A stretch of DNA of 64,000 nucleotides from the NCBI GenBank assembly GCA_015069385.1, contig SVIS01000002.1, positions 33,480 to 97,479 on the forward strand, written 5' to 3'. The number at the start of each line of letters is the position of its first letter. Position 1 is the first letter of the stretch. Under the pieces are notes generated by a model, which made no database searches, was not told where the DNA came from, and was given only the letters and a program-made list of their open reading frames with translations. This DNA comes from Clostridiales bacterium. GTDB lineage: Bacteria > Bacillota > Clostridia > Christensenellales > UBA1242. Of the stretch, positions 1-64,000 are shown one piece after another. The position numbers were made by a program, and so were the translations under genes.

Positions 1-372
1 ATTTATAGAACGTAAAAACTTTTCGTAATCTTTTGCAGCCAAGCATATAAAAGAATAAGCTTCATATAGATTTGCAGGAACTTCTTGCGAATGATTATTA
101 TAAAGTTCAGTATCTAACCCTTTTAAATATTTATAGTTGATGGCATCTTTAAATTCTAAACTATGGCGAACCTCACCAAACATAACCCCTTCTACTCCAG
201 TAATATCTGTTGAAATAAAGCCACAATTTGGACATTGATACACATATATATCTTTATATTTATTATAATTGTTTAAATCTTTTGTAACAAAACTATGCTC
301 TTCATCACCATAGTTATATTCTGAAAAATTTCCGCAACATGTGCAAAAACCCTCATCGTGTTTAATTTTCAT
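1..372 (-). CDS. hypothetical zinc-ribbon protein, N-terminal 124 codons (C-terminus lies beyond window start); possibly DUF2225-like
   Basis: My translation of the reverse strand from ATG 372..370 (GGGGAGA RBS just upstream) stays open to position 1: MKIKHDEGFCTCCGNF...YQCPNCGFISTD, with two Cys pairs. Absent from the ORF track because it is truncated. Confidence 0.55.
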   Translation of the reverse strand, partial: MKIKHDEGFCTCCGNFSEYNYGDEEHSFVTKDLNNYNKYKDIYVYQCPNCGFISTDITGVEGVMFGEVRHSLEFKDAINYKYLKGLDTELYNNHSQEVPANLYEAYSFICLAAKDYEKFLRSIN

Positions 373-431
373 ATTTTCTCCCCTATATTTTTATAGTAAC
401 ACATAAGCACGCAGATTTCAAGACAAAAATT

Positions 432-2234
432 CTACTTTACTTCCTCTTCTTTATAAAGGGAATAATATTCCTCACAAGTTTCCATTAAGTGCATATGTGT
501 CCCTTGAGCATAAGCATCGCCGTCTTTAATAAAAATAATCTTATCGCTATCTACTACTGTGCTTAATCTGTGTGCAATTACAATAACCGTATGGTCTTTT
601 GCTAAATCTTTAATTGTATTTTTAATAACAGATTGGTTTTTATTATCAAGCGCACTTGTTGCCTCGTCAAAAAGAAGTACTTTGCTATCACGTAAGACTG
701 CTCTTGCAATTGCAATACGTTGACGCTGTCCACCAGATAATTTTATTCCGTTTTCACCAAGTATACTATTGAGACCATCTTTTAATTGCATAACATCATT
801 ATAAATATTTGCTTTTGTAAGCGCATTCACTAATTCTTCTTGTGTTGCATCTTTTTTTGCAAGACGTAAATTTTCCTCTATACTCATGTTATAAATATAA
901 GGATTTTGACTTATATAACAAATATTTTGTCTTAAACAATCTTTAGTTAATTCCTTTATATTTACATCGTCTAATAATATTTCACCATCACCATCTTTAA
1001 TATCATACAAACGACTTATTAAAGATACAATTGTACTTTTACCTGCACCTGACAAACCAACAAGTGATGTTACTTTATTTTTTTCAAATTTTAAACTTAA
1101 ATTATTTAGTATATTAACATCATCTACGTATCCAAAACTAACATTATTAAACTCTAAGTATCCTTCAACATGTTCGAGATTAACATCGCCAAATTTTTCT
1201 ATAGGATATTTTGTTTCATCAAATATTTCATTTAATCTTTGTGCCGCTAGCGTACAATCACTTAAATAATTTTTAATTGTTATAATATAATTTGCAAAGC
1301 CCATAATTCTACCGCGATAGTTATATGCAATAATAAAAGCAGCTAATTCTATTTGACCATTAACAAGTAAATACACACAAAGAGCTATAAAGGCAAAACT
1401 TAAAACGCTTAATATTGCGCCTCTTCCACGTGAAATTCTATTCAATATTAAATTACTAGAGTATTCATATTCAGATTTTTCTTGTGCAATTTCAAACCCT
1501 GTTTCAAGTACACTATTGGTTGCGTTTACGCTTCTAATATCTTTCATACCTCTAATATTTTCGTTAATAAAACTATTTGCCCTTTCACTAACCTTTCTTA
1601 TAACTTTGTTGTGTTTTTGACGAGTGTTAATACGATAATATTCTAAAGCAATAGCTAATATTGTGTAGCCAATCATAAATAAACCAACCCATATATTAAG
1701 CGCAAATGTATAAGTTAAAAAACCAACTTGGGAAAGTGATTCAGAAATATAGTTTATAATTTGCAAAGGTACTCTACCTACAGTACTCACATCACTAAAC
1801 ATTCTAGTTGTAAATACACCAGTACCGGCGCTATCGAAACTGCTTTGGGTTATTTCATTTATTCTTATAGTTAAATCTTTAGTGATATAAAAAACTGAGT
1901 TTATAGAAACAAGACACCAAAATTTATGCATTATAAAATTCAACAAATGACTAATTAAAGCAAGAACAAGGCTTATAAGTGCTAAATTTAAAATTAAATT
2001 TGCATTAAAATCTGCTGTGAATTGTGCAATCATTTTGCCAGTAACTATTGGTGAAATTATTGAAATTGCCCCTAAAAGCAATAAAAATATTGATATTATA
2101 ATTAAATAACCTTTAAAGCGACTATAATATTTTATAAATGGCTTTAACTCTTTTAATTTAGCATTCTTTTTTTCTTCTTTTGTAAATTCAAACTTACGAG
2201 GCTTTGTAATAGGATATTTATCTTTTAAACTCAT
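432..2234 (-). CDS. ABC transporter, fused permease/ATP-binding protein (MsbA/MdlB-type exporter)
   Basis: 600 aa. Hydrophobic N-terminal half, then Walker A GLSGAGKST, ABC signature LSGGQRQR and Walker B LLFDEATSALD. Confidence 0.9.
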   Translation of the reverse strand: MSLKDKYPITKPRKFEFTKEEKKNAKLKELKPFIKYYSRFKGYLIIISIFLLLLGAISIISPIVTGKMIAQFTADFNANLILNLALISLVLALISHLLNFIMHKFWCLVSINSVFYITKDLTIRINEITQSSFDSAGTGVFTTRMFSDVSTVGRVPLQIINYISESLSQVGFLTYTFALNIWVGLFMIGYTILAIALEYYRINTRQKHNKVIRKVSERANSFINENIRGMKDIRSVNATNSVLETGFEIAQEKSEYEYSSNLILNRISRGRGAILSVLSFAFIALCVYLLVNGQIELAAFIIAYNYRGRIMGFANYIITIKNYLSDCTLAAQRLNEIFDETKYPIEKFGDVNLEHVEGYLEFNNVSFGYVDDVNILNNLSLKFEKNKVTSLVGLSGAGKSTIVSLISRLYDIKDGDGEILLDDVNIKELTKDCLRQNICYISQNPYIYNMSIEENLRLAKKDATQEELVNALTKANIYNDVMQLKDGLNSILGENGIKLSGGQRQRIAIARAVLRDSKVLLFDEATSALDNKNQSVIKNTIKDLAKDHTVIVIAHRLSTVVDSDKIIFIKDGDAYAQGTHMHLMETCEEYYSLYKEEEVK

Positions 2235-2355
2235 AATTTTTTCCTTTTATAACTCTTAGTTTAAGTATAACAGCAAAAAAGAACAAAAACAATAGCCTTT
2301 AATGTTTTTCTTGAATATTTATTAAATACATGCTAAAATAAAATAAGGAGATTTT

Positions 2356-2538
2356 ATGACAAAAAAGGAACTATTTTCTTTTATTAGTGAATTTAATAAA
2401 TTAGATGCCATTTCATCTGATACAATAATTGAAGGCTTATCAATTTTACCTGAAAAAGACCATAGCCTTTTTATGCTGCTTGTAAATTATAAAAATGGTA
2501 ACGACTTTAAAAATAAATTAAAGGCAGGTAAAATATAA
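2356..2538 (+). CDS. small protein, candidate antitoxin partner of the zeta-like toxin
   Basis: 60-aa ORF with AGGAG RBS. Its TAA stop overlaps the ATG of the downstream gene (TAATG at 2536-2540). No recognisable motif. Confidence 0.4.
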   Translation: MTKKELFSFISEFNKLDAISSDTIIEGLSILPEKDHSLFMLLVNYKNGNDFKNKLKAGKI

Positions 2539-3122
2539 TGCCAACTTTAACAATTTTTGCTGGTATTAATGGTGCAGGTAAATCTACTCTGTATGAATAT
2601 GAAAAACAAAAAACAGGAAATAAAGATTTTGGCAAAAGAGTAAACCCTGATGAAATTTTATTAGAGTTTAACGGCGACTGGTCTGCAACTGCAGACCAGT
2701 ACAAGTCTGGCAGAATTGCACTACAACGCATAAAAGTTTGTTTGGAAAATAAAGAATCTTTTAACTGGGAGACTACAGTTTTATCTTATTTTGCCATGCA
2801 AACAATAAAACTAGCAAAAAGTTTAGATTATACTATTAATTTGTTCTTTATTGGAGTTAATAATGTACAAACTTCTTTAAGCCGAATTAACAAAAGAATT
2901 AAGAAAGGTGGTCATGGAATAGATAAAAACCTAGTTATATCTAGATTCAATCATCAATATGATAATATTCAAACAGTTTTAAAAATGGTTGATAAAGCAA
3001 TTTTTTATGATAACTCACTTACCATGCAAATTGCAGCAACTTATGTAAATGATAAGTTTACTTATATAAACCTATATTATAAATGGACAGAAAAAATTAT
3101 TGATGCTTCTAAAAATAAATAA
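2538..3122 (+). CDS. zeta-toxin family P-loop kinase-like protein
   Basis: 194 aa. N-terminal Walker A FAGINGAGKST. The size and layout are typical of short zeta-toxin/AAA kinase family proteins. Confidence 0.65.
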   Translation: MPTLTIFAGINGAGKSTLYEYEKQKTGNKDFGKRVNPDEILLEFNGDWSATADQYKSGRIALQRIKVCLENKESFNWETTVLSYFAMQTIKLAKSLDYTINLFFIGVNNVQTSLSRINKRIKKGGHGIDKNLVISRFNHQYDNIQTVLKMVDKAIFYDNSLTMQIAATYVNDKFTYINLYYKWTEKIIDASKNK

Positions 3123-3187
3123 TTTATATTAAATGTTGTTTTAATTGACAATAAATTAAAATATTATTAAAATAAAAAAGGTAAGAT

Positions 3188-3607
3188 ATGCAGTATAAAA
3201 GAATTATGTGCCTAGATTATGGCGACAGAAGAATTGGCATTGCCTTTTCTGATTTACTTCAAACCATTGCTAGCCCTTACGACACGTACACTAGGAAGGA
3301 TTTAAATTCTGACTTAAATTTCTTTTTGGAGTTGTCTAAGCAACAAGAAGTTGAAAGGGTTATTATTGGTCTTCCCTACAATATGGATGGTACAAGTGGC
3401 GAACGAATTGAAGTAACTAAAGAATTTGGTAATCTACTTGAAAAAAAATTGAATTTGCCAATTGAATATGTTGATGAACGATTATCATCTGTTGAGGCTG
3501 AAGACATTTTAGCCGAGGCACGTGTTCCTGCAATTAAACGTAAGGGACTTATTGATAAAATAGCTGCAGGTATCATACTTCAAAATTACCTAAATTCAAG
3601 GAAATAA
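3188..3607 (+). CDS. ruvX: putative pre-16S rRNA nuclease / Holliday junction resolvase-like YqgF
   Basis: 139 aa. N-terminal CLDYGDRRIGIAFSD and GLPYNMDGT motifs of the YqgF/RuvX family. Followed by DUF1292, as in the Bacillota yrrK-yrzB arrangement. Confidence 0.9.
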   Translation: MQYKRIMCLDYGDRRIGIAFSDLLQTIASPYDTYTRKDLNSDLNFFLELSKQQEVERVIIGLPYNMDGTSGERIEVTKEFGNLLEKKLNLPIEYVDERLSSVEAEDILAEARVPAIKRKGLIDKIAAGIILQNYLNSRK

Positions 3608-3618
3608 GGAGAATTATT

Positions 3619-3945
3619 ATGGAAAAAGATACTAAACAAGAAGTTCAAGAAGTTGACATTTTAGACATTTTATTAGATGAAGACAATGAAGACCCAATTA
3701 CCCTTTATGATGAAAATTCTAAGGCAATAAAATTTGACCAAGTTGCAATTATTCCTATGGATGATAAACTATATGCAATTTTAAAACCAATTGATGAAAT
3801 TAAAGGTGTTGCTGATGATGAGGCTATTGTTTTTGCTATTAATGAAAATGATAATGGTGAAACCACTTTAATTGTAGAAACTGATGAACCAACTGCAATG
3901 CGCGTATTCGATGAATACTATAGATTATTAGATGAACAAAAATAG
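3619..3945 (+). CDS. DUF1292 (UPF0473, YrzB-like) protein
   Basis: 108 aa, acidic. Has the pattern ...FDQVAIIPMDDKLYAILKP...DDEAIVF typical of DUF1292. Conserved position after ruvX. Confidence 0.75.
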   Translation: MEKDTKQEVQEVDILDILLDEDNEDPITLYDENSKAIKFDQVAIIPMDDKLYAILKPIDEIKGVADDEAIVFAINENDNGETTLIVETDEPTAMRVFDEYYRLLDEQK

Positions 3946-4007
3946 ATTATAAAAATAATGTTTTTTTTAAGTGACCCCGTAAGGGTGCACTCAAAAATAA
4001 AGATATT

Positions 4008-4039
4008 AGGAAGAAATTTTAGATTTCTTCCTATTTTTT
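4008..4039 (+). terminator. rho-independent terminator (usable in both directions)
   Basis: Perfect 10-bp stem AGGAAGAAAT / ATTTCTTCCT (4008-4017, 4023-4032) followed by ATTTTTT. Lies between convergent genes. Confidence 0.75.
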
Positions 4040-4208
4040 AATCTTTTAAGCCCTCTACAATCCTCTATAAAAATACCTCCTATATGGATTTTACCATTAG
4101 GAAGTATTTGTTTGAAGTGTCTTTTTATTTTACTGAGCAAAAGTGTTCAGTTCTTTAAAGTATCACTATCTTTATTATTCAAAATTATTAAAGCGAGTTT
4201 TAAAAGTT

Positions 4209-4844
4209 TTACTTATTTTTTGCAGCACCACAATGTGGGCAAGTATTTAAATTTTCTTTATAATTACCACCACAATAACGACATTCAATATCTTTTGGGA
4301 TATTCAATCCAACTTGAAAATCTTTCTTTTCTTGAATATTTTTGACTTCTTTATTTTTCTTATATTGTTTAATAGCTAAATATAATACGAAACCTCCCAG
4401 TGCAAATAATACTATTGCAGCAATAATAGTTGCAGGTATATTTCCTACTGGATCTTTTTCCGTTATTATATTAGGATTAGATATTAAATAAAAAATTACA
4501 ACTTGTTTTCCAATAATTTCTGGATATTCCCATCCCTCTTCACTTGTGTTTTCATAATTTACACCTTCAATTGTATATTGATATGTAGAATAATACCAAC
4601 CATCTGAATAGGTATTCTCCACACATTGACCAACTACTTCGCTATAATCATCTTTTATAGATATAGAAGAAATAGCTCCTATTATTGCACAAAAACCAAT
4701 AAATAATGTAATTATAGCACCACAAAATAATGCACCAGTTGTGCACTTATGCCCACCAACTATAAAAATACCATGACGACTAGACCCAAAACTACTTGAT
4801 CTACTACTCCCTCTACCGCCAGAAAAGCTTCTTCCTCTACCCAT
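4209..4844 (-). CDS. membrane protein with DUF3592-like core and C-terminal zinc ribbon
   Basis: 211 aa. Gly/Ser/Arg-rich N-terminus, two TM segments, C-terminal CRYCGG...CPHCG. Confidence 0.5.
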   Translation of the reverse strand: MGRGRSFSGGRGSSRSSSFGSSRHGIFIVGGHKCTTGALFCGAIITLFIGFCAIIGAISSISIKDDYSEVVGQCVENTYSDGWYYSTYQYTIEGVNYENTSEEGWEYPEIIGKQVVIFYLISNPNIITEKDPVGNIPATIIAAIVLFALGGFVLYLAIKQYKKNKEVKNIQEKKDFQVGLNIPKDIECRYCGGNYKENLNTCPHCGAAKNK

Positions 4845-4855
4845 AACATGCCCTT

Positions 4856-6328
4856 TTATTGTAATCTATTAATACAATTTTGAATTCTGTTTAATGACTC
4901 TTCTTTGCCTAATAAATAAAGCATTTCTGCGCCTCCACCAGGAGTTACAACTTGACCTGTTACACCAATTCTAAGCGGCCACATTGTTTTACCTATTTTA
5001 AATTCTTTTTCAGTAGTATAATCTTGAATTATTTTGTTTAAATTTTCAACTGACCAATCTTTAGTAGCAGTTAAAGTTACATACATATCTTGCAATATTT
5101 GCAAACTTTGTGCTTTATCTAGTTTATTCTTTTTATTTTCAAACAATGCTAAATCAAAATCTGTATAATTACTTAAAAATTCAAACATTGGAACAATATC
5201 AGAAAATTTGCTTATTCTACTTTGAGCAAGTGTTGATGCAAAGTCCCACTTTTCTTTTAAATATTCTGGTAATTCTTTAATGTAATCTTTAGAATATTCA
5301 ATAAATTCTTCATGTGACATTTGAGTAATATAAATTGCATTAAACCAATCTAATTTTTTATAGTCAAAAATTGCATTGGTTTTAACAATTCCGTCAATAT
5401 CAAACATTTCAACAAGTTCTGATAGTGAAAATACTTCCCTTTCTTGTCTTGCGCTCCAACCAAGTAGCGCAATATAGTTTATAATTGCCTCTTGTAAATA
5501 ACCAAGTTCTAACAATTTTGCAAAGCTTACAGCGCCATGACGTTTAGAAAGCTTTGAAACAGTGCCATCTGCATTTTGTCCCATAATTGTAGAAAGGTGA
5601 ATTGTTTTTGGTGCTTCCCAACCGAATGCATTGTACAAAAGTTGATATTTAGGAGTTGACGAAATATATTCTTTACCTCTAATTACATGAGTTATATCCA
5701 TTAAATAGTCATCAACAACATTTGCGAAATTGTAAGTTGGCATTCCATCACTTTTTAGCAAAATTTGGTCATCTAGTGTATTTGTGTCAACAGTTATATC
5801 ACCATAAACTTCATCATGGAATGTTATCGTGCTATCAATTGGCACTTTTTGCCTAATTACATAAGGTTTTCCTTCTGCTAAATTTTTTTCAACTTCTTCT
5901 TTACTTAAATTACGGCAATGGCGATTATAACCGTATGTTTTTACTTCTTCTTCGTGAGAATCTTCGTCTGTGTCTTCTTCATCTTTATTACCAGAACAAA
6001 AACAATAATAAGCCTCACCTTTTTCAACAAGTTTTAGTGCATATTCTTTATACATAGGTTTGCGCTCACTTTGAACATAAGGGCCATAGTTTCCACCAAT
6101 ATCTGGACCTTCATCGTGTATTAAGTGCGTTTGCTCTAGAGTTTTATATATAACTTCAGTTGCACCTTCAACATAACGTTTTTGGTCTGTATCCTCAATT
6201 CTTAAAATAAATTTACCGTTATCATGTTTTGCAAATAAATATGCATATAATGCAGTACGCAAATTACCAATATGCATATAGCCTGTTGGACTTGGTGCAA
6301 AACGTGTTCTTACTTCTTTTTTATCCAT
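4856..6328 (-). CDS. gltX: glutamate--tRNA ligase
   Basis: 490 aa. Class I HIGH motif (PSPTGYMHIGNLRTA) and KMSKS-like KLSKR. Full-length GluRS layout. Confidence 0.95.
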   Translation of the reverse strand: MDKKEVRTRFAPSPTGYMHIGNLRTALYAYLFAKHDNGKFILRIEDTDQKRYVEGATEVIYKTLEQTHLIHDEGPDIGGNYGPYVQSERKPMYKEYALKLVEKGEAYYCFCSGNKDEEDTDEDSHEEEVKTYGYNRHCRNLSKEEVEKNLAEGKPYVIRQKVPIDSTITFHDEVYGDITVDTNTLDDQILLKSDGMPTYNFANVVDDYLMDITHVIRGKEYISSTPKYQLLYNAFGWEAPKTIHLSTIMGQNADGTVSKLSKRHGAVSFAKLLELGYLQEAIINYIALLGWSARQEREVFSLSELVEMFDIDGIVKTNAIFDYKKLDWFNAIYITQMSHEEFIEYSKDYIKELPEYLKEKWDFASTLAQSRISKFSDIVPMFEFLSNYTDFDLALFENKKNKLDKAQSLQILQDMYVTLTATKDWSVENLNKIIQDYTTEKEFKIGKTMWPLRIGVTGQVVTPGGGAEMLYLLGKEESLNRIQNCINRLQ

Positions 6329-6436
6329 ATATATTCCTTTTATTTAACTTTGATATTTTAAATTCTATTAACGTTAAAGTCAAGTAAAAAAGATAATCTG
6401 TATACTACCATTTATTTAGTGAAAAATAATAATAAA

Positions 6437-6590
6437 ACTATGTGATGTTTCTTTGTTCGTTTTACTCACAAATCAAGTTTGTTGTCGCAAACTCCTTGCT
6501 ATGCAAGGCATCACAAGTTTGAATAAACTTCAGTTTTGCTTGCAAATGCCTGTCGGCGCTTGCAGACAAAACTTCAGATAATATAAAATA
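6437..6590 (-). promoter_or_regulatory. GC-enriched structured element in the gltX 5' region (unclassified leader or small RNA)
   Basis: A stretch of about 150 nt that is clearly more GC-rich than its surroundings. It has nested complementary segments: TGTGATG/CATCACA, CCTTGC-ATA-GCAAGG, AGTTTG-N6-CAAACT, and a 13-bp stem around the loop GCGCCGACAGGCAT. Strand and class are not established. Confidence 0.3.
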
Positions 6591-6665
6591 ATCTTTTAGA
6601 AAATTTGATAAAAATAATTATTTATGATATTATCAAAATAACAATATTAATATTTGGAGTAAAAT

Positions 6666-7163
6666 ATGAAATTAGAACAAATAGTATTTGAAATTTTAAA
6701 ACAAAAAGGATACAAGGTTGCAACTGCTGAAAGTTGCACTGGAGGATTGCTCGCTTCTACCCTCATTAATGTTAATGGTGCATCTGAAATTATTGATATG
6801 AGTTTTGTAACTTATTCTAACGAAGCAAAACAAGAACTTGTTTATGTGAAAAAAGAAACTATAGAAAAATACAATGTTGTAAGTGAGCAAGTTGCAAAAG
6901 AAATGGCTCTTGGTGCTGCAAAGCATGCAAGAGCCCAAATAGGACTTTCTACAACTGGTCTTGCTGGCCCTGGCGGTGGAACAAAAGAAAGACCTGTAGG
7001 CACAGTATGTTTTGGAATAAGCATAAATGGTGATGTTTATACTTTTACGCATATATTTAAAAACATTTCAAGGCAATATATTCGCAAAGCAAGTGTGAAG
7101 TTTATACTCAAAAAATTCGTTGAGATATTAGAGAAAAACATTAATAAAAAAATCAGCCCCTAA
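6666..7163 (+). CDS. pncC: CinA C-terminal domain protein / nicotinamide-nucleotide amidohydrolase
   Basis: 165 aa. ATAESCTGGLLAS and GLAGPGGGT...PVGTV motifs characteristic of the CinA/PncC domain. Confidence 0.85.
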   Translation: MKLEQIVFEILKQKGYKVATAESCTGGLLASTLINVNGASEIIDMSFVTYSNEAKQELVYVKKETIEKYNVVSEQVAKEMALGAAKHARAQIGLSTTGLAGPGGGTKERPVGTVCFGISINGDVYTFTHIFKNISRQYIRKASVKFILKKFVEILEKNINKKISP

Positions 7164-7180
7164 TAGGACTGTTTTTTTAT

Positions 7181-7550
7181 AGTTAGTCTATAAGCCGAGT
7201 TCTGTATTAAATGGTCATCTTTCTAGTTATATTGTCTCCAATATAATCATTTGATAAATTGCTTTACCAAGTAGCGATATTTTTGCACCACGAGAAAGGA
7301 CACTCTTATATGTGGTGACTTAATCTTGCCTTAAATGGGGTTTGCATTGACCAAAGTTGTTACCAACTTTGCGGTGAGCTTTTACCTCACCTTTTCACCT
7401 TTTCCAAACCATGAAGATTTGGTAGTTATTTTCTGTTGCACTTTCCTTAGAGTCGCCTCCACCGGGATTTCTCCGGCATTACTTCCTTTAAAGGCTCGGA
7501 CTTTCCTCTCCGCTATCATTACGAGTAGCGCAGCGACCATCTGGCTAACT
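7181..7550 (-). ncRNA. rnpB: RNase P RNA (bacterial, Bacillota type)
   Basis: The reverse strand contains GAGGAAAGTCCG (rc of 7497-7508), AGGAAAGTGCAACAGAAA and, near the 3' end, ACAGAACTCGGCTTA (rc of 7191-7205). The 5' AGTTAG and 3' CTAACT ends can form P1. The track ORF 7335..7565 lies antisense inside it. Confidence 0.9.
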
Positions 7551-7621
7551 ACTTTTATATTTTAACATTGTATAATTGCTTTGTCAAGATTGTTAAAGTT
7601 GAATCATATTATTAAATTATA

Positions 7622-8287
7622 TTACTTTACTATCTCATCAACAATATTATAGAGTTGTCCTTTAGAAATATTTTCTTTAACAACTAATGATTTCTTTTTT
7701 TGACAAATAGATTCAAATGTTTCATATTCATCTAATACAAAAGCCTTAAACTCTTCTTTTGTTTTTTTATTAGATATATATTCATTTGCCTTATTTTTTA
7801 AATGATTTTTTAAAGCTAATTTTAACATTACAACAATATCTGAATAAACAAGCAATTCTGGATCAGCCCAAACAAGTGTTGATGCTCCATCTCTTTCTAC
7901 AAATTTTATTAATGTTTGCAAATTAGAAATTTTAGCATCAGAAGAATATTGAAATAAAAAATCTGTTACCTTATTACCATTTTTGTCCACTATTGCCCAT
8001 TTATAGCTTTGATATTGTCCACCTTGAATTAATCCAAAACCATAATAAAATGGTTTTAATCCGCCATATGAATAAATAGATATAATATGTTTTTCTATTC
8101 CCTTTTCATTTAAAAGATAAATATTTCCATTAAAATTAACTAACGCAAAACCATCATAAAATTCTGTTGCATTGTCATATTTTGGTTCTATCACTACTTT
8201 ACCTTGATCATTTTTATAACCAAAAACTTCTTCTTTGCCACCAATAGATGTATCGGCAGTTTTTTTGGAAAACAAATTTAAACTCAT
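7622..8287 (-). CDS. WG-repeat-containing protein
   Basis: Repeats of the KWG/WG type (GKVVIEPKYDNATEFYDGFALV, KWAIVDKNGNKVTDFLF). Start moved to ATG 8287, which has an AGGAG RBS. Confidence 0.6.
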   Translation of the reverse strand: MSLNLFSKKTADTSIGGKEEVFGYKNDQGKVVIEPKYDNATEFYDGFALVNFNGNIYLLNEKGIEKHIISIYSYGGLKPFYYGFGLIQGGQYQSYKWAIVDKNGNKVTDFLFQYSSDAKISNLQTLIKFVERDGASTLVWADPELLVYSDIVVMLKLALKNHLKNKANEYISNKKTKEEFKAFVLDEYETFESICQKKKSLVVKENISKGQLYNIVDEIVK

Positions 8288-8339
8288 AAAAACTCCTCTT
8301 TTACAAAAGAGTATCATTAAACAAATTTTCTGTCAATAT

Positions 8340-8370
8340 CAAAAAATCCACCCTCGGTGGATTTTTATTT
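8340..8370 (-). terminator. rho-independent terminator downstream of serS
   Basis: Stem ATCCACC / GGTGGAT (8346-8352, 8356-8362) with T-runs on both strands. Confidence 0.75.
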
Positions 8371-8382
8371 TGCAAAATATGT

Positions 8383-9669
8383 TTACTTCTTAGGATTAAT
8401 TATGGCTTTGCCACCCATGTAAGGACGAAGCACTTCTGGAACAGTAACAGTGCCATCTGCATTATAATTGTTTTCTAAAAGTGCAATAAGTGCACGAGTT
8501 GAAGCAAGTACTGTGTTATTTAAAGTATGAGGGAAATAATTACCGTTCTCACCCTTTACTCTTATTCCAAGTCTGCGAGATTGAGCATCACTTAAATTAG
8601 AACAAGAGCCAACTTCAAAGAATTTTTGTTGACGTGGACTCCAAGCCTCTATATCGCAAGATTTTACTTTTAAATCTGCCAAGTCACCTGAGCAACATTC
8701 AAGTTGTCTTACAGGAATATTTAAATTACGGAATATTTCAACTGTATAAGACCACATTTTTTCATACCAATTCATACTTTCTTCTGGTTTGCAAATTACA
8801 ATCATTTCTTGTTTTTCAAATTGGTGTACTCTATAAATGCCACGTTCTTCAATGCCGTGTGCGCCAACTTCTTTTCTAAAACATGGAGAGTATGATGTCA
8901 TTGTAACAGGGAGTTCTATTTCCTTTAAAATTTGGTCTTTAAATTTGCCTATCATAGAGTGTTCGCTTGTTCCAATTAAATACAAGTCCTCACCTTCAAT
9001 TTTATACATCATTGCGTCCATTTCAGCAAAACTCATAACTCCTGTTACAACGTCGCTTCTAATCATAAATGGAGGAATAGCATATATAAAGTTTTTATCA
9101 ATCATATAATCTCTTGCATAAGAAATCATAGCAGTAACTAACCTTGCAGCATCACCCATTAAATAATAAAAACCATTGCCGCTTGTTCTACCTGCACTTT
9201 CTTTATCTAAACCACAAAAAGACTCTAAAATATCCGCATTGTAAGGTATTTCATATTCTGGTACTTTTGCCTCGCCAAAACGTTTAAGTTCAACGTTTTC
9301 GCTATCATCTTTTCCAACAGGCACTGAAGCATCAATAATGTTTGGAATTGTCATCATAATTTTTTTGATTTTTTTATCAATTTCTGTCTGTTTTGCTTCG
9401 ATTTCAACTAATTTTTCAGCACCTGCTTTAACTTTTGCTTTTATTTCCTCTGCTTCAGCAACGCGCTTTTCTTTCATAAGCATGCCAACTTGACCTGACA
9501 AAGTTTTACGTTCTGCACGTAAATCATCGCCAAGTTGTTTTAATTCACGATTTTGTTTGTCAAGTGCAATAACTTCATCTACAAGTGGAAGTTTTGCATC
9601 TTGAAATTTCTTTTTTATATTTTCTCTAACTATTTCAGGATTGTTTCTTATAATATTAATATCAATCAT
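8383..9669 (-). CDS. serS: serine--tRNA ligase
   Basis: Coiled-coil N-terminal arm plus class II core (FRKEVGAHG, GSCSN...RRLGIR). Start set at ATG 9669 (MIDINIIRNNPE, RBS GGAGAA) rather than the longer track ORF. Confidence 0.95.
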   Translation of the reverse strand: MIDINIIRNNPEIVRENIKKKFQDAKLPLVDEVIALDKQNRELKQLGDDLRAERKTLSGQVGMLMKEKRVAEAEEIKAKVKAGAEKLVEIEAKQTEIDKKIKKIMMTIPNIIDASVPVGKDDSENVELKRFGEAKVPEYEIPYNADILESFCGLDKESAGRTSGNGFYYLMGDAARLVTAMISYARDYMIDKNFIYAIPPFMIRSDVVTGVMSFAEMDAMMYKIEGEDLYLIGTSEHSMIGKFKDQILKEIELPVTMTSYSPCFRKEVGAHGIEERGIYRVHQFEKQEMIVICKPEESMNWYEKMWSYTVEIFRNLNIPVRQLECCSGDLADLKVKSCDIEAWSPRQQKFFEVGSCSNLSDAQSRRLGIRVKGENGNYFPHTLNNTVLASTRALIALLENNYNADGTVTVPEVLRPYMGGKAIINPKK

Positions 9670-9846
9670 ACTTTCTCCTAGCATTAAAAAATTTGAAAAT
9701 AGTTTAATACTTTGCGCCCAATTTGTCAATAAAACATTGTTGTTTAAGGTGTGTTTTATTTAATAATTTTAAATCTTTCTAACCATGAGCGATATTGACA
9801 ATTTTTAAACTATATGATAGCATTTATTCAGAAAAAAGGAAAAATT

Positions 9847-10446
9847 ATGAAATACTCTACATATAAATATAAAAAATCAGTTAATAAAGACTGCGAGCAC
9901 GAACTTTTAATTCGAGAAACTGAAAATGGACTTATATTAAAATTTTCTATTACTGATTATACAGATAATAATGTATGGAAAATTCCTCACGTTGTTTGCG
10001 ACAAAAATATTTCAATTTATGCTTTAAATAATGAGGCACTTGCAAAAATTCATTCGAACAGAAACGAAATAATTAAACGCTTTAAATTTGAATTTTTAAA
10101 CAATAATTGGGTTGGAGAAAATTTAAAGGAATATGCTAACACTTTTGACAAAATTAACATTGGACTAAGAACTACTTATTATGATTTCCCACGACCTATT
10201 GCAAATACTATTTGGCCAGTATATGTACATATTAATGGCGAAGACTATTCAAGACATTTTATGGATGTTGACATATTTAAACACAATAAAGTTTCAAAAG
10301 TAGAAGAAATGATTTTTGGTAAATTTGATGATGAAGAAATAAAGCATGCAATTTTCTTTTATAGAGGTGGAATTGATTTATACAAAAAATTAGGACTTGA
10401 AGCAAAACTAAAGCACACTTTAAGTATAAAAGAGATAACAAAGTAA
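9847..10446 (+). CDS. hypothetical protein
   Basis: Long ORF. Start preferred at ATG 9847 (AAGGAAAA upstream). No recognisable motif. Confidence 0.5.
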   Translation: MKYSTYKYKKSVNKDCEHELLIRETENGLILKFSITDYTDNNVWKIPHVVCDKNISIYALNNEALAKIHSNRNEIIKRFKFEFLNNNWVGENLKEYANTFDKINIGLRTTYYDFPRPIANTIWPVYVHINGEDYSRHFMDVDIFKHNKVSKVEEMIFGKFDDEEIKHAIFFYRGGIDLYKKLGLEAKLKHTLSIKEITK

Positions 10447-10452
10447 ATGATA

Positions 10453-10482
10453 AAAGCACACTAAATTTAGTGTGCTTTTAAA
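10453..10482. terminator. bidirectional rho-independent terminator
   Basis: Stem AAAGCACAC / GTGTGCTTT flanked by A- and T-runs, between convergent genes. Confidence 0.75.
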
Positions 10483-10487
10483 AAGTA

Positions 10488-11336
10488 TTAAATTTTTGTT
10501 GTTAATTTTTCATGAGTTATTTTGCACTCAGGTGGAATATTTTCCCAAAGTTCGTTTATATCTCTATCTAAAATATTACCGAGTACGCTTTCTCCTTTAT
10601 GTAGAGGTGGATGCAAAACAACAGTTCCATTACTTCTAATTAAAAAGTGTTTGCCCTTTGCCCATCTAAATACTCTAATATTACTAGAAAAATCGTTATA
10701 TGCTTTTAACAATCTTCTTGCTTCCCTATACCCCACCTGTCTCTTTAATTTTGAGGCTTTTCCATAGGGAATTATTGGAATTAAAACAATTTCATCAACT
10801 GAATATTCCTTTAAGGTATCCAACATTTTGGATAAGTTTTTAATATTATTATCAAATAGCGGAATTTTTACTTGTACCTTAATTTTACTGTCGCATAAAA
10901 GTTTGAGTGACTTTAAAAATTTTTCTTCACTACATGCCTTTGATTGTGTGTTTGCGTGCCAAGCTCTACCCATTCCATAATATGAAATTCTGATTTTTTT
11001 AAAATATTTTTCAATTAATGAAACATTATTTTCATTAATTAATGATGCGTTAGAATCTAATGTTAACTTTGTTTTTTTAGTTTTAATTTGTTTTAATAAA
11101 TTAAATAAATCTTTATATAAAAGTGGTTCTCCACCTGTTATTGTTATACTTTCGATTTTATTTTTGCAAATGGAATCAAAAATTTTCTTCCATGTTTGAA
11201 CTTTAAGTTCAAAATCATTTTTGTTTGCAAAGCAATGCTTGCATCTAAAATTACATCTATCCGTAATTTCAACTATTACCCTTTTGGGTTTTGTAATTAA
11301 ATTTTCCATAATAACCAATAATATTTTTACATACAA
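10488..11336 (-). CDS. radical SAM protein (no SPASM Cys cluster seen)
   Basis: CNFRCKHC (CX3CX2C) near the N-terminus and a GGEPLL SAM-binding motif. The true start may be ATG 11309 (MENLITK). Confidence 0.8.
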   Translation of the reverse strand: MYVKILLVIMENLITKPKRVIVEITDRCNFRCKHCFANKNDFELKVQTWKKIFDSICKNKIESITITGGEPLLYKDLFNLLKQIKTKKTKLTLDSNASLINENNVSLIEKYFKKIRISYYGMGRAWHANTQSKACSEEKFLKSLKLLCDSKIKVQVKIPLFDNNIKNLSKMLDTLKEYSVDEIVLIPIIPYGKASKLKRQVGYREARRLLKAYNDFSSNIRVFRWAKGKHFLIRSNGTVVLHPPLHKGESVLGNILDRDINELWENIPPECKITHEKLTTKI

Positions 11337-11680
11337 TATTTGTTAATAATAAAAATTATTTGTATGTTTGCGTATTAATTTTTTAGAAAATAACTAAAAA
11401 TCAATTGCAAAAATAATACTATTGAACTTTTGTACCTCCTAAAATGAATTTAGCAAAACCTTTATGCGACTTTAAAGTTTGCTATAATTTTTTAAGAGTT
11501 TGGCACTTGTGTTTTTACACACATAAGTATTATAACATACTTTTTTCATTTTGTACCACTTATTTTCACTAATAATCATTTTTCCCTTGATTTTGCGTGC
11601 ATTATATACCAAGCAAAACATTTATCATCACCGCAAAACACTATAAAAACACCTACTATCACTCACAAGGGGTGAACATT

Positions 11681-11714
11681 TGTGGACACGAAAAAAAATT
11701 TAAAAGTGTACACA
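11681..11714. repeat. inverted pair of the GTGTCCACA-type motif
   Basis: TGTGGACAC (11681-11689) and GTGTACACA (11706-11714), separated by an A/T tract. Same motif family as the cluster at 14607-14664. Confidence 0.5.
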
Positions 11715-11742
11715 ATATTAAGCAATTCTATATCAGTTTGTA

Positions 11743-11777
11743 TTAAAAACAGGAACCGATTTTAAAGTTGATTCCTG
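11743..11777 (-). terminator. rho-independent terminator after the DUF3592 gene
   Basis: CAGGAA ... TTCCTG stem (11750-11755, 11772-11777), followed by TTTTT on the minus strand. Confidence 0.6.
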
Positions 11778-11786
11778 CTTTTTATT

Positions 11787-12203
11787 TTAATAATTAGAAC
11801 TCTTTTTTACTTTTACTATAATAATGATTCCCATAATCAAAAATCCTGTTGCTAAACAAATACAAATAAATAGAGGAGTTTGAGGTTCGATTGTTATTTC
11901 ATTTGGATTGTCAACATTGACATAAAAATCTATTTTATCACCCACATTATGAAACGAATCCGAATAATTTAATCTTACATTTTTATATGATTTTCCATTA
12001 TAATTATAATTTACATAAAATGTAAGGTTTGTTTTCATTTCATTATCTTCTTGACTATACACTTCATCTACAATAATTTCAGATATTATTCCTGTGATTT
12101 TTTCGTAATTTTTTGATGCATTATGATTGCCCAAAATTATCCCTACAATCAAAATTACAGCAGCTATTATTATAAATAAAATTCCGCCTAAATATTTTTT
12201 CAT
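11787..12203 (-). CDS. DUF3592-like membrane protein
   Basis: 138 aa. N- and C-terminal TM helices flank a beta-rich core (YVNYNYNGKSYKNVRLNY). Confidence 0.55.
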   Translation of the reverse strand: MKKYLGGILFIIIAAVILIVGIILGNHNASKNYEKITGIISEIIVDEVYSQEDNEMKTNLTFYVNYNYNGKSYKNVRLNYSDSFHNVGDKIDFYVNVDNPNEITIEPQTPLFICICLATGFLIMGIIIIVKVKKSSNY

Positions 12204-12243
12204 AGATTAATCCTTACATAAATTTTCTTTGTAAAATATTTTT

Positions 12244-14223
12244 TTATTTTTTTAACCACAAATCATAACCCTCTTTATCACTTGCTGTTTGTTTAGTGTA
12301 GTCGCTTGCAAGATATATTGAATCAGTAGTATTTAAGCCCGTTTTGATGTAAATTGTAGTTGCATAATATATTAAACGACCAAAAGAGTCATTAGAAGTT
12401 AAGCCGTCAGCAATTGTTGCACTATCAATAATAACCTCATTTAATAAACCGGCATATTCAAAAGCACTTTGCCCAATATCTATTATATTATTTGAAATAT
12501 GAATACTTTTTAATGATTTGCAATTGAAAAAAGATCTATATTCAATTTTAATCACATTGTCTGGAATTTTAATTTCTTCTAATACCAAACAACCCTCAAA
12601 AACTCCTTGATCAATAATATCTAAGTTTGTTGACAATTGTACATTTTTTAATGACTTACAATTACCAAACGCACCGTACCCTATTTCCACAACACTGTTT
12701 GGGATTTCAATATTTTTCAAATCATCACACCAATTAAAAGCACCATTACCAATGCTACTTACACTATTTGGTATTTCAATTTTAGTTAATGAACAGCTTT
12801 GAAAAGAAAACTCACCAATACTAATCACATCATTTGGTATTATGGTATTTTTACATCCCGCAACTAATCTATTTGTCTTTGTTTCAATTATTGCATTGCA
12901 ATTATTTCGGCTATCATATACAGAATTTTTAGCATCTACACTTATGCTGGTCAAATATTCACAAGATGCTAAACCTACATTGCCAATACTTTTAACACTG
13001 CTTGGGATTTTTATCGCAGTTAATGAATTGCAAAGATAAAACGCTGAAGCCCCAATACTTTGCACACTGTTAGGGATTATAATGCTTGTTAAATCATAAC
13101 AACATATAAAAGCATCTTTGCCTATGTCCGTAATTTCAGGGTCTATCACAAGGTCTCCACTTTCATTTCTAAAAAATGAAATAATACCCCCTGAATAACC
13201 TGATACTATGGTAGTTCCATCAAAAGCACCTGGATACTCTTTCTTAATCACTGCCCACGACTTTACACATTCACCATTTTGATATAAGCCTGCAGGCGCA
13301 TTTTGGTCAACATTAAATCTTGCCTCCAAGGTTACATTTCCGCCAATAAAGTCATACTTCTCAATTTCCTTATCAGTGTCAGAAATAAACCAACCAATAA
13401 AGGATTCTTTAAATTCTTCTTTTATTGTTGGCAATTTCGTAATCCACTCAGTAGATTTTACTGTAATTCCCACAGCATAATCATTAAAGCAATCTTTTAA
13501 ACCACCATATTCAAAAAAAACGGTGTATGTTACACAGGTGGCATCTTTTCCATTTTCACCAACTGCCTTATATTCAGTTTTTACAGCGTTCTTATACCAA
13601 TATCCATCAGTTCCTATTGTCCATACATCTGCATCAGTTCCTATTGCTTTGTACTGTGTTTTTTCATCATTTAAATACCAATAGCCGTCAACACCGATTG
13701 TATATTCATAGCCATCTTTCCCATCTTCGCCGATTGCTTTGTTGTTAGTTTTAACACCATTTTTATACCAATAACCATCAGCACCAATAGTCCAAACATC
13801 TGCATTATTACCATTTGTTCCATTTCTAACTACAAATTCATAAGTAGAATTATCGTCAAGAGTTATAATATATGTGGTTTGTGTAGAATTTGTTTTTGTA
13901 GAGTCTGTGCTTGGAGTGATAGATTTTATGCCATTGCCTTTTTCTTCAACATCCCCAACGGCCTTGTGATTTTGCTTTACTCCGTTTTTATACCAATATC
14001 CATCGTTACCGATCGTCCAAACATCAGCGTCATCACCATCTTCGCCTTCCAAATCTGCAACAGCAATTAAATTACTCCAACTTTCACCGTTATAGTATTG
14101 AACATAACCATCTTCAACTTTAAATTGAATGTCTGGCGGTGTTTGTGTACAAGCGCTTAAGCAAAACATTGCAGGAATTATAAAGGAAATGCACAAAATA
14201 AATGTTAAAAATTTCTTTTTCAT
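12244..14223 (-). CDS. surface lipoprotein with DGYWYKNG tandem repeats and BspA-type leucine-rich repeats
   Basis: Start set at MKKKFLTFILCISFIIPAMFCLSAC (lipobox LSAC). Four repeats like DVWTIGxDGYWYKNGVKT. The C-terminal half carries IPNSVxSIGxxAF LRR units. Confidence 0.8.
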   Translation of the reverse strand: MKKKFLTFILCISFIIPAMFCLSACTQTPPDIQFKVEDGYVQYYNGESWSNLIAVADLEGEDGDDADVWTIGNDGYWYKNGVKQNHKAVGDVEEKGNGIKSITPSTDSTKTNSTQTTYIITLDDNSTYEFVVRNGTNGNNADVWTIGADGYWYKNGVKTNNKAIGEDGKDGYEYTIGVDGYWYLNDEKTQYKAIGTDADVWTIGTDGYWYKNAVKTEYKAVGENGKDATCVTYTVFFEYGGLKDCFNDYAVGITVKSTEWITKLPTIKEEFKESFIGWFISDTDKEIEKYDFIGGNVTLEARFNVDQNAPAGLYQNGECVKSWAVIKKEYPGAFDGTTIVSGYSGGIISFFRNESGDLVIDPEITDIGKDAFICCYDLTSIIIPNSVQSIGASAFYLCNSLTAIKIPSSVKSIGNVGLASCEYLTSISVDAKNSVYDSRNNCNAIIETKTNRLVAGCKNTIIPNDVISIGEFSFQSCSLTKIEIPNSVSSIGNGAFNWCDDLKNIEIPNSVVEIGYGAFGNCKSLKNVQLSTNLDIIDQGVFEGCLVLEEIKIPDNVIKIEYRSFFNCKSLKSIHISNNIIDIGQSAFEYAGLLNEVIIDSATIADGLTSNDSFGRLIYYATTIYIKTGLNTTDSIYLASDYTKQTASDKEGYDLWLKK

Positions 14224-14251
14224 ATCATACCCCCTATTACAAATTAGTATA

Positions 14252-14295
14252 GGTGAGATTTCTTCACCTGTCAACCATTTTGGTGAGAAATCTCA
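14252..14295. promoter_or_regulatory. candidate operator pair in the divergent LRR-lipoprotein / XRE promoter region
   Basis: GGTGAGATTTCTTCACC (hairpin-capable) and GGTGAGAAATCTCA, which contains the palindrome TGAGA-AA-TCTCA. The two are 30 nt apart, directly upstream of the XRE gene. Confidence 0.35.
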
Positions 14296-14308
14296 TATAT
14301 TATAAATA

Positions 14309-14509
14309 ATGATTATAGGTGAAAGAATAAAAGAATTACGAAAAGAATTAGGGATTAGCCAACAAACTGTTGCAAAAGCGGTTGGTGTAGACAAACGTGC
14401 TATAATATTTTGGGAGCAGCAGATAAACGAACCAAAAGCATCTTATATTGTTGAATTAGCAAAATTTTTTAATGTTAGCACAGATTATTTATTAGGATTA
14501 GAAAATTAA
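14309..14509 (+). CDS. XRE-family helix-turn-helix transcriptional regulator
   Basis: 66 aa. IKELRKELGISQQTVAKAVGVDKRAIIFWE is a classic Cro/C1 HTH. Confidence 0.85.
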   Translation: MIIGERIKELRKELGISQQTVAKAVGVDKRAIIFWEQQINEPKASYIVELAKFFNVSTDYLLGLEN

Positions 14510-14606
14510 ATGCAATAAAAACGTTATAAAATTAATATCAATTTACATTGGATCAGAGATAAAAAGTGTCGTATGGTGCGAATTTTTTTCTCAAAATTTA
14601 CCAAAA

Positions 14607-14664
14607 GTGTCCACAAGAAAAATTTTTCGTGGACATTTCGTGGACATTTTGGGTCGGTGGACAC
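14607..14664. repeat. cluster of four GTGGACA-core repeats (one inverted, three direct)
   Basis: GTGTCCACA (14607-14615), CGTGGACAT (14628-14636), CGTGGACAT (14639-14647) and GGTGGACAC (14656-14664). The first two form TGTCCAC-N14-GTGGACA. Confidence 0.6.
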
Positions 14665-14681
14665 ATCTAAAAAGTTAAAAA

Positions 14682-14710
14682 GTCCCGCATAATGCGGAAC
14701 TTTTGTTTTT
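14682..14710 (+). terminator. rho-independent terminator
   Basis: GTCCCGCA-TAA-TGCGGAAC stem followed by TTTTGTTTTT. Confidence 0.7.
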
Positions 14711-14804
14711 AAAATCATTCATTTTCATTTTAAAATTATTATAACATATATAAAATAAAAATGCATACTATTTGCATACATTCTTACTAATAAAAATTTT
14801 ATTG

Positions 14805-15104
14805 CTATTCAACAATATTAGGATTAAATATGTTTGGAGCATCATTCGGCATAGTTTCTATATTATGTAAAATCACTAATGCTTCAATATATGAAGTTCC
14901 CATAGTTAATTGCAACATGTCTGTTGAATATTTTTCAAATTCAACATTAGTCTTTTCTCCTGTTTTTAAAAACTTTTCACAAGCATTAAAATATTTATCT
15001 TCAAACCTATAAATCAAAGGTGCATAAACAGCGACCTCAGCATTAGTCATATTTGAATATATCATAAAATTACAATTAAATGTTACAAAATCAATTCTTT
15101 TCAT
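14805..15104 (-). CDS. hypothetical protein
   Basis: 99-aa ORF with GGAGAA RBS, co-oriented 27 nt downstream of the 239-aa ORF. No motif recognised. Confidence 0.45.
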   Translation of the reverse strand: MKRIDFVTFNCNFMIYSNMTNAEVAVYAPLIYRFEDKYFNACEKFLKTGEKTNVEFEKYSTDMLQLTMGTSYIEALVILHNIETMPNDAPNIFNPNIVE

Positions 15105-15131
15105 AATTTTCTCCTTATCTATATATTTTAT

Positions 15132-15851
15132 TTAGTCTAATCTTAATAGTTCATTAAGATATTCAATAATAGTACAAGATACCATTTTTTCAATTACTTC
15201 ATTATAAGTTGTATTTACTCTTATATTCTTCAAAAACAATAAAACTTTTGAACATAATTGCATTTGTTTTATTATTGCAAAATATTTAAACAAAAATCTT
15301 TTTTTTCGTGAATTCTCTTTATATTCGATATTCTTCAAAAACTTTTTAAATTTATTATCTGTTTTTATAAAATTTTTTACTTTTTCAATCAATACTTCAT
15401 ACTCTTGTTTTATTAAAGTAAGATTGCAATAATATTCAAACTTGCTTGATTGTACACATGACAAATATGCTTGTTTATTAAATAATGTTACAATTAAAAA
15501 CTCTTCACTTATTGGTTTTTTAAAAGTAATTTTATTAAACCTTTTATCTAAAATATTATAGCCAATATACTCATTAGTTAATCTATTTTCATAAATAGGA
15601 ATTAAATTAATTTTTGAAAACGATTTTAATAAATATTGAAATTTTACTGATCTGGTTATATTATAAAAACTTTCAAATATTCCATCATTATATATTGAAT
15701 AAAAAACAACATTGACAATATCTTCATCTATTTCTCCGTAAATCGATGCTAATACATCTTTTATACGTTTCGTTGAGGTAAAATAATTTAATAATTCAAT
15801 ATTATTATTATAATTGTCAATTTTCTTATTCTTCTTAATTTCTTTTTTCAT
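15132..15851 (-). CDS. hypothetical protein
   Basis: 239-aa ORF, very AT-rich and Lys/Asn/Ile-rich. No motif recognised. Confidence 0.45.
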   Translation of the reverse strand: MKKEIKKNKKIDNYNNNIELLNYFTSTKRIKDVLASIYGEIDEDIVNVVFYSIYNDGIFESFYNITRSVKFQYLLKSFSKINLIPIYENRLTNEYIGYNILDKRFNKITFKKPISEEFLIVTLFNKQAYLSCVQSSKFEYYCNLTLIKQEYEVLIEKVKNFIKTDNKFKKFLKNIEYKENSRKKRFLFKYFAIIKQMQLCSKVLLFLKNIRVNTTYNEVIEKMVSCTIIEYLNELLRLD

Positions 15852-15942
15852 ATTTTAATTATATCATAAAGGTTTCGCTTTTCAAAGTTTATTTTTACTC
15901 ATTGTTTAAACATCTAAAAAATTCTATCAAATATTTTGGCTA

Positions 15943-15971
15943 TTGACAAATTTGTTATATAGATTTAAAAT
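15943..15971 (+). promoter_or_regulatory. sigma-70-type promoter (TTGACA-17-TAAAAT)
   Basis: TTGACA at 15943-15948, 17-nt spacer, TAAAAT at 15966-15971. The ATG of the next gene is only 7 nt downstream. Confidence 0.55.
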
Positions 15972-15977
15972 ATCAAT

Positions 15978-16436
15978 ATGGAAAATGTAAATGAAAAACT
16001 TAAAAAAGTTTGCTTTTTAGCAAATGTTAGTGATGAAGAAATTATTAATTTTTTAAAAGAATGTGGTTATTCTTTAGACACACAAATTTATTATAAAAGT
16101 GATGGGGCTAGAAAAGCAATTGAAAGAACTTATGATCCTAAAACTCATAAAATAATATTGGAAGTTTGTTGCAAAAAAGATGAAGATGTTTTAATACATA
16201 ATATTTTAATGAACAAATTAGGTCCAGTGTTAAAAGAATTTGTTTATGATTATAATAGCAGGCTTATTTTTATTAAAGACTATGATATTATAGAAATGCA
16301 CCCACATGGTAGTAATGGTATTTTGCAAAATGCATATGCACAATTTATGTATAAAAAATTTGGTGAAAGATATAGAAAAAATTATAATAGAGATATAAAT
16401 AAGCAAAATAAAAAGCAAGATACAGAAAGAGAATAA
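15978..16436 (+). CDS. hypothetical protein
   Basis: 152-aa ORF with no motif recognised. No RBS, and the promoter -10 ends 7 nt before the ATG. Confidence 0.45.
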   Translation: MENVNEKLKKVCFLANVSDEEIINFLKECGYSLDTQIYYKSDGARKAIERTYDPKTHKIILEVCCKKDEDVLIHNILMNKLGPVLKEFVYDYNSRLIFIKDYDIIEMHPHGSNGILQNAYAQFMYKKFGERYRKNYNRDINKQNKKQDTERE

Positions 16437-16440
16437 TTTA

Positions 16441-16469
16441 AAAAGTACCTTAAATAAAGGTACTTTTTT
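16441..16469. terminator. bidirectional rho-independent terminator
   Basis: AAAGTACC / GGTACTTT stem with flanking A/T runs, between convergent genes. Confidence 0.7.
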
Positions 16470-16692
16470 AAAGCAAACCGGCAACATAGTTAATTGCCTC
16501 AACAACATAGTCGTATAAAAAAATATTAATTAATACGCCGCCAACTATTGTACCTATCATAAACATTACAAGGCGGTCTAGTTTTGTTAAACTACCTAAA
16601 ATCCATAATACAGCCATAATTAATGCCACACTTAAAAATAAAACTTTAATAATCAAATTACCATTTTTATAAAAATCAAAAAATTTAGTCAT
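16468..16692 (-). CDS. small membrane protein
   Basis: Two predicted TM helices. Start set at ATG 16692 (AAGGAAAAAA RBS). Confidence 0.45.
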   Translation of the reverse strand: MTKFFDFYKNGNLIIKVLFLSVALIMAVLWILGSLTKLDRLVMFMIGTIVGGVLINIFLYDYVVEAINYVAGLL

Positions 16693-16772
16693 AATTTTTT
16701 CCTTTGCAATAATTTTTAACATATAAGGAAGAATTATAACTAAATTTTTTAAACTATCTTTTTTATTTAAAA

Positions 16773-17930
16773 TTAATCTGCAATTGGTTTTATCCTATCT
16801 GAAGAAATAAGTGAACCAAAAGCTTCAACATATACTTCTAAACTTTCAGCTGGTACATATATATCACAAGATGAATCCAAACCTCCAAATATACTTGTGG
16901 AAAAAGTAGGTACAATTGGAGATTCAAAAGTTATACTAGTGTAACTAGAACCTTGAAACAACATATTATTATAACTACCTTTTAAATCAGTAACAGAATA
17001 AGGTATTACAATTGATGTCACATTTGCCATGCCGCCAAGTCCACAATCCGAGTCGACTGAATTTAAACTATCAGGTAAGTCCAAACTTGTAAGTCCACTA
17101 CATCCATAAAAAACATATGTTGAAATCGCAGTTACGCTGTTTGGAATAGAAATACTAGTTATACCTGTACAACTTGCCACAGGGTTTCCAAAAGCTTCAT
17201 AGGCAATTATTGTAACAGGCAAACCATTTACCAATGATAAAATTTCCACATCACCTGATAAATCATATACCATATCTGTTGCACTAGTTGCTCTTACACT
17301 CCACGCAGTACCCCCACTATTTGGTGTATAAGTTAAGCCCTCTATACTTACGGCTTCAGTTGGTTTTGTATATTTTGTAAAATATGTATTTATGTTTATA
17401 GGGGTTGTAGAAGCAATATTTTTATTTGCATTTAAAACATTTAACGTAATAGTAAATTCAAGTGTGTTGCCATCTGTACCATCTTTTTCTAATATTTGAG
17501 CAACTGTATGTGAACGACTATACATTATATTTTCCATATCATCAACTAAAATAGTTGCAGCAACTTGAAATGCCGATTTGTTTGTTATATTAAGTTTTAT
17601 TACAATTTCGGTTGGTGTACCAGTTGCCATATCACTAAAATATATTTGTCCAATATTTAAAGTATCTTTACTATTTGATAACGATACTTCAGTCGAAGTA
17701 CCATCTGTTGCCTTTAGCGCTACTGCTGTTGTGGTTGCTTCGCCATCGGCAGTGGTTGCATGGCCAACTATTGTTCCTGATACTAACACATTACAGTCAT
17801 GTGCTGTAAAGCCTATTGTTCCTGTGGCAGTGAGTGATGCATTCTTTGCTGCGTAAATACCTATTGCCATGGCGCACACGCACAAGCAGATTGCGGCTAC
17901 GTTTATTAGCCATTTAAAATTCTTTTTCAT
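16773..17930 (-). CDS. secreted/surface protein with BspA-type leucine-rich repeats
   Basis: N-terminal signal-like MKKNFKWLINVAAICLCVCAMAIGIYA. C-terminal IPNSVTAISTYVFYGCSGLTSLDLPDSL LRR units. Confidence 0.75.
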   Translation of the reverse strand: MKKNFKWLINVAAICLCVCAMAIGIYAAKNASLTATGTIGFTAHDCNVLVSGTIVGHATTADGEATTTAVALKATDGTSTEVSLSNSKDTLNIGQIYFSDMATGTPTEIVIKLNITNKSAFQVAATILVDDMENIMYSRSHTVAQILEKDGTDGNTLEFTITLNVLNANKNIASTTPININTYFTKYTKPTEAVSIEGLTYTPNSGGTAWSVRATSATDMVYDLSGDVEILSLVNGLPVTIIAYEAFGNPVASCTGITSISIPNSVTAISTYVFYGCSGLTSLDLPDSLNSVDSDCGLGGMANVTSIVIPYSVTDLKGSYNNMLFQGSSYTSITFESPIVPTFSTSIFGGLDSSCDIYVPAESLEVYVEAFGSLISSDRIKPIAD

Positions 17931-17954
17931 TTTTTTCTCCTTTTTAATGATTTA

Positions 17955-17987
17955 TTTATAGTCTACCCCCCCCCAGCCAATTGTCAA
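17955..17987 (-). promoter_or_regulatory. promoter of the LRR surface protein gene with a G9 homopolymer in the -35/-10 spacer
   Basis: The minus strand reads TTGACA-ATTGGCT-GGGGGGGGG-TAGACTATAAA. The spacer is 16 nt to TAGACT or 21 nt to TATAAA. A GGAG RBS lies before ATG 17930. Confidence 0.5.
17966..17974. repeat. C9/G9 homopolymeric tract
   Basis: Nine consecutive C on the + strand. I found no other G/C run of 7 or more in this AT-rich window. Confidence 0.95.
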
Positions 17988-18077
17988 CTGATTTTTAGTA
18001 TTTAAATAATATTTTTTATATAATTTTTAAAAACACAATCTAAGTTTTTAAAAAAAATTACCTGTATTAAAGGTAAT

Positions 18078-18368
18078 TCACTTTTTCTTTTTAGGTGCAT
18101 TTAAAGCAAAGATATTTGCTTGAATATTATCTTCATAAAGTTCTACTAGTATTATATCATCACCTATTTTACAAATTTGGTTATATGGAATAAAAAGGTG
18201 TTGTGGTTGTTTAAAAAGATTAAACCCTGGTTGATTAATTGGAACAACCAAACCTTTTATTTTTCCGCTTGGAAGGTCAAAGACAATGTCAATTATGTGG
18301 CCGAGTTTTTTACCATCGGTCACATTAATTACTTCTTTACATCTTAACTCTAAAAAAGAACTCTCCAC
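18078..18368 (-). CDS. YlmC/YmxH-family PRC-barrel protein
   Basis: LRCKEVINVTDGKKLGHIIDIVFDLPSGKIKGLVVP matches the YlmC/YmxH pattern. The ORF appears to start with GTG at 18368. Confidence 0.7.
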   Translation of the reverse strand: MESSFLELRCKEVINVTDGKKLGHIIDIVFDLPSGKIKGLVVPINQPGFNLFKQPQHLFIPYNQICKIGDDIILVELYEDNIQANIFALNAPKKKK

Positions 18369-18443
18369 CTATTGCATAATTTATGCAAATAACTTTAAAA
18401 ATGTGCCTTAAAAAAGCAAACAATTAATGTTTGCTAATATTAG

Positions 18444-18971
18444 TTAATTTAATAATTCTTTAATTTTATAAATAACTTTAGGTGCACAAATTAAAAACCA
18501 CGTTGCAAATTTTTGTGGATTTAAAACTAACTCTTTTTCTAAGTCAAAAATATTCCACCATTTTAATTCTGATATCTCATCTTTATTAAAATTTAAGTTT
18601 TCTTGTTTGTATTCACCAACCAAAACGTGGTCATATTCATACTCATATAAATCGTCTGCATATTTTGAAAGATAAGTGAAAGAAAAAAGTTCTTGTAAAT
18701 TTATTTTATCTTTAATTCCAAGTTCAAAATTTAACCTGCTATACACACTATCTAAAAAACTCATATTTGCTCTTGGGTGAGAACAACAAGAGTTTGCCCA
18801 AAGTCCACCAGAATGATATTTATTTAAAGCCCTTTTTTGTAATAAAATTTTATCACCACGGTATAAAAACACAGAAAAAGCACGGTGCAAAACTGGAGTT
18901 TTATGCGCCGTTAACTTTTCTATTGTTCCTATTGGGTTATCGTTTATATCAACTTTTATTATATTTTCCAT
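18444..18971 (-). CDS. idi: isopentenyl-diphosphate delta-isomerase, type 1 (Nudix fold)
   Basis: 175 aa. HRAFSVFLY...LLQKRALNKYHSGGLWANSCCSHP is the IDI-1 signature. Confidence 0.85.
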   Translation of the reverse strand: MENIIKVDINDNPIGTIEKLTAHKTPVLHRAFSVFLYRGDKILLQKRALNKYHSGGLWANSCCSHPRANMSFLDSVYSRLNFELGIKDKINLQELFSFTYLSKYADDLYEYEYDHVLVGEYKQENLNFNKDEISELKWWNIFDLEKELVLNPQKFATWFLICAPKVIYKIKELLN

Positions 18972-20269
18972 TATAATACATATTTCTTTAAATCATGAGA
19001 TTTAATATTATCTTTAAATATTTCTTTAACATAGTTGGCGGTAACTTTTAAGTTTATTTCATCTTCACCATTTGCTGTAAATGAAATTTCTTCTAGAAGC
19101 CTTTCCATTATTGTATGAAGTCTTCTTGCACCTATATTCTCTTTTGTTTCATTTTCTTCTTCTGCAAAACGAGCAATTTCTTCTAGTGCATCATCGGTAA
19201 ATTCTAAATTTACTTTATCAACAGAAAGTAAACTTTCGTATTGGAAAGTAATTGCATTTTTAGGCTCTTTTAAAATGCGTTTAAAATCATCTTTTTTAAG
19301 GCTATTAAGTTGTACCATTACAGGAAAACGACCTTGAAGTTCGGGAATCATATCTTCCACTTTAGATACATGGAAAGCACCTGCGCAAATAAATAAAATA
19401 AAGTCAGTTTTTACATTTCCAAATTTTGTATTTACTGTACAACCCTCTACTATTGGCAATATATCTCGTTGAACGCCTTCTCTAGAAACATCGGGACCAT
19501 TACTAGAAGATTTTCCAATAATTTTATCCATTTCATCAATAAATACAATACCTTCTTCTTCTGCACGTCTTACACCTTCGGCATTTACAGCATCCATATC
19601 TATAAGTTTTTCAGCCTCTTCGGCAATTAATGTTTCTTTTGCTTTTAATACAGTCATTTTTTTGTTTATTTTACGACCTGGGAACATTCCGCCAAGTATA
19701 CCACCAAAATTTATTTCGCCCATACCCTCTATTACATTTACAGATTTTGGTTGTTCTGAAACAGCAACTTCAATAATTTCTTTATCATACAAACCTTGTA
19801 AATAATCAAGTTTAATTGCTTCTTTACTTTTTGGTAGTTCATCTTCTTTAGGTACTTGATTTTTAAATAAAATATCACAAATTTTGTTAGTGACAGCAAT
19901 GCTTGCCTTTGCTTCTACTTCTTTGGTTTTTTCCTCTTTAACCATGTTTATTGATACAGTTACAAGGTCACGTATCATGCTTTCAACATCTCTACCAACA
20001 TAGCCAACTTCGGTATATTTTGTTGCTTCAACCTTAACAAAAGGTGCTTTAACAAGGCGTGCTAACCTACGAGCAATTTCCGTTTTACCAACACCAGTAG
20101 GGCCCTTCATAATAATATTTTTTGGTGTAATTTCATCACGTACATCTTTTGGAAGAGAGTTTCTTCTGTATCTATTTCTTAGGGCAACAGCAACTGCTTT
20201 TTTAGCCTCACTTTGACCAATAATGTATTTATCTAATTCTTCTACAACTTGTTTTGGAGTAAGTTCCAT
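18971..20269 (-). CDS. hslU: ATP-dependent protease ATPase subunit HslU
   Basis: 432 aa. MELTPKQVVEELDKYIIGQ, Walker A GPTGVGKTEIARRLA, Walker B IVFIDEMDK. Confidence 0.95.
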   Translation of the reverse strand: MELTPKQVVEELDKYIIGQSEAKKAVAVALRNRYRRNSLPKDVRDEITPKNIIMKGPTGVGKTEIARRLARLVKAPFVKVEATKYTEVGYVGRDVESMIRDLVTVSINMVKEEKTKEVEAKASIAVTNKICDILFKNQVPKEDELPKSKEAIKLDYLQGLYDKEIIEVAVSEQPKSVNVIEGMGEINFGGILGGMFPGRKINKKMTVLKAKETLIAEEAEKLIDMDAVNAEGVRRAEEEGIVFIDEMDKIIGKSSSNGPDVSREGVQRDILPIVEGCTVNTKFGNVKTDFILFICAGAFHVSKVEDMIPELQGRFPVMVQLNSLKKDDFKRILKEPKNAITFQYESLLSVDKVNLEFTDDALEEIARFAEEENETKENIGARRLHTIMERLLEEISFTANGEDEINLKVTANYVKEIFKDNIKSHDLKKYVL

Positions 20270-20270
20270 A

Positions 20271-20810
20271 TTACACCTCCTCTACTGTTAAATGGTTATT
20301 TGTAAACACACAAATGTTTCCCGCTATTGTAAGTGCTTTTATAGCAATGTCTTTGGCTGACAAATCGGTGTTTTCTTTCAACGCTTTTGCGGCAGCAAGT
20401 GCATAGTTACCGCCACTGCCTATTGCTAAAATATCATCTTCTGGTTCTATCACCTCACCACTACCAGAAACCATAAGCATTTGGTCTTTATCCGCAACAA
20501 TCATTAATGCCTCTAATTGCCTTAAAGCCTTGTCTGTTCTCCAAAGAGCGGCAAGTTCAACGGCAGACTTCATTAAATTGCCAGCAAATTTATTTAACAT
20601 TTGTTCAAAACGTTCACTTAAACTAAATGCATCGGCAACCGAGCCGGCAAAGCCAATTACTACGTTATTGTTATATAACCTACGAACTTTAACAGCATTA
20701 TTTTTAAAAATAACGCTTTGTGACATTGTAACTTGACCATCTCCACAAACAGCAGTTTTACCATTACGCTTAACTGCACAAATTGTTGTGCCTCTAAACA
20801 TATTTTCCAT
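20271..20810 (-). CDS. hslV: ATP-dependent protease subunit HslV
   Basis: 179 aa. N-terminal [14 protein letters not shown]...GDGQVT and [11 protein letters not shown] motifs. Immediately upstream of hslU. Confidence 0.95.
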
Positions 20811-22135
20811 TAATCTTCCTCCAGTTTTTTTAAAAAAATATCTATTTGATTTATTGATTCTCCAAATATTTTTTGCTTCTTTTGTTGTTTATCTCGAATA
20901 TTTTCAGCCTGAACAATACCATAATTCGCATTCATTGGCTGAAAATCTTTTTCCGGTGCAAATGCTATATAGTTTTGAATTGCACCTAAAACGGTTGTGC
21001 TAGGCAAACTTAAAAGTTTTTTACCATTTAAGAACCTTAACATATTAATGGCCACATATAAACCGCTTGCCATGCTTTCTACATACCCTTCTACCCCAGA
21101 AAGTTGCCCAGCAATAAAGATGTTTGGCAAAAGTTTAATTTGCGAAAATTCATTCAAAATTTTAGGTGCGTTAATATATGAATTTCTGTGCATAGTTCCA
21201 TATCTTATAAACTCTGCATTTTTTAACGCAGGAATTAAGCCAAATACTCTTTTTTGTTCTGGAAATGTTAAATTTGTTTGAAATCCAACCATATTTAAAC
21301 TATTGCCAAGCAAATTTTCTTTACGAAGTTGTATTGCGGCATATGGTCTTTCTTGATATCTTTCATCTCTTAACCCTACAGGTTTCATAGGACCATATCT
21401 AAGGGCATCGACCCCTCTTTTTGCCATTACTTCCACAGGCATGCAGCCTTCAAAAACTTTTATTTTTTCGAACTCATGAAGTTCTACCGTTTTTGCATTT
21501 ATAAGTTCATTATAAAACTTTAAATATTCCTCTTTATTCATTAAGCAATTTAAATAATCAGCTGTTTCGCCTTTGTTATATCTATTGCCCCAATATGCTC
21601 TTGACATATCAATGCTATCAGTAGCAACTATTGGTGCAATTGCATCGTAAAAATAACATGATGTTTCACCAATTAATTGTTTTAAATTTTCAAAAAGATC
21701 TTCATCAATTAACGGCCCGCAAGCAACTATACAAGGCTTTGAGATATCAATTTTTTTAACAACTTCATTAATCAATTCAATATTCTCGTTGTTTTTTATT
21801 AAGTTGGTTACGGCTTTCCCAAACTCCTCTCGGTTAACTGAAAGAGCACCACCGCTAGGCACTCTATTTTCTTTTGCAAGCGGAATAAGGTGAGAACCCA
21901 ATTTTTCCATTTCAAGTTTTAAAAGTCCACTGGCACTTAAATAATCTTCACCCTTTAAACTATTTGAACAAACTAGTTCTGCCAAACTTTCACTTTTTTG
22001 TGCAGGTGTTTTTTTTATACTTTTCATTTCATAAAGTTTCACCTTTACTCCATATTTTGCAAGATACAATGCCGCCTCGCAACCAGCAAGCCCTGCACCA
22101 ATTATTATTACTTCTTTATTCTTCAATGTAGTCAC
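20810..22135 (-). CDS. trmFO: methylenetetrahydrofolate--tRNA-(uracil-5-)-methyltransferase
   Basis: 441 aa. FAD-binding [12 protein letters not shown]. Conserved topA-trmFO-hslVU synteny. Confidence 0.9.
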
Positions 22136-24188
22136 AATCCTTATTACTGCATTTTATTATTTCTTTTCCACGAACTTTTTTTGTTATAATATGCTCATTA
22201 CATTTTGGGCAAAGTTTACCAATTGGCTCGTCCCAACTCATAAATTTACAATTTGTATAGTCTTCGCAAGAGTAATATATTTTACCTGCTTTACTTTTAC
22301 GCTCAGTCATGCGTTTCCCACATTTAGGGCAAGTGCCTTTATATATGGTTTCTTCCATTGCTTTAATGTTTTTACATGCAGGAAAATTTGAACAACCCAA
22401 AAATTTTCCATATCTTCCCTCACGAATTACCATTATATGTCCACATTTTTCACATTTAATATCGGTTTTTTGTGGCTCTGCTTTCATTTTTTCCCCGCCA
22501 TTTGCGGTTGTTAAAAGCGGCTCTAAAAAATGCCAAAACTTGCTAATAACTTTATGCCAATCCTCTTCTTTTTCTGCAATATCATCTAGTTTTGCTTCCA
22601 TATCGGCAGTAAAATCTAAATTAAATACTTTTTCAAAATACTTCTGCAAAAAGTCGGTTACCGTCATTCCTACTTCGGTTGGATATAAATACTTTTTATC
22701 TCTTTCGGTATAATTACGATTTGCCAATACTGAAATTGTTGGAGCATATGTTGCAGGTCTTCCAATACCATATTCATCCATGGCTTTAATGAGCGATGCT
22801 TCGGTATATCTTGAAGGCGGCTTTGTAAATTTTTGTTCTTTTTTTATTGAGTTAAAGTGCAATACCTCACCCTCTTGCATTGGTGGAAGTTTATCTGCTA
22901 CTTCATTGTCTTCTTGCTTTTCTTCAACTTGTTTATACGCACTAGTCCAACCAGCAAAAGTCATTGTTTTGCCTGTTACTCTAAAAGTAATATCGTTTGC
23001 ATTAATATCTACAGTTACATTATCGTATTGTGCAGGTGACATTTGACTTGCTAAAAAACGCTCATAAATTAATTTGTATAACTTATATACTTCTGGCTTT
23101 AACGCACTTTTTAAATCATCTGGTCGTCTTGCAAGAGAAATTGGTCTTATTGCCTCGTGCGCATCTTGTGCATCTTTTTTACTTGAATAAACATTTGGCT
23201 TTGTAGGTAAAAAATCTTTACCATATTCAGAATTAATATATTCTTTTGCCATTTGCATAGCATCGGCAGAAACGCGGGTTGAGTCGGTTCTTATATATGT
23301 GATTAAAGCAGTTTTACCTTCGCCCGGCAATTCAACGCCTTCGTATAATATTTGTGCAACCTTAGTTGTTGCTGCTGTACTCATGCCCGCCTTGTTTTGA
23401 GCCTCTTGTTGCATTGTAGAAGTTGTAAATGGTGCAGGAGCATGTGAAGATGTTTTGCTCTTTTTTATTTTAGTAATTTTATATTCAGCATTTTCTATTC
23501 CTACAGTGGCTTGTTCTACCTCTTCTTTATTTTTAAATTTGACTTTTTTGCCTTTATAAAGTACTGCTGCTGCTTTAAAAATTTGGTTATCTTCAAACTT
23601 GTTTAAATCAACCGAAACATTCCAGTATTCTTCTGGTTTAAAATTAATAATTTCACGCTCACGGTCTACAACTAATTTTAAACATACTGATTGAACTCTA
23701 CCAGCACTTAAATTAGACTTAATTTTTTTACAAATTATTGGTGAAACTTTATAACCAACAAGCCTATCGAGTATTCTTCTTGCTTGCTGTGCATCTACTA
23801 AATTTTGGTCAATGCATCTTGGTTTTGTTAATGCTGTTTGAACTGCTGTTTTAGAAATTTCATTAAACGTAATACGACATTTTTGTTCTTGTGCTATTCC
23901 TAAAATATAAGCAATATGCCAAGCTATTGCTTCTCCCTCCCTATCCGGGTCGGATGCAATTAAAACCTCATCAGCTTTTTTAGCTGCGCGTTTTAACTCG
24001 TTTACAATAGAATTTTTATCTGCCATAATTTCATAAGTAGGCTCAAAATTATTTTTTATATCTACTGCAAAACTTTTTGTTGGAAGATCACGAATATGCC
24101 CTTTTGTAGACATAACTTCATATCCTTCTCCTAAATATTTTTTTAGTGATTCTCGTTTATTTGGTGACTCAATAATTACTAATTTCAT
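22116..24188 (-). CDS. topA: DNA topoisomerase I
   Basis: 690 aa. TOPRIM N-terminus (KLVIIESPNK...DPDREGEAIAWH), active-site region YIRTDSTR, C-terminal Cys4 zinc ribbons. Confidence 0.95.
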   Translation of the reverse strand: MKLVIIESPNKRESLKKYLGEGYEVMSTKGHIRDLPTKSFAVDIKNNFEPTYEIMADKNSIVNELKRAAKKADEVLIASDPDREGEAIAWHIAYILGIAQEQKCRITFNEISKTAVQTALTKPRCIDQNLVDAQQARRILDRLVGYKVSPIICKKIKSNLSAGRVQSVCLKLVVDREREIINFKPEEYWNVSVDLNKFEDNQIFKAAAVLYKGKKVKFKNKEEVEQATVGIENAEYKITKIKKSKTSSHAPAPFTTSTMQQEAQNKAGMSTAATTKVAQILYEGVELPGEGKTALITYIRTDSTRVSADAMQMAKEYINSEYGKDFLPTKPNVYSSKKDAQDAHEAIRPISLARRPDDLKSALKPEVYKLYKLIYERFLASQMSPAQYDNVTVDINANDITFRVTGKTMTFAGWTSAYKQVEEKQEDNEVADKLPPMQEGEVLHFNSIKKEQKFTKPPSRYTEASLIKAMDEYGIGRPATYAPTISVLANRNYTERDKKYLYPTEVGMTVTDFLQKYFEKVFNLDFTADMEAKLDDIAEKEEDWHKVISKFWHFLEPLLTTANGGEKMKAEPQKTDIKCEKCGHIMVIREGRYGKFLGCSNFPACKNIKAMEETIYKGTCPKCGKRMTERKSKAGKIYYSCEDYTNCKFMSWDEPIGKLCPKCNEHIITKKVRGKEIIKCSNKDCDYIEE

Positions 24189-24218
24189 AAATCTCCATTA
24201 TTTTTAACAATATAGAAG

Positions 24219-25307
24219 TTAGCAAAGAATATATTTATTTCCTGCCAATTTTTTAATTATTCCACGAATTTCCATTGATGTCAAATTGATATTTAAGGTT
24301 TGTGTTGAATATTGTGTTTTTTCTTGTAAAAACTCAAAGTCTTTTTCGCCCTCTTTAAGAAAAGAACTTATTAAAGTTTCTTCAATTGTTAATTGCATAA
24401 CTTGGTTTTTATTTTCTTTAGGTTTAATACCAAAAATACATAATATATCTTCTGGGTTTGTTACGCATGCTGCAGCACCACGTTTTATTAAATCGTTAGT
24501 GGCATACGATAATTCACTCATTATACTACCAGGCACACAATATGTATCTATACCCATTTCAGTGCCATATTCCATAGTGTAAAGACTGCCACTTTTTTTG
24601 CCAGCCTCGGTTATTAAAATTGCATCAGAAAATGCTGCAATTATTCTATTACGATGAGGGAATGAATACTTTGTTGGTTGAATATTTAAAAAATACTCTG
24701 TAATAATTAAACCTTTTTTAGCCACTTCGCGAGCCAAATTTACATTCATTGCTGGATAAATTTGGTCAAAACCACCACCAAGAACAGCAATAGTTTTACC
24801 ATTAACCTCTAAACAAACCTCATGAGAAATTTTATCAACTCCACTAGCCAGCCCACTAATTATAGTTATATTATTTTGTGCTAAACTTTTTGAAAATTTT
24901 TCAGTTACTAATTTGCCATATGTTGATGGATTACGTGCGCCCACAATAGCAACAGTTTGTGTATTAATTAAATCTAAATTACCAACATAAAAAAGAATAT
25001 ATGGAGGATTAGATAATTTATGCAACTTACTTGGATAGTTTTTTGAAAAGATTGTTAAACATTTAATACCTCTATTATTTAACATTTGAAAAAAAGTATT
25101 TTCATTAAAGTTTTCTTTAGATTCAATAAATGTATTAAAATGTGTTTTTAAAATTGGTTTTAAACATTCAAGTTCTGTGCAACTAGAAGATAATATTTTA
25201 CTAGGCTCTTCTAAACACTCGCATACTTCTTGCATTTTTTTAGATGTCATGAACTCAAATTGGCTTAAAAAAATTAATGCTTTTTCATCTTGACTATAAT
25301 TAATCAT
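24219..25307 (-). CDS. dprA: DNA-processing protein DprA
   Basis: 362 aa. Rossmann-like VAIVGARNPSTYG...SGLASGVDKISH core of DprA/Smf. Confidence 0.9.
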   Translation of the reverse strand: MINYSQDEKALIFLSQFEFMTSKKMQEVCECLEEPSKILSSSCTELECLKPILKTHFNTFIESKENFNENTFFQMLNNRGIKCLTIFSKNYPSKLHKLSNPPYILFYVGNLDLINTQTVAIVGARNPSTYGKLVTEKFSKSLAQNNITIISGLASGVDKISHEVCLEVNGKTIAVLGGGFDQIYPAMNVNLAREVAKKGLIITEYFLNIQPTKYSFPHRNRIIAAFSDAILITEAGKKSGSLYTMEYGTEMGIDTYCVPGSIMSELSYATNDLIKRGAAACVTNPEDILCIFGIKPKENKNQVMQLTIEETLISSFLKEGEKDFEFLQEKTQYSTQTLNINLTSMEIRGIIKKLAGNKYILC

Positions 25308-26845
25308 ATGCCATATTTCCTATCTAATGACCTATAATTTATTGCCTCGGCAATATGTGTTGCTTTTATAGTTTGACTTCCTTCTAAATCCGCAATTGTA
25401 CGTGCAACCTTTAAAATTCTGTCATGTGCTCTAGCAGACATCTTTAATTTATCAAAAGCAACTTTAACTAAATTTTCGGCTTCATCATCTAGTGAACAAT
25501 ATTTTTTAGTTTGTACTACATTCATTTTAGCATTTGAATATATTTTTGAATTTTTAAACCTTTGCAATTGAATTTGTCTTGCACTATTTACTCTTTGTTT
25601 GATTGACTCTGATGCTTCTTCCTCTTTTTTACTAGATAAATCGTCATATGTAACAGAATCAACTTCAACATGAAGATCAATTCTATCCATAATAGGACCA
25701 CTAAGTTTTGATAAATATTTATGAATTTGTTGAGGTGTACAACGACAAACTTGAGTTTTACTTCCATAGTTGCCACAAGGACAAGGATTCATGCTGGCAA
25801 TCATAATATATGATGCTGGATATGTAACTGTAAGTTTGTTTCTTGCAACTGTAATTTGACCATCTTCTAGTGGTTGCCTTAGTACTTCTATAAATTGGCG
25901 AGAATATTCTGGCAATTCATCTAAAAATAATACACCATTATGCGCCAAACTAATTTCGCCGGGTTTTGCATCTTTGCCGCCACCTGCAAGTGCTATAGTT
26001 GTTGCTGTGTGATGAGGCGTTCTAAAAGGACGGTTTGTTATAATGCCCTTATTGCTATCTAAAATGCCAGCTATACTATGAATTTTTGTTACTTCAAGTG
26101 CTTCATCAAAAGTCATATCTGGCAATATCCCTGGAAAACATCTTGCAAGCAAAGTTTTACCACTTCCTGGAGGACCAATCATTAAAATATTATGCCCACC
26201 AGCAGCAGCAATTTCTAGTGCCCTTTTTGCAACTGCCTGCCCTTTTACATTTTTCATGTCAATAATATGGGCGTTTGCCTCTTTTTGAATTTCGGCATAA
26301 TTAGATGGGGTTACCACATGTAAAGGAATAGATTCTTCCTCAGCGAAATGCTTTACAACATCTTGTAAAGTATTTGCTACCATTATTTCTATGCCATCAA
26401 TAAAACTTGCCTCTAAACTATTAGCACTTGGCATTATGAATTTTTTGCAACCATTTGCGCGAGCCGAAATAAGCATAGGCAAAACACCATTAACTTTTTT
26501 AATTGTGCCATCAAGAGATAGTTCACCAAAAAACACAATGTCTTTTATTTTTTTATAATTTATTTTTCCATTTGCTGACAAAATTGCAACTGCAATTGGT
26601 AGGTCATAAATTGGACCTTCTTTCTTTTTATCTGCCGGCGCCAAGTTGATTGTTATTGCATCTATAGGGTAATTAAGCCCTGAATTTTTAATTGCCGAAC
26701 GCACTCTATCTTTACTTTCCTTTATTGCTGTATCGGCAAGCCCAACTATATCAAACTTACTAAGGCCTGCAGAAATATCCGCTTCAATTTCTACAGGAAA
26801 ACCATCTAAACCATTTAAACCATAACTTAAAACTTTTGCTAACAT
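25304..26845 (-). CDS. comM: YifB/ComM family Mg-chelatase-like AAA+ ATPase
   Basis: 513 aa. Lon-like N-domain, Walker A GPPGSGKTLLA, GVLFLDELPE, Cys cluster CPCGNYGSKTQVCRC. Confidence 0.9.
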   Translation of the reverse strand: MLAKVLSYGLNGLDGFPVEIEADISAGLSKFDIVGLADTAIKESKDRVRSAIKNSGLNYPIDAITINLAPADKKKEGPIYDLPIAVAILSANGKINYKKIKDIVFFGELSLDGTIKKVNGVLPMLISARANGCKKFIMPSANSLEASFIDGIEIMVANTLQDVVKHFAEEESIPLHVVTPSNYAEIQKEANAHIIDMKNVKGQAVAKRALEIAAAGGHNILMIGPPGSGKTLLARCFPGILPDMTFDEALEVTKIHSIAGILDSNKGIITNRPFRTPHHTATTIALAGGGKDAKPGEISLAHNGVLFLDELPEYSRQFIEVLRQPLEDGQITVARNKLTVTYPASYIMIASMNPCPCGNYGSKTQVCRCTPQQIHKYLSKLSGPIMDRIDLHVEVDSVTYDDLSSKKEEEASESIKQRVNSARQIQLQRFKNSKIYSNAKMNVVQTKKYCSLDDEAENLVKVAFDKLKMSARAHDRILKVARTIADLEGSQTIKATHIAEAINYRSLDRKYGI

Positions 26846-26959
26846 ATTTGCTCCTAAAAGGAATTATACAATAAATTTATTTTTTTTCAAAACAATTACT
26901 AAAAGCAAAACAAACTTTTAAAAAACAAGCCTAGTTAAAGACTTGTTTAATTTACAAAT

Positions 26960-27928
26960 TTATTTTGTAATTTCTTCTTGAGTAGTAGTTGCAAAAAGTT
27001 GGTTAATTACTTTACTTTTTTGAAGTTTAGTTTGAACTTCTTTATATTTTTCATCATACCAAGAACTATAGTGCGGCTCACAATGACACATATAATGTCT
27101 TTCTCTATATGGCGAGCATGTTTTTTCAATAAATTCTCGTAATTGTTCTTTATTTTTACCAGAAGCATTAAAGGCTTTTACTATAAGTTTTTTGTTTGCT
27201 AAAACTTGATTTATTGGTAAATATTTTAAAGCTTTAAACCCAGATTTTTCTATTGCTAAACTTACATAATCTAAATAATTTTCTAAATTATTTGGAATGT
27301 ATTTTAATGCATCGGCACCAAATTTAGCAACTTGTTGTTTTACAAATTCTTCCCTCAAAGTTAAATTAAGAAATTTTTGTTCATATACATAACTATAAGT
27401 ATAATTATGTTCTGCGACATACTCTAAAATATTTTCATTTGGAAATTCATTTGCAAGTTTAATTATTAAATCTATATTTTTTAATACTTCTTTATTATTA
27501 TTTAAAATATTATAAAGGAGTGTATACTTCATAAAGTAATAGCCACTTGGATATTTTTCTAACATTTTTGCATGTAGCAATTTTATGTACTCTATCATAA
27601 AATCTGTATTTTTTTTAAGTTCTTCACTAAAAGAATCACAATGATGATATTTATCAAGCATATTATCATTACTTTTTAATAATTTTAACATAAAAGCAGC
27701 ATCATTTTTTTGTTCATCTAACAAATATATTTGCCACAATTCTTCTCTTTTTGCTTGACGAGCAAATTCTAATGTTTTTGCATTGAGCGATTCAATTGTA
27801 TCATATTTATTAAAGCCTATTTTTTTAAGAAATTTTGCAGTTTGCCTTGCAACATATTTATTATGAGATTTAATTTCTTTTTCTATTCTTTTTTTCATGC
27901 TGTTAATTTGTTTATCGTTTTTATCCAT
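26960..27928 (-). CDS. hypothetical protein (possibly DUF4116-like repeats)
   Basis: 322-aa helical ORF. Weak repeats such as ...GADALKYIPNNL... and ...GFKALKYLPINQ. Confidence 0.4.
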   Translation of the reverse strand: MDKNDKQINSMKKRIEKEIKSHNKYVARQTAKFLKKIGFNKYDTIESLNAKTLEFARQAKREELWQIYLLDEQKNDAAFMLKLLKSNDNMLDKYHHCDSFSEELKKNTDFMIEYIKLLHAKMLEKYPSGYYFMKYTLLYNILNNNKEVLKNIDLIIKLANEFPNENILEYVAEHNYTYSYVYEQKFLNLTLREEFVKQQVAKFGADALKYIPNNLENYLDYVSLAIEKSGFKALKYLPINQVLANKKLIVKAFNASGKNKEQLREFIEKTCSPYRERHYMCHCEPHYSSWYDEKYKEVQTKLQKSKVINQLFATTTQEEITK

Positions 27929-27958
27929 TTACACATTTCTCCCTAATACATAAAAAAT

Positions 27959-28009
27959 ATACCATAGTATTACTTAAATTTCAAGAGGCAATTTATAATA
28001 CTATGGTAT
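27959..28009 (-). terminator. long-stem terminator
   Basis: Perfect 14-bp inverted repeat ATACCATAGTATTA / TAATACTATGGTAT (27959-27972, 27996-28009), followed by ATTTTTT on the minus strand. Confidence 0.6.
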
Positions 28010-28015
28010 ATTATT

Positions 28016-29146
28016 TTAAGCCCAGTTTTGAGGACAAGTACGATTTTCTTTAAACCAAGCAGTATCTTTAAGTAGTGTATTGTTATTGCTACACTCAACA
28101 CTAATATTAGAAGCCGTTGCTGTTACAACGATATTACCGTTCATTGATTGATAACCATTATTTACATATTTCTTTTTGTCTTCATCGTATCTTATTGGAC
28201 CTAGTGTTGTCACATAAACTTTGTCGGTATGTTTGCTGATTCTGTCTATAAAATCTTGAGTTGGAAAAGTATTTTCCATTGTTTGAGTATATTCTACATT
28301 TCCAGCGCAGCAACAAACGCAACATATGTCTGGCGTAATTTTATTAAGTAGGATATCATGCGAACTTGTTTTAGAGCCATGATGACCTGCTTTATATAAA
28401 TCCACATGTGGAAGGTCGTTAAGTTCAACCAAACTTTCTTCCCCATCTTCTTCTAAGTCGCCAGTAAATAAAAAGTTTCTTTGAGTATGAGTAAAAAGCG
28501 TGCAAACTGAATGATTATTTTCAGTTGTAGATGCCTCATGATAATATTTTTGATTAAGTATTGTCATAGTTATGCTTGTTGTAATTTCAAATACTTGCTT
28601 TGCACCATTTGTTTCCATTACACACTCTTGAGCGGTATAATGAACGGCTCCGCGCTGTATAGCCTCTGATAATTCCCTTTGATAATTTTTGTACATTTTT
28701 TGATCTGCTTTTTCAGAAGTTATTTGAGAAAAATCAATTATTGTACCAATTTCATACATATCAAAAATGCTTTCTGTATTTGTGTTTGTTGCAAAACCTG
28801 CATAGTGATCCTCATGTGCATGAGTTACAATTACATATTCAAGCGAGCCATCAGTAACATATTTATTTAAATATGATGTTATTGTTGGAATTGATGAATA
28901 GTTAGAACCTGCGTCAATTAAAATATCATATTCATCTGCTTTTATGTATGTACAATCGCCCGTTTTATCATTGCCTAATTCTAAAAAGTGAAAAGCAATT
29001 TCTCCAGCACTATATACTTGTATGGCGGCAATTTCTTTTTGTGTTATATAAACATAAAGCCCAGCGACACCAACACAAAAACCTAAGAGTATACATACTA
29101 CACATAGCAAAAAAGAAGAAAAGCCATTATATTGTTTCTTAGCCAT
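28016..29146 (-). CDS. membrane-anchored MBL-fold metallo-hydrolase (ComEC C-terminal-domain-like)
   Basis: 376 aa. N-terminal TM helix, HAHEDHYAG (HxHxDH) motif and a downstream GHHGS. Confidence 0.75.
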   Translation of the reverse strand: MAKKQYNGFSSFLLCVVCILLGFCVGVAGLYVYITQKEIAAIQVYSAGEIAFHFLELGNDKTGDCTYIKADEYDILIDAGSNYSSIPTITSYLNKYVTDGSLEYVIVTHAHEDHYAGFATNTNTESIFDMYEIGTIIDFSQITSEKADQKMYKNYQRELSEAIQRGAVHYTAQECVMETNGAKQVFEITTSITMTILNQKYYHEASTTENNHSVCTLFTHTQRNFLFTGDLEEDGEESLVELNDLPHVDLYKAGHHGSKTSSHDILLNKITPDICCVCCCAGNVEYTQTMENTFPTQDFIDRISKHTDKVYVTTLGPIRYDEDKKKYVNNGYQSMNGNIVVTATASNISVECSNNNTLLKDTAWFKENRTCPQNWA

Positions 29147-29525
29147 TTGTCACCTCACCTACTACAATTTTTTTATAAAGTGTGTAACCTTTAAAACGAA
29201 AATTGTCTACCGTATATTTTAAAATATATTCACCTTGGTTAGAAGTATCTACTGTTCCTTTTATTATTACTTCATTTGATATATCTTTATTAAATGCAAT
29301 TATTTTTGCACCATACTCTATATATTCCTCACCAATTTCAAGTTCAATATATGAATCACCAATTAACTCAAAGGTATCATTTTTTGTTAAATAATATGTA
29401 GTAAAAACTCCACCTGCAAAAGCAATTAAAAAGCAAATAATTGCTATTATAATTGTAGGTTTACTGAATTTTTTTATTTCTTTTTTAATTTTATTTAAAT
29501 TCTTTTTTGTACTTTTTTTAGCCAT
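29139..29525 (-). CDS. membrane-anchored Ig-like (DUF5011-type) domain protein
   Basis: 128 aa. TM helix followed by the YIEYGAKIIAFNKDIS...GEYILKYTV pattern. Overlaps the downstream gene by 8 nt. Confidence 0.5.
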   Translation of the reverse strand: MAKKSTKKNLNKIKKEIKKFSKPTIIIAIICFLIAFAGGVFTTYYLTKNDTFELIGDSYIELEIGEEYIEYGAKIIAFNKDISNEVIIKGTVDTSNQGEYILKYTVDNFRFKGYTLYKKIVVGEVTNG

Positions 29526-29600
29526 ATAAATCCTTTTAAATTCTAGCGAATTTTAATATTTTTTAATTAATTTTGAAATAAATAATATTTAAATAAATAT

Positions 29601-30182
29601 TTATTTTTTAATTAATTTTCTGAAACAATTATAGCACATTGTTTCATAATTTACATTATTTTTTTCTATTGCAACAACATCGCCCTCTAAATTTAATTTT
29701 CCATCTACAAAGCGTGCGTTTACTGTTGCTTTTCTACCACATGTGCAAATACTTTTTAGTTCTTGCAAACTATCGGCAAGTTCAACAAGCCTTTTACTTC
29801 CTTCAAAAAGTTTTGTTCTAAAATCCGTTAAAAGACCATAGCACATAACAGGGACTTTTTGTGATAGTTCTTTCAATTGTTCAACTTGTTGTTCTGTAGC
29901 GAACTGACATTCATCTACCATTATAACATTATAGTTTTTTGATTTACATTTTTCATTAAATAAGTCTATTATATTTTGCTCTTTAGTAAAGGGTACACAC
30001 TTGCTTTTTAATCCTATACGAGAATGAACAATAATTTCTTCACCCTCCATATTGCGATTATCTAAAAATGATTTTAAAAACAAAACATTAAAACCTCGTT
30101 GTTCAAAATTAAACTTGCACATTAAAGCACTTGCCGTTTTGCTACAGCCCATTGCACCATACTTAAAGTATAACTTATTCAT
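29601..30182 (-). CDS. tdk: thymidine kinase
   Basis: 193 aa. P-loop GAMGCSKT, VDECQF, C-terminal zinc ribbon CTCGRKA...CYNCF. Confidence 0.95.
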   Translation of the reverse strand: MNKLYFKYGAMGCSKTASALMCKFNFEQRGFNVLFLKSFLDNRNMEGEEIIVHSRIGLKSKCVPFTKEQNIIDLFNEKCKSKNYNVIMVDECQFATEQQVEQLKELSQKVPVMCYGLLTDFRTKLFEGSKRLVELADSLQELKSICTCGRKATVNARFVDGKLNLEGDVVAIEKNNVNYETMCYNCFRKLIKK

Positions 30183-32004
30183 TTGTTTGATCCTTTGTAA
30201 AAAATTGTTTTAATTTAATAGCATCATTTTTATTTATGCCTTTAACCATAGATAGTTCTTCAACACTTGCATTTTTAATATTTTGTAAAGTTTTAAATTG
30301 TGAATAAAGCGCTCTTTTTTTAACTTTACCTATACCTTCCACTTCATCTAGAGGATCATGATATTCCATTTTATTACGCAAATTTCTATGAAATGTTATA
30401 GCAAACCTATGCGCCTCATCACGAATTCTTTGCAATAATTTTAATTCTTCGCTTGAGCGTTTTAACATAATTGGAACGCTGCAATTTGGAGTATAAACTT
30501 CTTCAAATCTTTTCGCTAAACTTATCATTTTTATACTGCCGTGACCAGATTTTTTAAGCACTTCATAGGTAGATGATAGCTGCCCCTTACCACCATCAAT
30601 TACAATAAGGTCGGGCTTGCGAGAAAAACTTTCATCTTCGGACTTATCGAGTTCTTGTAATCTACGCATTAGAGTTTCTTCTAAACTTGCAAAGTCGTTT
30701 GAGCCCTCAACTGTTTTAATTTTAAACTTACGATACATTTTTTTAGCAGGTTCACCATTTTCAAACACAACCATGCTTGCAACCTTATTTGTACCACTTA
30801 TGTTTGAAATGTCGTAACACTCCATGCGTTTTGGAATTGTCTTTAAGTTTAATATTTCTTTTAGGTTAATAAGTGCGCCAAGTGTACGCCTAAATTTCAA
30901 TTTATCTTCTCTTACTCTTTTAAATAAATGCTCGCGAGCATTCTCCTCTGCCATTGTTATTAAATTGCTTTTAATTGCAATTTTGGGAACAAAAATTGTT
31001 GTTCTTTTATTAAATATTGTTTGAAGATAATCTCCAAATTCATTGATATTTTCCATATCCAAATTTACTAAAATTTCATCAGGAAGATGTTTGTTTTTAT
31101 AATAAGCAATAATAAAATTTTGTAATGTTTCGCTATTTGATATTGAGCCATCTGTTATAGAAAAGTCTTGCACTCCCAATATTTTACCCATACGCAAAGT
31201 AATAACGCAAACTGCACCGGCATCGCCGTCGGTTACATAAGAAAATACATCAAACGAAATATCTTTAGGAATATTTGCAACAACCTTTTCTTTTAATTTT
31301 TTAATGAGTTTTAAATTATCTCTCATTTCAAGCGCTTTTTCAAAATTTTCTGATGCAGCATAACCTTGCATTTTAGTTGTTATTATTTTTTCAATATTTT
31401 GATCATTACCTTTTAAAAATTCTATAGCATCATCAACAATCTTTCTATAATCAAGCTTATTAATATATGCCATACAAGGTGCCATGCAAAGACCAATTGA
31501 ATAATTAAGACATGCTCGTGCTCTTTTTTTACCCAACTTTTCTTTACATTTTCTTACAGGGAATGCCAAGTTTAAAAGATTCATTATATCACGTGCAGAA
31601 ATACCATTTATATATGGACCAAAATATTTTGCCCCATCATTTTTAAGTTTTCTTGTTATTTCAAACCTTGGATAATCTTCTTTTAAATTGATTTTAATAT
31701 ATGCAAAGGTTTTTGCATCTTTTAAAAGTATATTATAAAAGGGTTGATGTTGTTTTATTAAGTTGTTCTCTAAAGCAAAAGCATCTTGTTCTGAAAGAGT
31801 TATAAAATATTCAAAATCGGCAATATGCTCAACCATTGCCTGAACTTTTGGAAGTTTTTGTGAATTATGAAAATATTGGCTTACTCTGTTTTTTAAGTTT
31901 TTTGCTTTTCCAACATAAATAACAGCGCCGCTATTATCTTTCATGATATATACGCCGCTGCGTTCGGTTATGTTTTCAAGTTTTTGTTTTATAACCTCAT
32001 TCAT
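30175..32004 (-). CDS. uvrC: excinuclease ABC subunit C
   Basis: 609 aa. GIY-YIG N-terminus (GVYIMKDNSGAVIYVGKAKNLKNRVSQY), UvrBC domain, C-terminal HhH. Confidence 0.95.
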   Translation of the reverse strand: MNEVIKQKLENITERSGVYIMKDNSGAVIYVGKAKNLKNRVSQYFHNSQKLPKVQAMVEHIADFEYFITLSEQDAFALENNLIKQHQPFYNILLKDAKTFAYIKINLKEDYPRFEITRKLKNDGAKYFGPYINGISARDIMNLLNLAFPVRKCKEKLGKKRARACLNYSIGLCMAPCMAYINKLDYRKIVDDAIEFLKGNDQNIEKIITTKMQGYAASENFEKALEMRDNLKLIKKLKEKVVANIPKDISFDVFSYVTDGDAGAVCVITLRMGKILGVQDFSITDGSISNSETLQNFIIAYYKNKHLPDEILVNLDMENINEFGDYLQTIFNKRTTIFVPKIAIKSNLITMAEENAREHLFKRVREDKLKFRRTLGALINLKEILNLKTIPKRMECYDISNISGTNKVASMVVFENGEPAKKMYRKFKIKTVEGSNDFASLEETLMRRLQELDKSEDESFSRKPDLIVIDGGKGQLSSTYEVLKKSGHGSIKMISLAKRFEEVYTPNCSVPIMLKRSSEELKLLQRIRDEAHRFAITFHRNLRNKMEYHDPLDEVEGIGKVKKRALYSQFKTLQNIKNASVEELSMVKGINKNDAIKLKQFFTKDQTNE

Positions 32005-32046
32005 AGTATTAAATATTCCCTAATCATCTTCAGGCATAACAATTAT

Positions 32047-33348
32047 TTATTCATCATCGTTTAAAATGTTTTCATATTGATCAATTTGTTCATCTAACTC
32101 TAAAACTTGTTGTGTGTTTTCAATTGCAATATTTTTTAATTTTTTTTCAATTGTACGTGATTTTTTAGTTGCAAACTCAATTGTATTACTTGCTTCAGAA
32201 AGTTTTTTCTGCGTTTTTGCTAAAAGATCAACAAATTTACCAAACTCTTGCTTTATTGCACCAAGCAAATTCCAAACTTCGCTTGAACGTTTTTCTATAG
32301 TTAAAGTTTTAAACCCCATTTGCAAACTATTTAAAAGTGATGCAAGTGTTGTTGGACCACAAACATTTATTTTATATTCCCTTTGCAATGTTTCTGCTAA
32401 CCCCGGTCTACGAAGAACTTCTGCATATAAACCTTCAATAGATAAATACATTACAGCAAAATCGGTGGTTGTTGGAACATTTATATATTTATCATGAATT
32501 GATTTTGCTTCTTCTTTAACTCTTTTTTCAAGTGCTTTTAAACAAGTGTCAACTTCAGTTTTATCACCTTTATCACTTGCCTCACAAAGCCGTTGATAAT
32601 CTTCAATAGGAAACTTTGCATCAATTGGTAAATATACCTCATCACCTGTTTTACCCGGAAGCTTTATAACATAATCAACACGTTCTAAACTACCAGTTTT
32701 TGTTGCTACTTGACTTGCATATTGTTCTGGACTCATCATTTGTTCTAACAAATTACCAAGTTGAACCTCGCCCCATATGCCACGAGTTTTTACATTAGTT
32801 AAAACTTTTTTTAAATCCCCCACACCATTTGCAAGGTTTTTCATTTCTCCTAAGCCCTCATAAACACTTTGAAGCCTTTCGTTTATAACTTTAAAAGACT
32901 CAGAAAGCCTACGCTCTAAACTAATATTAAGTTTTTCATCTACGGTTTGTCGCATTTGTTCTAGTTTTTTCTCGTTGTCGTTTTGAAGCCTCTCTAATCC
33001 CGTTTGCAAAATTAAACTAGCATTCTTCATATTTTCAGATGTGCTTTCAATCATTTTATTTAGTCGAGCCATAATATCATTCAATTGTTGCATATGAAGA
33101 CCAGAATTTTTAGATACAGCATTAATAACACTATCGTTATTGCTTGCCATAGATTTAACTATTAGTTCATTAATTTTTTCGTTAAGTTTATTTTGCTCGT
33201 TAAAACACATTTGAATATATGAACGAAGTTCCATATAATCTTTGGTTGTCATTACATTATTTTCGCTTCGTTTCTTTAACAACAAAACAAGCCCAATAAC
33301 AATTAGGATTGCCAACAAACATAAACTAATAATTTCTAGAATTACCAA
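32047..33348 (-). CDS. rmuC: DNA recombination protein RmuC
   Basis: 433 aa. N-terminal TM helix, long coiled coil, conserved core YLPIDAKFPIEDY...VMYLSIEGLYAE. Confidence 0.9.
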   Translation of the reverse strand: MVILEIISLCLLAILIVIGLVLLLKKRSENNVMTTKDYMELRSYIQMCFNEQNKLNEKINELIVKSMASNNDSVINAVSKNSGLHMQQLNDIMARLNKMIESTSENMKNASLILQTGLERLQNDNEKKLEQMRQTVDEKLNISLERRLSESFKVINERLQSVYEGLGEMKNLANGVGDLKKVLTNVKTRGIWGEVQLGNLLEQMMSPEQYASQVATKTGSLERVDYVIKLPGKTGDEVYLPIDAKFPIEDYQRLCEASDKGDKTEVDTCLKALEKRVKEEAKSIHDKYINVPTTTDFAVMYLSIEGLYAEVLRRPGLAETLQREYKINVCGPTTLASLLNSLQMGFKTLTIEKRSSEVWNLLGAIKQEFGKFVDLLAKTQKKLSEASNTIEFATKKSRTIEKKLKNIAIENTQQVLELDEQIDQYENILNDDE

Positions 33349-34588
33349 TTTTTTTTACCTCTTTTATTAGTTCAGATTTTTCATTTGCTATTTCGTTTGC
33401 AAAGACCTCATCTAAAAGTTGTTTCAAAATTTTGCTAATATTTTTCTCTTCTAATTTTGGAAGGGCTTTTTTTATATCGTTGCCATCAATATTTAAATCT
33501 TTAATTCGCACTGGAATTTTTTGATTTAAAATATATCTATAAAAGAAATTATATTTTTCATAGAGTTTTTTATTTGTATATTTTAAATACTCTCTAATAA
33601 TATTAAAATTATCAAAGTACTTAAAGAAATATTCTTTATTATTTCTTCTGTTTAAAGCATCGAAATAACCACAAACAATTTTTATATATTCATCGCCCGC
33701 TTTGCCCATGCAAAGACCATTACTGCCTAATAAATCTTTTAAATAATATTCAACGCAATCAGGATTTACTGCATTTACAATATCTATAAGTAATGCAACG
33801 AACCTATCTTCCATTTTTACTTTTTTTAACATGGTAAGTTTTACACGATCACATGGAACATAAAAAAGTGGAAAAAGTCTTAAATCGTTAAACATATTAA
33901 GAGCCTTTAAGTGTGCTTTTGGTTTACTGATTGAATATTTTTGATCAGCATATAAAATAAGTTTAAGTTCATTTAATTTTCTCTGACCTGAAATATCTTT
34001 AAGCCTATAAGTCATGCTTTTTGCAGTAAAATATGTTGATTTATCAATTTTATAATTAAGTTCTGCGGCTTGTCTTACCATACGTAAAATTCTTAAGCCA
34101 TCGTTTTGAAAAACATAAGTAGGTGTTTCTACACATTTTATTAAACTTTTTGATATATCATACAACCCAGAATATATATCTACATATCTTCTATGAGTTA
34201 AGTTATAGTAAACGCAATTACAAGTAAAATCTCGTCTTTTTGCATCTTCACGAATATCAGATACAAACTCGGCTTTTTCCGGCCTATGTTTGCCAGAATC
34301 ATCATACTCTTCTTTTCTAAAAGTTGTATGTTCATATTCTTCATCGCCTATTTTAATTAAAACAGTTCCAAGTTTTTTGCTTTTGTCTATAACTTTAAAA
34401 TCGCTATATTTTAAAAGTTGTTTTAGTTCATCAGGCGATATTTCACTTGCAAGGTCCACATCTGTTTCACCCATACCCATGGCAGCATTACGTACATAAC
34501 CTCCAACAACAAAAATATCAGCCCTGTTTTTAAGTTTTAGGACTAATTTTTCTAAATTTTCGCTTACTGGTATCTTTCGTTCATTCAT
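33326..34588 (-). CDS. cca: CCA-adding enzyme / poly(A) polymerase-family tRNA nucleotidyltransferase
   Basis: VVGGYVRNAAMG...DVDLAS nucleotidyltransferase motif. Start set at ATG 34588 (MNERKIP). Confidence 0.8.
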   Translation of the reverse strand: MNERKIPVSENLEKLVLKLKNRADIFVVGGYVRNAAMGMGETDVDLASEISPDELKQLLKYSDFKVIDKSKKLGTVLIKIGDEEYEHTTFRKEEYDDSGKHRPEKAEFVSDIREDAKRRDFTCNCVYYNLTHRRYVDIYSGLYDISKSLIKCVETPTYVFQNDGLRILRMVRQAAELNYKIDKSTYFTAKSMTYRLKDISGQRKLNELKLILYADQKYSISKPKAHLKALNMFNDLRLFPLFYVPCDRVKLTMLKKVKMEDRFVALLIDIVNAVNPDCVEYYLKDLLGSNGLCMGKAGDEYIKIVCGYFDALNRRNNKEYFFKYFDNFNIIREYLKYTNKKLYEKYNFFYRYILNQKIPVRIKDLNIDGNDIKKALPKLEEKNISKILKQLLDEVFANEIANEKSELIKEVKKIGNSRNY

Positions 34589-34709
34589 AAAATTTAGTAT
34601 ATCACACAAAAAATATAACCGCAAGAGAATTTAATTATGAGGTTATAATAGTATGAAATATTGTAGTTAATTGAGATAAATTGCTAATATATATTTAATG
34701 TTAAATCAC

Positions 34710-34738
34710 TTGACAAATTTGTTATTATACCATAAAAT
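34710..34738 (+). promoter_or_regulatory. sigma-70-type promoter of tRNA-Lys
   Basis: TTGACA (34710-34715), 17-nt spacer, TAAAAT (34733-34738), about 18 nt before the tRNA 5' end. Confidence 0.65.
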
Positions 34739-34756
34739 ATAAAAGTTTTTTAATAT

Positions 34757-34832
34757 GGACTTTTAGCTCAGTTGGTAGAGCAACTGACTCTTAATCAGTG
34801 GGTCGGGGGTTCGAGCCCCCCAAAGTCCACCA
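34757..34832 (+). tRNA. tRNA-Lys (anticodon CUU), CCA encoded
   Basis: Cloverleaf read by eye: acceptor GGACTTT/AAAGTCC, anticodon stem ACTGA/TCAGT with loop CTCTTAA, T arm GGGGG-TTCGAGC-CCCCC, 3' ACCA. Confidence 0.9.
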
Positions 34833-34836
34833 GTTT

Positions 34837-34863
34837 AATCCCTTTTTTTTAAGGGATTTTTTG
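34837..34863 (+). terminator. rho-independent terminator after tRNA-Lys
   Basis: AATCCCTT-TTTTTT-AAGGGATT followed by TTTT. Confidence 0.75.
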
Positions 34864-35151
34864 ATAGTAAAAATTAAGTAAAATTAGTTACTTATTATAA
34901 ATTTCACAATCTTGTTTGTAAGTTCTAAAATTTTGTAGCTTTGTTTTCCTATTCCAAATTCATTACATAATTGTTGCAAAACTTTGTACTAAAGGTTATA
35001 TTCCCCTTTTTTTATAAAAGATTGCCAATTATAAATTTAACAATAAAAAATTATTCACAATTCTTGATTTTTACAAGAATAAATGAATAATTAATAAAAA
35101 GCATTAAGCAAAAAACAATTTAATATAACATTAGATATTTTCCATATATTT

Positions 35152-35772
35152 TTATATTTTTAGACATAGTTCATCCATTATTTTATTATGTTCTGAAATA
35201 GATTGTTTAGTGCTTAAATCTAAATCTCGTATATATGGTATAAAATTATCTTTTCCACCAACATTGTAATTTAATTGTATGTTGTTTGAATCATAATTGG
35301 TTTGTATTTTTTTACAAGTTGGGTCAACCAAAATCCATTTCCCTTTATAAAAGCATTCACAAAAACTATGTCCGCTATGATATTTAAAAGTTTCATTATT
35401 CTTAAATTTTTGCAACCAGTATTTTTCTGCAGTATGTAAAAATGTTGTTGAAATACCGATTTGTCTGGCTAAGGTTGCAAATAATATACAATAATCTGTA
35501 CAACCTGTCATTTGTTTGCTTGCCCAAATTTCCTCAGCTGTTCTTTGAAATTTGTAATTGTCACGAAACTCTTGGTTCTTTGAATATTTTACATTATGGT
35601 TAATCAATAAATACAAACTTTCTAGTTGATTTGCCTTCCCATAAAGTTTTATTTTAGCATAGTAATGGCGCATTACCATTTCTAATACGTATTCGTCTTT
35701 TAAAAATGGCTGGGTTAAGTTTCCAAACTTTAAATATTTAACAACATCAGTTGTGTTATTCAATTTTTTCAT
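35152..35772 (-). CDS. transglutaminase-like cysteine-protease-fold protein
   Basis: Cys-His-Asp core in order: GCTDYCILFATLARQIGI ... GHSFCECFYKGKWILVDP. Start set at ATG 35772 (GAGG RBS). Confidence 0.65.
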   Translation of the reverse strand: MKKLNNTTDVVKYLKFGNLTQPFLKDEYVLEMVMRHYYAKIKLYGKANQLESLYLLINHNVKYSKNQEFRDNYKFQRTAEEIWASKQMTGCTDYCILFATLARQIGISTTFLHTAEKYWLQKFKNNETFKYHSGHSFCECFYKGKWILVDPTCKKIQTNYDSNNIQLNYNVGGKDNFIPYIRDLDLSTKQSISEHNKIMDELCLKI

Positions 35773-35841
35773 ATTATCAACCTCTGATGTATTATAGCAC
35801 ACTTTTTGTTTTTGCGTTATTTATTTTCTAATAGAATTAGT

Positions 35842-37539
35842 TTACAGGATTCCTTTTAGTTTTTTAACATGCCAATCGCAAATTTTTAAAAATGATGTTA
35901 TATCATCAAAACCAATATAATTCATTAAATTTTTAAATCCAACATCACTGACTGAAAGTGGAACATCTTTTTCAAACTGCATAAAAAACCACTTATTTAA
36001 TTCCCAAATTTTAAGTGAAAAATTAAATTCTTTTAATGGCGAAATTGAAGCTCTAGATTTTAAACATACATATGGAACAATATAGGGTGCTCTAGCAAAT
36101 TTACCATTAGGAAGTCTTACAAGCAAACCTCCATTTTTTCCACCTAAAATAAAATCTCTTAAATCTACTATATCAAAAATTTTTTTATTCAATTGTTTTG
36201 CGAGCAAATAAACATCATCTACCATAACATTATTAGGTAATTTAGATATTATGTCTCTAATTGTTTTGCCAGTTGCACTATCATCATCTACTAAAACATA
36301 TTTGCCTGATTTTATTTTTGATATTTGTTTAGATATTGGCTTTTTATTATCTCTATCATTTAATTCTAAGTATGTAAACTGTGGATCACTAATATCAAAT
36401 AGCCTGCTTGTTTCAATGTTATATGTTCCTTTATAGTATGCATCAAGGCTAATTGTTCGCTTATCTTTTAATTCTAAACTTGCAATATTTAATTGAGATT
36501 TTAAATCTAAAAAATAAATATTTATTTTTTTATCAAAGGCATTGTATATTTCTTTTGATAATTTTTTTATAAATTTTTTTATTAATAATTCTAATTTTTC
36601 GCAACTTATAAAATTTAAAAAATTTTTAAATGGGAAAATGCTTTCATCTCTGATAACATAACTACCATTGATATTATCATAATTTAATTGATAGGATAAA
36701 TCTAATTTTTCTCTTATAGCTCTTGATGAACAAGTTGATGCTTTAGATTTGTTATCTATAAAAATGTTATTACTACTTTGCAATAATTTTTTTAATTTGT
36801 TATATCTATTTGCCTGACCTTCCCTTTCTACACAAATTCCAATTCCTTGATTTTGGAAACAATACATAAATTCGGCATTATCGCCTCCAAAAACATATGC
36901 CACTTTAATTTTTTTGTTTACATGTTTTTGTAAATATAATTCAAGTCTATTAATTACATCAGTAAAATTTAAATATGTTTTAGTATACAAACACTCCCAC
37001 GGGTCTATCATAAGCCAATCACTATCTTTAATTTGTTTTTGACAATTATAAACTCGTTCAAATGAAGAAACGGTTGAAAATGGTTTTGTTTGAAAATATT
37101 CATTATGAGATGGAGAAAAATAGCCTCCAATAACCTCATAGCCTTGTTGTTGTAGTGCAGATCTAGCAAAATCCATCATTAAAAAATGCCCTTCATGTAG
37201 CGGTGCAAAACCACCAGTTGTCAATAGAACAACAGGATTTTTGCAAGTTTTGTCTTTTAAATTATTTAATAGTTTTCCTACTGGTGTTGTAAGCAGATTT
37301 AAATTGTAATAGTTTTCTTTTTCACACTCATATTTATCTACAAAAAATCCTGCTTCGTAAACATACTTCATATCTTTATGTGTTTTATAAACATCTTTAT
37401 AATATTTATCGCTCAAAACTTTCCAAGCAAGCGTTGCATTTTCGTTTTTATATTGTAAACTTTTATATGCCTCGTTTACTTCATCAGTAGTACAAGATGA
37501 GTTTAAGTTTAACTCGTTCCATAAAAATTTGTTATTCAT
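35842..37539 (-). CDS. fusion protein: nicotinamide/nicotinate mononucleotide adenylyltransferase-like domain + type-I phosphoribosyltransferase-like domain
   Basis: 565 aa. LLTTGGFAPLHEGHFLMM ((H/T)xGH nucleotidyltransferase motif), followed by IGGYFSPSHNEY and DWLMIDPWE, as in eukaryote-type NMNATs. C-terminal GKYVLVDDDSATGKT is a PRPP-binding loop. Confidence 0.65.
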   Translation of the reverse strand: MNNKFLWNELNLNSSCTTDEVNEAYKSLQYKNENATLAWKVLSDKYYKDVYKTHKDMKYVYEAGFFVDKYECEKENYYNLNLLTTPVGKLLNNLKDKTCKNPVVLLTTGGFAPLHEGHFLMMDFARSALQQQGYEVIGGYFSPSHNEYFQTKPFSTVSSFERVYNCQKQIKDSDWLMIDPWECLYTKTYLNFTDVINRLELYLQKHVNKKIKVAYVFGGDNAEFMYCFQNQGIGICVEREGQANRYNKLKKLLQSSNNIFIDNKSKASTCSSRAIREKLDLSYQLNYDNINGSYVIRDESIFPFKNFLNFISCEKLELLIKKFIKKLSKEIYNAFDKKINIYFLDLKSQLNIASLELKDKRTISLDAYYKGTYNIETSRLFDISDPQFTYLELNDRDNKKPISKQISKIKSGKYVLVDDDSATGKTIRDIISKLPNNVMVDDVYLLAKQLNKKIFDIVDLRDFILGGKNGGLLVRLPNGKFARAPYIVPYVCLKSRASISPLKEFNFSLKIWELNKWFFMQFEKDVPLSVSDVGFKNLMNYIGFDDITSFLKICDWHVKKLKGIL

Positions 37540-37551
37540 AAAGTTTATCCC

Positions 37552-38547
37552 TTATTTAGTTAACCATTGTTGAGTTATTAAATAATAGTTGTCCCAACCT
37601 CCTTTTACACTGCTATTAAAAAGATCTAAATGAACTGCTGGTGACTTAGACATATATTTATGAAGATTATATTTATGCAAATTTTCCAAATTACTAGAAT
37701 ATAAGTCAAACTCTTCCTTTGCTTTTTTATCTAAATTGTTATAAAAATTTTTTTGTTCTTCTTCATGCCAATTTAAATAGTTAAGATATAGTTCTACAAA
37801 ATCGTATGAGGCTCCAAATACCATCTCGTCTGTTCTTTTGTCATACATATCTCCACTTGGAATAACATTAATAATGCTTTTGGGTAGATTTAATGTCCTA
37901 GCTACCTTATATACCTCTGACTTATGAATATCTGATATTAGTTGAATGTCTACCATTCCATCTGATGCTTTACCAACATATCCTAAATATGCACCTTCGT
38001 CTTTGTTTGTTGTTCCGCAAATTATTGCACCGAAGCCAGATTGATTTAATAGGCTAGTAGTGTAATATAAAATCGGAGTTCTGCTATAAGGCCCAAGTTG
38101 CCCTATTGCCCAATCTTCGCCAACTATTTGTAAAGCGGGCTCTAATGAGTTTCTAATTTCATTATTAATAGATGTTAAATCTATTACATATGGTTTTAAG
38201 CCTAAGTTTTCGCATAACTCTACTCCTCTTGATGTAGCATCCTGTTGATTTGTAACACCGGTAGATTTTAACACAGGTAATAATAGAGGTATTATTTTTT
38301 TAATTGGAGAGTTAGGTTTTTGGCTCGCATTTTTTACAATACCCAAAACTATGGCTGAGTCTATTCCACCACTAACAGCAACAACACAAGCACTAAGTTT
38401 ATATTTTGTCATATAAGTATTTAATAAATCACATTTTTTAGTAATATAGTCTTGTGCAATAAAATTACGTTCAATTCTAATTTCATTTAATTTATCTATT
38501 AGCATTTTGCTTATTTTTTTATCTGATTGCTTGTTATAAACTTTCAT
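37552..38547 (-). CDS. NAD+ synthetase-like PP-loop ATP pyrophosphatase
   Basis: SGGIDS PP-loop (VVAVSGGIDSAIV), then GTTNKDEGAYLGYVGKASDGMVD...HKSEVY resembling NadE. Start ATG 38547 overlaps the upstream stop (ATGA). Confidence 0.7.
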   Translation of the reverse strand: MKVYNKQSDKKISKMLIDKLNEIRIERNFIAQDYITKKCDLLNTYMTKYKLSACVVAVSGGIDSAIVLGIVKNASQKPNSPIKKIIPLLLPVLKSTGVTNQQDATSRGVELCENLGLKPYVIDLTSINNEIRNSLEPALQIVGEDWAIGQLGPYSRTPILYYTTSLLNQSGFGAIICGTTNKDEGAYLGYVGKASDGMVDIQLISDIHKSEVYKVARTLNLPKSIINVIPSGDMYDKRTDEMVFGASYDFVELYLNYLNWHEEEQKNFYNNLDKKAKEEFDLYSSNLENLHKYNLHKYMSKSPAVHLDLFNSSVKGGWDNYYLITQQWLTK

Positions 38548-39422
38548 AGTAAAATTCCTCCATCCATTTCCCATTCATATCTAATATGCCCATCTTGAAA
38601 GAAAATCAAATTACGAAGATTTTCTGGGTTTGTATCTCTAGTATATTTATTTAATGGCAAAGATAGGCAAACATTTTGACCATCAACATCATAAATTGTT
38701 CCGATTCTTTCAAGTTCTAACAATTTTGTTCCAACTTTGTTTAAATAATTTTTCATATCTTGTTTTTGGCTATCGGTAAGCTTGTGTTTAATTATCCAAT
38801 TTTTTGCACTTTCCCTTCTATATTCATCATTAACAGGGCGCAAAGTAACCTGCTCAACTTTATTTTGTTTGGCAAAATCAATAAATTCTTGCACTTTTTC
38901 CGTAGAATCTGTCATTCCATTACAACAAACGCATGTAAGCCTTAATGAAAAACCAAAACTATGTAAATATTGAATTAAATCTGGTAAGTCTATATACGAA
39001 TTTGCATTTGGCAAATATACTATTTTATTTATCTCTGCACGATTACTTACTACAGAAATAGTTATTGTTGTTAGACCATTTTTATACCACTCCTTTAAAT
39101 ATGGCTCGTATTTTTTCTTATTTAAAGCAATTGGAATACAATTTGATTGCAGTTCTACAAAAGGAAAATTAAATTCCTTTAAATGTACCAAATATTCACT
39201 AATTTGATCTGGAAATAGTGTTGGCTCACCCCTACTGGTAAGCATTACTGTATCAATACCGCTTCTATTTGCCAAATTGCCGGCAATTTTCAAATTTCTC
39301 CAATTAATTTGTACATCTTTCAAATTTTCACAAGTAGGAGTTTCTCCAGATACACAAAATGGACATGAAGCAACACAAGCCTCTGTTCCAACTATTACAC
39401 TAAACATTTTAAATTTCATCAT
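38544..39422 (-). CDS. radical SAM protein
   Basis: CVASCPFC (CX3CX2C) 20-30 residues from the N-terminus, and SRGEPTLF in the SAM-binding position. Candidate starts 39422/39419 overlap the upstream gene end. Confidence 0.75.
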   Translation of the reverse strand: MMKFKMFSVIVGTEACVASCPFCVSGETPTCENLKDVQINWRNLKIAGNLANRSGIDTVMLTSRGEPTLFPDQISEYLVHLKEFNFPFVELQSNCIPIALNKKKYEPYLKEWYKNGLTTITISVVSNRAEINKIVYLPNANSYIDLPDLIQYLHSFGFSLRLTCVCCNGMTDSTEKVQEFIDFAKQNKVEQVTLRPVNDEYRRESAKNWIIKHKLTDSQKQDMKNYLNKVGTKLLELERIGTIYDVDGQNVCLSLPLNKYTRDTNPENLRNLIFFQDGHIRYEWEMDGGILL

Positions 39423-40461
39423 CCACCTCAATATACTTAGTTTTATTATCATCACAATAATTCATAAAAAATTCTTCAAAATATGCCCCAACATTTTTTA
39501 CTATTAAATTATTGCCAACATATAAATTGCTTAAATCTTCTTTTTTTAAATACAACTTACCTAAATAATCACCACTGTCGGAAGATCCTCCAAAAATATG
39601 AATTGCAATTTTATTAGGACCACTTTTATATGTCAATTTAATAAGTTTATTATTTGATGTGGCAATATATATATCATATTTTTTATTATAATAAATTTTA
39701 TCAAAAAAGCCGTTAAAAACTCCATTTTTGGTTATTAATAAAAATTCATCATTGACTTTTTTAACTCTAATAATATTTGTTTTAAGTGATATTGCTTCTT
39801 CAACTAAAAGTCTACCTATTTCTAAATTAACTTCTTCAAACTTAAATTGTTTCAAATTATCATATAAAATATTAAAATCGTTTGAAATTCCGCCAATGTT
39901 AATAAAATTAATGTTAGCAAAATGTGTTTTTATGTAATTTAAAAACTTAAAAATTATATCTTTTTCTCTTTTTATATTTTTTTGAATATAAAATGAAACT
40001 CCAACATTACTACATTTACCTTTTAAAAAATTAATCATTTCAAAACAATCTTTTTTACTAGCACCTAAATGCGAAAGATTATATTTAGATATTTCCATTT
40101 GAGAAAGTCTAATTGAAATTTTACATTCACTTAAATTAGCAAACATAGAAAATTTTTTCAAGGTATTAAAATTATCAAAAGTAAAAAACCTAACGCCATT
40201 TTTATATAGATTTTTTAATGTTTGTATGTCTGCCAAAACATTAATCATGCATATTCTTTTCGGTTTGATACCAATATCTTGCAGTTTTTTTAAATGAGAA
40301 ATGTTGCTTATTAAAAAGTTTGAATTTAATTGCTTTAGTTCTGCTATTACACTTTTATTAGAATTAGTTTTTAAAGAATAATAGGTATTTCCTAAACCTG
40401 AAAATTTTTCATATTGTTGCCTTAATACTGATTTATTAAAAAATAGTTTTGATTCATTCAT
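39409..40461 (-). CDS. fold-III (alanine-racemase-like) PLP-dependent decarboxylase-family protein, divergent
   Basis: 350 aa. YYSLKTNSN (PLP-lysine context), INIGGI, EIGR, FGGSSDSGD and VGAY occur in the order expected for Orn/DAP/Arg decarboxylases. Several consensus residues are substituted. Confidence 0.6.
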   Translation of the reverse strand: MNESKLFFNKSVLRQQYEKFSGLGNTYYSLKTNSNKSVIAELKQLNSNFLISNISHLKKLQDIGIKPKRICMINVLADIQTLKNLYKNGVRFFTFDNFNTLKKFSMFANLSECKISIRLSQMEISKYNLSHLGASKKDCFEMINFLKGKCSNVGVSFYIQKNIKREKDIIFKFLNYIKTHFANINFINIGGISNDFNILYDNLKQFKFEEVNLEIGRLLVEEAISLKTNIIRVKKVNDEFLLITKNGVFNGFFDKIYYNKKYDIYIATSNNKLIKLTYKSGPNKIAIHIFGGSSDSGDYLGKLYLKKEDLSNLYVGNNLIVKNVGAYFEEFFMNYCDDNKTKYIEVDDEI

Positions 40462-40627
40462 ATTGTCCTCATATATATTACCATTTTGATAATATCATAT
40501 TGTTTATAATTTGTAAACAACTTTTTTAAAAAAGTTTTAAAACTTGCTTATACTATTAAAAAATACCTATTTTATTGTACAAAGTTATGAAATGTGATAC
40601 AATTAAATAAAGTATTAGGTTATATAG

Positions 40628-41533
40628 ATGTTAAAAAAAATTAAATTGAACAATAAGTCATATATTTTATTTTTTCAAAACTACGATTTTTGGAACAAAA
40701 TGATTGCCAAACATTTAAATGGTTGTTGCAATATTGATATAATAACATACAACTTTAATTTTAAAGATTATGGTGAAAATTCTTTTATAAGAAAGTTATG
40801 TAAACTTATCGATTGTGGTTGTTGCGTTCGTTTACTATATTCAAAAAGCGAAAACAATCAAGATTTAGTTAATAATTTTATAAACAAATTTGGAATTGTA
40901 TCAAAAATTAAAGATAACCATTCAAAAGTTTTTTTATCAGACAAAGTTGCATATATAGGTTCATCTAACTTTAGTTTTAATAGTAATTCTAATTTAGAAA
41001 GTGGTTTTTTTACTACTGACAAAAAAATAATCAAACAATTAAAAGACAATTTATTAAATGTTTATTATACTCATAAAAATTTTAAATGGATTACTATCCC
41101 TGATGAATTTCCTATAATTTTAGAACTTGATGACTTTAAAAAATATATTAATATTTTAACTGAAATTAAAAATAAATTTTTAGAAAACAAATGCATTACT
41201 TCTTTATTATACATTGACTTATTAACTAAAAAGCCTAAAAACATTTTTAAAATATTTGAATTTGATATTGATGAGTATTATCAAACAATTAAAACCACCT
41301 TACATCAACTTGAAAATAAAAGCCGAACTAAAATAGATAAGAATAATTATGTTTTTTTAGATGCATTAAACAATGCAATACTTTATACTCAGCAGTATTT
41401 ACAAACACTTGAACAATATATTATTAAAAATGGAATTGTTGAATTATATACTCAATGTGATTTATTAAAAAAAGAAGAAAAAGAAAAGTTTTATAATTTA
41501 TGTAGTGGAAATTATGAATGTAAAAAAACATAA
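40628..41533 (+). CDS. phospholipase D-superfamily (single HKD) protein, Nuc-like putative nuclease
   Basis: 301 aa. One HKD motif, NHSKVFLSDKVAYIGSSNF, at about residue 97. The C-terminal 150 aa are helical with no motif. Confidence 0.7.
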   Translation: MLKKIKLNNKSYILFFQNYDFWNKMIAKHLNGCCNIDIITYNFNFKDYGENSFIRKLCKLIDCGCCVRLLYSKSENNQDLVNNFINKFGIVSKIKDNHSKVFLSDKVAYIGSSNFSFNSNSNLESGFFTTDKKIIKQLKDNLLNVYYTHKNFKWITIPDEFPIILELDDFKKYINILTEIKNKFLENKCITSLLYIDLLTKKPKNIFKIFEFDIDEYYQTIKTTLHQLENKSRTKIDKNNYVFLDALNNAILYTQQYLQTLEQYIIKNGIVELYTQCDLLKKEEKEKFYNLCSGNYECKKT

Positions 41534-41551
41534 TTTTAATTAGTTTTTATA

Positions 41552-41586
41552 AAAAGACTTACTGAAAAAGTCAGTAAGTCTTTAAT
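41552..41586. terminator. bidirectional rho-independent terminator
   Basis: 12-bp stem AAGACTTACTGA / TCAGTAAGTCTT (41554-41565, 41571-41582), between the convergent PLD gene and the DGR operon. Confidence 0.8.
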
Positions 41587-41829
41587 TTAACAATATTGTT
41601 TTTTTAATTTATCTATTTTTTTACTTATCTCATTCACATCTTGTAAAAGCAACTTAAATTTCACCTCACTTGCTTTCATTTCGTTTTCAATTTCAAGCCT
41701 TTGTTCATCATTTGCCTTTGCATAGCGTTTTAAAATGTCAAGTTTTTCTGCCTCCAATTGTTCTAGATCTTTTAATTTATTATCAAGGGCATTATTTGCT
41801 TTTTTTAATGTTTTCATAATATTATCCAT
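41587..41829 (-). CDS. small coiled-coil protein, last gene of the DGR operon
   Basis: 80 aa with heptad-rich sequence. A strong AGGAG RBS overlaps the stop of the target gene, with an 8-nt gap. Confidence 0.6.
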   Translation of the reverse strand: MDNIMKTLKKANNALDNKLKDLEQLEAEKLDILKRYAKANDEQRLEIENEMKASEVKFKLLLQDVNEISKKIDKLKKQYC

Positions 41830-41837
41830 ATATGCTC

Positions 41838-44672
41838 CTACCTTGTAATTTGACTTACTGCCTGTTGTATTTGCTCAAGAGTTTGCCTACTTTCTTCAAT
41901 ACTTTTTCTAATTGCTACGCTATTTGTTTTTGTTACCTCAGCATAAGTTTTAATTATATATTGGGCATTCCTTGCATCAGAATAACCAGCATAATTTCTA
42001 TGTCTTGCTTTTGGATTACTTTCTCTTTCAAAACGTTGAGATAGTTCACGTTTTAAATCGTTATAACCCTCGCCTGTTGTTACGCGTTCCACTTTAATTC
42101 CATCTTTATTCATAGCAGTCATGATTGCTACCGCAGACTCCTCTACCGCATCTACGAGTGCTTTTGCAGAAATTCTACGACCTTGCTTATCAGCAGAACG
42201 CAATTCATTTAATACTTTTGTTGGTATTTCAATATTGTCGTAACAAACTGTTTTTGTTTGTGGATCATACCAAATATATGCTTGCCCCAATATTCTTACT
42301 TCACCGGTAGGAGCGCCCTGTTCATTTAACACACTTTCTTCAAAGACTAAAAAGCCCGCATTAGGATTTGTATAACCATCATCTACACATTCTTCACCTG
42401 CCCCACCAAGCACTTGGCAACAATTTGTTATATCACCTAAAACAAAGCCAAGAGGGTCATCTTTTTCAAGAACTCTAAATTTTACACAACTTTTTTCATC
42501 TGATTTATCGGCACGAATAATATATGAATCTTTTAGTTTTTTTGCTTTTTCGTATATCTCTTGAATTTCATCAAACTGGTCTTGGTCGTAACCATATTTA
42601 CCAACAATTTCTGCTAATATTTCATTACCTTCTTCAATATCATCATATTCAATAATGCTGCAATGCTCAGCAACAAATCGTGGAGAAAGTAATGCACGTT
42701 CTTCATTACCATTAACAACTCTGTTTGGATAGTTTTTTAAAATTCTGTCAAAAGCATTATGAGCCGAACATAAATAATCTTGACTATCCATTAAGTCGCC
42801 ATCTTTATCACGAAGTCTAAAATTCATAAAGTCAGGGTTTTCGTGGTAATATTTCATAAAAAATTTGGCAAAGTTAGGATTATATTCATCTTTTAAAGTC
42901 ATTTTAGAAAATCTTGAATGAATTTCCGCACCCAATTCAGAAGGCGATGTGTTTTGATTTTTTGTTTTTGCAATATAATTTAAAACATAATTATATGCTC
43001 TTTCACACTCACCTTGATTTTCAGAAAAACCACCTATAGCATAAAATATTTTCATTAAGTCTATAAGAGAATTATTTTTTTCTGTACCTTCTAGGGTATC
43101 AAATTTTAGTGTTTTTACAAGTCTACCCCACCTTTGATTGTTATTATTTATAAAATATTTTTTCATTTGACTAGCAGGAAAAACTAGCATAGTATACTCA
43201 GGTGGAATAAACTTAATATTTCCATTTTGTTTCCATGTTTTTAGCTGAACATAATTTTGCCTAAAATTTGTATTAAATACTTTTTTTAACTGTTCTATAC
43301 TAAAATCTAATCTATATGAACCATTTTCTAATTTTTGATCAATTTGGTGAGAAATAGTTACATGCTTTTTATCTTTAGATAAATAAATATACATATAACT
43401 ATTAATATTTGTATAATGTTTATCTAAAAAAGCATTTTCAATATTACTTATTTGTTTTGTACCTGTTTCAAAACAAATTTGTGTGTTATTCAAGCCAGCG
43501 AAAGCATAATCTCCAAGTTTTGTTACATGTGATGGAATATATATTTTATTTATTCCAATACACCCCTCAAATGCATGTGCGCATATTTCATGTTCATTAT
43601 CTGGTATTATATATTCTACAGTAGGTTCCCTGGTTAAATTTAATGCTTGCTGCAAAAAGCCACTATTGGTAAAATCCCATTGATATTCGGCTTTATATTG
43701 AGAATTACCATCTATTTGTTTAGAATTTGCACTATTTAAAAATGCCCTAACTAGAGAGTTTTGCCACATTGAACAATTATCATGGTCATATGTTGGATAA
43801 AAAGGTAAGCCGGATAAAATTGCCTCTTCGGTTTCTAATTCTAAATATTTATCAGCACCAAAACGCTTGCCTTTTGAATTAATACTTTTAGGTAGTTGTT
43901 CCCAGTTTTTTATTTCAAATGTAACGGGCTCAACTTTAACCCATTCAACACTACCGGTTTTTGGAACTATTGTTCCATCTTCATAAATATGATTTTTTGA
44001 ATCATTCCAAACAATTACCCTTACATATTTTTTGCCTTTATATATAAATTCAGGATTTTGTTTAGATAAAAAATCTTCACCATATTCACGTTGACCGTTT
44101 GTTGTATAAAGCCTGCCAGTTGCCTGCAACTCAGGCTTTAGCATTCCTCCTTGGTATTGGTTTTCAAGTTCTAAAAAAAGATTTTGAGGTACTTTTGTTT
44201 TAGGGTATTCACCTATATTTATAAAATGTTTTGTTTTTTTATCTATTTTTTTGTGTAAAATATCAATTTTACCGCCACCCGCACTACGTGCGGAGATATA
44301 AGATTCCAGATTGAGGTACAAAGCGGGGCACAGCGACAGACTCCTAGCTCTAACATTGTCCCAACCCAAAGAGCCATCGTAGTCTATAAACCTAACAATG
44401 TTGCTAGAATAGGCAGAGCGAAGCCAAGGAGCACCAGCCCTTTTATCCCGGGCCGTATCACACAAACTGCTTTGCCATGAATAATTCATTAAAGCAAAAT
44501 CGGTTAATGTTTTGATTCGCTCATTTTCGGGAATATTCTTGACTTCTTCATAAGAATTTAATTTTATGTAGTCTGAGGTAAATAAACTATTATTTCCTTT
44601 TTCGCCAGTTGTAGTTGTATTATCTAATTTTTGCAATATTACCATTTTTGAAAAATCTATATTTTTGCTCAT
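41838..44672 (-). CDS. DGR variable (target) protein: N-terminal C-type-lectin-like variable domain, BspA-type LRR segment, large uncharacterised C-terminal region
   Basis: 944-aa uninterrupted ORF with a GGAGT RBS. It contains VR (codons 78-118) encoding ...GAPWLRSAYSSNIVRFIDYDGSLGWDNVRARSLSLCPALYLNL. No signal peptide or TM helix. Confidence 0.85.
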   Translation of the reverse strand: MSKNIDFSKMVILQKLDNTTTTGEKGNNSLFTSDYIKLNSYEEVKNIPENERIKTLTDFALMNYSWQSSLCDTARDKRAGAPWLRSAYSSNIVRFIDYDGSLGWDNVRARSLSLCPALYLNLESYISARSAGGGKIDILHKKIDKKTKHFINIGEYPKTKVPQNLFLELENQYQGGMLKPELQATGRLYTTNGQREYGEDFLSKQNPEFIYKGKKYVRVIVWNDSKNHIYEDGTIVPKTGSVEWVKVEPVTFEIKNWEQLPKSINSKGKRFGADKYLELETEEAILSGLPFYPTYDHDNCSMWQNSLVRAFLNSANSKQIDGNSQYKAEYQWDFTNSGFLQQALNLTREPTVEYIIPDNEHEICAHAFEGCIGINKIYIPSHVTKLGDYAFAGLNNTQICFETGTKQISNIENAFLDKHYTNINSYMYIYLSKDKKHVTISHQIDQKLENGSYRLDFSIEQLKKVFNTNFRQNYVQLKTWKQNGNIKFIPPEYTMLVFPASQMKKYFINNNNQRWGRLVKTLKFDTLEGTEKNNSLIDLMKIFYAIGGFSENQGECERAYNYVLNYIAKTKNQNTSPSELGAEIHSRFSKMTLKDEYNPNFAKFFMKYYHENPDFMNFRLRDKDGDLMDSQDYLCSAHNAFDRILKNYPNRVVNGNEERALLSPRFVAEHCSIIEYDDIEEGNEILAEIVGKYGYDQDQFDEIQEIYEKAKKLKDSYIIRADKSDEKSCVKFRVLEKDDPLGFVLGDITNCCQVLGGAGEECVDDGYTNPNAGFLVFEESVLNEQGAPTGEVRILGQAYIWYDPQTKTVCYDNIEIPTKVLNELRSADKQGRRISAKALVDAVEESAVAIMTAMNKDGIKVERVTTGEGYNDLKRELSQRFERESNPKARHRNYAGYSDARNAQYIIKTYAEVTKTNSVAIRKSIEESRQTLEQIQQAVSQITR
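44279..44293 (-). other. GC-rich hairpin 25 nt downstream of VR
   Basis: The coding strand reads CCGCAC-GTA-GTGCGG (6-bp GC-rich stem), inside otherwise AT-rich coding sequence. Confidence 0.5.
44319..44440 (-). repeat. DGR variable repeat (VR)
   Basis: 122 bp matching 45976-46097, with 11 mismatches that all fall at template-adenine positions. In frame within the 944-aa ORF. Confidence 0.93.
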
Positions 44673-44733
44673 AGGTATACTCCGTTTTTTTTATTGTAAC
44701 AAATTTCATTATGATTGTAAAGACTATAATTAA

Positions 44734-45756
44734 CTAAATTTTATACTTATTTACAAAGATTCTATAAATTTTATTGGAATGTGAATAATTTAAATGTGCT
44801 TTATAAGAATTTAATCTTATTTTTATATATGCATTATTAATAAGACCGATCTTTTTATATTTAGACATTAATTTAATTCTTTTTTTTAATTTAATTTTTG
44901 CTTGTAAGCGTAGGAGTCTTATTACTTTACCATTGTCTAGTAAAATATTTCGAAACCCTAAAAAATCTATACCATTACTCAATTTAGAAATTTGCGTTTT
45001 ATGGTTTAATTCAAGCAATAATTTTTCTTTACATACCTTTTCAATTTCTTGTTTACAATATTTTAAATACTCTTTACTTTCATGTACTAATATCATATCG
45101 TCCATGTATCGCACATAATACCTTATTTTTAGTTTTTCTTTAATTAATCTATCAATCATATTTAAATAGTATAAAGCAAACCATTGACTAGTTTGATTAC
45201 CTATTGGTAAACCAACTCCTTGTTTTTTATTTCTACTATCTATTATCATATTCAAAAAACTAAGTTCTTCTGCATCAAAATTTGCTTTTAATAAAAGTTC
45301 TTTCAGCACATTATGATTTATACTTTGAAAATATTTTTTAATATCACATTTTAAAAAATAACCTTGATTGTTTTTATGAATATTATAAAATGAATGTAAA
45401 AACTGATTTAGCCTTTTTAATCCAAATAACGTACCTTTGTTTTTTCTGCAAGCTACGTTATCATAAATTAATTTTTTATCTAATTTTGGAGCAATGATAT
45501 TTTTAGTTAATGCCATTAGCACAACTCTATCTTTATATGAAAGAGCCTCTATGTTACGTTTTTTAGGTTCAAATATGTAAAATTGCTTATACTCACCTAA
45601 TTTATATGTAAAATTTAATAAACTTTTTGAAAGTTCTGTAAGGTTTTGCGAAAGATTAACTTCAAAAATTATTGTATCACGTTTATGTTGTTTATTGCAG
45701 CGACATAAATTATGTGCGTGTAGTAATCTTTCAAAAGTAAAAGCCTCGTGTAACAT
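44734..45756 (-). CDS. DGR-type reverse transcriptase
   Basis: 340 aa. RT motifs include IGNQTSQ (DGR-specific [ILV]GxxxSQ) and YVRYMDDMIL (YxDD). AGGAGG RBS. No maturase or endonuclease domains. Confidence 0.93.
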   Translation of the reverse strand: MLHEAFTFERLLHAHNLCRCNKQHKRDTIIFEVNLSQNLTELSKSLLNFTYKLGEYKQFYIFEPKKRNIEALSYKDRVVLMALTKNIIAPKLDKKLIYDNVACRKNKGTLFGLKRLNQFLHSFYNIHKNNQGYFLKCDIKKYFQSINHNVLKELLLKANFDAEELSFLNMIIDSRNKKQGVGLPIGNQTSQWFALYYLNMIDRLIKEKLKIRYYVRYMDDMILVHESKEYLKYCKQEIEKVCKEKLLLELNHKTQISKLSNGIDFLGFRNILLDNGKVIRLLRLQAKIKLKKRIKLMSKYKKIGLINNAYIKIRLNSYKAHLNYSHSNKIYRIFVNKYKI

Positions 45757-45975
45757 ATTCCTCCTTATTATTAATTTGTGCCACCCCTCTATAATATTAG
45801 ATAAACTTCCAAAGCACGTTTGCGTTAGTTGTTAAGGTGGCAATCTTCTTCTGCTTCTTATTTTAAAAAGAAGTTCAGAAAAGAATAAAGTCCCTTTGCC
45901 TTATACACACGATTATTCTACTTAGAATAAACACTTCTGGCTGTTTTATAATGATTAAATTTCATTCTTCAAAGG

Positions 45976-46097
45976 CAAATCGGGGCACAGCGACAGATTC
46001 CTATCTTTAACATTGTTCCAATTTAAAGAGCCATCGTAGTCTATTTACCTAACATTGTTGCTAGAATAGGCAGAGCGAAGCCAAGGAGCACCAGCCC
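45976..46097 (-). repeat. DGR template repeat (TR)
   Basis: Intergenic copy located 45 nt after the avd stop. It has an in-frame TAA and several AAT/AAC codons. I count 29 adenines on the transcribed strand. Confidence 0.93.
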
Positions 46098-46142
46098 AAA
46101 AGCGACTTTATCTTAATTAAAGCGTTGCCGCTGTAATCCATA

Positions 46143-46712
46143 TTAATGTGTATGCCTTAAGGCATCACTTTTTCTCCATGCAATTAATAAATTAATACAA
46201 TCTGATAGTTGCAAAGAAATTTGTTCATATTGTTTTTTTAATATACATTCATTTTCTAATGCTAAAAAAGACATATAACTTAATAATTTTAACTTTAAAA
46301 ATGCAGCATGTTGACAACTTTTTCGCCTTTCTTTGTTTTTAATAGAATCCATTTTTAGTGAATTTGCTTCAATAAGTTGTTCTATACAATCTAGACAGTA
46401 ATTTTGTAGTCTATTTACAAACACTGCTCTAAATTTTTTAGGAGATTTTTCTGTGACTGTAATAACATAAGCCGCTAATTTTTTTGTTTTTGTAATAACG
46501 ATAAGTTCACTTGTATCATTTCTTATTTGCATTTCTTTATTAATTTTTTTTGAATCTTCAGTAAAATCATCTATTTTTTTATAAGTTTTTTTATTAGCTT
46601 GTGCTACAGCCTTTGCTATTTCTATTTTAGAATTAATGCATTCTTTTGTTTCTTCATTTCGTGGAATTATATTTGGTAATCCCACATTTTTGTTTCTTCC
46701 AAAACTATTCAT
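46143..46712 (-). CDS. avd: accessory variability determinant (Avd)-like four-helix-bundle protein
   Basis: Sits immediately upstream of TR. The C-terminal ~125 aa are helical and basic and end in ...LLIAWRKSD, like Avd proteins. The ORF is 189 aa; an internal ATG at 46532 would give 129 aa. Confidence 0.7.
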   Translation of the reverse strand: MNSFGRNKNVGLPNIIPRNEETKECINSKIEIAKAVAQANKKTYKKIDDFTEDSKKINKEMQIRNDTSELIVITKTKKLAAYVITVTEKSPKKFRAVFVNRLQNYCLDCIEQLIEANSLKMDSIKNKERRKSCQHAAFLKLKLLSYMSFLALENECILKKQYEQISLQLSDCINLLIAWRKSDALRHTH

Positions 46713-46861
46713 GCATATATTTTATCACTAAATTTTACACATTACAATATTAATTTTAAATTAAACTTTAATTTCCTAATATCAATATGTCGTTAGTATT
46801 TATTCTTGCATTCATAAAGAAAAAACCCAGTAATAAACAATATGTTTAACTGAGCCTTTTT

Positions 46862-46938
46862 TGGTGCGCGTGAAGGGATTCGAACCCCTGACCTTCGCCT
46901 TAGAAGGGCGCTGCTCTATCCAACTGAGCTACACACGC
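46862..46938 (-). tRNA. tRNA-Arg (anticodon UCU), CCA encoded
   Basis: The reverse complement GCGTGTGTAGCTCAGTTGGATAGAGC...CTTCTAA...GGTTCGAATCCCTTCACGCGCACCA folds as a cloverleaf. Anticodon loop is CTTCTAA. Confidence 0.88.
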
Positions 46939-46948
46939 AAATAAATTT

Positions 46949-47022
46949 TGGAGCGGGTGATGGGAATCGGACCCACGCAACCAGCTTGGAAGGCTGGGGC
47001 TCTACCATTGAGCTACACCCGC
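46949..47022 (-). tRNA. tRNA-Gly (anticodon UCC), CCA encoded
   Basis: Reverse complement GCGGGTGTAGCTCAATGGTAGAGC-CCAGC-CTTCCAA-GCTGG...CACCCGCTCCA. Anticodon loop is CTTCCAA. Confidence 0.88.
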
Positions 47023-47110
47023 AAATTTAAAACTTTGTTATTATAGCAAACACTGATTATATTGTCAACAAAAATTTCAATCGGTGTTAAAGTTGTTTCT
47101 AAAATTACTC

Positions 47111-47139
47111 TTGAAATTGTTATAATAACGTGTTAAAAT
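47111..47139 (+). promoter_or_regulatory. sigma-70-type promoter (TTGAAA-17-TAAAAT)
   Basis: TTGAAA 47111-47116, 17-nt spacer, TAAAAT 47134-47139, upstream of the 47160 gene. Confidence 0.5.
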
Positions 47140-47159
47140 AGTTTTAATTGGAGAAAAAT

Positions 47160-47513
47160 ATGAAATTTGTTAACCCTGTTAAATTATTACGTAAAGATAT
47201 TGAAAGTTTTATTTCATCACTACTTAGCAGTGAAGATGCAGTATTTAATAATAAAACCCCTGTTTTTAAAGATTATTCAGACTATATTCAATTTTCTTCT
47301 TTTGACAACAATGGTGCAGTAATTGCATCCAACTTTAATTGTGGAATGTGTACATACAATATATTTACTTTAACTGACTTCGAATTTTATTCATTATATC
47401 CTTTATGCCAAGCCGATTATACTCCTGCATGGCGCAACTTTTTGTCTAAGCGATTTCCTGAGTATGATAAGGAATTAAAAAAATATTTAGATAATAAACA
47501 AGCACATAAGTAA
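47160..47513 (+). CDS. hypothetical protein
   Basis: ORF with a GGAGA RBS before ATG 47160 (the track ORF begins at TTG 47148). No motif recognised. Confidence 0.5.
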   Translation: MKFVNPVKLLRKDIESFISSLLSSEDAVFNNKTPVFKDYSDYIQFSSFDNNGAVIASNFNCGMCTYNIFTLTDFEFYSLYPLCQADYTPAWRNFLSKRFPEYDKELKKYLDNKQAHK

Positions 47514-47515
47514 AA

Positions 47516-47552
47516 AATACTCCCAACTAAATTAGTTGGGAGTATTTTTTAT
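47516..47552 (+). terminator. rho-independent terminator
   Basis: 12-bp stem ATACTCCCAACT / AGTTGGGAGTAT followed by TTTTTT. Confidence 0.8.
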
Positions 47553-47562
47553 TAATATATAC

Positions 47563-47590
47563 AAAAATGCACCATTATGGTGCATTTTAA
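47563..47590 (-). terminator. rho-independent terminator of rpsU
   Basis: AAATGCACCA-TTA-TGGTGCATTT stem with a T-run on the minus strand. Confidence 0.75.
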
Positions 47591-47598
47591 TTTTTTAA

Positions 47599-47781
47599 TT
47601 AACCTCTTTTTCTAGCACGTTTTCTAGCTGCTTCGCGTTTTTCTTTTTTCTTTACGCTTGGTTTTTTATAAGCCTCTTTTTTACGAATATCACCAATAAT
47701 ACCATCTTTTTGGCATTTTCTTTTAAAACGTTTAATAGCGCTTTCAATATTCTCATTTTCGCCAACTTTAACTACTGTCAT
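47599..47781 (-). CDS. rpsU: 30S ribosomal protein S21
   Basis: [22 protein letters not shown]...[20 protein letters not shown]. Start set at ATG 47781, preceded by AAGGTGGTGA. Confidence 0.93.
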
Positions 47782-47820
47782 TACTTTCACCACCTTCTAA
47801 GGCCTAAATTCTTGTAGTGT

Positions 47821-47850
47821 ATTATAACAAAACTGTCATAAATTTGTCAA
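47821..47850 (-). promoter_or_regulatory. sigma-70-type promoter of rpsU (TTGACA-18-TATAAT)
   Basis: The minus strand reads TTGACA (rc of 47845-47850), an 18-nt spacer, then TATAAT (rc of 47821-47826). Confidence 0.6.
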
Positions 47851-48052
47851 GGGCTTTAATGCAAAACATTATAAAAATATATGTTTTTACTTACACACTT
47901 TTTTAGCACAAATTAACTTAATTATTGCAGAAATAAACTTTGGCATTTTAAAACAATATATTCTCATACTTTCCTCACTTCCTTCTATATATTATTTTAT
48001 GACTTTGACTTAATATATGTGCTAAAAAAATTCTCATATAAAATGAGAATTT

Positions 48053-48637
48053 TTAAGCATTTATACGTGCCTGAGTTTTTTCATTATATTTATATAGAGC
48101 AATAAGTTTTGGAGTATTATAACGAAGAATGAACCAACTCATTGAATTCATTAATATATTAACTAAAGCAACAGGTAATGCAAAGCAAGTAAAGTATTTA
48201 TAAGGATATATGAATATAATTAAAAATCCAGTAAAGAAAGACATAAAATGACCTACTCTACCATATGTAGCCTCAAGTAAATATCTATAAATGTATTCAT
48301 TGCTTTTAGGGTCTTCAACTTTGTTTTTTCTAAACTTTGTAAACTGACCAAGTTCTGGAACTAAATCTTTCCATTTTTTTATACCAATTTTTTGATAAAA
48401 AGATTTTTCCCATTTAAATACTTTAAAACGTTTATAAAAAGGATTAAACCATTTTTCTGGAAGTAATCTAACAATTGCAGCGGTTGCTCCGTCTATAACA
48501 ATAACCATTAGAGTACAAACTACAGTTGCCACCACTACAAACCAAACATCAAATCCATAAACATTTGTATTTATTAATACATTTAAACCTATAATAATGC
48601 TCCAAGCAACTAATATCATTACTGGGAATAAAATCAT
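48053..48637 (-). CDS. integral membrane protein, possibly glycosyl-4,4'-diaponeurosporenoate acyltransferase (CrtO)-like
   Basis: 194 aa with four TM segments. The FKWEKSFYQKIGIKKWKDLVPE segment resembles that family. Weak assignment. Confidence 0.4.
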   Translation of the reverse strand: MILFPVMILVAWSIIIGLNVLINTNVYGFDVWFVVVATVVCTLMVIVIDGATAAIVRLLPEKWFNPFYKRFKVFKWEKSFYQKIGIKKWKDLVPELGQFTKFRKNKVEDPKSNEYIYRYLLEATYGRVGHFMSFFTGFLIIFIYPYKYFTCFALPVALVNILMNSMSWFILRYNTPKLIALYKYNEKTQARINA

Positions 48638-48642
48638 AAATA

Positions 48643-49479
48643 TTAATCCTCTTTTGTTGAATATTTTAATTTTTTGCCATACACCTGTTCATATTTTTCT
48701 TTAACTAACTTTTCATTTTGTTCTTTCATGTAAATAATATTTTCTTTATAAGAAAGTTCAGGCTTTGGATAAATAACATCAATAACATGAAGTGTATATT
48801 CTTGAACTGGTGCACCATCGTTATCTAAGTATTGAGAATCAGTCATAGTAACAAAACATGCAACTACTGGAACATTTGCTTTTGCTGCAAATCTAAATGC
48901 ACCTTCTTTTAATGGCCTTGGCTTTTTATAATTAAGCCACATTGCTTGTTCTGGATATATTAAAACTAAATCTCCTATAGTTAAATAATGATTAATAGCC
49001 TTGAAACATTCTATCATAACCTCACGATTTTGTGCAAGCGGTATTGTATTATAATTTTTAAACACATAGCCATAAAAACCTTTAGCGCCTGCATAATTAT
49101 GCTCAGCAATTACAATATGAAGTTTTTTCTTATTTTTAAGTTTTTTAAGCATTCTTGTTATAGGATAACTATCAAATGGATGAAAATGATTACTTGTAAT
49201 AACGGCACCAGAAGTTAAGGATTCTAATTTTTCTGCCCCTATAATTTCTTTAATCATTCCGCTTTTTTTCTTTTCTTCTTTTTTTATAAATTTTTCAACT
49301 GCTCTACTGCAAAATTTTGCTTTAATTCTAGTTGATAGTTTTTTATGAAAATAATCTACCTCACCTGGTTTAATTGGGGTAAAAGGTGGATTTTCCCATG
49401 CATCTACATCAAACTTTCCTTCTTGTTCTAATTGCTCTATTCTTTTAATTGTATTTAAACGGCTTTCAGAAATTGCCAT
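48643..49479 (-). CDS. lysophospholipid (1-acyl-sn-glycerol-3-phosphate) acyltransferase-family protein
   Basis: 278 aa. NHFHPFD (HX4D acyltransferase motif) and a downstream IYPEQ (PEG-like) block. Confidence 0.65.
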   Translation of the reverse strand: MAISESRLNTIKRIEQLEQEGKFDVDAWENPPFTPIKPGEVDYFHKKLSTRIKAKFCSRAVEKFIKKEEKKKSGMIKEIIGAEKLESLTSGAVITSNHFHPFDSYPITRMLKKLKNKKKLHIVIAEHNYAGAKGFYGYVFKNYNTIPLAQNREVMIECFKAINHYLTIGDLVLIYPEQAMWLNYKKPRPLKEGAFRFAAKANVPVVACFVTMTDSQYLDNDGAPVQEYTLHVIDVIYPKPELSYKENIIYMKEQNEKLVKEKYEQVYGKKLKYSTKED

Positions 49480-49542
49480 ATTAACTCCTACTATTTGTTA
49501 AAATTAAATTGGGCTAATAATGTTAGCCCAAATAATATGTTA

Positions 49543-50583
49543 TTACTTATTATTTTTTTTTGCAAACTTGCTTCCAATTTTTTCTACAAAATTAGCCAAA
49601 ACTTGGTCTGGTGCTAAAGCATCACGTCTTAAAAAAGTAACTGAATTAATTTCTCCGCTTTCTAATAAACTCTTAAATGAATCTTTTTGTTTGCTTTGTG
49701 CATCAGCCATTTCTATTAATTTTTTACCACCAAGTGCATCTTTTTGCTTTTTTTCATCTGTAAATTCTGCAAGCAATTGTAACATTTTTTCTTCTTGACC
49801 AGCTTGCTTTGCATATTTCCAAAAAACTTCTTGATATAAAACATCAGTATAGTGCCAAGGTTTAAAAGATAAATTATAATGTATGAGTTTTATATCCTTT
49901 AATGCAAGTGAGTTGTCTTCAAATGGCATTTTGTTCCAAACTTTTGAAGCATAAGTTACTCTATCTTTACAAATTACATTTAAATAGTCTTGGTCTTGAG
50001 CAACGTTAAAAGTATATGATGAAATCAGATTAATAAATTTACCCTCAAAGTCAATTTTGCGAAGTTCTTTTAAATTCATAAGCAAAATACCGGCATTAAA
50101 ATAATTTGTATTTTTTACACCTAAAAAGTTATTAACATAGTTTATAAATTCTGGAATAATACCAACTGACTCATCTGCAATGGCGCCAACAAGATTATTA
50201 CCCAAATTAGTATTATATAATTCAGCAATATCTGCTTGAACTGCAATGTCGCAATCTAAATATAAAGCCTTATCAAACTGTGGAAACATTGTTGGAATAA
50301 ATAAACGATAGTAAGTTGTTTTACTATAATAGTCACGTGTATGAAGCGCATCACCAATTTTAACAAGTTTGTCTGCCATATTCACAAACTCAATTTTAAA
50401 GTTGTTTTTATTATACTTCATTACTTTTTCAATATTTTCTTTACTAATGCCATTGTTAAGGACATAGAAATTATAAAAGTTATCTTTTGATGCATTTGAT
50501 ACTATTGACTCTAAAGTTACAATTAAAAAAGGAACATAGTTATCATCAACAGAAAAGAAAACTGGTATTAGATTTTTATTCAT
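49543..50583 (-). CDS. glycosyltransferase family 8 protein
   Basis: 346 aa. IPVFFSVDDNYVPFL, LYLDCDIAV (DxD) and HYN..KPW blocks typical of GT8. Confidence 0.8.
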   Translation of the reverse strand: MNKNLIPVFFSVDDNYVPFLIVTLESIVSNASKDNFYNFYVLNNGISKENIEKVMKYNKNNFKIEFVNMADKLVKIGDALHTRDYYSKTTYYRLFIPTMFPQFDKALYLDCDIAVQADIAELYNTNLGNNLVGAIADESVGIIPEFINYVNNFLGVKNTNYFNAGILLMNLKELRKIDFEGKFINLISSYTFNVAQDQDYLNVICKDRVTYASKVWNKMPFEDNSLALKDIKLIHYNLSFKPWHYTDVLYQEVFWKYAKQAGQEEKMLQLLAEFTDEKKQKDALGGKKLIEMADAQSKQKDSFKSLLESGEINSVTFLRRDALAPDQVLANFVEKIGSKFAKKNNK

Positions 50584-50832
50584 ATATATTTCTCCTAATA
50601 TTTTATATATCTACATTTTTTGTGCTTTTTTTCATAACACATGGAAAGTATATTAAAAGTATATGCTTTTTTCAATCAATTTACTCAACTTTTACTCCCA
50701 ACCTTAAAGACACCAAAATGGAACCGGACATCTTTAAATGTCCCATTAAAAAATAATTCCCGCCCAGCGAGAATTTTAAAAAATATTGCAAAAATATTGT
50801 ACACGCGGCGAGAAATATGTTAAAATTAAATT

Positions 50833-51441
50833 ATGGAAAATATTAATTTAGTTATTGGCAACAATATTAAAGAACTTAGAAAAATTCACAAGATGACTCA
50901 AAATGATTTGGCTGAAAAATTAAATTATTCAAACAAAGCCATTTCTAGATGGGAGTCTGGCGAGGTTATTCCTGATGTATCTACGTTAAACAACATTTGT
51001 GATATATTTGATATACCTATTACTCAAATTTTTGAAAAAGAACTTACAAAAAGCAAAGTTGCAAAAGAATATAAGTTTAAAATGGGCAATCGTCTTGCCA
51101 TTACACTACTTTCTGTTTTAATGGTATGGCTTGCAGCAATTGTAACATATGTTTATGCAGCATTAATTTTTAATGATAATTTATGGACAGCGTTTTTATG
51201 GGCTGTGCCTATTTCTTGTGTTGTTGGTATTGTCTTTAACTCTATTTGGGGCAAAAAAATTATTAACTTTATATTAATATCAATAATGATATGGTCTATT
51301 CTTGCCTGCATTTATGTAACTTTTCTTCAATACAATATGTGGCTTATATTTATAATTGGTGTACCAATTCAAATTGGTGTACTTTTAGGTTTAAATATTC
51401 ACAGACACCCAAAAAGCCTTAGAGATGAAAATAAAAATTAA
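50833..51441 (+). CDS. XRE-family HTH regulator fused to a four-TM membrane domain
   Basis: N-terminal IKELRKIHKMTQNDLAEKLNYSNKAISRWESGE, followed by hydrophobic segments. Confidence 0.8.
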   Translation: MENINLVIGNNIKELRKIHKMTQNDLAEKLNYSNKAISRWESGEVIPDVSTLNNICDIFDIPITQIFEKELTKSKVAKEYKFKMGNRLAITLLSVLMVWLAAIVTYVYAALIFNDNLWTAFLWAVPISCVVGIVFNSIWGKKIINFILISIMIWSILACIYVTFLQYNMWLIFIIGVPIQIGVLLGLNIHRHPKSLRDENKN

Positions 51442-51442
51442 T

Positions 51443-51470
51443 ATATACCCCTCTTTTTAGAGGGGTATAT
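51443..51470. terminator. bidirectional rho-independent terminator
   Basis: 12-bp stem ATATACCCCTCT / AGAGGGGTATAT with a TTTT loop. Confidence 0.8.
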
Positions 51471-51473
51471 ATT

Positions 51474-52775
51474 TTACCTAATTATTTTACTTATTAACTT
51501 TGTTTTTACTTTTTTATTAGTTTTGCTAATTATAAATGCATTTTTCAGCATTGTTTCTACTTCTTGCAATTTGTCTTCATTATTATAATAAATTGTTGCA
51601 AGAGGTGTAGTATCTTTTACTATGTCATTTAACGAAACATTTAAATCAAAACCAACCTCATGAAGAATTTTATCACCTTTATTAGTTCTACCACCCCCAA
51701 GTAATTTACATGCATTTCCAAGCATTTCACCATTTATGGCAACAACTCTACCTTGTTTATTTGCATAAACAACTTTACTACTCTTTGACTTTTTAAGCAA
51801 TGAAAGGTCAGTAATAATATTTGCATTACCACCTTGATTTTTAACAATTTCAATTAATTTTTGAAGAGCCTTTTTTGAACTAATTACTTCATCTACTTTA
51901 TTTTTTGCTTCTTTTTCAGTTAAGTTAAATGCCAATTTTAAAATTTCTATACATATTGCAACACAAACCTGACTTAACCTATTTTTAGCACCATTTAAAA
52001 CTTCTACTGCATCTCTAATTTCTAATGTACAACCAACACCTCTGCCCAGTGGTTGTTCCATGCTAGAAATAATAGCACACATTTTTTTACCGGCATTTTT
52101 GCCAATTTTTACCATAAGATTTGCAAGCGCAGTAGCCTGTTTTACATCTTTCATAAAGGCGCCTTGGCCAAATTTAACATCTAATAAAATTATATCTGCA
52201 CCACTTGCTATTTTTTTACTCATTACAGATGATGCAATTAATGGAATACTTTGTACTGTTTCAGTTACATCTCGCAAAGCATAAAGTTTTTTATCAGCAA
52301 CAGCAATATCGGCTGTTTGAGAAATAATACTTGCACCTATATTTTGCACACTTTTAATAAATTGCTCATTTGTAATTTCAGTATTAAAACCATCAATAGC
52401 CTCTAATTTATCTATTGTTCCACCCGTAAAGCCAAGACTACGACCACTCATCTTTGCCATTTTTACACCCAAACTAGCAAGTATTGGAACAATTGCTATT
52501 GTAGTTGTATCGCTAATGCCTCCAGTTGAATGCTTATCTGCTTTTACTCCATCAATTTTACTTAAATCTAAAATATCACCACTTTTTGCCATTTCTAATG
52601 TTAATGTTGTTGTTTCACGTTCGTCCATTCCATTAATTGTAATAGCCATTAGCAGTGCCGACAATTCATAGTCGTTGAATGTATCATTTTTAACGCCATT
52701 TATTAAAAAGTTTATTTCTTCATCAGTTAAAGCCTGTTTTAACCTTTTCTTTTTTATTAAATCTTGAATTAACAT
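51474..52775 (-). CDS. pdp: pyrimidine-nucleoside (thymidine) phosphorylase
   Basis: 433 aa. DKHSTGGISDTT and SGRSLGFTGGTIDKLE motifs. Confidence 0.93.
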   Translation of the reverse strand: MLIQDLIKKKRLKQALTDEEINFLINGVKNDTFNDYELSALLMAITINGMDERETTTLTLEMAKSGDILDLSKIDGVKADKHSTGGISDTTTIAIVPILASLGVKMAKMSGRSLGFTGGTIDKLEAIDGFNTEITNEQFIKSVQNIGASIISQTADIAVADKKLYALRDVTETVQSIPLIASSVMSKKIASGADIILLDVKFGQGAFMKDVKQATALANLMVKIGKNAGKKMCAIISSMEQPLGRGVGCTLEIRDAVEVLNGAKNRLSQVCVAICIEILKLAFNLTEKEAKNKVDEVISSKKALQKLIEIVKNQGGNANIITDLSLLKKSKSSKVVYANKQGRVVAINGEMLGNACKLLGGGRTNKGDKILHEVGFDLNVSLNDIVKDTTPLATIYYNNEDKLQEVETMLKNAFIISKTNKKVKTKLISKIIR

Positions 52776-52777
52776 AT

Positions 52778-53956
52778 TTACCTACATATAATTTTATTTA
52801 AAAAACTTTCGCCCTTAAGAACTTGTTCATTAATATTAAAGTTTTGCAAAATTGTTTTAGCAATTGCTCCAAAACATTTTATTGTGCCCAAATTATTGTC
52901 CGCTTTTATATTGCTTGCATAGCACAACATTGGTACATATTCACGACTATGATCAGTGCTTGGAGTTTTAGGGTCACAACCATGGTCGGCTGTAATTATT
53001 AATAAATCGTCTTTATTCATTTTTTGCATAAATCTACCCAACTGCTCATCAAATTCGGTTATTGCTTTTGCGTAACCATCGATATCATTCCTATGTCCAA
53101 ATTTAGCGTCAAAATCCACCAAATTAACAAAGCACAAGCCCTCAAAATCTTTATCAAGCAAATTTATTGTTTTTTCCATACCATCTTGATTGCTAACCGT
53201 TCTGTAAGATTCATCTATACCACTGCCAGCAAATATATCATATATTTTACCAACAGATATAACTTTTTTATTATTTTCTTGCAAATAATTTAGCATTGTT
53301 TTGCTAGGTGGCAAAAGCGAATAATCATGTCTATTAGCTGTTCTTGTATAATTTGGATATGTTCCAACAAATGGCCGTGCAATTACTCTTCCAACTGCAT
53401 GGTCTCCATTTAAATATTGTCTTGCAATTTTGCAATATTCATATAATTTTTCTATAGGAACAATATTTTCATGAGCCGCTATTTGAAAGACACTATCTGC
53501 ACTTGTATACACAATTAGTTTACCAGTTTGCTCATGTTGTTTACCATAATCTAACAATACTTCTGTACCAGAGTATGGTTTATTTACTAGCCAACCCCTA
53601 CCCCATGCATGTTCTAATTTTTGCATTAAATCTAAAGGAAAACCATTTGGATAAGTTGGCATTTGTGCTGTAGAAACCAAGCCAGCAAACTCCCAATGAC
53701 CTGTTGTAGTATCTTTGCCTACCGAAAGTTCTTGTAATTTTGCATAAGTACCAATAGGATGTTTTTCTGGCTCTCCACAATTTATATTATCGATATTAAA
53801 AATACCTAATTTTTTCAAATTTGGCGCATTAAAATACTCAGATTCATAACAAGATTTTAAAGTATTACTGCCTTCATCGCCAAACAAATTAGCATCTGGC
53901 AATGCTCCACAACCCAAACTATCCATTACAATTAAAAATATTCTCTTATAATTCAT
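52778..53956 (-). CDS. deoB: phosphopentomutase
   Basis: 392 aa. IVMDSLGCGALPDA N-terminus and ITADHGCDP metal-site motif. Confidence 0.93.
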   Translation of the reverse strand: MNYKRIFLIVMDSLGCGALPDANLFGDEGSNTLKSCYESEYFNAPNLKKLGIFNIDNINCGEPEKHPIGTYAKLQELSVGKDTTTGHWEFAGLVSTAQMPTYPNGFPLDLMQKLEHAWGRGWLVNKPYSGTEVLLDYGKQHEQTGKLIVYTSADSVFQIAAHENIVPIEKLYEYCKIARQYLNGDHAVGRVIARPFVGTYPNYTRTANRHDYSLLPPSKTMLNYLQENNKKVISVGKIYDIFAGSGIDESYRTVSNQDGMEKTINLLDKDFEGLCFVNLVDFDAKFGHRNDIDGYAKAITEFDEQLGRFMQKMNKDDLLIITADHGCDPKTPSTDHSREYVPMLCYASNIKADNNLGTIKCFGAIAKTILQNFNINEQVLKGESFLNKIICR

Positions 53957-54662
53957 ACGCTACCTCTAATGCAAGTTTAACCATTTGCGAAAAACCGTAT
54001 GCACGCTCATTGCTTGGAGTTTCTTCACCTGTAAGTATACTATTTGAAACAGTACAAATTGTTATTGCTTTTTTATTAAATTTTTCAGCATTTAAATATA
54101 AAGCAGATGACTCCATTTCACACCCAAGCAAGCCTAAATTTATAGCTTTTTGAATTTCTGATTTTTCATCATAATAAGTATCACTACACAAAATGCTACC
54201 AATATGGCAATTTTTTGTAATTTCGCTTGCCTTTTGAACAACATTATTTAATAAATCTTTGTTCGCATAAATATAATTTTCACCATTTTTTAAATAGAAA
54301 TTATTATAATTGGTGTTTGTAAACACCTTTTCAGCCACAACAATATCTTTAATTTTTACATCTTTTTGTAAAGAACCTATGGATCCAACCCTAATAATAG
54401 TTTCAACATCATAAAATGCAAAAAGTTCATATGAGTATATACCCATAGATGGATTACCCATACCATGTGCCATTACAGACACCTGCTTACCATTATATGT
54501 GCCCGTATAGGCATACATACCCCTTACTTCGTTTACAAGTTTTGCATTTTTTAAAAAGTTCTCAGCAATATATTTAACTCTTATTGGGTCACCTGCCATT
54601 AAAACAATTTTTGCAATTTCACCTTTTTTTGCACTATTATGCGGTGTGGGTGTATAATTCAT
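53946..54662 (-). CDS. deoD: purine nucleoside phosphorylase, DeoD type
   Basis: 238 aa. TPHNSAKKGEIAKIVLMAGDPIRVKYIAENFL and GCEMESSALY motifs. Confidence 0.93.
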   Translation of the reverse strand: MNYTPTPHNSAKKGEIAKIVLMAGDPIRVKYIAENFLKNAKLVNEVRGMYAYTGTYNGKQVSVMAHGMGNPSMGIYSYELFAFYDVETIIRVGSIGSLQKDVKIKDIVVAEKVFTNTNYNNFYLKNGENYIYANKDLLNNVVQKASEITKNCHIGSILCSDTYYDEKSEIQKAINLGLLGCEMESSALYLNAEKFNKKAITICTVSNSILTGEETPSNERAYGFSQMVKLALEVAYEL

Positions 54663-54763
54663 AATCTCTCCTATTTTACTTTTATTATATTACATTTATT
54701 TTAAATCATTTATAACATAATTGCAAATAACTATAAAAAATTATTAAAAATACACACTTATTT

Positions 54764-55489
54764 TTATGTGCGTTTTAACAAAATGATATTATTTATATCT
54801 ATAGTAGCCAAAGCATTTGCTCTATTACATAACATTTTGGCTATCTCATATTTATTAAGCCCTGTTTTTACCAAATCTGAAAAGTTTATAGGCTTATCAA
54901 TTACAAAAGTTTTATCTTTTTTTCTATAATAACTAACAAAAATAGGCAAATCTATTCCTTTTTTATAAAACATTTTTGCAAGTACAACAAAACCAGCAAA
55001 AAACTGAGTTAGATTATCAAAATATCCTTTTGAACTATCTTCGGGAAAAATTATTAAGTTTTGACCATTTTGAATTGTTTTTATGCTTTCTTTTATTGTG
55101 TTTTTGAAACGATGGTCTTTATAGGTAGAAATAAGATTTAAACCTTTATAAAAAAGGTTTGCAAAGGGACAAGCAAAAAATGCAATTAGTTTTGAAACAA
55201 ACTTGCCTTTATGCTTCTTTTGGTGAAAGTATACTGTTGACAAATATTTATACACCGATTTTAAGCCCGAGTTCATTTCGTAAGTACCCCAAAACCTAAA
55301 ATTTTCTTTAAAGTATAATTCATACTTTACCGGTGCAGACGCCCCAACATGATTACTTAAAATTATTGAAGGTTTTGTAATGCTTTCACCCAAATAAACA
55401 AATTTTGGTTTTGGCACAAATAATTTTAAAAAACATTTTAAACCTCTAAACCAAGTTTTCCTGTTATGTATTTTTTTTGTTTTAGACAT
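54764..55489 (-). CDS. acyltransferase-family protein (PlsC-like)
   Basis: 241 aa. SNHVGASAP (degenerate HX4D) and IFPEDS (PEG-like) blocks. Confidence 0.5.
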   Translation of the reverse strand: MSKTKKIHNRKTWFRGLKCFLKLFVPKPKFVYLGESITKPSIILSNHVGASAPVKYELYFKENFRFWGTYEMNSGLKSVYKYLSTVYFHQKKHKGKFVSKLIAFFACPFANLFYKGLNLISTYKDHRFKNTIKESIKTIQNGQNLIIFPEDSSKGYFDNLTQFFAGFVVLAKMFYKKGIDLPIFVSYYRKKDKTFVIDKPINFSDLVKTGLNKYEIAKMLCNRANALATIDINNIILLKRT

Positions 55490-55839
55490 ATTATTTCCTT
55501 GTTTTTCTTATATAAAAATGAATTTGTTTATGTTTAATAAATATAGAGTTTGAAGCAAATAATAATTTATATAAGATGTATTATATAATTATATTATGAA
55601 TGGTGATATGCTATTCATTACATTCTAAATAATTGCACAATAAACACAATCAAAATTGTACCATAAAATTTTACAAACAATAATAAAAAAATTAAAGTTT
55701 TTAAAAAAATTCATTTTATCAAAAATGTTAAACTTTTTAAAAAATTGGTTGAATATTGTATTTAATTTGACTTAAATGTATAATTATAGTAAAATTATAG
55801 TGAAGAAAGGTATATCCTATTAAAAAGGAGGGTAAGATT

Positions 55840-57822
55840 ATGAAATTAAAAAACAAAAAAATTTTATCATTACTTTTGTTGGTGTGTTTAGCATGTTCAA
55901 TATTTGTTAGTGGTTTTTCTTCGCATCCTCCTATACAAGCAAATGTATTAGCAGAAGTTACTAGCGCTGAATTATACATAACAACCTATAACGAACTTAA
56001 AACTTTTGCAACAAAAGTAAATTCTGGCACCACATATAGTGGCAAAACTGTTGCTTTAGCCGCCAATATTACTATTGAGTCCTCATTTAATGGTATAGGT
56101 ACTTTTAATGGCATTGGCTCAACCTCTAATAAGTACTTTAAAGGTACATTTGATGGTGATGGTTATACTATTAATAACTTAAATTGCCCTCTATTTAATT
56201 GTATTGATGGTGCAACCATTCAAAACATTTATATAGAATCTGGTAGTGTATCTAAAAATGTTGTTGCACTTGGTGCAATAGTTAGTTATTCAAAGAACTC
56301 TACCGTTTGGCGTTGTAAAAATACGGCTAGTGTTACAAATGAACGTACTAGTGGAACTATTTATACTGGTGGTGTTGTTGGTTTTTCTAATGGTGGGTCT
56401 ATAAAAGAATGCTCTAACGAGGCTAATGTTAAAAACACCCAAAATTCGGTTGAGAAGTCTTATGTGGGTGGTATTGTTGGATATGCTGAGGGGGCAACAA
56501 TTAACAATTGTTATGTATATAACTCTAACATTACTGCTTTAGCAGAAAAAGAAACTACTAGCCCAACAAACATATTGTCTGGTGATAAAAAAACTTCATT
56601 AACAGTTATTGGCTCTTGGTTTGATAATGCATTAGAAGCATATAAAAAAGAAAGAGACAAACTTTATTCAGAAAACGAAGAAAAAAACAAATTAATTAGT
56701 AAATTTTTCGATTATGCTGATAAAGCCCAAACTTATAAAAAATATGGTTGTTATGTGCCAAAGTGGAGTTATTTGTTTACCACCCCAGCAGTTAAAGTAC
56801 CATATTACAATTTTAAAAAATGGAAATGGGAATATAAAACAGTTGTCCCAGCAACTCCTGTATATGGATGGAAACTTGTTTGGGATTCAACTGCTGTTGA
56901 CTGGGTTACAACCGAAATTGAAAGAGGAAAATATACCCTTAAAGCCGCCGGTGCTTTTTTAGACATGGGATTTAAAGGCGATTGGAAAACTGCATTTAAG
57001 GCTGGATGGCAAAGCATAAAACAGGGTTTGGCTACAAAATTAACAGAGGGGCTTAACCTTGTATATGAAACATTTAAGAGTAAAGATGCTAATAACCATT
57101 ATTCATTTGTAAATTCAATGAAAAAATCATCTGTTGTTAATCCTGCATATGCATTTGGAATTGGATATTCAACCAAAAATGTAACTAGTTGTTACACAGC
57201 CGATGTTAATTTATCCGGCGGTAAATATGAGTACACTTATGATTATAGTATTTGTTTTACAAACGAAGTAAAATTTGTTGTTGATGTTGCCACAGTGGCA
57301 AAAGCCCAAACAAAAAATATAGCAATTAAGATTAAACAATCATCTGATTTAACAGGATTATTAAGTAGTGGTTCAAAAACTTGTTATTACTTTGATTCTG
57401 AAATTGAAAATGCTTCATTAATTGTAACAGCAACCGATATGGCTGACGCTGGAAACTTGTTAGGAAAAACAAGTGAAACAAATTTAGAAAAATCATATAA
57501 AATGAACGGAAATGTTTTGGGTGGATTAATTCCTTCAAAAGCTAGTTGGTTTGATAACCAAAAAGTTAGAATTAAAGTAAGCAAAAAAGGTGAAGTAAGT
57601 GTTTGGGGTGCTAAAAATGGTGATGGCACAATGTGTAAAGTTTCGCAACCAAATTTAACTACAGCTTTAGACTCTAACATTCAAGATTACAATAATGCAA
57701 CAAAGTCTAATAAATCAAATAAATTGCCATCTGGTTTAAGTTCTAGCATATGGGCAATTGATGATGCCATTAATAATGGTTACCCTCACTTAAAATACAG
57801 ATATTGGCAAGATGCTGTTTAG
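55840..57822 (+). CDS. secreted GLUG-motif repeat protein
   Basis: Signal peptide MKLKNKKILSLLLLVCLACSIFVSG. GLUG-type repeats GGVVGFSNGGSIKECSN and VGGIVGYAEGATINNCY. GGAGG RBS. Confidence 0.7.
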   Translation: MKLKNKKILSLLLLVCLACSIFVSGFSSHPPIQANVLAEVTSAELYITTYNELKTFATKVNSGTTYSGKTVALAANITIESSFNGIGTFNGIGSTSNKYFKGTFDGDGYTINNLNCPLFNCIDGATIQNIYIESGSVSKNVVALGAIVSYSKNSTVWRCKNTASVTNERTSGTIYTGGVVGFSNGGSIKECSNEANVKNTQNSVEKSYVGGIVGYAEGATINNCYVYNSNITALAEKETTSPTNILSGDKKTSLTVIGSWFDNALEAYKKERDKLYSENEEKNKLISKFFDYADKAQTYKKYGCYVPKWSYLFTTPAVKVPYYNFKKWKWEYKTVVPATPVYGWKLVWDSTAVDWVTTEIERGKYTLKAAGAFLDMGFKGDWKTAFKAGWQSIKQGLATKLTEGLNLVYETFKSKDANNHYSFVNSMKKSSVVNPAYAFGIGYSTKNVTSCYTADVNLSGGKYEYTYDYSICFTNEVKFVVDVATVAKAQTKNIAIKIKQSSDLTGLLSSGSKTCYYFDSEIENASLIVTATDMADAGNLLGKTSETNLEKSYKMNGNVLGGLIPSKASWFDNQKVRIKVSKKGEVSVWGAKNGDGTMCKVSQPNLTTALDSNIQDYNNATKSNKSNKLPSGLSSSIWAIDDAINNGYPHLKYRYWQDAV

Positions 57823-57845
57823 TTTATTAAATTTACTTTATGAAT

Positions 57846-57881
57846 AAAAAAACAGTGCAATAATTTTGCACTGTTTTTTCT
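57846..57881. terminator. bidirectional rho-independent terminator
   Basis: AACAGTGCAA / TTGCACTGTT stem flanked by A6 and T6. Confidence 0.8.
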
Positions 57882-58485
57882 ATTTAGTAGAATCTGGTAT
57901 TTCATTTGAAAAATCACTTACTTCTTTTTTTGCAACAATTTCGCTATAAAGCCTAACAATGCTATTTGCAGTTGCATCACTCAATCTTTCATGCGCCACA
58001 AGAACATTTCGCAAATCACGCAAGTTTCTTATAACTTTTATGTGACTACGCCCAAAAAATACATTTCTAGCATAGTTAGCATTATAATCTTTTATATATT
58101 TATGAATTGCTTTTGCCTGTAATTTTTTTATGGTAACTACTGATGGAATAACTTTTGGATTTTGACTAGCAAAATTTGGAAACTCATTATAAACATCTCC
58201 ATTTGAATACGAAATACCGCCATCAACTACCCAAACCTTATTTTTTTGCCAAAGAGCCATTAATCTGCGAAGTTTTAAAATGCTATAACTAACTTCTTGT
58301 CTTGACTTACCCACTTTTTGATTCATGCTTTTTACTTGATTAAATAAATCTTTATAGTTTAAAGTAAATAATTTTTGTAATTCTTCACAAGAAGAAAACA
58401 TCATTTTTTTAAAACCAAGTTGCTCTATTGTTTTTCCATAGTTATACCAAATTATATCCATTTCTTCATTTAATACACTTCTCAT
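57880..58485 (-). CDS. HEPN-domain protein (Abi/Swt1-like R-x4-6-H motif)
   Basis: 201 aa. The C-terminal LRDLRNVLVAHERL contains RNxxxxH in a helical context, as in HEPN ribonuclease families. Confidence 0.5.
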   Translation of the reverse strand: MRSVLNEEMDIIWYNYGKTIEQLGFKKMMFSSCEELQKLFTLNYKDLFNQVKSMNQKVGKSRQEVSYSILKLRRLMALWQKNKVWVVDGGISYSNGDVYNEFPNFASQNPKVIPSVVTIKKLQAKAIHKYIKDYNANYARNVFFGRSHIKVIRNLRDLRNVLVAHERLSDATANSIVRLYSEIVAKKEVSDFSNEIPDSTK

Positions 58486-58548
58486 ATATACCTCTTTTTA
58501 TATGAAGAAATTTTAAAACAGAAATGCTTAATTGTCAATAGTAAATTT

Positions 58549-59325
58549 TTAAAACAATTTATTTGTTACATTTAATACTAATTTTTGACTAGTAAAACGT
58601 GTAACAAAATACAAAAAATTATACTTTTTGCTTATTATATACATTGGTTTGACTCTTTTTTTAATACAGATTTTATATATTTTTTTACAAGCCTTTTCTT
58701 TATTCATTCGTAAATGCTCACGAGTTGAAATTTTATTACAAGATAATTCAATTGCATTGCCATATTTTTCATTAGTTGTAATTGTAATATTTCTATTCTT
58801 GCTAAAATTAGTTTTAATATCACCAGGACAAATTGCTGTAACTTGAATGCCATATTTTTTAAGTTCCATACTTAGACCATAAGAAAGCATATTTACTGCC
58901 GCTTTGCTTGCTGAATACATTGCTCTAAAAGGCAAAGAATAAAGAGCGCAAGCTGAAGATATATTAATTATTCTTGCACCTTTTTTCATATATTTTAAAG
59001 CGGCTTGACAGCACCAAAGCGTGCCAAAATAATTCACATCAAAAATTTGCCTAGATTGCTCTTCATTAACAAGTTCTATAGCGCCAAAAACTCCAAAGCC
59101 AGCACAATTAATTAAAACATCTATTGTTTTATATTTTTCCGCTATATTTGCGAATACATTAAAAACATGTTCTCTATCAGACACATCTACTTTTAAATTA
59201 CAATCATTTTCTACCTCTACTGAGCGAGAAAGATTAATTACAATATTATCATCCTTTTCATATAATTTTTTTAATTGTTCACCTATTCCGCTAGATGCAC
59301 CAGTTATTACTACTACTTTTTTCAT
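58549..59325 (-). CDS. short-chain dehydrogenase/reductase (SDR) family oxidoreductase
   Basis: TGASSGIG cofactor motif, NCAG, and catalytic YSASK. Confidence 0.9.
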   Translation of the reverse strand: MKKVVVITGASSGIGEQLKKLYEKDDNIVINLSRSVEVENDCNLKVDVSDREHVFNVFANIAEKYKTIDVLINCAGFGVFGAIELVNEEQSRQIFDVNYFGTLWCCQAALKYMKKGARIINISSACALYSLPFRAMYSASKAAVNMLSYGLSMELKKYGIQVTAICPGDIKTNFSKNRNITITTNEKYGNAIELSCNKISTREHLRMNKEKACKKIYKICIKKRVKPMYIISKKYNFLYFVTRFTSQKLVLNVTNKLF

Positions 59326-59446
59326 ATTATTTTCCTTTTATGTTTAAAAATAATATATCATTTTATTCTGAAAAATAAAAACAATTATTTCAAAAAATTT
59401 GTGAAATAAACAAAATAGGACTATACTAAAATAAGGAGTAAAATTT

Positions 59447-62400
59447 ATGACAAAAATTACAGTTGATGGTAACACCGCCGCAGCCAGAATTGCTTATGCA
59501 TTATCTGAGGTTGCCGCTATTTATCCTATTACCCCCTCTTCTACAATGGCTGAACTTTGTAGTACATGGGCAGATGAAGATAAAAAAAATATTTTTAACA
59601 ATAAAATGATTATTAAAGAAATGCAATCAGAAGCAGGCGCAGCCGGTGCTGTTCATGGTAGTTTAACTTGCGGTGCTCTTACCACAACTTTTACAGCCAG
59701 TCAAGGATTATTGCTTATGATTCCTAACATGTATAAAATTGCTGGCGAATTATTACCTTGCGTTTTTCATATATCTGCAAGAGCAATTGCCACTCATGCA
59801 CTATCTATTTTTGGTGAACATAGCGATGTAATGGCTTGCAGGGCTACCGGTTTTGCTATGCTTTGTTCTTCTTCAGTTCAAGAATGTCAAGATATGGCTC
59901 TTGCAAGCCACATTGCAACCTTAGAAAGCGAAGTTCCTTTTATTCATTTTTTTGATGGTTTTAGAACAAGTCACGAAATACAAAAGATTGATGCCATTGA
60001 TGAAGAGGAAATAAAAGCAATTTACCCATACGACAAAATGGCTCAATTTAAAAAACGTGCACTTGACCCACTACATCCTAGGCAACAAGGAACAGCACAA
60101 AATCCTGATATATTCTTTCAAAACAAAGAAGCTTGTAATAAAAAATACTTTGAGGTTTATGACAAAGTAGTAAACACATTTGATAAAATTGAAAAAATTA
60201 CCGGCAGAAAATATGAACCTTTTGAATACTATGGTTCAACCGAAGCCGAACATGTAATAGTAATTATGGGAAGCGGCGGCGAAACAGCCATACAAACCGT
60301 TTTAAAACTAAATGAACAAGGCGAAAAACTTGGTGTTTTAAGAGTTAGATTATATAGACCATTTAACTATCAGGCTTTTGCAAATAAACTTCCTAATAGC
60401 GTTAAAAAAATTGCAGTACTTGATCGTACCAAAGAAAGTGGTGCTCCCGCAGAACCTTTATGCGAAGATGTTGTTTTTGCTTTACAAAAAAACAACAAAC
60501 GAATAAAAGTTGTTGGTGGAAGATATGGTTTAGGAAGCAAAGAATTTAAACCAGAACATATTGTTGCAGCTTTTGAAAATCTAAAAACAAAAACTCCAAA
60601 AGATAATTTTACCGTTGGCATTATAGATGACATTACTAACCTATCTTTACCAAAAAACAATTATAAATTAAATTTAAACGAAAAAGAATTTAAATTTTTT
60701 GGGCTTGGCTCAGATGGAACAGTTAGCGCAAATAAAAATACAATAAAAATAATTGGTGAAAACACAAACAATTATGTACAAGGGTATTTTGAATATGATA
60801 GTAAAAAATCTGGCAGTCTTACAACTAGTCATTTAAGAGTAAGCAACAAGCCAATTTTAAGCCCTTATGCTTTAGAAAATGCTGATGTTATTGCTATTCA
60901 TAACTTTAGTTTTGTAGGAAGATATGATTTAACTGAAAATTTAAAACAAGGTGGCATTGTTATTTTAAACACCGCTTTAAATGAAAACGAAATTTGCTCT
61001 TTTCTTCCCGAAAAATTTTTAAATGATTTAAAAAATTCAAACGCAAAGTTATATTTAATTGATGCTCAAAATCTTGCTATAAAAGCCGGTCTTGGAAATA
61101 AAATAAATATTATAATGCAAACTGCTTTCTTTAAATTAGCAAATATTATTGATTATAAAATTGCAAAAGAAAAGATGCAAGAAGCCGTTCAAAAAACTTA
61201 TGGCAAAAAGGGTGAAGAAGTTGTAAATAAAAATATTAAAGCAATTGAATTAGCAGAAAAAGCAATAACCGAATGTAATTATAGTAAATTTTCTACTAAC
61301 AAAAAACCACTTACAAAATCTACAGAAGATGAATATTATAATAATTTTATTAAACCAATTGAAAATTTACGTGGCAACGATTTACCAGTATCTTCTTTTG
61401 ATGCAAGCGGTTATGTTCCAACAGATACATCAAAATTTTTAAAAAGAGGAATTGCTAACTATTTGCCTTGTTGGAATAAAGATAATTGTATTCAATGTGG
61501 CATGTGTGTTATAGCTTGTCCTCACAGTGTAATAAAAAGTAAATTGATTGATAAAAAAGACTTATCAAAAGCCCCCACAGATTTTGAATGTGCAAATGCT
61601 TTTGGTGTTGAAGATAAAAAATTTAAACTACAAATAACTCCACTAGACTGCACAGGCTGTGGTGTTTGTGCAAAGGTTTGTCCTGCAAGACAAAAAGCAC
61701 TAATTATGAAGCCTGCAAACCAGGTATTAAACCAAGAGCGTAAAAATTATGAATATTTTAAAGCTTTACCTTATATAAAACCTCCATTTTCAACTTCTTT
61801 ACCAAAAGGTCTTCAATTTGAAAAATCATATTTTGAGTTTAGTGGTGCATGTGCTGGTTGTGGCGAAACACCATATATTAAAATTGCAAGTACACTTTTT
61901 GGCAAACATATGATTATTGCTAATGCAACTGGTTGTTCATCTATTTATGGTGGAAATTCACCAGTTTGCCCATATTCTAAAGACATTAATGGCAATGGTC
62001 CCGCCTGGGCTAACTCTTTATTTGAAGACAATGCTGAATTTGGTCTTGGCATGAGTTTAGCTGTTGAAAATAATAAAGAAATATTAAAAGGCGTTATAAA
62101 TAATTATAAAGATTATTGCATAAATATTCAAATCGATAAATATTTAGAAAAATATATAAACAATAATTTTGAACTAGGAAACAAAGAAGCAATTGAGTTT
62201 ATAGAACTTTTGGAGAAAGAAAGAGCAAATTTAACCAAAACAGATAAAAATGAAAATAATCAAGAAATGCATAAATATTCAGAATTTATTGAAAAATTAT
62301 TATTTTATAAAGATTATTTTACTAAAAAAAGCATTTGGATTATTGGTGGCGATGGTTGGGCTTATGATATTGGTTATGGTGGTTTAGACCACTTACTGGC

Positions 62401-62968
62401 GTCAAATCATAATGTAAACATTTTAGTTCTTGATAGCGAGGTTTATTCTAATACCGGCGGACAAGCCTCAAAAAGCACACAAAAAGGCGCCACTGCAAAA
62501 TTTGCCTCAAGCGGAAAACAAAGTAAGAAAAAAGACCTTGCACAAATGGCAATGGCGTACAAAACAGCATATGTTGCACAAATTAGTTTAGGCGCAGATA
62601 TGATACAAACTATAAAAGCATTTAAAGAGGCTGAAGCATATAATGGTGTTAGTTTAATAATAGCATATGCACCCTGTGTTAACCATGGTATTGATATGTC
62701 AAATTCTAACTTTGAAATGAAAAAGGCAGTAGAATGTGGTTATTGGAATTTATTTAGATATAATCCAAGCAAACAAAAACCTTTAGAAATTGACTCAACT
62801 ACTCCAAAAGGCAACTATAAAGAATTTCTATTAGGAGAATCACGCTATAAAGCATTATATAAAACAAACCCAGAGCAAGCAGAAATATTATTTGCTGAAA
62901 GTGAAAAAGATGCAATTGAGCGTAGGCAAACTTTGCTTAATATCTTAAAACTTCAAGATGAAACATAA
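59447..62968 (+). CDS. nifJ: pyruvate:ferredoxin (flavodoxin) oxidoreductase
   Basis: 1173 aa. Single-chain PFOR layout with two 4Fe-4S ferredoxin motifs (CIQCGMCVIACP, CTGCGVCAKVCP) and the TPP-binding GGDGWAYDIGYGG. Confidence 0.95.
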   Translation: MTKITVDGNTAAARIAYALSEVAAIYPITPSSTMAELCSTWADEDKKNIFNNKMIIKEMQSEAGAAGAVHGSLTCGALTTTFTASQGLLLMIPNMYKIAGELLPCVFHISARAIATHALSIFGEHSDVMACRATGFAMLCSSSVQECQDMALASHIATLESEVPFIHFFDGFRTSHEIQKIDAIDEEEIKAIYPYDKMAQFKKRALDPLHPRQQGTAQNPDIFFQNKEACNKKYFEVYDKVVNTFDKIEKITGRKYEPFEYYGSTEAEHVIVIMGSGGETAIQTVLKLNEQGEKLGVLRVRLYRPFNYQAFANKLPNSVKKIAVLDRTKESGAPAEPLCEDVVFALQKNNKRIKVVGGRYGLGSKEFKPEHIVAAFENLKTKTPKDNFTVGIIDDITNLSLPKNNYKLNLNEKEFKFFGLGSDGTVSANKNTIKIIGENTNNYVQGYFEYDSKKSGSLTTSHLRVSNKPILSPYALENADVIAIHNFSFVGRYDLTENLKQGGIVILNTALNENEICSFLPEKFLNDLKNSNAKLYLIDAQNLAIKAGLGNKINIIMQTAFFKLANIIDYKIAKEKMQEAVQKTYGKKGEEVVNKNIKAIELAEKAITECNYSKFSTNKKPLTKSTEDEYYNNFIKPIENLRGNDLPVSSFDASGYVPTDTSKFLKRGIANYLPCWNKDNCIQCGMCVIACPHSVIKSKLIDKKDLSKAPTDFECANAFGVEDKKFKLQITPLDCTGCGVCAKVCPARQKALIMKPANQVLNQERKNYEYFKALPYIKPPFSTSLPKGLQFEKSYFEFSGACAGCGETPYIKIASTLFGKHMIIANATGCSSIYGGNSPVCPYSKDINGNGPAWANSLFEDNAEFGLGMSLAVENNKEILKGVINNYKDYCINIQIDKYLEKYINNNFELGNKEAIEFIELLEKERANLTKTDKNENNQEMHKYSEFIEKLLFYKDYFTKKSIWIIGGDGWAYDIGYGGLDHLLASNHNVNILVLDSEVYSNTGGQASKSTQKGATAKFASSGKQSKKKDLAQMAMAYKTAYVAQISLGADMIQTIKAFKEAEAYNGVSLIIAYAPCVNHGIDMSNSNFEMKKAVECGYWNLFRYNPSKQKPLEIDSTTPKGNYKEFLLGESRYKALYKTNPEQAEILFAESEKDAIERRQTLLNILKLQDET

Positions 62969-62973
62969 ATATA

Positions 62974-63000
62974 AAACACACCATAACGGTGTGTTTTTAT
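62974..63000. terminator. rho-independent terminator
   Basis: ACACACC-ATAAC-GGTGTGT followed by TTTTT. Confidence 0.75.
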
Positions 63001-63017
63001 ATGTATGTTTATTCATA

Positions 63018-63851
63018 TTATTCCTCTGTAAAAAAGTTAAAACTTTTCATAATTGCTTCTAAACTATCTTTTGGATTAACAGCTTCTTTTAAATCAAATC
63101 CACTTTCATTTTGAGGTGGCATAATAGCAACTTTAGATGTTAATTTATTTGCATAAACAGAATCAGTTGGTGCATCTTCTGTTAAAAATTTATCTAAAAG
63201 AGAGTTATATTTTTCACCATCTTCTAACCTAGCATTATAAATTGGTTTAATCATTGTTGATTTTTCCTCCAATTTATTTAATTCTGTTTGCTTAGTAAGC
63301 ATATCTGTGGATAGTTGTTTTCTTGCATGAGTTTTAGTTTTTACCTCTTTTTTTTCTGCTACTTGTTTATCTAAATATGTATTCATTTTTCCAAGTAAAG
63401 CACGCATTGGATCACTTTCTTTCATAACAGAAACATTTGAGTTTGTAAATTTAAAATCTTCTTTTAAACTTGCTTTAATTGCTGCTTTAAAATCTAATAA
63501 TAGTTTTTTAACATTATCTATTTCATCTAGGTTTGGATATTTTTGAACAAGTTCGTTTAATACCTTTTCCCATCTAGCATATAAAATTTGCAACTCTTCT
63601 ATTTTTAAGTTATATACATTTTTGCTACTATTTTCTATTTGTTTTGCCTTTTCTACAGCAGCGGTAAGCGCAATTGAAATATTTTGTGATTTTTCATTTA
63701 TATCTTTTTCTTTTTCTTGGTATGTGTTTATTGCACTATTTAATTGTTCAATTTTAGCATTTTTTTGTAATATTTGCTCTTCTAACTCAGATATATATGC
63801 ATCAACTTCGTTTTTGTTATATCCATTACGCATGGTTTGAAATTCTTTCAT
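63018..63851 (-). CDS. divIVA: DivIVA-domain protein
   Basis: The N-terminal F..MRNGYNKNEVDAYISELEE matches the DivIVA lipid-binding domain. Long coiled coil follows. Confidence 0.75.
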   Translation of the reverse strand: MKEFQTMRNGYNKNEVDAYISELEEQILQKNAKIEQLNSAINTYQEKEKDINEKSQNISIALTAAVEKAKQIENSSKNVYNLKIEELQILYARWEKVLNELVQKYPNLDEIDNVKKLLLDFKAAIKASLKEDFKFTNSNVSVMKESDPMRALLGKMNTYLDKQVAEKKEVKTKTHARKQLSTDMLTKQTELNKLEEKSTMIKPIYNARLEDGEKYNSLLDKFLTEDAPTDSVYANKLTSKVAIMPPQNESGFDLKEAVNPKDSLEAIMKSFNFFTEE

Positions 63852-64000
63852 TTAACTCTCCTCAAATTTTTCTTTAATCTAAATATTGAATTAACTATAA
63901 CAAATGTTAAATAAATTCCATTTATTGCAATTAATTGCCAAATATTTAGTTTATTCATTTTATATACTATAAGTAGTATAACTTCCGCCGTTAAAATTGC
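63848..64000 (-). CDS. small membrane protein, C-terminal part (start beyond window end); possibly YggT-like
   Basis: My translation gives ...AILTAEVILLIVYKMNKLNIWQLIAINGIYLTFVIVNSIFRLKKNLRRVK. Its TGA stop overlaps the divIVA ATG (ATGA). The family guess rests only on the usual division-cluster synteny. Confidence 0.35.
   Translation of the reverse strand, partial: AILTAEVILLIVYKMNKLNIWQLIAINGIYLTFVIVNSIFRLKKNLRRVK

Follow-up and report, generated by a model that had tools for sequence, protein, structure and literature searches.

The window analyzed here, a 64,000-nt stretch of a contig from an uncultured gut Clostridia bacterium, carries on its minus strand a diversity-generating retroelement (DGR) in the order avd, template repeat (TR), 219-nt structured spacer, reverse transcriptase (RT), and target gene. 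The first-pass annotation had read this locus as a complete DGR, and each component was indeed found, intact. The RT (44734..45756, minus strand; 340 aa) contains the IGNQTSQ and YMDD motifs previously pointed out, and matched Pfam RVT_1 (E 2.7e-16) and PHROG family phrog_1423 (E 2.7e-95), while its relatives, at 32–67% identity, all adjoin A-biased pairs of TR and variable repeat (VR). The upstream gene initially called Avd-like (46143..46712, minus strand; 189 aa, with an Avd core at aa ~60–186) was confirmed by profile matches, the best being to PHROG phrog_3206, “Avd protein of DGR” (E 1.8e-18, aa 60–186), with further matches under curated cutoffs to NCBIfam NF033474 DivGenRetAVD (E 7.9e-11) and Pfam bAvd (E 1.3e-5). 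This protein also includes an N-terminal extension of ~60 aa that is kept in ~35 related loci and absent from canonical relatives. Directly 3' of the target gene (41838..44672, minus strand; 944 aa) lies an 80-aa coiled-coil ORF (41587..41829, minus strand), for which family searches returned no match and which is kept solely in the three nearest relatives (L006, L008, and L055); it is possibly co-transcribed with the target. The neighboring genes in the window include tRNAs, rpsU, lipid and glycosyl transferases, and a decarboxylase, and no phage genes were found near the locus.

The VR (44319..44440, minus strand) covers codons 79–118 of the target, with codons 88–111 variable, and the TR (45976..46097, minus strand; 122 nt) is located between the avd and RT genes, as first proposed. 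No third VR-like copy was found within the window. The two repeats, offset by 1657, give an ungapped alignment of 122 bp, and this realignment returned the same 11 mismatches as the first-pass annotation (45980, 45998, 46004, 46007, 46017, 46022–46024, 46045, 46046, and 46055). At all 11, the TR has T on the plus strand, i.e., A on the coding minus strand; the earlier hand count of 29 adenines among 122 positions was also correct, and none of the 93 non-A positions differs. Were 11 mismatches placed at random, the probability of their all hitting the 29 A sites would be 2.5e-8. Both translations were likewise reproduced: in the VR frame, the TR reads AGAPWLRSAYSSNNVR, an in-frame TAA (codon 95), and IDYDGSLNWNNVKDRNLSLCPDL, with an AAA at codon 108, and the VR reads ...SSNIVRFIDYDGSLGWDNVRARSLSLCPAL. 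One mismatch, 45980/44323, changes GAT in the TR to GCT in the VR (Asp to Ala). Because the same difference is seen again in nearly all of ~40 related loci, including the null alleles described below, it is most likely a fixed IMH/IMH* difference just beyond the 3' boundary of information transfer rather than a product of mutagenesis, a point not made in the first-pass annotation; without it, 10 of 28 template adenines bear mutagenic differences. With up to 18 codons variable (positions 88–111), roughly 10^14–10^15 sequences are possible.

The VR and TR share a 16-nt GC-rich 3' end (CTGTCGCTGTGCCCCG; 44324..44339, minus strand) at which their homology ends, the VR and TR flanks parting alike in ~40 loci, and beside which CTTTG in the VR and ATTTG in the TR are fixed clade-wide. 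Taking the (G/C)14 element of the BPP-1 IMH as a model, we infer that this block may be an IMH-like boundary of information transfer. A DNA hairpin, CCGCAC-GTA-GTGCGG (44279..44293, minus strand), lies 25 nt downstream of the VR, encoded inside the conserved “SARSA” codons of the target. It was detected at 25–28 nt in all 13 Clostridia-type loci scanned and, as a C-GNA-G triloop, in register in 23/23 aligned loci from both subgroups. Six of eight pairs changed on both sides, 0/500 shuffles reached the covariation score, and 74.5% of cells were paired, against 26–52% when the alignment was slid. This is likely a cruciform or hairpin element for target recognition, with a putative role in retrohoming. 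Since the VR is N-terminal, both of these cis elements fall within the target's codons.

Between TR and RT, the spacer (45757..45975, minus strand) is predicted to encode a structured DGR RNA: in a 10-locus alignment, RNAalifold returned a fold of 54 pairs, with 93% of cells paired and 27 pairs changed on both sides. One helix joins the 3' end of the TR (GATTTGCCTT) to AAGGCAAAGG ~80 nt downstream, and four more covarying helices follow. The observed percentage paired, the both-side-changed pairs and cells, and the covariation score were matched by 0/500 shuffles, the number of further pair types was reached by 70/500, and slid controls were 41–58% paired. A consensus scan also returned a candidate target-gene promoter, TTTACA-17-TG-TACAAT (44693..44721, minus strand), in the gap that separates the RT stop codon from the start of the target; this candidate is weak because the total of promoter-like matches in the region did not exceed the shuffled expectation.

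The target starts with a DUF6273/C-lectin-like head (aa ~1–135), followed by a beta-rich domain, a BspA-type LRR (aa ~350–430), a helical region, and a GNAT-like C-terminal domain (aa ~730–910). Pfam matches were to LRR_5 (E 2.3e-8) and DUF6273 (E 0.006), and an AF2 model (pLDDT 90) displays the LRR, helical, and GNAT-like domains. The only credible Foldseek match of the head was to an IgA peptidase, in its DUF6273 domain (E 0.026), and the classical DGR lectin structures Mtd and TvpA were not matched. For the C-terminal domain, Foldseek returned GCN5/GNAT structures (best E 7e-4, TM to target ~0.5–0.59), and BFVD provided both GNAT and DUF6273 matches. The GNAT resemblance is at the fold level only, with no Pfam or PDB sequence match, and the acyl-CoA pyrophosphate motif Q/R-x-x-G-x-G/A is by eye absent from DNIEIPTKVLNELR, after predicted strand 4. 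The target has neither a signal peptide nor a transmembrane segment nor an LPXTG motif (hydropathy maximum 1.09), and it is this lack of recognizable export signals, and nothing else, that makes the protein probably cytoplasmic. The position of the VR in the N-terminal part of the target, and of the target downstream of the RT, was absent from the first-pass annotation. A C-terminal VR and a stop-proof TR made of AAY codons, typical of DGRs without defining them, are both lacking here.

The expectation that VR heterogeneity would be confined to template-A sites was borne out in public assemblies, as opposed to read pile-ups. The TR is identical in L001–L003. Three contigs assembled from other metagenomes carry different VR alleles. 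Of these, L004 differs from the window at 12 positions over 2558 bp, all inside the 122-bp VR (chance about 1e-16) and all at TR-A sites. Contigs L086 and L087 provide two further alleles, i.e., two of the three alternatives to that of the window, which span only the first 60 nt of the VR and differ from the window's VR only at A sites; a 15-nt indel upstream of the VR in L087 is the sole flank difference. Counting the window's own, the species thus has four natural VR alleles. Both L086 and L087 end at one shared base, just ahead of a TR-A site, as would be expected if populations were heterogeneous there, and within-sample heterogeneity is suggested by these breakpoints only. Meanwhile, the sister-species cluster P0001 includes 13 full-length variants with 31 differing positions, 20 of them inside the VR, indicating that the related clade is active too.

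The template TAA yields null alleles in nature, an observation that the first-pass annotation did not include. Three of the four alleles observed in the species are truncated at codon 95, with three distinct 94-aa products (P0099–P0101) from three samples, and L004, a MEGAHIT k141-labelled contig, spans all 122 nt of the VR without a break and extends into the flank on either side. On the strength of the three-sample products and this unbroken contig, the null alleles are real. All three carry TAAG at codons 95–96, and may thus be related by descent instead of arising from independent events. The allele in the window is functional, with Phe at the TAA codon, which can diversify to Y, S, C, W, L, F, or stop. 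We estimate that 45–70% of retrohoming events truncate the target (at codon 95 or 108), a large share that stems from the in-frame TAA and the stop-prone AAA of the TR. The element, in other words, diversifies its target and also often inactivates it.

The N-terminal-VR layout is common to about 40 related loci from gut MAGs, most of which have an AAA+ ATPase as target body, the relatives of the target carrying MoxR/AAA_5-type ATPases. In-frame TR stops were identified in 17/38 related loci vs 0/17 canonical relatives (Fisher p = 4.7e-4), and VR stops, i.e., null alleles, in 11/38 vs 0/17 (Fisher p = 0.012); in the 17 canonical relatives, the VR is C-terminal and the TR is free of internal stops. 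Within the Bacilli-type subgroup, some TRs have TGG (Trp) where others have the stop, and the corresponding VRs have W, L, or C. In the sister species, Tyr and Phe are strongly represented in the VRs.

Overall, the best explanation, to which we assign a probability of about 0.93, is that the locus is an intact and active chromosomal DGR that diversifies, and often inactivates, a target with an N-terminal VR. The TR and spacer would be transcribed, with the spacer taking its conserved multi-helix fold, an RT–Avd complex would make cDNA from the TR while misincorporating opposite template adenines, and this cDNA would replace the VR up to a 3' boundary made of the CTGTCGCTGTGCCCCG block and the downstream hairpin. 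For priming, adenine misincorporation, and cDNA integration, we rely on the BPP-1 literature, and these steps would proceed here by analogy. A decayed or inactive relic, in which the adenine-specific differences would reflect past activity only, is very improbable: four JGI-sample contigs do carry the window's VR allele, but the RT and Avd ORFs are intact, the TR, spacer, IMH-like block, and hairpin are conserved, and the three other alleles sit on flanks that are identical save for the L087 indel, with no non-A changes, which fits recent turnover and not decay. These sequence comparisons indicate that the element is a working, naturally active DGR in the chromosome of this bacterium. The template stop itself may be an incidental cost and not a function, a possibility to which we give somewhat less than an even chance. 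Null alleles would then be transient and removed by selection when the protein is needed, and TAA, TGA, and TAG in a TR would be the sole path by which adenine mutagenesis could arrive at Trp, and enrich for Tyr, Phe, Leu, Cys, and Ser, where a key binding residue lies. The residues accessible from TAA, the alternation with TGG and the W, L, or C of the Bacilli-type loci, the Tyr/Phe-rich VRs of the sister species, and the Phe of the functional allele are all consistent with such a cost. However, 9/19 TR stop codons, counted over species representatives, are still stops in the VR, close to the neutral expectation of 45–65%, so that purifying selection against null alleles looks weak; moreover, null alleles are the majority in this species, and the canonical relatives are highly diverse without any TR stop.

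The target could also be a surface adhesin, or a phage or virion receptor-binding protein, that binds extracellular ligands after export or assembly by an unrecognized route. We consider this unlikely, even though DUF6273 heads are known on tentaclins (PMC10743442), BspA-type LRRs are typical of surface proteins, and the best BFVD match is an uncharacterized phage protein (E 7e-12). Signal peptide, transmembrane segment, and sortase motif are all absent, as are Ig/Fn3 domains and nearby phage genes, and the neighbors are housekeeping genes. The target had no match in PHROG and no close homologue in the phage collection, IMG/VR contained no close RT relative (the best being just 50% identical), and most of the orthologous heads are joined to an AAA+ ATPase, a type of cytoplasmic machine. 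For a cytoplasmic target, one tentative scenario, which we regard as possible but rather doubtful, is that in this clade of gut Clostridia and Bacilli-like MAGs the DGR has come both to diversify a sensor-effector and to switch it on or off stochastically; in this protein, a DGR-varied N-terminal lectin-like head is fused to AAA+ ATPase or LRR/GNAT-like bodies. With template stops and an N-terminal VR, each retrohoming event would yield either a new specificity or a null, at roughly even odds. If so, populations could hedge their bets on an intracellular receptor that is costly and possibly immune-like, by either carrying or silencing it.

Compared to the prototype DGR of Bordetella phage BPP-1 (mtd-avd-TR-brt), both elements have Avd and RT, adenine-only TR/VR differences, a GC-rich IMH-like VR 3' end with a GC-rich hairpin downstream, and a structured spacer RNA from TR to RT. 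Here, however, the locus is chromosomal and not phage-borne, the target is 3' of the RT, the VR occupies codons 79–118 of 944 instead of the C-terminus, and the cis elements are within coding sequence. In addition, the hairpin, with its 3-nt GNA loop, lies at a distance of 25 nt from the VR, a stop codon interrupts the TR frame, Avd is extended by ~60 aa at its N-terminus, and the head is of the DUF6273 type instead of the Mtd type.

Other DGR targets, those of Dore et al. 2024, reportedly have a STAND NTPase followed by a C-terminal lectin domain. The locus also resembles the conflict or “antigen sensor” proteins of Kaur et al. 2020 (PMC7159879), which combine a DGR-varied lectin-like domain with NTPase modules and have no export signals. 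Those VR domains are of the FGE-sulfatase type, are most often fused to the vWA component within MoxR-vWA ternary systems, and occur in bacteria that are multicellular, e.g., cyanobacteria (PMC7159879). In contrast to both kinds of system, the head here is N-terminal, DUF6273-type, and directly fused, the hosts are small-genome gut Firmicutes, and the window's own protein is without an NTPase.

Also close are the tentaclins, the phage receptor-binding proteins with DUF6273 heads (Baykov et al. 2023, PMC10743442), and the Hoc-like DGR targets of Faecalibacterium prophages; at least one described phage locus, in Toutatisvirus, has its target downstream of the RT (PMC10743442). The target shares with tentaclins an N-terminal C-lectin/DUF6273 head bearing the VR. 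Tentaclins, however, have 1–4 Ig/Fn3 domains after the head, with a conserved C-terminal Ig, and a phage or prophage context, whereas Pfam finds LRR_5 only in the body of the target, which consists of beta, BspA LRR, helical, and GNAT-like domains (AAA+ ATPase in relatives) and is surrounded by housekeeping genes. A term search of the tentaclin paper returned no mention of stop codons (PMC10743442). Finally, Wu et al. 2018 (PMC5758913), who found Avd architecture B to be the commonest, reported N-terminal VRs in 3/372 DGRs and noted that such a VR implies a coding constraint on the IMH. That survey described no large clade, embedded hairpin, or extended Avd, nor cytoplasmic bodies or template stops, and the present locus is an N-terminal-VR instance showing how this coding constraint is met. 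The element is a DGR of a known kind, in a rare and little-described variant.

The two 122-base copies reported in the first-pass annotation align without gaps at an offset of 1657 nt (VR, 44319–44440; TR, 45976–46097) and differ at 11 positions, exactly those it had listed. At all 11, the intergenic copy carries T on the forward strand, i.e., A on the coding minus strand. The TR comprises 29 A and 93 non-A positions with zero differences at the latter, and the probability of 11 mismatches all falling on the 29 A sites is 2.5e-8. The translations proposed for the two copies, including an in-frame TAA in the TR, were confirmed, and no third copy of the repeat was found in the window. All parts of the cassette lie on the minus strand in the order avd, TR, spacer, RT, and target. 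The avd gene (46712–46143) matches phrog_3206 (“Avd protein of DGR”, E = 1.8e-18), with NCBIfam and Pfam Avd models matching below cutoffs, and the TR, 3′ of avd, is followed by a 219-nt spacer and an RT gene (45756–44734) that matches RVT_1 and phrog_1423 (E = 2.7e-95) and encodes IGNQTSQ and YMDD motifs. The 944-aa target ORF (44672–41838) starts 61 nt past the RT end, and the VR spans its codons 79–118, at the N-terminus of the gene downstream of the RT. Overall, the DGR interpretation is supported: the locus is mechanistically a DGR of the avd–TR–RT core type, and passed every defining test that was run.

The chromosomal nature of the window was confirmed by a bacterial RNase P class A RNA (7175–7552, minus strand, 237.7 bits), and neighboring genes are housekeeping ones, including rpsU, acyl- and glycosyltransferases, an Orn/Arg decarboxylase-like gene, NAD synthase, PFOR, TopA, UvrC, and the RNase P RNA. 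At gathering thresholds, Rfam identified no known RNA family within the DGR, and only the RNase P RNA and tRNAs elsewhere. A phage origin was considered and rejected, as no phage genes were found in the surroundings of the DGR, PHROGs contain no family for the target, and the closest IMG/VR RT is only 50% identical. PADLOC likewise yielded no family for the target, and neither database had one for ORF80 or ORF121. A 301-aa PLD-family protein convergent to the target (40628–41533, plus strand; PLDc_2, E = 4e-10) displayed weak PADLOC matches to DrmC (E = 6e-5) and DpdK, and is not kept beside related DGRs. Directly upstream of avd, on the minus strand, are tRNA-Arg(TCT) and tRNA-Gly(TCC) genes with their promoter (46862–47022 and 47040–47068), a perfect sigma-70 consensus (TTGACA-17-TATAAT) with an extended −10 TG. 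Read-through from this strong promoter into the DGR operon might occur; a further possibility is that the tRNAs mark a site of integration.

We next considered contigs from other metagenomes, retrieved by exact-protein look-up of the RT. The source samples are JGI 3300031555, 3300018493, 3300024270, 3300018475, and 3300024272, plus the ENA assemblies ERZ27248446 and ERZ27248370. The window’s VR allele is also present in four of these related contigs (L001, L002, L003, and L005), while a fifth (L004, ENA ERZ27248446) displays 12 differences from the window over 2558 nt, all in the VR and all at TR-adenine sites; the probability of 12 random differences along this length all falling in the VR is ~1e-16. 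Two further VR alleles were found in contigs L086 and L087, which differ from the window only at VR A sites, save for one 15-nt indel upstream of the VR in L087 (JGI 3300024272; aligned to window 44381–46465), where all 5 base mismatches apparently lie within the VR and the RT is called as 345 aa vs 340 aa in the window. The first-pass annotation had named variation at non-adenine sites as grounds for rejecting a DGR; at the assembly level, the species total is four VR alleles with zero non-adenine changes. L086 and L087 were assembled independently, one being an ENA MEGAHIT assembly and the other from JGI, and both contigs break off within the VR at an identical base (window 44381), directly before a TR-A site. 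Since this is the usual behavior of assemblers at a heterogeneous position, it suggests that the VR may be heterogeneous within the source samples. A pattern scan of metagenome contigs using the TR with N at each A site returned no match, though JGI contigs with that sequence exist. At the protein level, the 944-aa target of the window clusters at 90% identity with a 532-aa protein that has the window VR allele and with three distinct 94-aa products. In a sister-species protein cluster (P0001), 31 positions vary among 13 full-length variants drawn from different samples, 20 of them in the VR. No two of these variants have the same VR, and all the VRs are rich in Tyr and Phe.

Relatives of the RT were identified in species-representative genomes at up to 67% identity, all from animal-gut MAGs assigned to uncultured Christensenella-like bacteria, Eubacteriales, and Clostridia, and also to “Bacilli” or Tenericutes. 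All relatives at 47–67% identity with enough sequence displayed a TR, an RT, and then a VR that lies 250–460 nt beyond the end of the RT and occupies roughly codons 60–120 of a 630–975-aa ORF; the single outlier in distance was L050 (705 nt). Relatives below about 45% identity showed the canonical layout with a C-terminal VR. An N-terminal Avd extension of roughly 60 aa is specific to the N-terminal clade.

VR/TR homology ends in a GC-rich block, CTGTCGCTGTGCCCCG, and the base after it is C in the VR (GCT, Ala) vs A in the TR (GAT, Asp). This difference recurs in nearly all related loci, including alleles that are already null. Since null alleles are without protein selection, we interpret it as a fixed IMH/IMH* difference, which would mark the 3′ limit of information transfer. 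All 11 mismatches had been attributed to mutagenesis; the mismatches stand, while the boundary base is on this reading fixed, which leaves 10 mutagenic changes among 28 template adenines. Past the VR by 25 nt, within the target gene, lies a hairpin (CCGCAC-GTA-GTGCGG), detected at 25–28 nt in the 13 Clostridia-type loci scanned and recurring in register in 23/23 aligned loci of both subgroups, with only two lacking the C-GNA-G triloop core (three hairpins, in L007, L017, and L021, were placed by hand on this core before counting). Its stem covaries (CGCGC/GCGCG, GGCGC/GCGCC, CCTC..GAGG, TTGC..GCAA, and a perfect 8-bp stem in L029), with changes on both sides for 6 of the 8 pairs; 74.5% of cells were paired vs 26–52% in slid controls, and none of 500 shuffles reached the observed score. 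The hairpin falls within the codons of a conserved peptide, SARSA, and a coding constraint on non-C-terminal VRs was predicted by Wu et al. 2018 (PMC5758913) and Roux et al. 2021. Conservation and structure are likewise evident in the TR–RT spacer: the 3′ end of the TR base-pairs with sequence ~80 nt downstream, and four covarying helices come next, for a total of 54 pairs that are 93% paired (41–58% in slid controls), 27 of them with both sides changed, and 0/500 shuffles reached the observed values on 4 of 5 measures. By analogy with the BPP-1 DGR RNA, this spacer RNA may serve as the scaffold and priming region for RT–Avd.

Read in the VR frame, the window TR contains TAA at codon 95 and AAA at codon 108. 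The window allele has converted TAA to TTT (Phe), while the other three alleles of the species keep TAA and encode 94-aa truncations. Across the clade, 17/38 TRs carry at least one in-frame stop and 11/38 representative VRs are interrupted, through a template stop that is kept (L017–19, L029, L035, L043), swapped for another (L024, L025, L030), or gained from AAA (L010, L040); two further VRs carry 1-nt deletions (L020, L040). In contrast, the 17 canonical relatives displayed no internal TR stop and no VR stop (Fisher p = 4.7e-4 and 0.012, respectively; L042 and L055, misframed by indels, were left out).

Such null alleles could in principle be assembly chimeras of VR and TR, but we rejected this explanation because A-site substitutions absent from the TR occur within a few bases of the kept stop (L004, L086, L087, L017–L019, L024/25); L004 in addition spans the entire VR into both flanks. 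Stop-codon reassignment is also unsupported, given that Table-11 ORFs are intact across the window and the functional allele has Phe in place of the stop. With 25–50% substitution per adenine, 46–70% of full-length retrohoming events at the window locus are computed to yield nulls, and 9 of 19 template stops (hand count) are retained across species, close to the neutral expectation. Hence, either nulls are well tolerated or an OFF state is useful. Alternatively, stop codons may simply be the cost of giving a key position access to Trp, Tyr, Phe, Leu, Cys, and Ser.

The target head (aa 1–135) has a weak Pfam match to DUF6273 (E = 0.006), and the only PDB structure with a credible resemblance to it is the N-terminal DUF6273 domain of the T. 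ramosa IgA peptidase (E = 0.026, probability 0.99; PMC12402451), a domain termed C-lectin-like in the tentaclin paper (PMC10743442); no match of the head to Mtd or TvpA was confirmed. The body consists of a beta-rich domain, BspA-type LRRs, a helical region, and a C-terminal domain for which the AF2 model (pLDDT 90) predicts a GNAT topology. Foldseek relates this domain weakly to GCN5/PCAF (best E = 7e-4, TM to target ~0.5), and its sequence bears no GNAT signature. A PDB profile search recognized the LRR alone, Pfam yielded no match on the C-terminal 494 aa, and signal peptide, transmembrane segment, and sortase motif are all absent. These 494 aa are widespread without the DUF6273 head in 650–860-aa “leucine-rich repeat proteins” from MAGs of Christensenellales and other Clostridia, while head and beta domain are kept in 42 related DGR loci, where the body is mostly an AAA_5/MoxR-type ATPase. 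Taken together, this points to a portable DGR-varied head joined to differing, apparently cytoplasmic bodies.

Within the GNAT-like domain, aa 746–817 (window ~42222–42437) include a strongly conserved Cys-rich motif (GDITNCCQ...C..DGY.NP.AGF.VFE...C.DNIEIP), also matched by Microcystis phage hypothetical proteins at 36–38% identity, that could be a metal site or catalytic center. LRR proteins seem abundant in this lineage, with the target body a member of a large LRR family; a 676-aa ORF (12244–14274, minus strand) resembles leucine-rich-repeat adhesins (NCBIfam HupY/LrrG, E = 6.5e-20, far below cutoff). Two canonical C-terminal-VR DGRs from Treponema and Christensenellaceae MAGs (L061 and L066) have a TR ending in ...GVVPDL, a VR ending in ...GVVPAL, and an ORF stop 12–15 nt after the VR. 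This Asp/Ala boundary signature is the same as in the N-terminal clade, and hints that the N-terminal architecture may have arisen through bodies fused onto a C-terminal DUF6273-type target.

To our knowledge, targeted hypermutation of proteins occurs naturally in prokaryotes only through DGRs, and most of what is taken as their rules derives from targets that are C-terminal, extracellular, and of lectin fold, with templates that are stop-proof. The present locus and roughly 40 relatives break three DGR rules, yet are demonstrably active. An N-terminal VR requires recognition elements to be written in codons, providing a natural example of IMH and hairpin constraints beside protein coding. The targets look cytoplasmic and modular, with one head on AAA+ or LRR/GNAT-like bodies, which brings common gut Firmicutes within the concept of intracellular sensors diversified by DGRs, and template stops with nulls common in nature raise the question of DGRs as phase-variation devices. 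As a compact cassette with defined cis elements, the locus could also guide the engineering of DGRs for mutagenizing N-terminal domains.

N-terminal VRs are rare but known (3/372 in Wu et al. 2018, PMC5758913), with C-terminal placement near-universal in Roux et al. 2021. Across the open-access literature searched, including these two studies and the tentaclin paper, there was no mention of template stop codons or VR nonsense alleles, and stop codons were mentioned solely for RT inactivation. The nearest described targets are tentaclins (PMC10743442), phage proteins that combine a DUF6273 head with Ig domains, from which the window target differs in lacking both the Ig domains and the phage context. 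DGR-diversified intracellular conflict proteins have already been proposed by Kaur et al. (PMC7159879); however, the fusions described there usually join an FGE-sulfatase-type VR domain to the vWA component of MoxR–vWA ternary systems. Relative to these known systems, the locus stands out for its architecture and its built-in nulls.

Follow-up and report, generated by a model that had tools for sequence, protein, structure and literature searches.

A diversity-generating retroelement with a variable region near the N-terminus of a 944-residue target protein in a Clostridiales bacterium

Within a 64,000-nucleotide stretch of contig SVIS01000002.1 from an uncultured gut Clostridiales bacterium, hereafter the window, a diversity-generating retroelement (DGR) has as its target a gene of 944 codons whose variable repeat (VR) lies close to the start codon. 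The first-pass annotation, made from the sequence alone, described this layout as non-canonical and speculated that the product is a diversified intracellular module rather than an adhesin. The locus raises the question of why the variable segment precedes a large invariant body, and of where and on what such a protein would act. The anatomy of the system is firm; its function, as a sensor or a toxin, is discussed conditionally.

The DGR cassette and its homing signals

All elements of the cassette are on the minus strand, in the order avd-TR-RT-target (Table 1). The core of the Avd protein (residues ~60-186) is preceded by an N-terminal extension of about 60 amino acids; the protein matches PHROG phrog_3206, "Avd protein of DGR", at 1.8e-18, and its matches to NCBIfam DivGenRetAVD (7.9e-11) and Pfam bAvd (1.3e-5) are both below the curated cutoffs. 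The reverse transcriptase (RT) matches RVT_1 (2.7e-16) and phrog_1423 (2.7e-95), carries the DGR-type motif IGNQTSQ ([I/V/L]GxxxSQ) and a YMDD, and adjoins the template repeat (TR). The spacer between TR and RT presumably belongs to the DGR RNA, in agreement with the TR-spacer-RT layout of characterised DGRs. The start of the 80-aa ORF is 8 nt past the target stop.

Table 1. Features of the DGR cassette, its target gene and its immediate neighbours, in window coordinates.
Feature	Position	Strand	Basis or remark
tRNA-Arg(TCT) and tRNA-Gly(TCC)	46862..47022	-	directly upstream of avd
avd, DGR accessory protein, 189 aa	46143..46712	-	profile matches
Template repeat (TR), 122 nt, 29 adenines	45976..46097	-	TR/VR alignment
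Spacer from TR to RT start, no ORF listed	45757..45975	-	non-coding
DGR reverse transcriptase (RT), 340 aa	44734..45756	-	RVT_1, phrog_1423
DGR target gene, 944 aa, single continuous ORF	41838..44672	-	ORF list, homologues
Apparently circularly permuted DUF6273 (C-lec-like) module, residues 1-348	43629..44672	-	Pfam re-permutation, motif order, AF2
Variable repeat (VR), 122 nt, codons 78-118 of target	44319..44440	-	TR/VR alignment
GC-rich 17-mer TCTGTCGCTGTGCCCCG, IMH-like, 3' end of VR	44324..44340	-	same letters in TR at 45981-45997
GC-rich hairpin CCGCAC-GTA-GTGCGG, within target ORF	44279..44293	-	25 nt downstream of VR
Short BspA-type LRR (LRR_5), residues 354-423	43404..43613	-	Pfam 2.3e-8
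All-alpha domain, residues ~438-730	42483..43361	-	AF2 model, pLDDT 87
Predicted GNAT-fold domain, residues ~731-909	41946..42482	-	AF2 and Foldseek
Long C-terminal helix, residues ~910-944	41841..41945	-	AF2 model
Small charged ORF, 80 aa, predicted helical	41587..41829	-	conserved downstream partner
PLD-family protein, 301 aa, convergent with the cassette	40628..41533	+	PLDc_2 4e-10

The TR, with a GC content of 45% against 29% for the whole window, is 91% identical to the VR, and all 11 mismatches are at TR adenines. They change codons 92, 95, 103, 105, 108, 109, 111 and 117, and codon 102 silently. The VR starts 232 nt past the target ATG and 294 nt past the RT stop; 19 of its codons are diversifiable, which corresponds to about 10^15 possible protein variants. 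The gene order, the N-terminal position of the VR, both distances and the eight variable residues had been given in the first-pass annotation and were reproduced here, and the TR/VR mismatch pattern together with the RT and Avd profile matches establishes that the gene is a real DGR target. The TR also contains an in-frame TAA, so that many homing events would inactivate the target gene, a point that we count against the reading proposed below.

The 17-mer (2 matches in the window against 0.02 expected by chance) and a 24-mer, which flank both repeats, are each found exactly twice in the 64 kb, where about zero copies are expected, and thus indicate one TR and one VR. The hairpin that follows the VR (MFE of -9.8 in a 30-nt context) is translated, as the A-R-S-A of a conserved ISARSA motif at residues 126-131. 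In a comparison of 21 target-gene copies from 19 loci, every locus with an RT directly upstream has an equivalent hairpin; among the eight RT-less loci it is lost in six (L001-3, L011, L014 and L026), decayed in L021 and kept in L009. We regard the 17-mer and the hairpin as putative target-recognition elements of DGR homing. The adenine-specific transfer from TR to VR, the GC-rich end of the repeat, the hairpin that follows the VR, and a variable ligand-binding face (predicted in our case) formed mainly by AAY-coded positions are shared with Mtd of Bordetella phage BPP-1 and TvpA of Treponema denticola. In those virion or surface proteins, however, the VR is the extreme C-terminus and the hairpin is at or after the stop codon, whereas here about 825 residues follow the VR.

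Domain architecture of the target protein

The N-terminal module appears to be a DUF6273 domain (PF19789) whose halves are in reversed order relative to both the Pfam profile and the phage protein nd12_tgt1. Residues ~17-121 align to profile positions 64-170 of 172, and residues ~298-350 to positions ~28-63; accordingly, the motif order is WLRS at 83 and then WQNS at 303, instead of the W-x-NS at 80-95 and then WLR at 223 of nd12_tgt1. The native protein scores 15.5 bits, under the gathering cutoff of 23.5; swapping the halves back raises the score to 20.3 bits, still below the cutoff. The paralogue P0074 scores 29.4 bits in its native order, above the cutoff, and 35.1 bits after re-permutation, and re-permuted P0003 reaches 22.1 bits; in re-permuted sequences, the match spans profile positions 28-171. 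Several relatives among the search matches bear a precomputed PF19789 annotation, and hhalign aligns the window segment WLRS...CPALYLNL to the tentaclin segment WLRT...RPLCNLK with an E-value of 0.0018. The AF2 model of residues 1-440 is one body (pLDDT 94, pTM 0.93). A Foldseek search against PDB, which cannot align permuted folds, returned LRR matches only, and against BFVD it placed phage DUF6273 proteins among the top matches (E 1e-3 to 0.1).

This circular permutation, which is well supported by profile alignments and models, would explain the unusual position of the VR: the VR-encoded strands, WLRS...CPALYL, are the C-terminal end of the DUF6273 profile, and with the variable C-terminal strands placed first they come to lie near the N-terminus. 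A second, non-variable piece of the same fold, which the first-pass annotation had pointed out, is indeed present; however, it is likely not a separate domain but the displaced N-terminal half of the single permuted domain, at residues ~140-350.

The large invariant body that had been described behind the VR is multi-domain. Its BspA-type LRR segment has Foldseek matches to TpLRR 6mlx, 4gt6 and 4h09, and the all-alpha domain that follows has no Pfam match and belongs to no recognised family. The models show a GNAT fold at residues ~731-909, which would be acyltransferase-like; the call is based on a single AF2 model and Foldseek matches with E-values no better than about 2e-3, the PDB matches being GCN5/PCAF and other GNATs (best E 1.9e-3, probability 1.0, TM(target) ~0.53). 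The strand and helix order agrees with that of the GNAT superfamily, including the GNAT-fold toxins of toxin-antitoxin systems, as does the presence of a conserved acid, E815, where the beta4-equivalent strand ends. In contrast to the superfamily, the domain has no sequence-level match in Pfam or PDB (hhalign against a bona fide GNAT gives a probability of 1.9%), the canonical acetyl-CoA pyrophosphate-binding loop Q/R-x-x-G-x-G/A after beta4 is not evident in the family alignment, a Cys-Cys pair atypical of GNATs is invariant, and the domain follows a helical one of some 290 aa.

The (near-)invariant positions of the family are D739, P740, G746, C751, C752, E815, G867, N871, Y894, D899, A900 and Q904, so that the Cys-rich patch noticed earlier is real and corresponds to C751 and C752. 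The C-terminal domain represents a large family without a Pfam model, and the C-terminal region takes one of at least three forms (A, B and C), which have diverged to 15-19% identity but have a common CC/E core. We know of no experiment or known family that links any activity to this domain, and the negative outcome of Pfam, NCBIfam, PADLOC and PDB sequence searches with the target is counted against the explanation proposed below. The first-pass annotation had recognised no motif in the last ~450 residues apart from the Cys-rich patch and had expected a CLec/FGE-like head; structure prediction with Foldseek yielded the GNAT fold in the former, and for the latter gave the BFVD matches described above, the native DUF6273 score being below the cutoff.

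Conservation, activity and genomic setting

About 45 full-length homologues of 912-975 aa cover 94-100% of the target at 43-61% identity and have the same layout. The whole cassette, from avd to the small ORF, is also found in L005/6/7/10, L018 and L024/25, with L007 assigned by gene homology only, as no TR/VR pair was resolved there; L028 has RT and target. Wherever a pair was resolved (L005, L006, L010, L018 and L022), the VR is at codons 83-121, and the N-terminal placement is thus conserved. Avd orthologues with 62-63% identity are in the equivalent position in L005/6/7/10, and homologues of the 80-aa ORF with 46-54% identity in L005-8, L010, L013 and L016, and also occur in L001; type-B loci have a gene of 72-73 aa in its place.

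Judging from natural sequence variation, the DGR is a working element. In P0001, the sister protein, 15 natural variants yield 17 columns with at least three residue types. Of these columns, 16 are at codons 89-112, and each of the 16 coincides with a TR codon bearing adenine at position 1 or 2; per site, the pairwise difference within the VR is 22 times that of the remaining positions. Variation confined almost entirely to TR-adenine codons in the sister lineage indicates that the element is active. For the lineage of the window, three short fragments of its own protein from other samples, all ending inside the VR, differ from it only at codons 91-92, both of which are adenine-bearing TR codons.

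The first-pass annotation had also considered that the ORF could really be two genes. Such an annotation artefact, whether two genes or a decaying pseudogene, with an internal start producing the large part and the VR module standing alone, would find a precedent in the abundant type-B relatives, which encode ORFs of ~577 aa and ~356/369 aa with a conserved frame break, and in L022, where the gene is fragmented further. We consider it highly improbable for the window protein, because its ORF is unbroken over 944 codons in a genome of 29% GC, where stop codons arise easily, an identical protein is present on three contigs, the homologues counted above retain the full length, and AF2 gives confident models for both halves; moreover, the split in the relatives, at about residue 577, lies inside the helical domain and not behind the VR module, and is absent from the window lineage.

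The neighbourhood of the cassette in the window consists mostly of housekeeping genes, and the tRNA pair upstream of avd is a possible island integration site. In sister genomes, the cassette sits in integrative mobilisable islands, the mobile genes at related loci being a MobL relaxase with an integrase, serine recombinases, and a relaxase with MobC. Conflict genes at related loci are GmrSD and a methylase; the window has the PLD-family neighbour, which has weak DrmC/DpdK matches, is absent beside orthologous cassettes and whose membership in the system is not established. Of the co-occurrence with defence islands or prophages that had been suggested earlier, mobilisable islands were found in the relatives, but the association with defence islands is anecdotal, and there are no virion genes around the cassette in the window or at related loci. 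A tblastn search of 50,697 phage genomes with the target gave only a match to the C-terminal domain, in Microcystis phages, and no plasmid match was obtained. With the RT, tblastn retrieved 128 phage records; of those examined, the two with the best scores have 40% identity to it and come from phage nd12 and from a "Bacteriophage sp." contig of human faecal origin.

Paralogues are also part of this setting: L011 and L012 contain tandem arrays within their genomes, and in P0074, P0076, P0079 and P0081 the same module is fused to AAA_5, a MoxR-like AAA+ ATPase, followed by a DUF2201_N/VWA (metallopeptidase/VWA) partner gene.

Relation to known systems and candidate functions

The window DGR belongs to the DUF6273-targeting, tentaclin-like RT lineage. 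Tentaclins, the DUF6273 targets of phages such as nd4 and nd12, have a 5' VR and are encoded immediately after the RT (Baykov et al. 2023, PMC10743442); DUF6273 targets are also found in Faecalibacterium prophages (PMC11792537) and in Toutatisvirus (bioRxiv 10.1101/2024.10.15.618418). The likeness includes the closest phage RT (that of nd12, over 96% of the query), the avd-TR-RT-target order, a VR towards the 5' end of the target gene, and a DUF6273 domain to whose C-terminal profile end the VR maps. The domain of nd12_tgt1, however, is canonical, at residues 45-264, whereas that of the window protein is permuted; tentaclins have Ig-like domains (Big_13/Big_9 matches in nd12_tgt1) including a conserved C-terminal one, whereas the window protein has no Ig-like domain by Pfam or in AF2 models and carries LRR, helical and GNAT-fold domains instead; and tentaclins are phage-encoded, whereas the locus described here is chromosomal or island-borne and has no virion genes. 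The layout with an N-terminal VR in a target downstream of the RT, described at first as non-canonical, is therefore real but less unprecedented than it seemed, and what is distinct here is the apparently permuted domain, the domains that follow it and the non-phage setting.

The absence of export signals noted in the first-pass annotation was confirmed. The highest Kyte-Doolittle 19-residue window of the target is 1.09, against a threshold of about 1.6, and neither the target nor the roughly 225 relatives checked yielded a signal peptide, lipobox or TM helix, nor an Ig domain or any anchor domain that could be recognised. Three of 86 homologues exceed the hydrophobicity threshold; inspection of their cluster-mate P0047 suggests that these reflect mis-called upstream starts. 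Marginal internal hydrophobicity peaks occur in only 4 of 139 other carriers of the C-terminal domain. The protein thus has LRR_5 in common with BspA-like surface proteins, but not their signal peptide, TM helix or anchor. As a GNAT fold and MoxR-like AAA+ paralogues normally need cytoplasmic acyl-CoA and ATP, an intracellular binding module with an output is favoured over a classical adhesin. Against a cytoplasmic reading, DUF6273 and BspA LRR domains usually occur outside the cell or on virions, and a missing signal peptide is compatible with release by lysis or a dedicated exporter.

The intracellular reading of the first-pass annotation is in this respect retained, although not as a novelty, since cytoplasmic DGR-diversified sensors with C-terminal C-lec domains had already been proposed (Doré et al. 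2024, PMC10907252; Kaur et al. 2020, PMC7159879). These "antigen sensors" of multicellular bacteria comprise STAND/NACHT-CLec targets and MoxR-vWA-VMAP ternary systems. They resemble our system in being predicted cytoplasmic multi-domain targets that join a hypervariable C-lec-type pocket to signalling or effector modules, in the domain shuffling of paralogues, and in the MoxR-vWA theme, which the AAA_5 branch with its DUF2201_N/VWA partner parallels. They differ in that their C-lec/FGE domain is C-terminal and an NTPase is part of the target itself or of its operon, whereas the window protein has an N-terminal permuted DUF6273 and a GNAT-fold end, with no NTPase in the cassette; in addition, their hosts are filamentous or aggregate-forming Proteobacteria and Cyanobacteria, whereas ours are small low-GC gut Clostridia.

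Our preferred explanation, to which we give about an even chance, is that of an active tentaclin-lineage DGR that diversifies the permuted DUF6273 head of an intracellular protein with a GNAT-like output. Avd and RT copy the TR into codons 78-118 of the target gene, with errors that are specific to adenines. The protein would act inside a cell, where its hypervariable pocket may bind a partner that changes over time, the most plausible candidates being proteins of phages or mobile elements and other macromolecules. Binding would be coupled to the acyltransferase-like module, either by recruiting a substrate or by switching the module on, and the tightly coupled 80-aa helical protein may be a regulator or an antidote. 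The paralogues in which a MoxR-type AAA+ ATPase replaces the GNAT-like tail suggest a portable sensor head that can be joined to different outputs.

Two other roles have to be weighed against this. The protein could be a released, bacteriocin-like polymorphic toxin whose diversified lectin/LRR head retargets it to changing competitor surfaces, with the helical domain serving for entry, the GNAT-fold tail being toxic in the manner of GNAT toxins, which acetylate aminoacyl-tRNA, the small downstream gene conferring immunity, and release by lysis as for colicins, which are likewise without signal peptides. The divergent C-terminal forms with their common core would fit this role, as would a tightly coupled small ORF of differing size (80 aa after form A, 72-73 aa after the fused form B and ~130 aa after the split form), the missing signal peptide, the frequent location on mobilisable islands, the tandem arrays, and the usual service of DUF6273 and LRR_5 as binding surfaces. 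We nevertheless judge it unlikely, since the AAA+ paralogues with their VWA/metallopeptidase partner are not toxin-like, no lysis or export gene adjoins the cassette, none of the toxin or immunity families searched was recognised, and the small ORF resembles a generic charged helical protein. Still less probable, in our estimation, is the classical DGR role of a surface or particle adhesin or receptor-binding protein with non-classical export or assembly, for example island cargo for recipient recognition or a tentaclin-like decoration protein of a remnant prophage. The affinity of the RT to that of nd12, with a 5'-VR DUF6273 target following it in both, argues for such a role, as do the top BFVD fold matches (phage DUF6273 and LRR proteins), the PDB LRR_5 matches, which include 4gt6, described as cell-surface, and the pneumococcal antigen PcpA, and the island genes near the cassette in relatives; it is at odds with the lack of export and anchoring features across the family, of virion genes at any of the loci, and of phage or plasmid matches beyond the Microcystis one, as well as with the acyl-CoA and ATP need that the GNAT and AAA+ fusions imply.

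Phage tentaclins had thus already provided examples of a 5' VR in a target downstream of the RT, and it is found here in an apparently permuted domain and outside a phage. As a whole, the system looks more like a tunable intracellular sensor or toxin than like the surface adhesin that is usual for DGRs.

The DGR of the window and its activity

All five of the defining features of a DGR that we tested are present, and the window carries a bona fide member of the family. The template repeat (TR) and the variable repeat (VR) differ at 11 positions, all 11 of them TR adenines, and the mismatches fall in target codons 92, 95, 102 (silent), 103, 105, 108, 109, 111 and 117. The words of 17 and 24 nt flanking the repeats occur twice each in the 64 kb window, against approximately zero expected occurrences, indicating a single TR and a single VR there. 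The GC content of the TR is 45%, compared to 29% for the window. The first-pass annotation had described this DGR from the sequence, and its coordinates, its mismatched codons and its statement that the target has no signal peptide or TM helix were all confirmed. The target has no hydrophobic segment, its Kyte-Doolittle maximum over 19 residues being 1.09. We also rejected an alternative genetic code, as table 11 yields long, uninterrupted ORFs.

Features of the cassette and of the 944-aa target protein (domains are given in target residues)
Feature	Position	Strand	Remarks
Avd-like ORF	46143-46712	-	phage DGR Avd family match, 1.8e-18
TR, 122 nt	45976-46097	-	91% identical to VR
Reverse transcriptase (RT)	44734-45756	-	phage DGR RT family match, 2.7e-95; IGNQTSQ and YMDD motifs
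Target ORF, 944 aa	41838-44672	-	
VR, 122 nt	44319-44440	-	target codons 78-118; 91% identical to TR
Hairpin CCGCAC-GTA-GTGCGG	44293-44279	-	25 nt after VR, inside the target ORF
Predicted all-helical region	residues ~438-730		AF2 model
Predicted beta-alpha unit	residues ~731-909		AF2 model
Predicted long terminal helix	after residue ~909		AF2 model
C-terminal Cys-Cys/putative GNAT-fold domain	41841-42524 (residues ~717-944)	-	
80-aa ORF	41587-41829	-	close behind the target

The codons of DGR templates are mostly AAY, and the window TR is unusual in this respect. In the VR frame, its codon 95 (46044-46046, minus strand) is TAA, against TTT in the VR, and its codon 108 is AAA; homing of an unmutated or partly mutated copy would therefore put a stop codon into the target, and a sizeable fraction of homing events is expected to yield a truncated protein. 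This stop codon could reflect relaxed selection or be a built-in off switch. The 61-nt gap between the RT and the target contains a promoter-like site (44693-44721, minus strand; TTTACA, a 17-nt spacer, TACAAT and an extended -10 TG) that may be the target's own promoter; in the AT-rich DNA of the window, promoter and terminator scans gave no excess over the shuffled expectation.

Approximately 45 proteins of 912-975 aa align over 94-100% of the target at 43-61% identity, so that the target ORF is one conserved gene. The possibility that the ORF is really two genes, which the first-pass annotation had named as one way in which its reading could fail, is rejected on these full-length homologues, and an artefactual fusion is effectively excluded for the window. 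The cassette avd-TR-RT-target-small ORF is common to seven related loci (L005, L006, L007, L010, L018, L024 and L025; L007 is counted by gene homology only, its TR/VR pair being unresolved), and L028 and L029 have the RT-target arrangement. TR/VR pairs of 103-111 nt are found in L005, L006, L010, L018 and L022, and the survey of homologues that had been suggested for the N-terminal VR places it at codons 83-121 in these five loci. Mismatches lie at adenine sites in 15/17 cases in L005, 19/19 in L006, 22/23 in L018 and 10/10 in L022.

The sister protein P0001 provides direct evidence of DGR activity. Its 90%-identity cluster comprises 15 members found in different samples. Of the 17 alignment columns that show at least three residue types, 16 are located at codons 89-112, each of these corresponding to a TR codon with adenine at position 1 or 2, and the per-site pairwise difference is 22 times higher in the VR than outside it. 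Three 94-aa fragments of the window protein from other samples (P0372-P0374) differ from it only at codons 91-92, with changes N/D and I/H/V, and both TR codons bear adenine. The target family is diversified by mutagenic retrohoming from TR to VR, and the diversification is seen at the level of populations. The three fragments, equivalent to window positions 44391-44672, come from independent contigs, each of which ends within the VR, after residue 94; this is the pattern expected of an assembler break at a hypervariable site.

Other members have no DGR and carry a degenerated VR motif, for example P0010 (L001-L003), P0062 (L026) and the tandem paralogue arrays of L011 and L012. These arrays, of 2-4 target paralogues each (L011 1799-10171, L012 3062-8605), belong to one MAG labelled Prevotella sp., a label possibly due to mis-binning; some paralogues are frameshifted and the RT is absent from the contigs. 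Two cassettes are decaying: at L009 (2261-3312) avd is frameshifted but kept and the RT is lost, and at L017 (7249-7929) an RT called at only 226 aa lies beside an integrase and the TR is undetected, the target still having its WLRS motif and hairpin.

A candidate permuted domain and an in-frame hairpin

An RT placed ahead of a DUF6273 target whose VR lies in the 5' part has already been published for the tentaclin phages (PMC10743442), and the RT of one of them, nd12, is the best phage match to the window RT (40% identity). The first-pass annotation was right in placing the VR at the N-terminus, downstream of the RT, and thus overstated the novelty of this placement. The target itself is not a tentaclin, as Ig domains are absent, and a STAND- or MoxR-linked target is also ruled out, as it has no NTPase and its C-lec part is not C-terminal.

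Several DGR targets in the literature have DUF6273 as their C-lec-like domain, and in all of them the VR is at its C-terminal end (PMC10743442, PMC11792537, bioRxiv 10.1101/2024.10.15.618418). The Pfam match of our target to this domain is weak, with residues 17-120 covering only profile positions 64-170 of 172. An artificial re-permutation, in which residues 136-350 were joined before residues 1-135, raised the score from 15.5 to 20.3 bits and widened the profile coverage to 28-171; for the family protein P0074 the score rose from 29.4 to 35.1 bits, while the 22.1 bits of P0003 are the score of the re-permuted form alone, from which no gain can be derived. The order of motifs in the target is WLRS at 83 and WQNS at 303; in the tentaclin target of nd12 (nd12_tgt1), DUF6273 is canonical and spans residues 45-264, the W-x-NS helix being at 80-95 and WLR at 223. 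AF2 predicts residues 1-440 with confidence as one body (pLDDT 94, pTM 0.93); leaving LRR matches aside, phage DUF6273 proteins are the viral models that it resembles best. Based on the bit gain, the motif order and the single-body model, we consider that the DUF6273 domain of the target is probably circularly permuted. The VR would then be N-terminal because the variable C-terminal part of the domain comes first, and the “second, non-variable piece” that the first-pass annotation had recognized as related to the same fold would be the displaced first half of one domain instead of a second fold.

A Foldseek search of the N-terminal model against the PDB returned only BspA-type LRR matches and no C-lec hit, probably because the fold is permuted. 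An hhalign comparison of the re-permuted family alignment with the nd12 target gave two segments that were not joined, the second alone at a non-significant E of 0.65. Both the permutation and the GNAT assignment discussed below depend on AF2 models and modest scores. Literature searches combining DGR with BspA or with circular permutation found no earlier description of this family, which is not described as a type in the papers searched.

In canonical DGRs, the hairpin element is located at or beyond the stop codon. The hairpin of the window encodes A-R-S-A of the family-wide ISARSA motif. Among 21 target-gene copies from 19 loci, a GC-rich hairpin (MFE -6.7 to -14) occupies the equivalent codons in every copy with an RT directly upstream (13 loci), so the cis element of this family lies within the coding sequence; 6 of the 8 RT-less copies have neither the hairpin nor the WLRS motif, the partial exceptions being L009, which has an Avd remnant and keeps a variant hairpin, and L021, where the hairpin is decaying. 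At this site, the putative homing signal in the DNA and the protein sequence constrain each other.

The C-terminal tail, its relatives and their genomic setting

Residues 354-423 of the target form a short LRR_5 segment. The parts that follow are shown by the AF2 model of residues 438-944 (pLDDT 87), for which the top 50 Foldseek matches in the PDB are all GNAT-type acetyltransferases, led by GCN5 and PCAF (best match: probability 1.0, E 1.9e-3, TM(target) ~0.53). Residues D739, P740, G746, C751, C752, E815, G867, N871, Y894, D899, A900 and Q904 are invariant or nearly so. The canonical acetyl-CoA loop is not evident in the sequence of the C-terminal domain, which has no sequence-level match in Pfam or the PDB, only chance-level profile matches to PDB sequences and no hhalign match to a genuine GNAT from L017. 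PADLOC, PHROGs and NCBIfam returned nothing for the target; the 80-aa ORF has a marginal PHROG match of unknown function (0.005) and nothing in PADLOC or NCBIfam. We regard the tail as a predicted GNAT-fold domain that is not a GNAT at the sequence level.

Searched against 1.84 billion representatives, the profile of this domain matches 2,762 clusters (E <= 1e-3), and in the best 150 of them the match is nearly always C-terminal. LRR_5 is found in five of nine partners scanned (four with strong multi-repeat matches), and the other four have no Pfam domain. We checked 139 carriers for signal peptides and clear TM helices and found none. The domain is also present in ORF68L of the Microcystis phage MaMV-DC (hhalign probability 97.9%). 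The family, to which L023 (1528-3621) also belongs, has no Pfam model and sometimes stands behind long BspA-type LRR arrays.

Helical and GNAT-like regions of at least three divergent forms (A, B and C, 15-19% identical) are found fused to the N-terminal module, a putatively permuted DUF6273 that may or may not be accompanied by an LRR, and small helical ORFs of 72-80 aa lie close behind them. A paralogous branch has a MoxR-like AAA_5 ATPase fused to the module, and the gene of this fusion is followed by a gene of 127-129 aa and then by a DUF2201_N metallopeptidase/VWA-like gene. DGR-diversified C-lec sensors have been proposed in MoxR-vWA conflict systems (PMC10907252, PMC7159879), which this branch echoes in its ATPase and VWA-like partner. 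When the N-terminal profile was run in a third database search, the GNAT-like and AAA_5 forms remained the only C-terminal output classes seen. Most type-B relatives are split into a ~577-aa ORF and a second ORF of ~356-369 aa, clusters of more than 100 member sequences representing each of these forms. Their junction is conserved in diverged loci (L028 7720-7760, L029 5718-5758, L022 6967-7007): frame 0 ends in TTA CGG TAA/TAG, and the homologue resumes in the +1 frame as G-K/R-Y-H-G-L-F-D-S. This split is either an old fixed frameshift with a downstream ATG restart or a programmed +1 shift at the rare CGG codon that precedes the stop.

An identical target protein is encoded on a 123-kb contig of JGI metagenome 3300031555, where its neighbours are ordinary chromosomal genes (ribosomal protein S21, NAD synthase, UvrC) and none is a phage gene. 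Twelve related loci are from uncultured gut Clostridia, Christensenellaceae-type MAGs. In the window, tRNA-Arg(TCT) and tRNA-Gly(TCC) are directly upstream of avd (46862-47022, minus strand), and a convergent PLD-family gene with weak DrmC/DpdK matches lies downstream of the cassette (40628-41533, plus strand). The cassette is possibly what remains of a small island at a tRNA site; a search for att-like direct repeats of the tRNA ends found only short AT-rich chance repeats, and an Rfam scan found nothing beyond the two tRNAs.

Related cassettes are often in mobile contexts, which include a MobL relaxase with a tyrosine integrase, serine recombinases, a relaxase with MobC, an integrase, and GmrSD with a methylase. 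Relaxase (MobL or other), tyrosine integrase or serine recombinase genes lie beside the cassettes at L024 6400-17600, L028 600-3700, L022 1-1700 and 10500-12200, and L017 6090-7043. From these orthologous and paralogous cassettes, the DGR and its target appear to travel together on integrative mobilisable elements. A tblastn search of plasmids gave no match, and the association with defence islands is anecdotal.

Possible function and significance

The function of the target is inferred from its architecture. The lack of export signals in ~225 relatives and the fusion to acyl-CoA- or ATP-using domains suggest that it acts in the cytoplasm. The rewritten pocket would bind a changing macromolecule, as a sensor head coupled to an output; the bound partner would be recruited to the C-terminal enzyme, or its binding would activate that enzyme, and the 80-aa partner might modulate the coupling. 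We tentatively propose, as a possibility that we rate well short of even, that these are cytoplasmic, DGR-programmable recognition proteins, in which a permuted C-lec domain with ~10^15 variants, and with a hairpin doubling as coding sequence, steers a Cys-Cys GNAT-fold enzyme (or a MoxR ATPase) onto intracellular targets, constituting an adaptive-immunity-like or retargetable modification system on mobilisable islands.

The main rival is a released, bacteriocin-like toxin with a retargetable receptor-binding head, translocation-like helices, a GNAT-fold toxin and, downstream, a gene for immunity. Such a toxin would fit the polymorphism of the C-termini and the small ORFs coupled to them, but not the AAA+/VWA branch. 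We consider a classical role as adhesin or virion protein less likely. The DGR targets that are understood are nearly all lectin folds at the C-terminus of proteins on phage tails or on cell surfaces.

To our knowledge, DGRs are the only natural systems for targeted protein hypermutation. The locus studied here joins hypermutation to an acyltransferase-like domain, and its paralogues join it to an AAA+ ATPase. The permutation of the pocket and the in-frame homing signal, if correctly read, show how a DGR can be redirected to the front end of a large protein, and the compact N-terminal variable module could serve as an engineerable binding scaffold. Through this best-defined partner, the function of the C-terminal family of 2,762 clusters becomes testable. 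If the cytoplasmic sensor reading holds, the concept of intracellular diversified sensors would cover not only large multicellular Proteobacteria and Cyanobacteria but also gut anaerobes with small genomes and their mobile islands.
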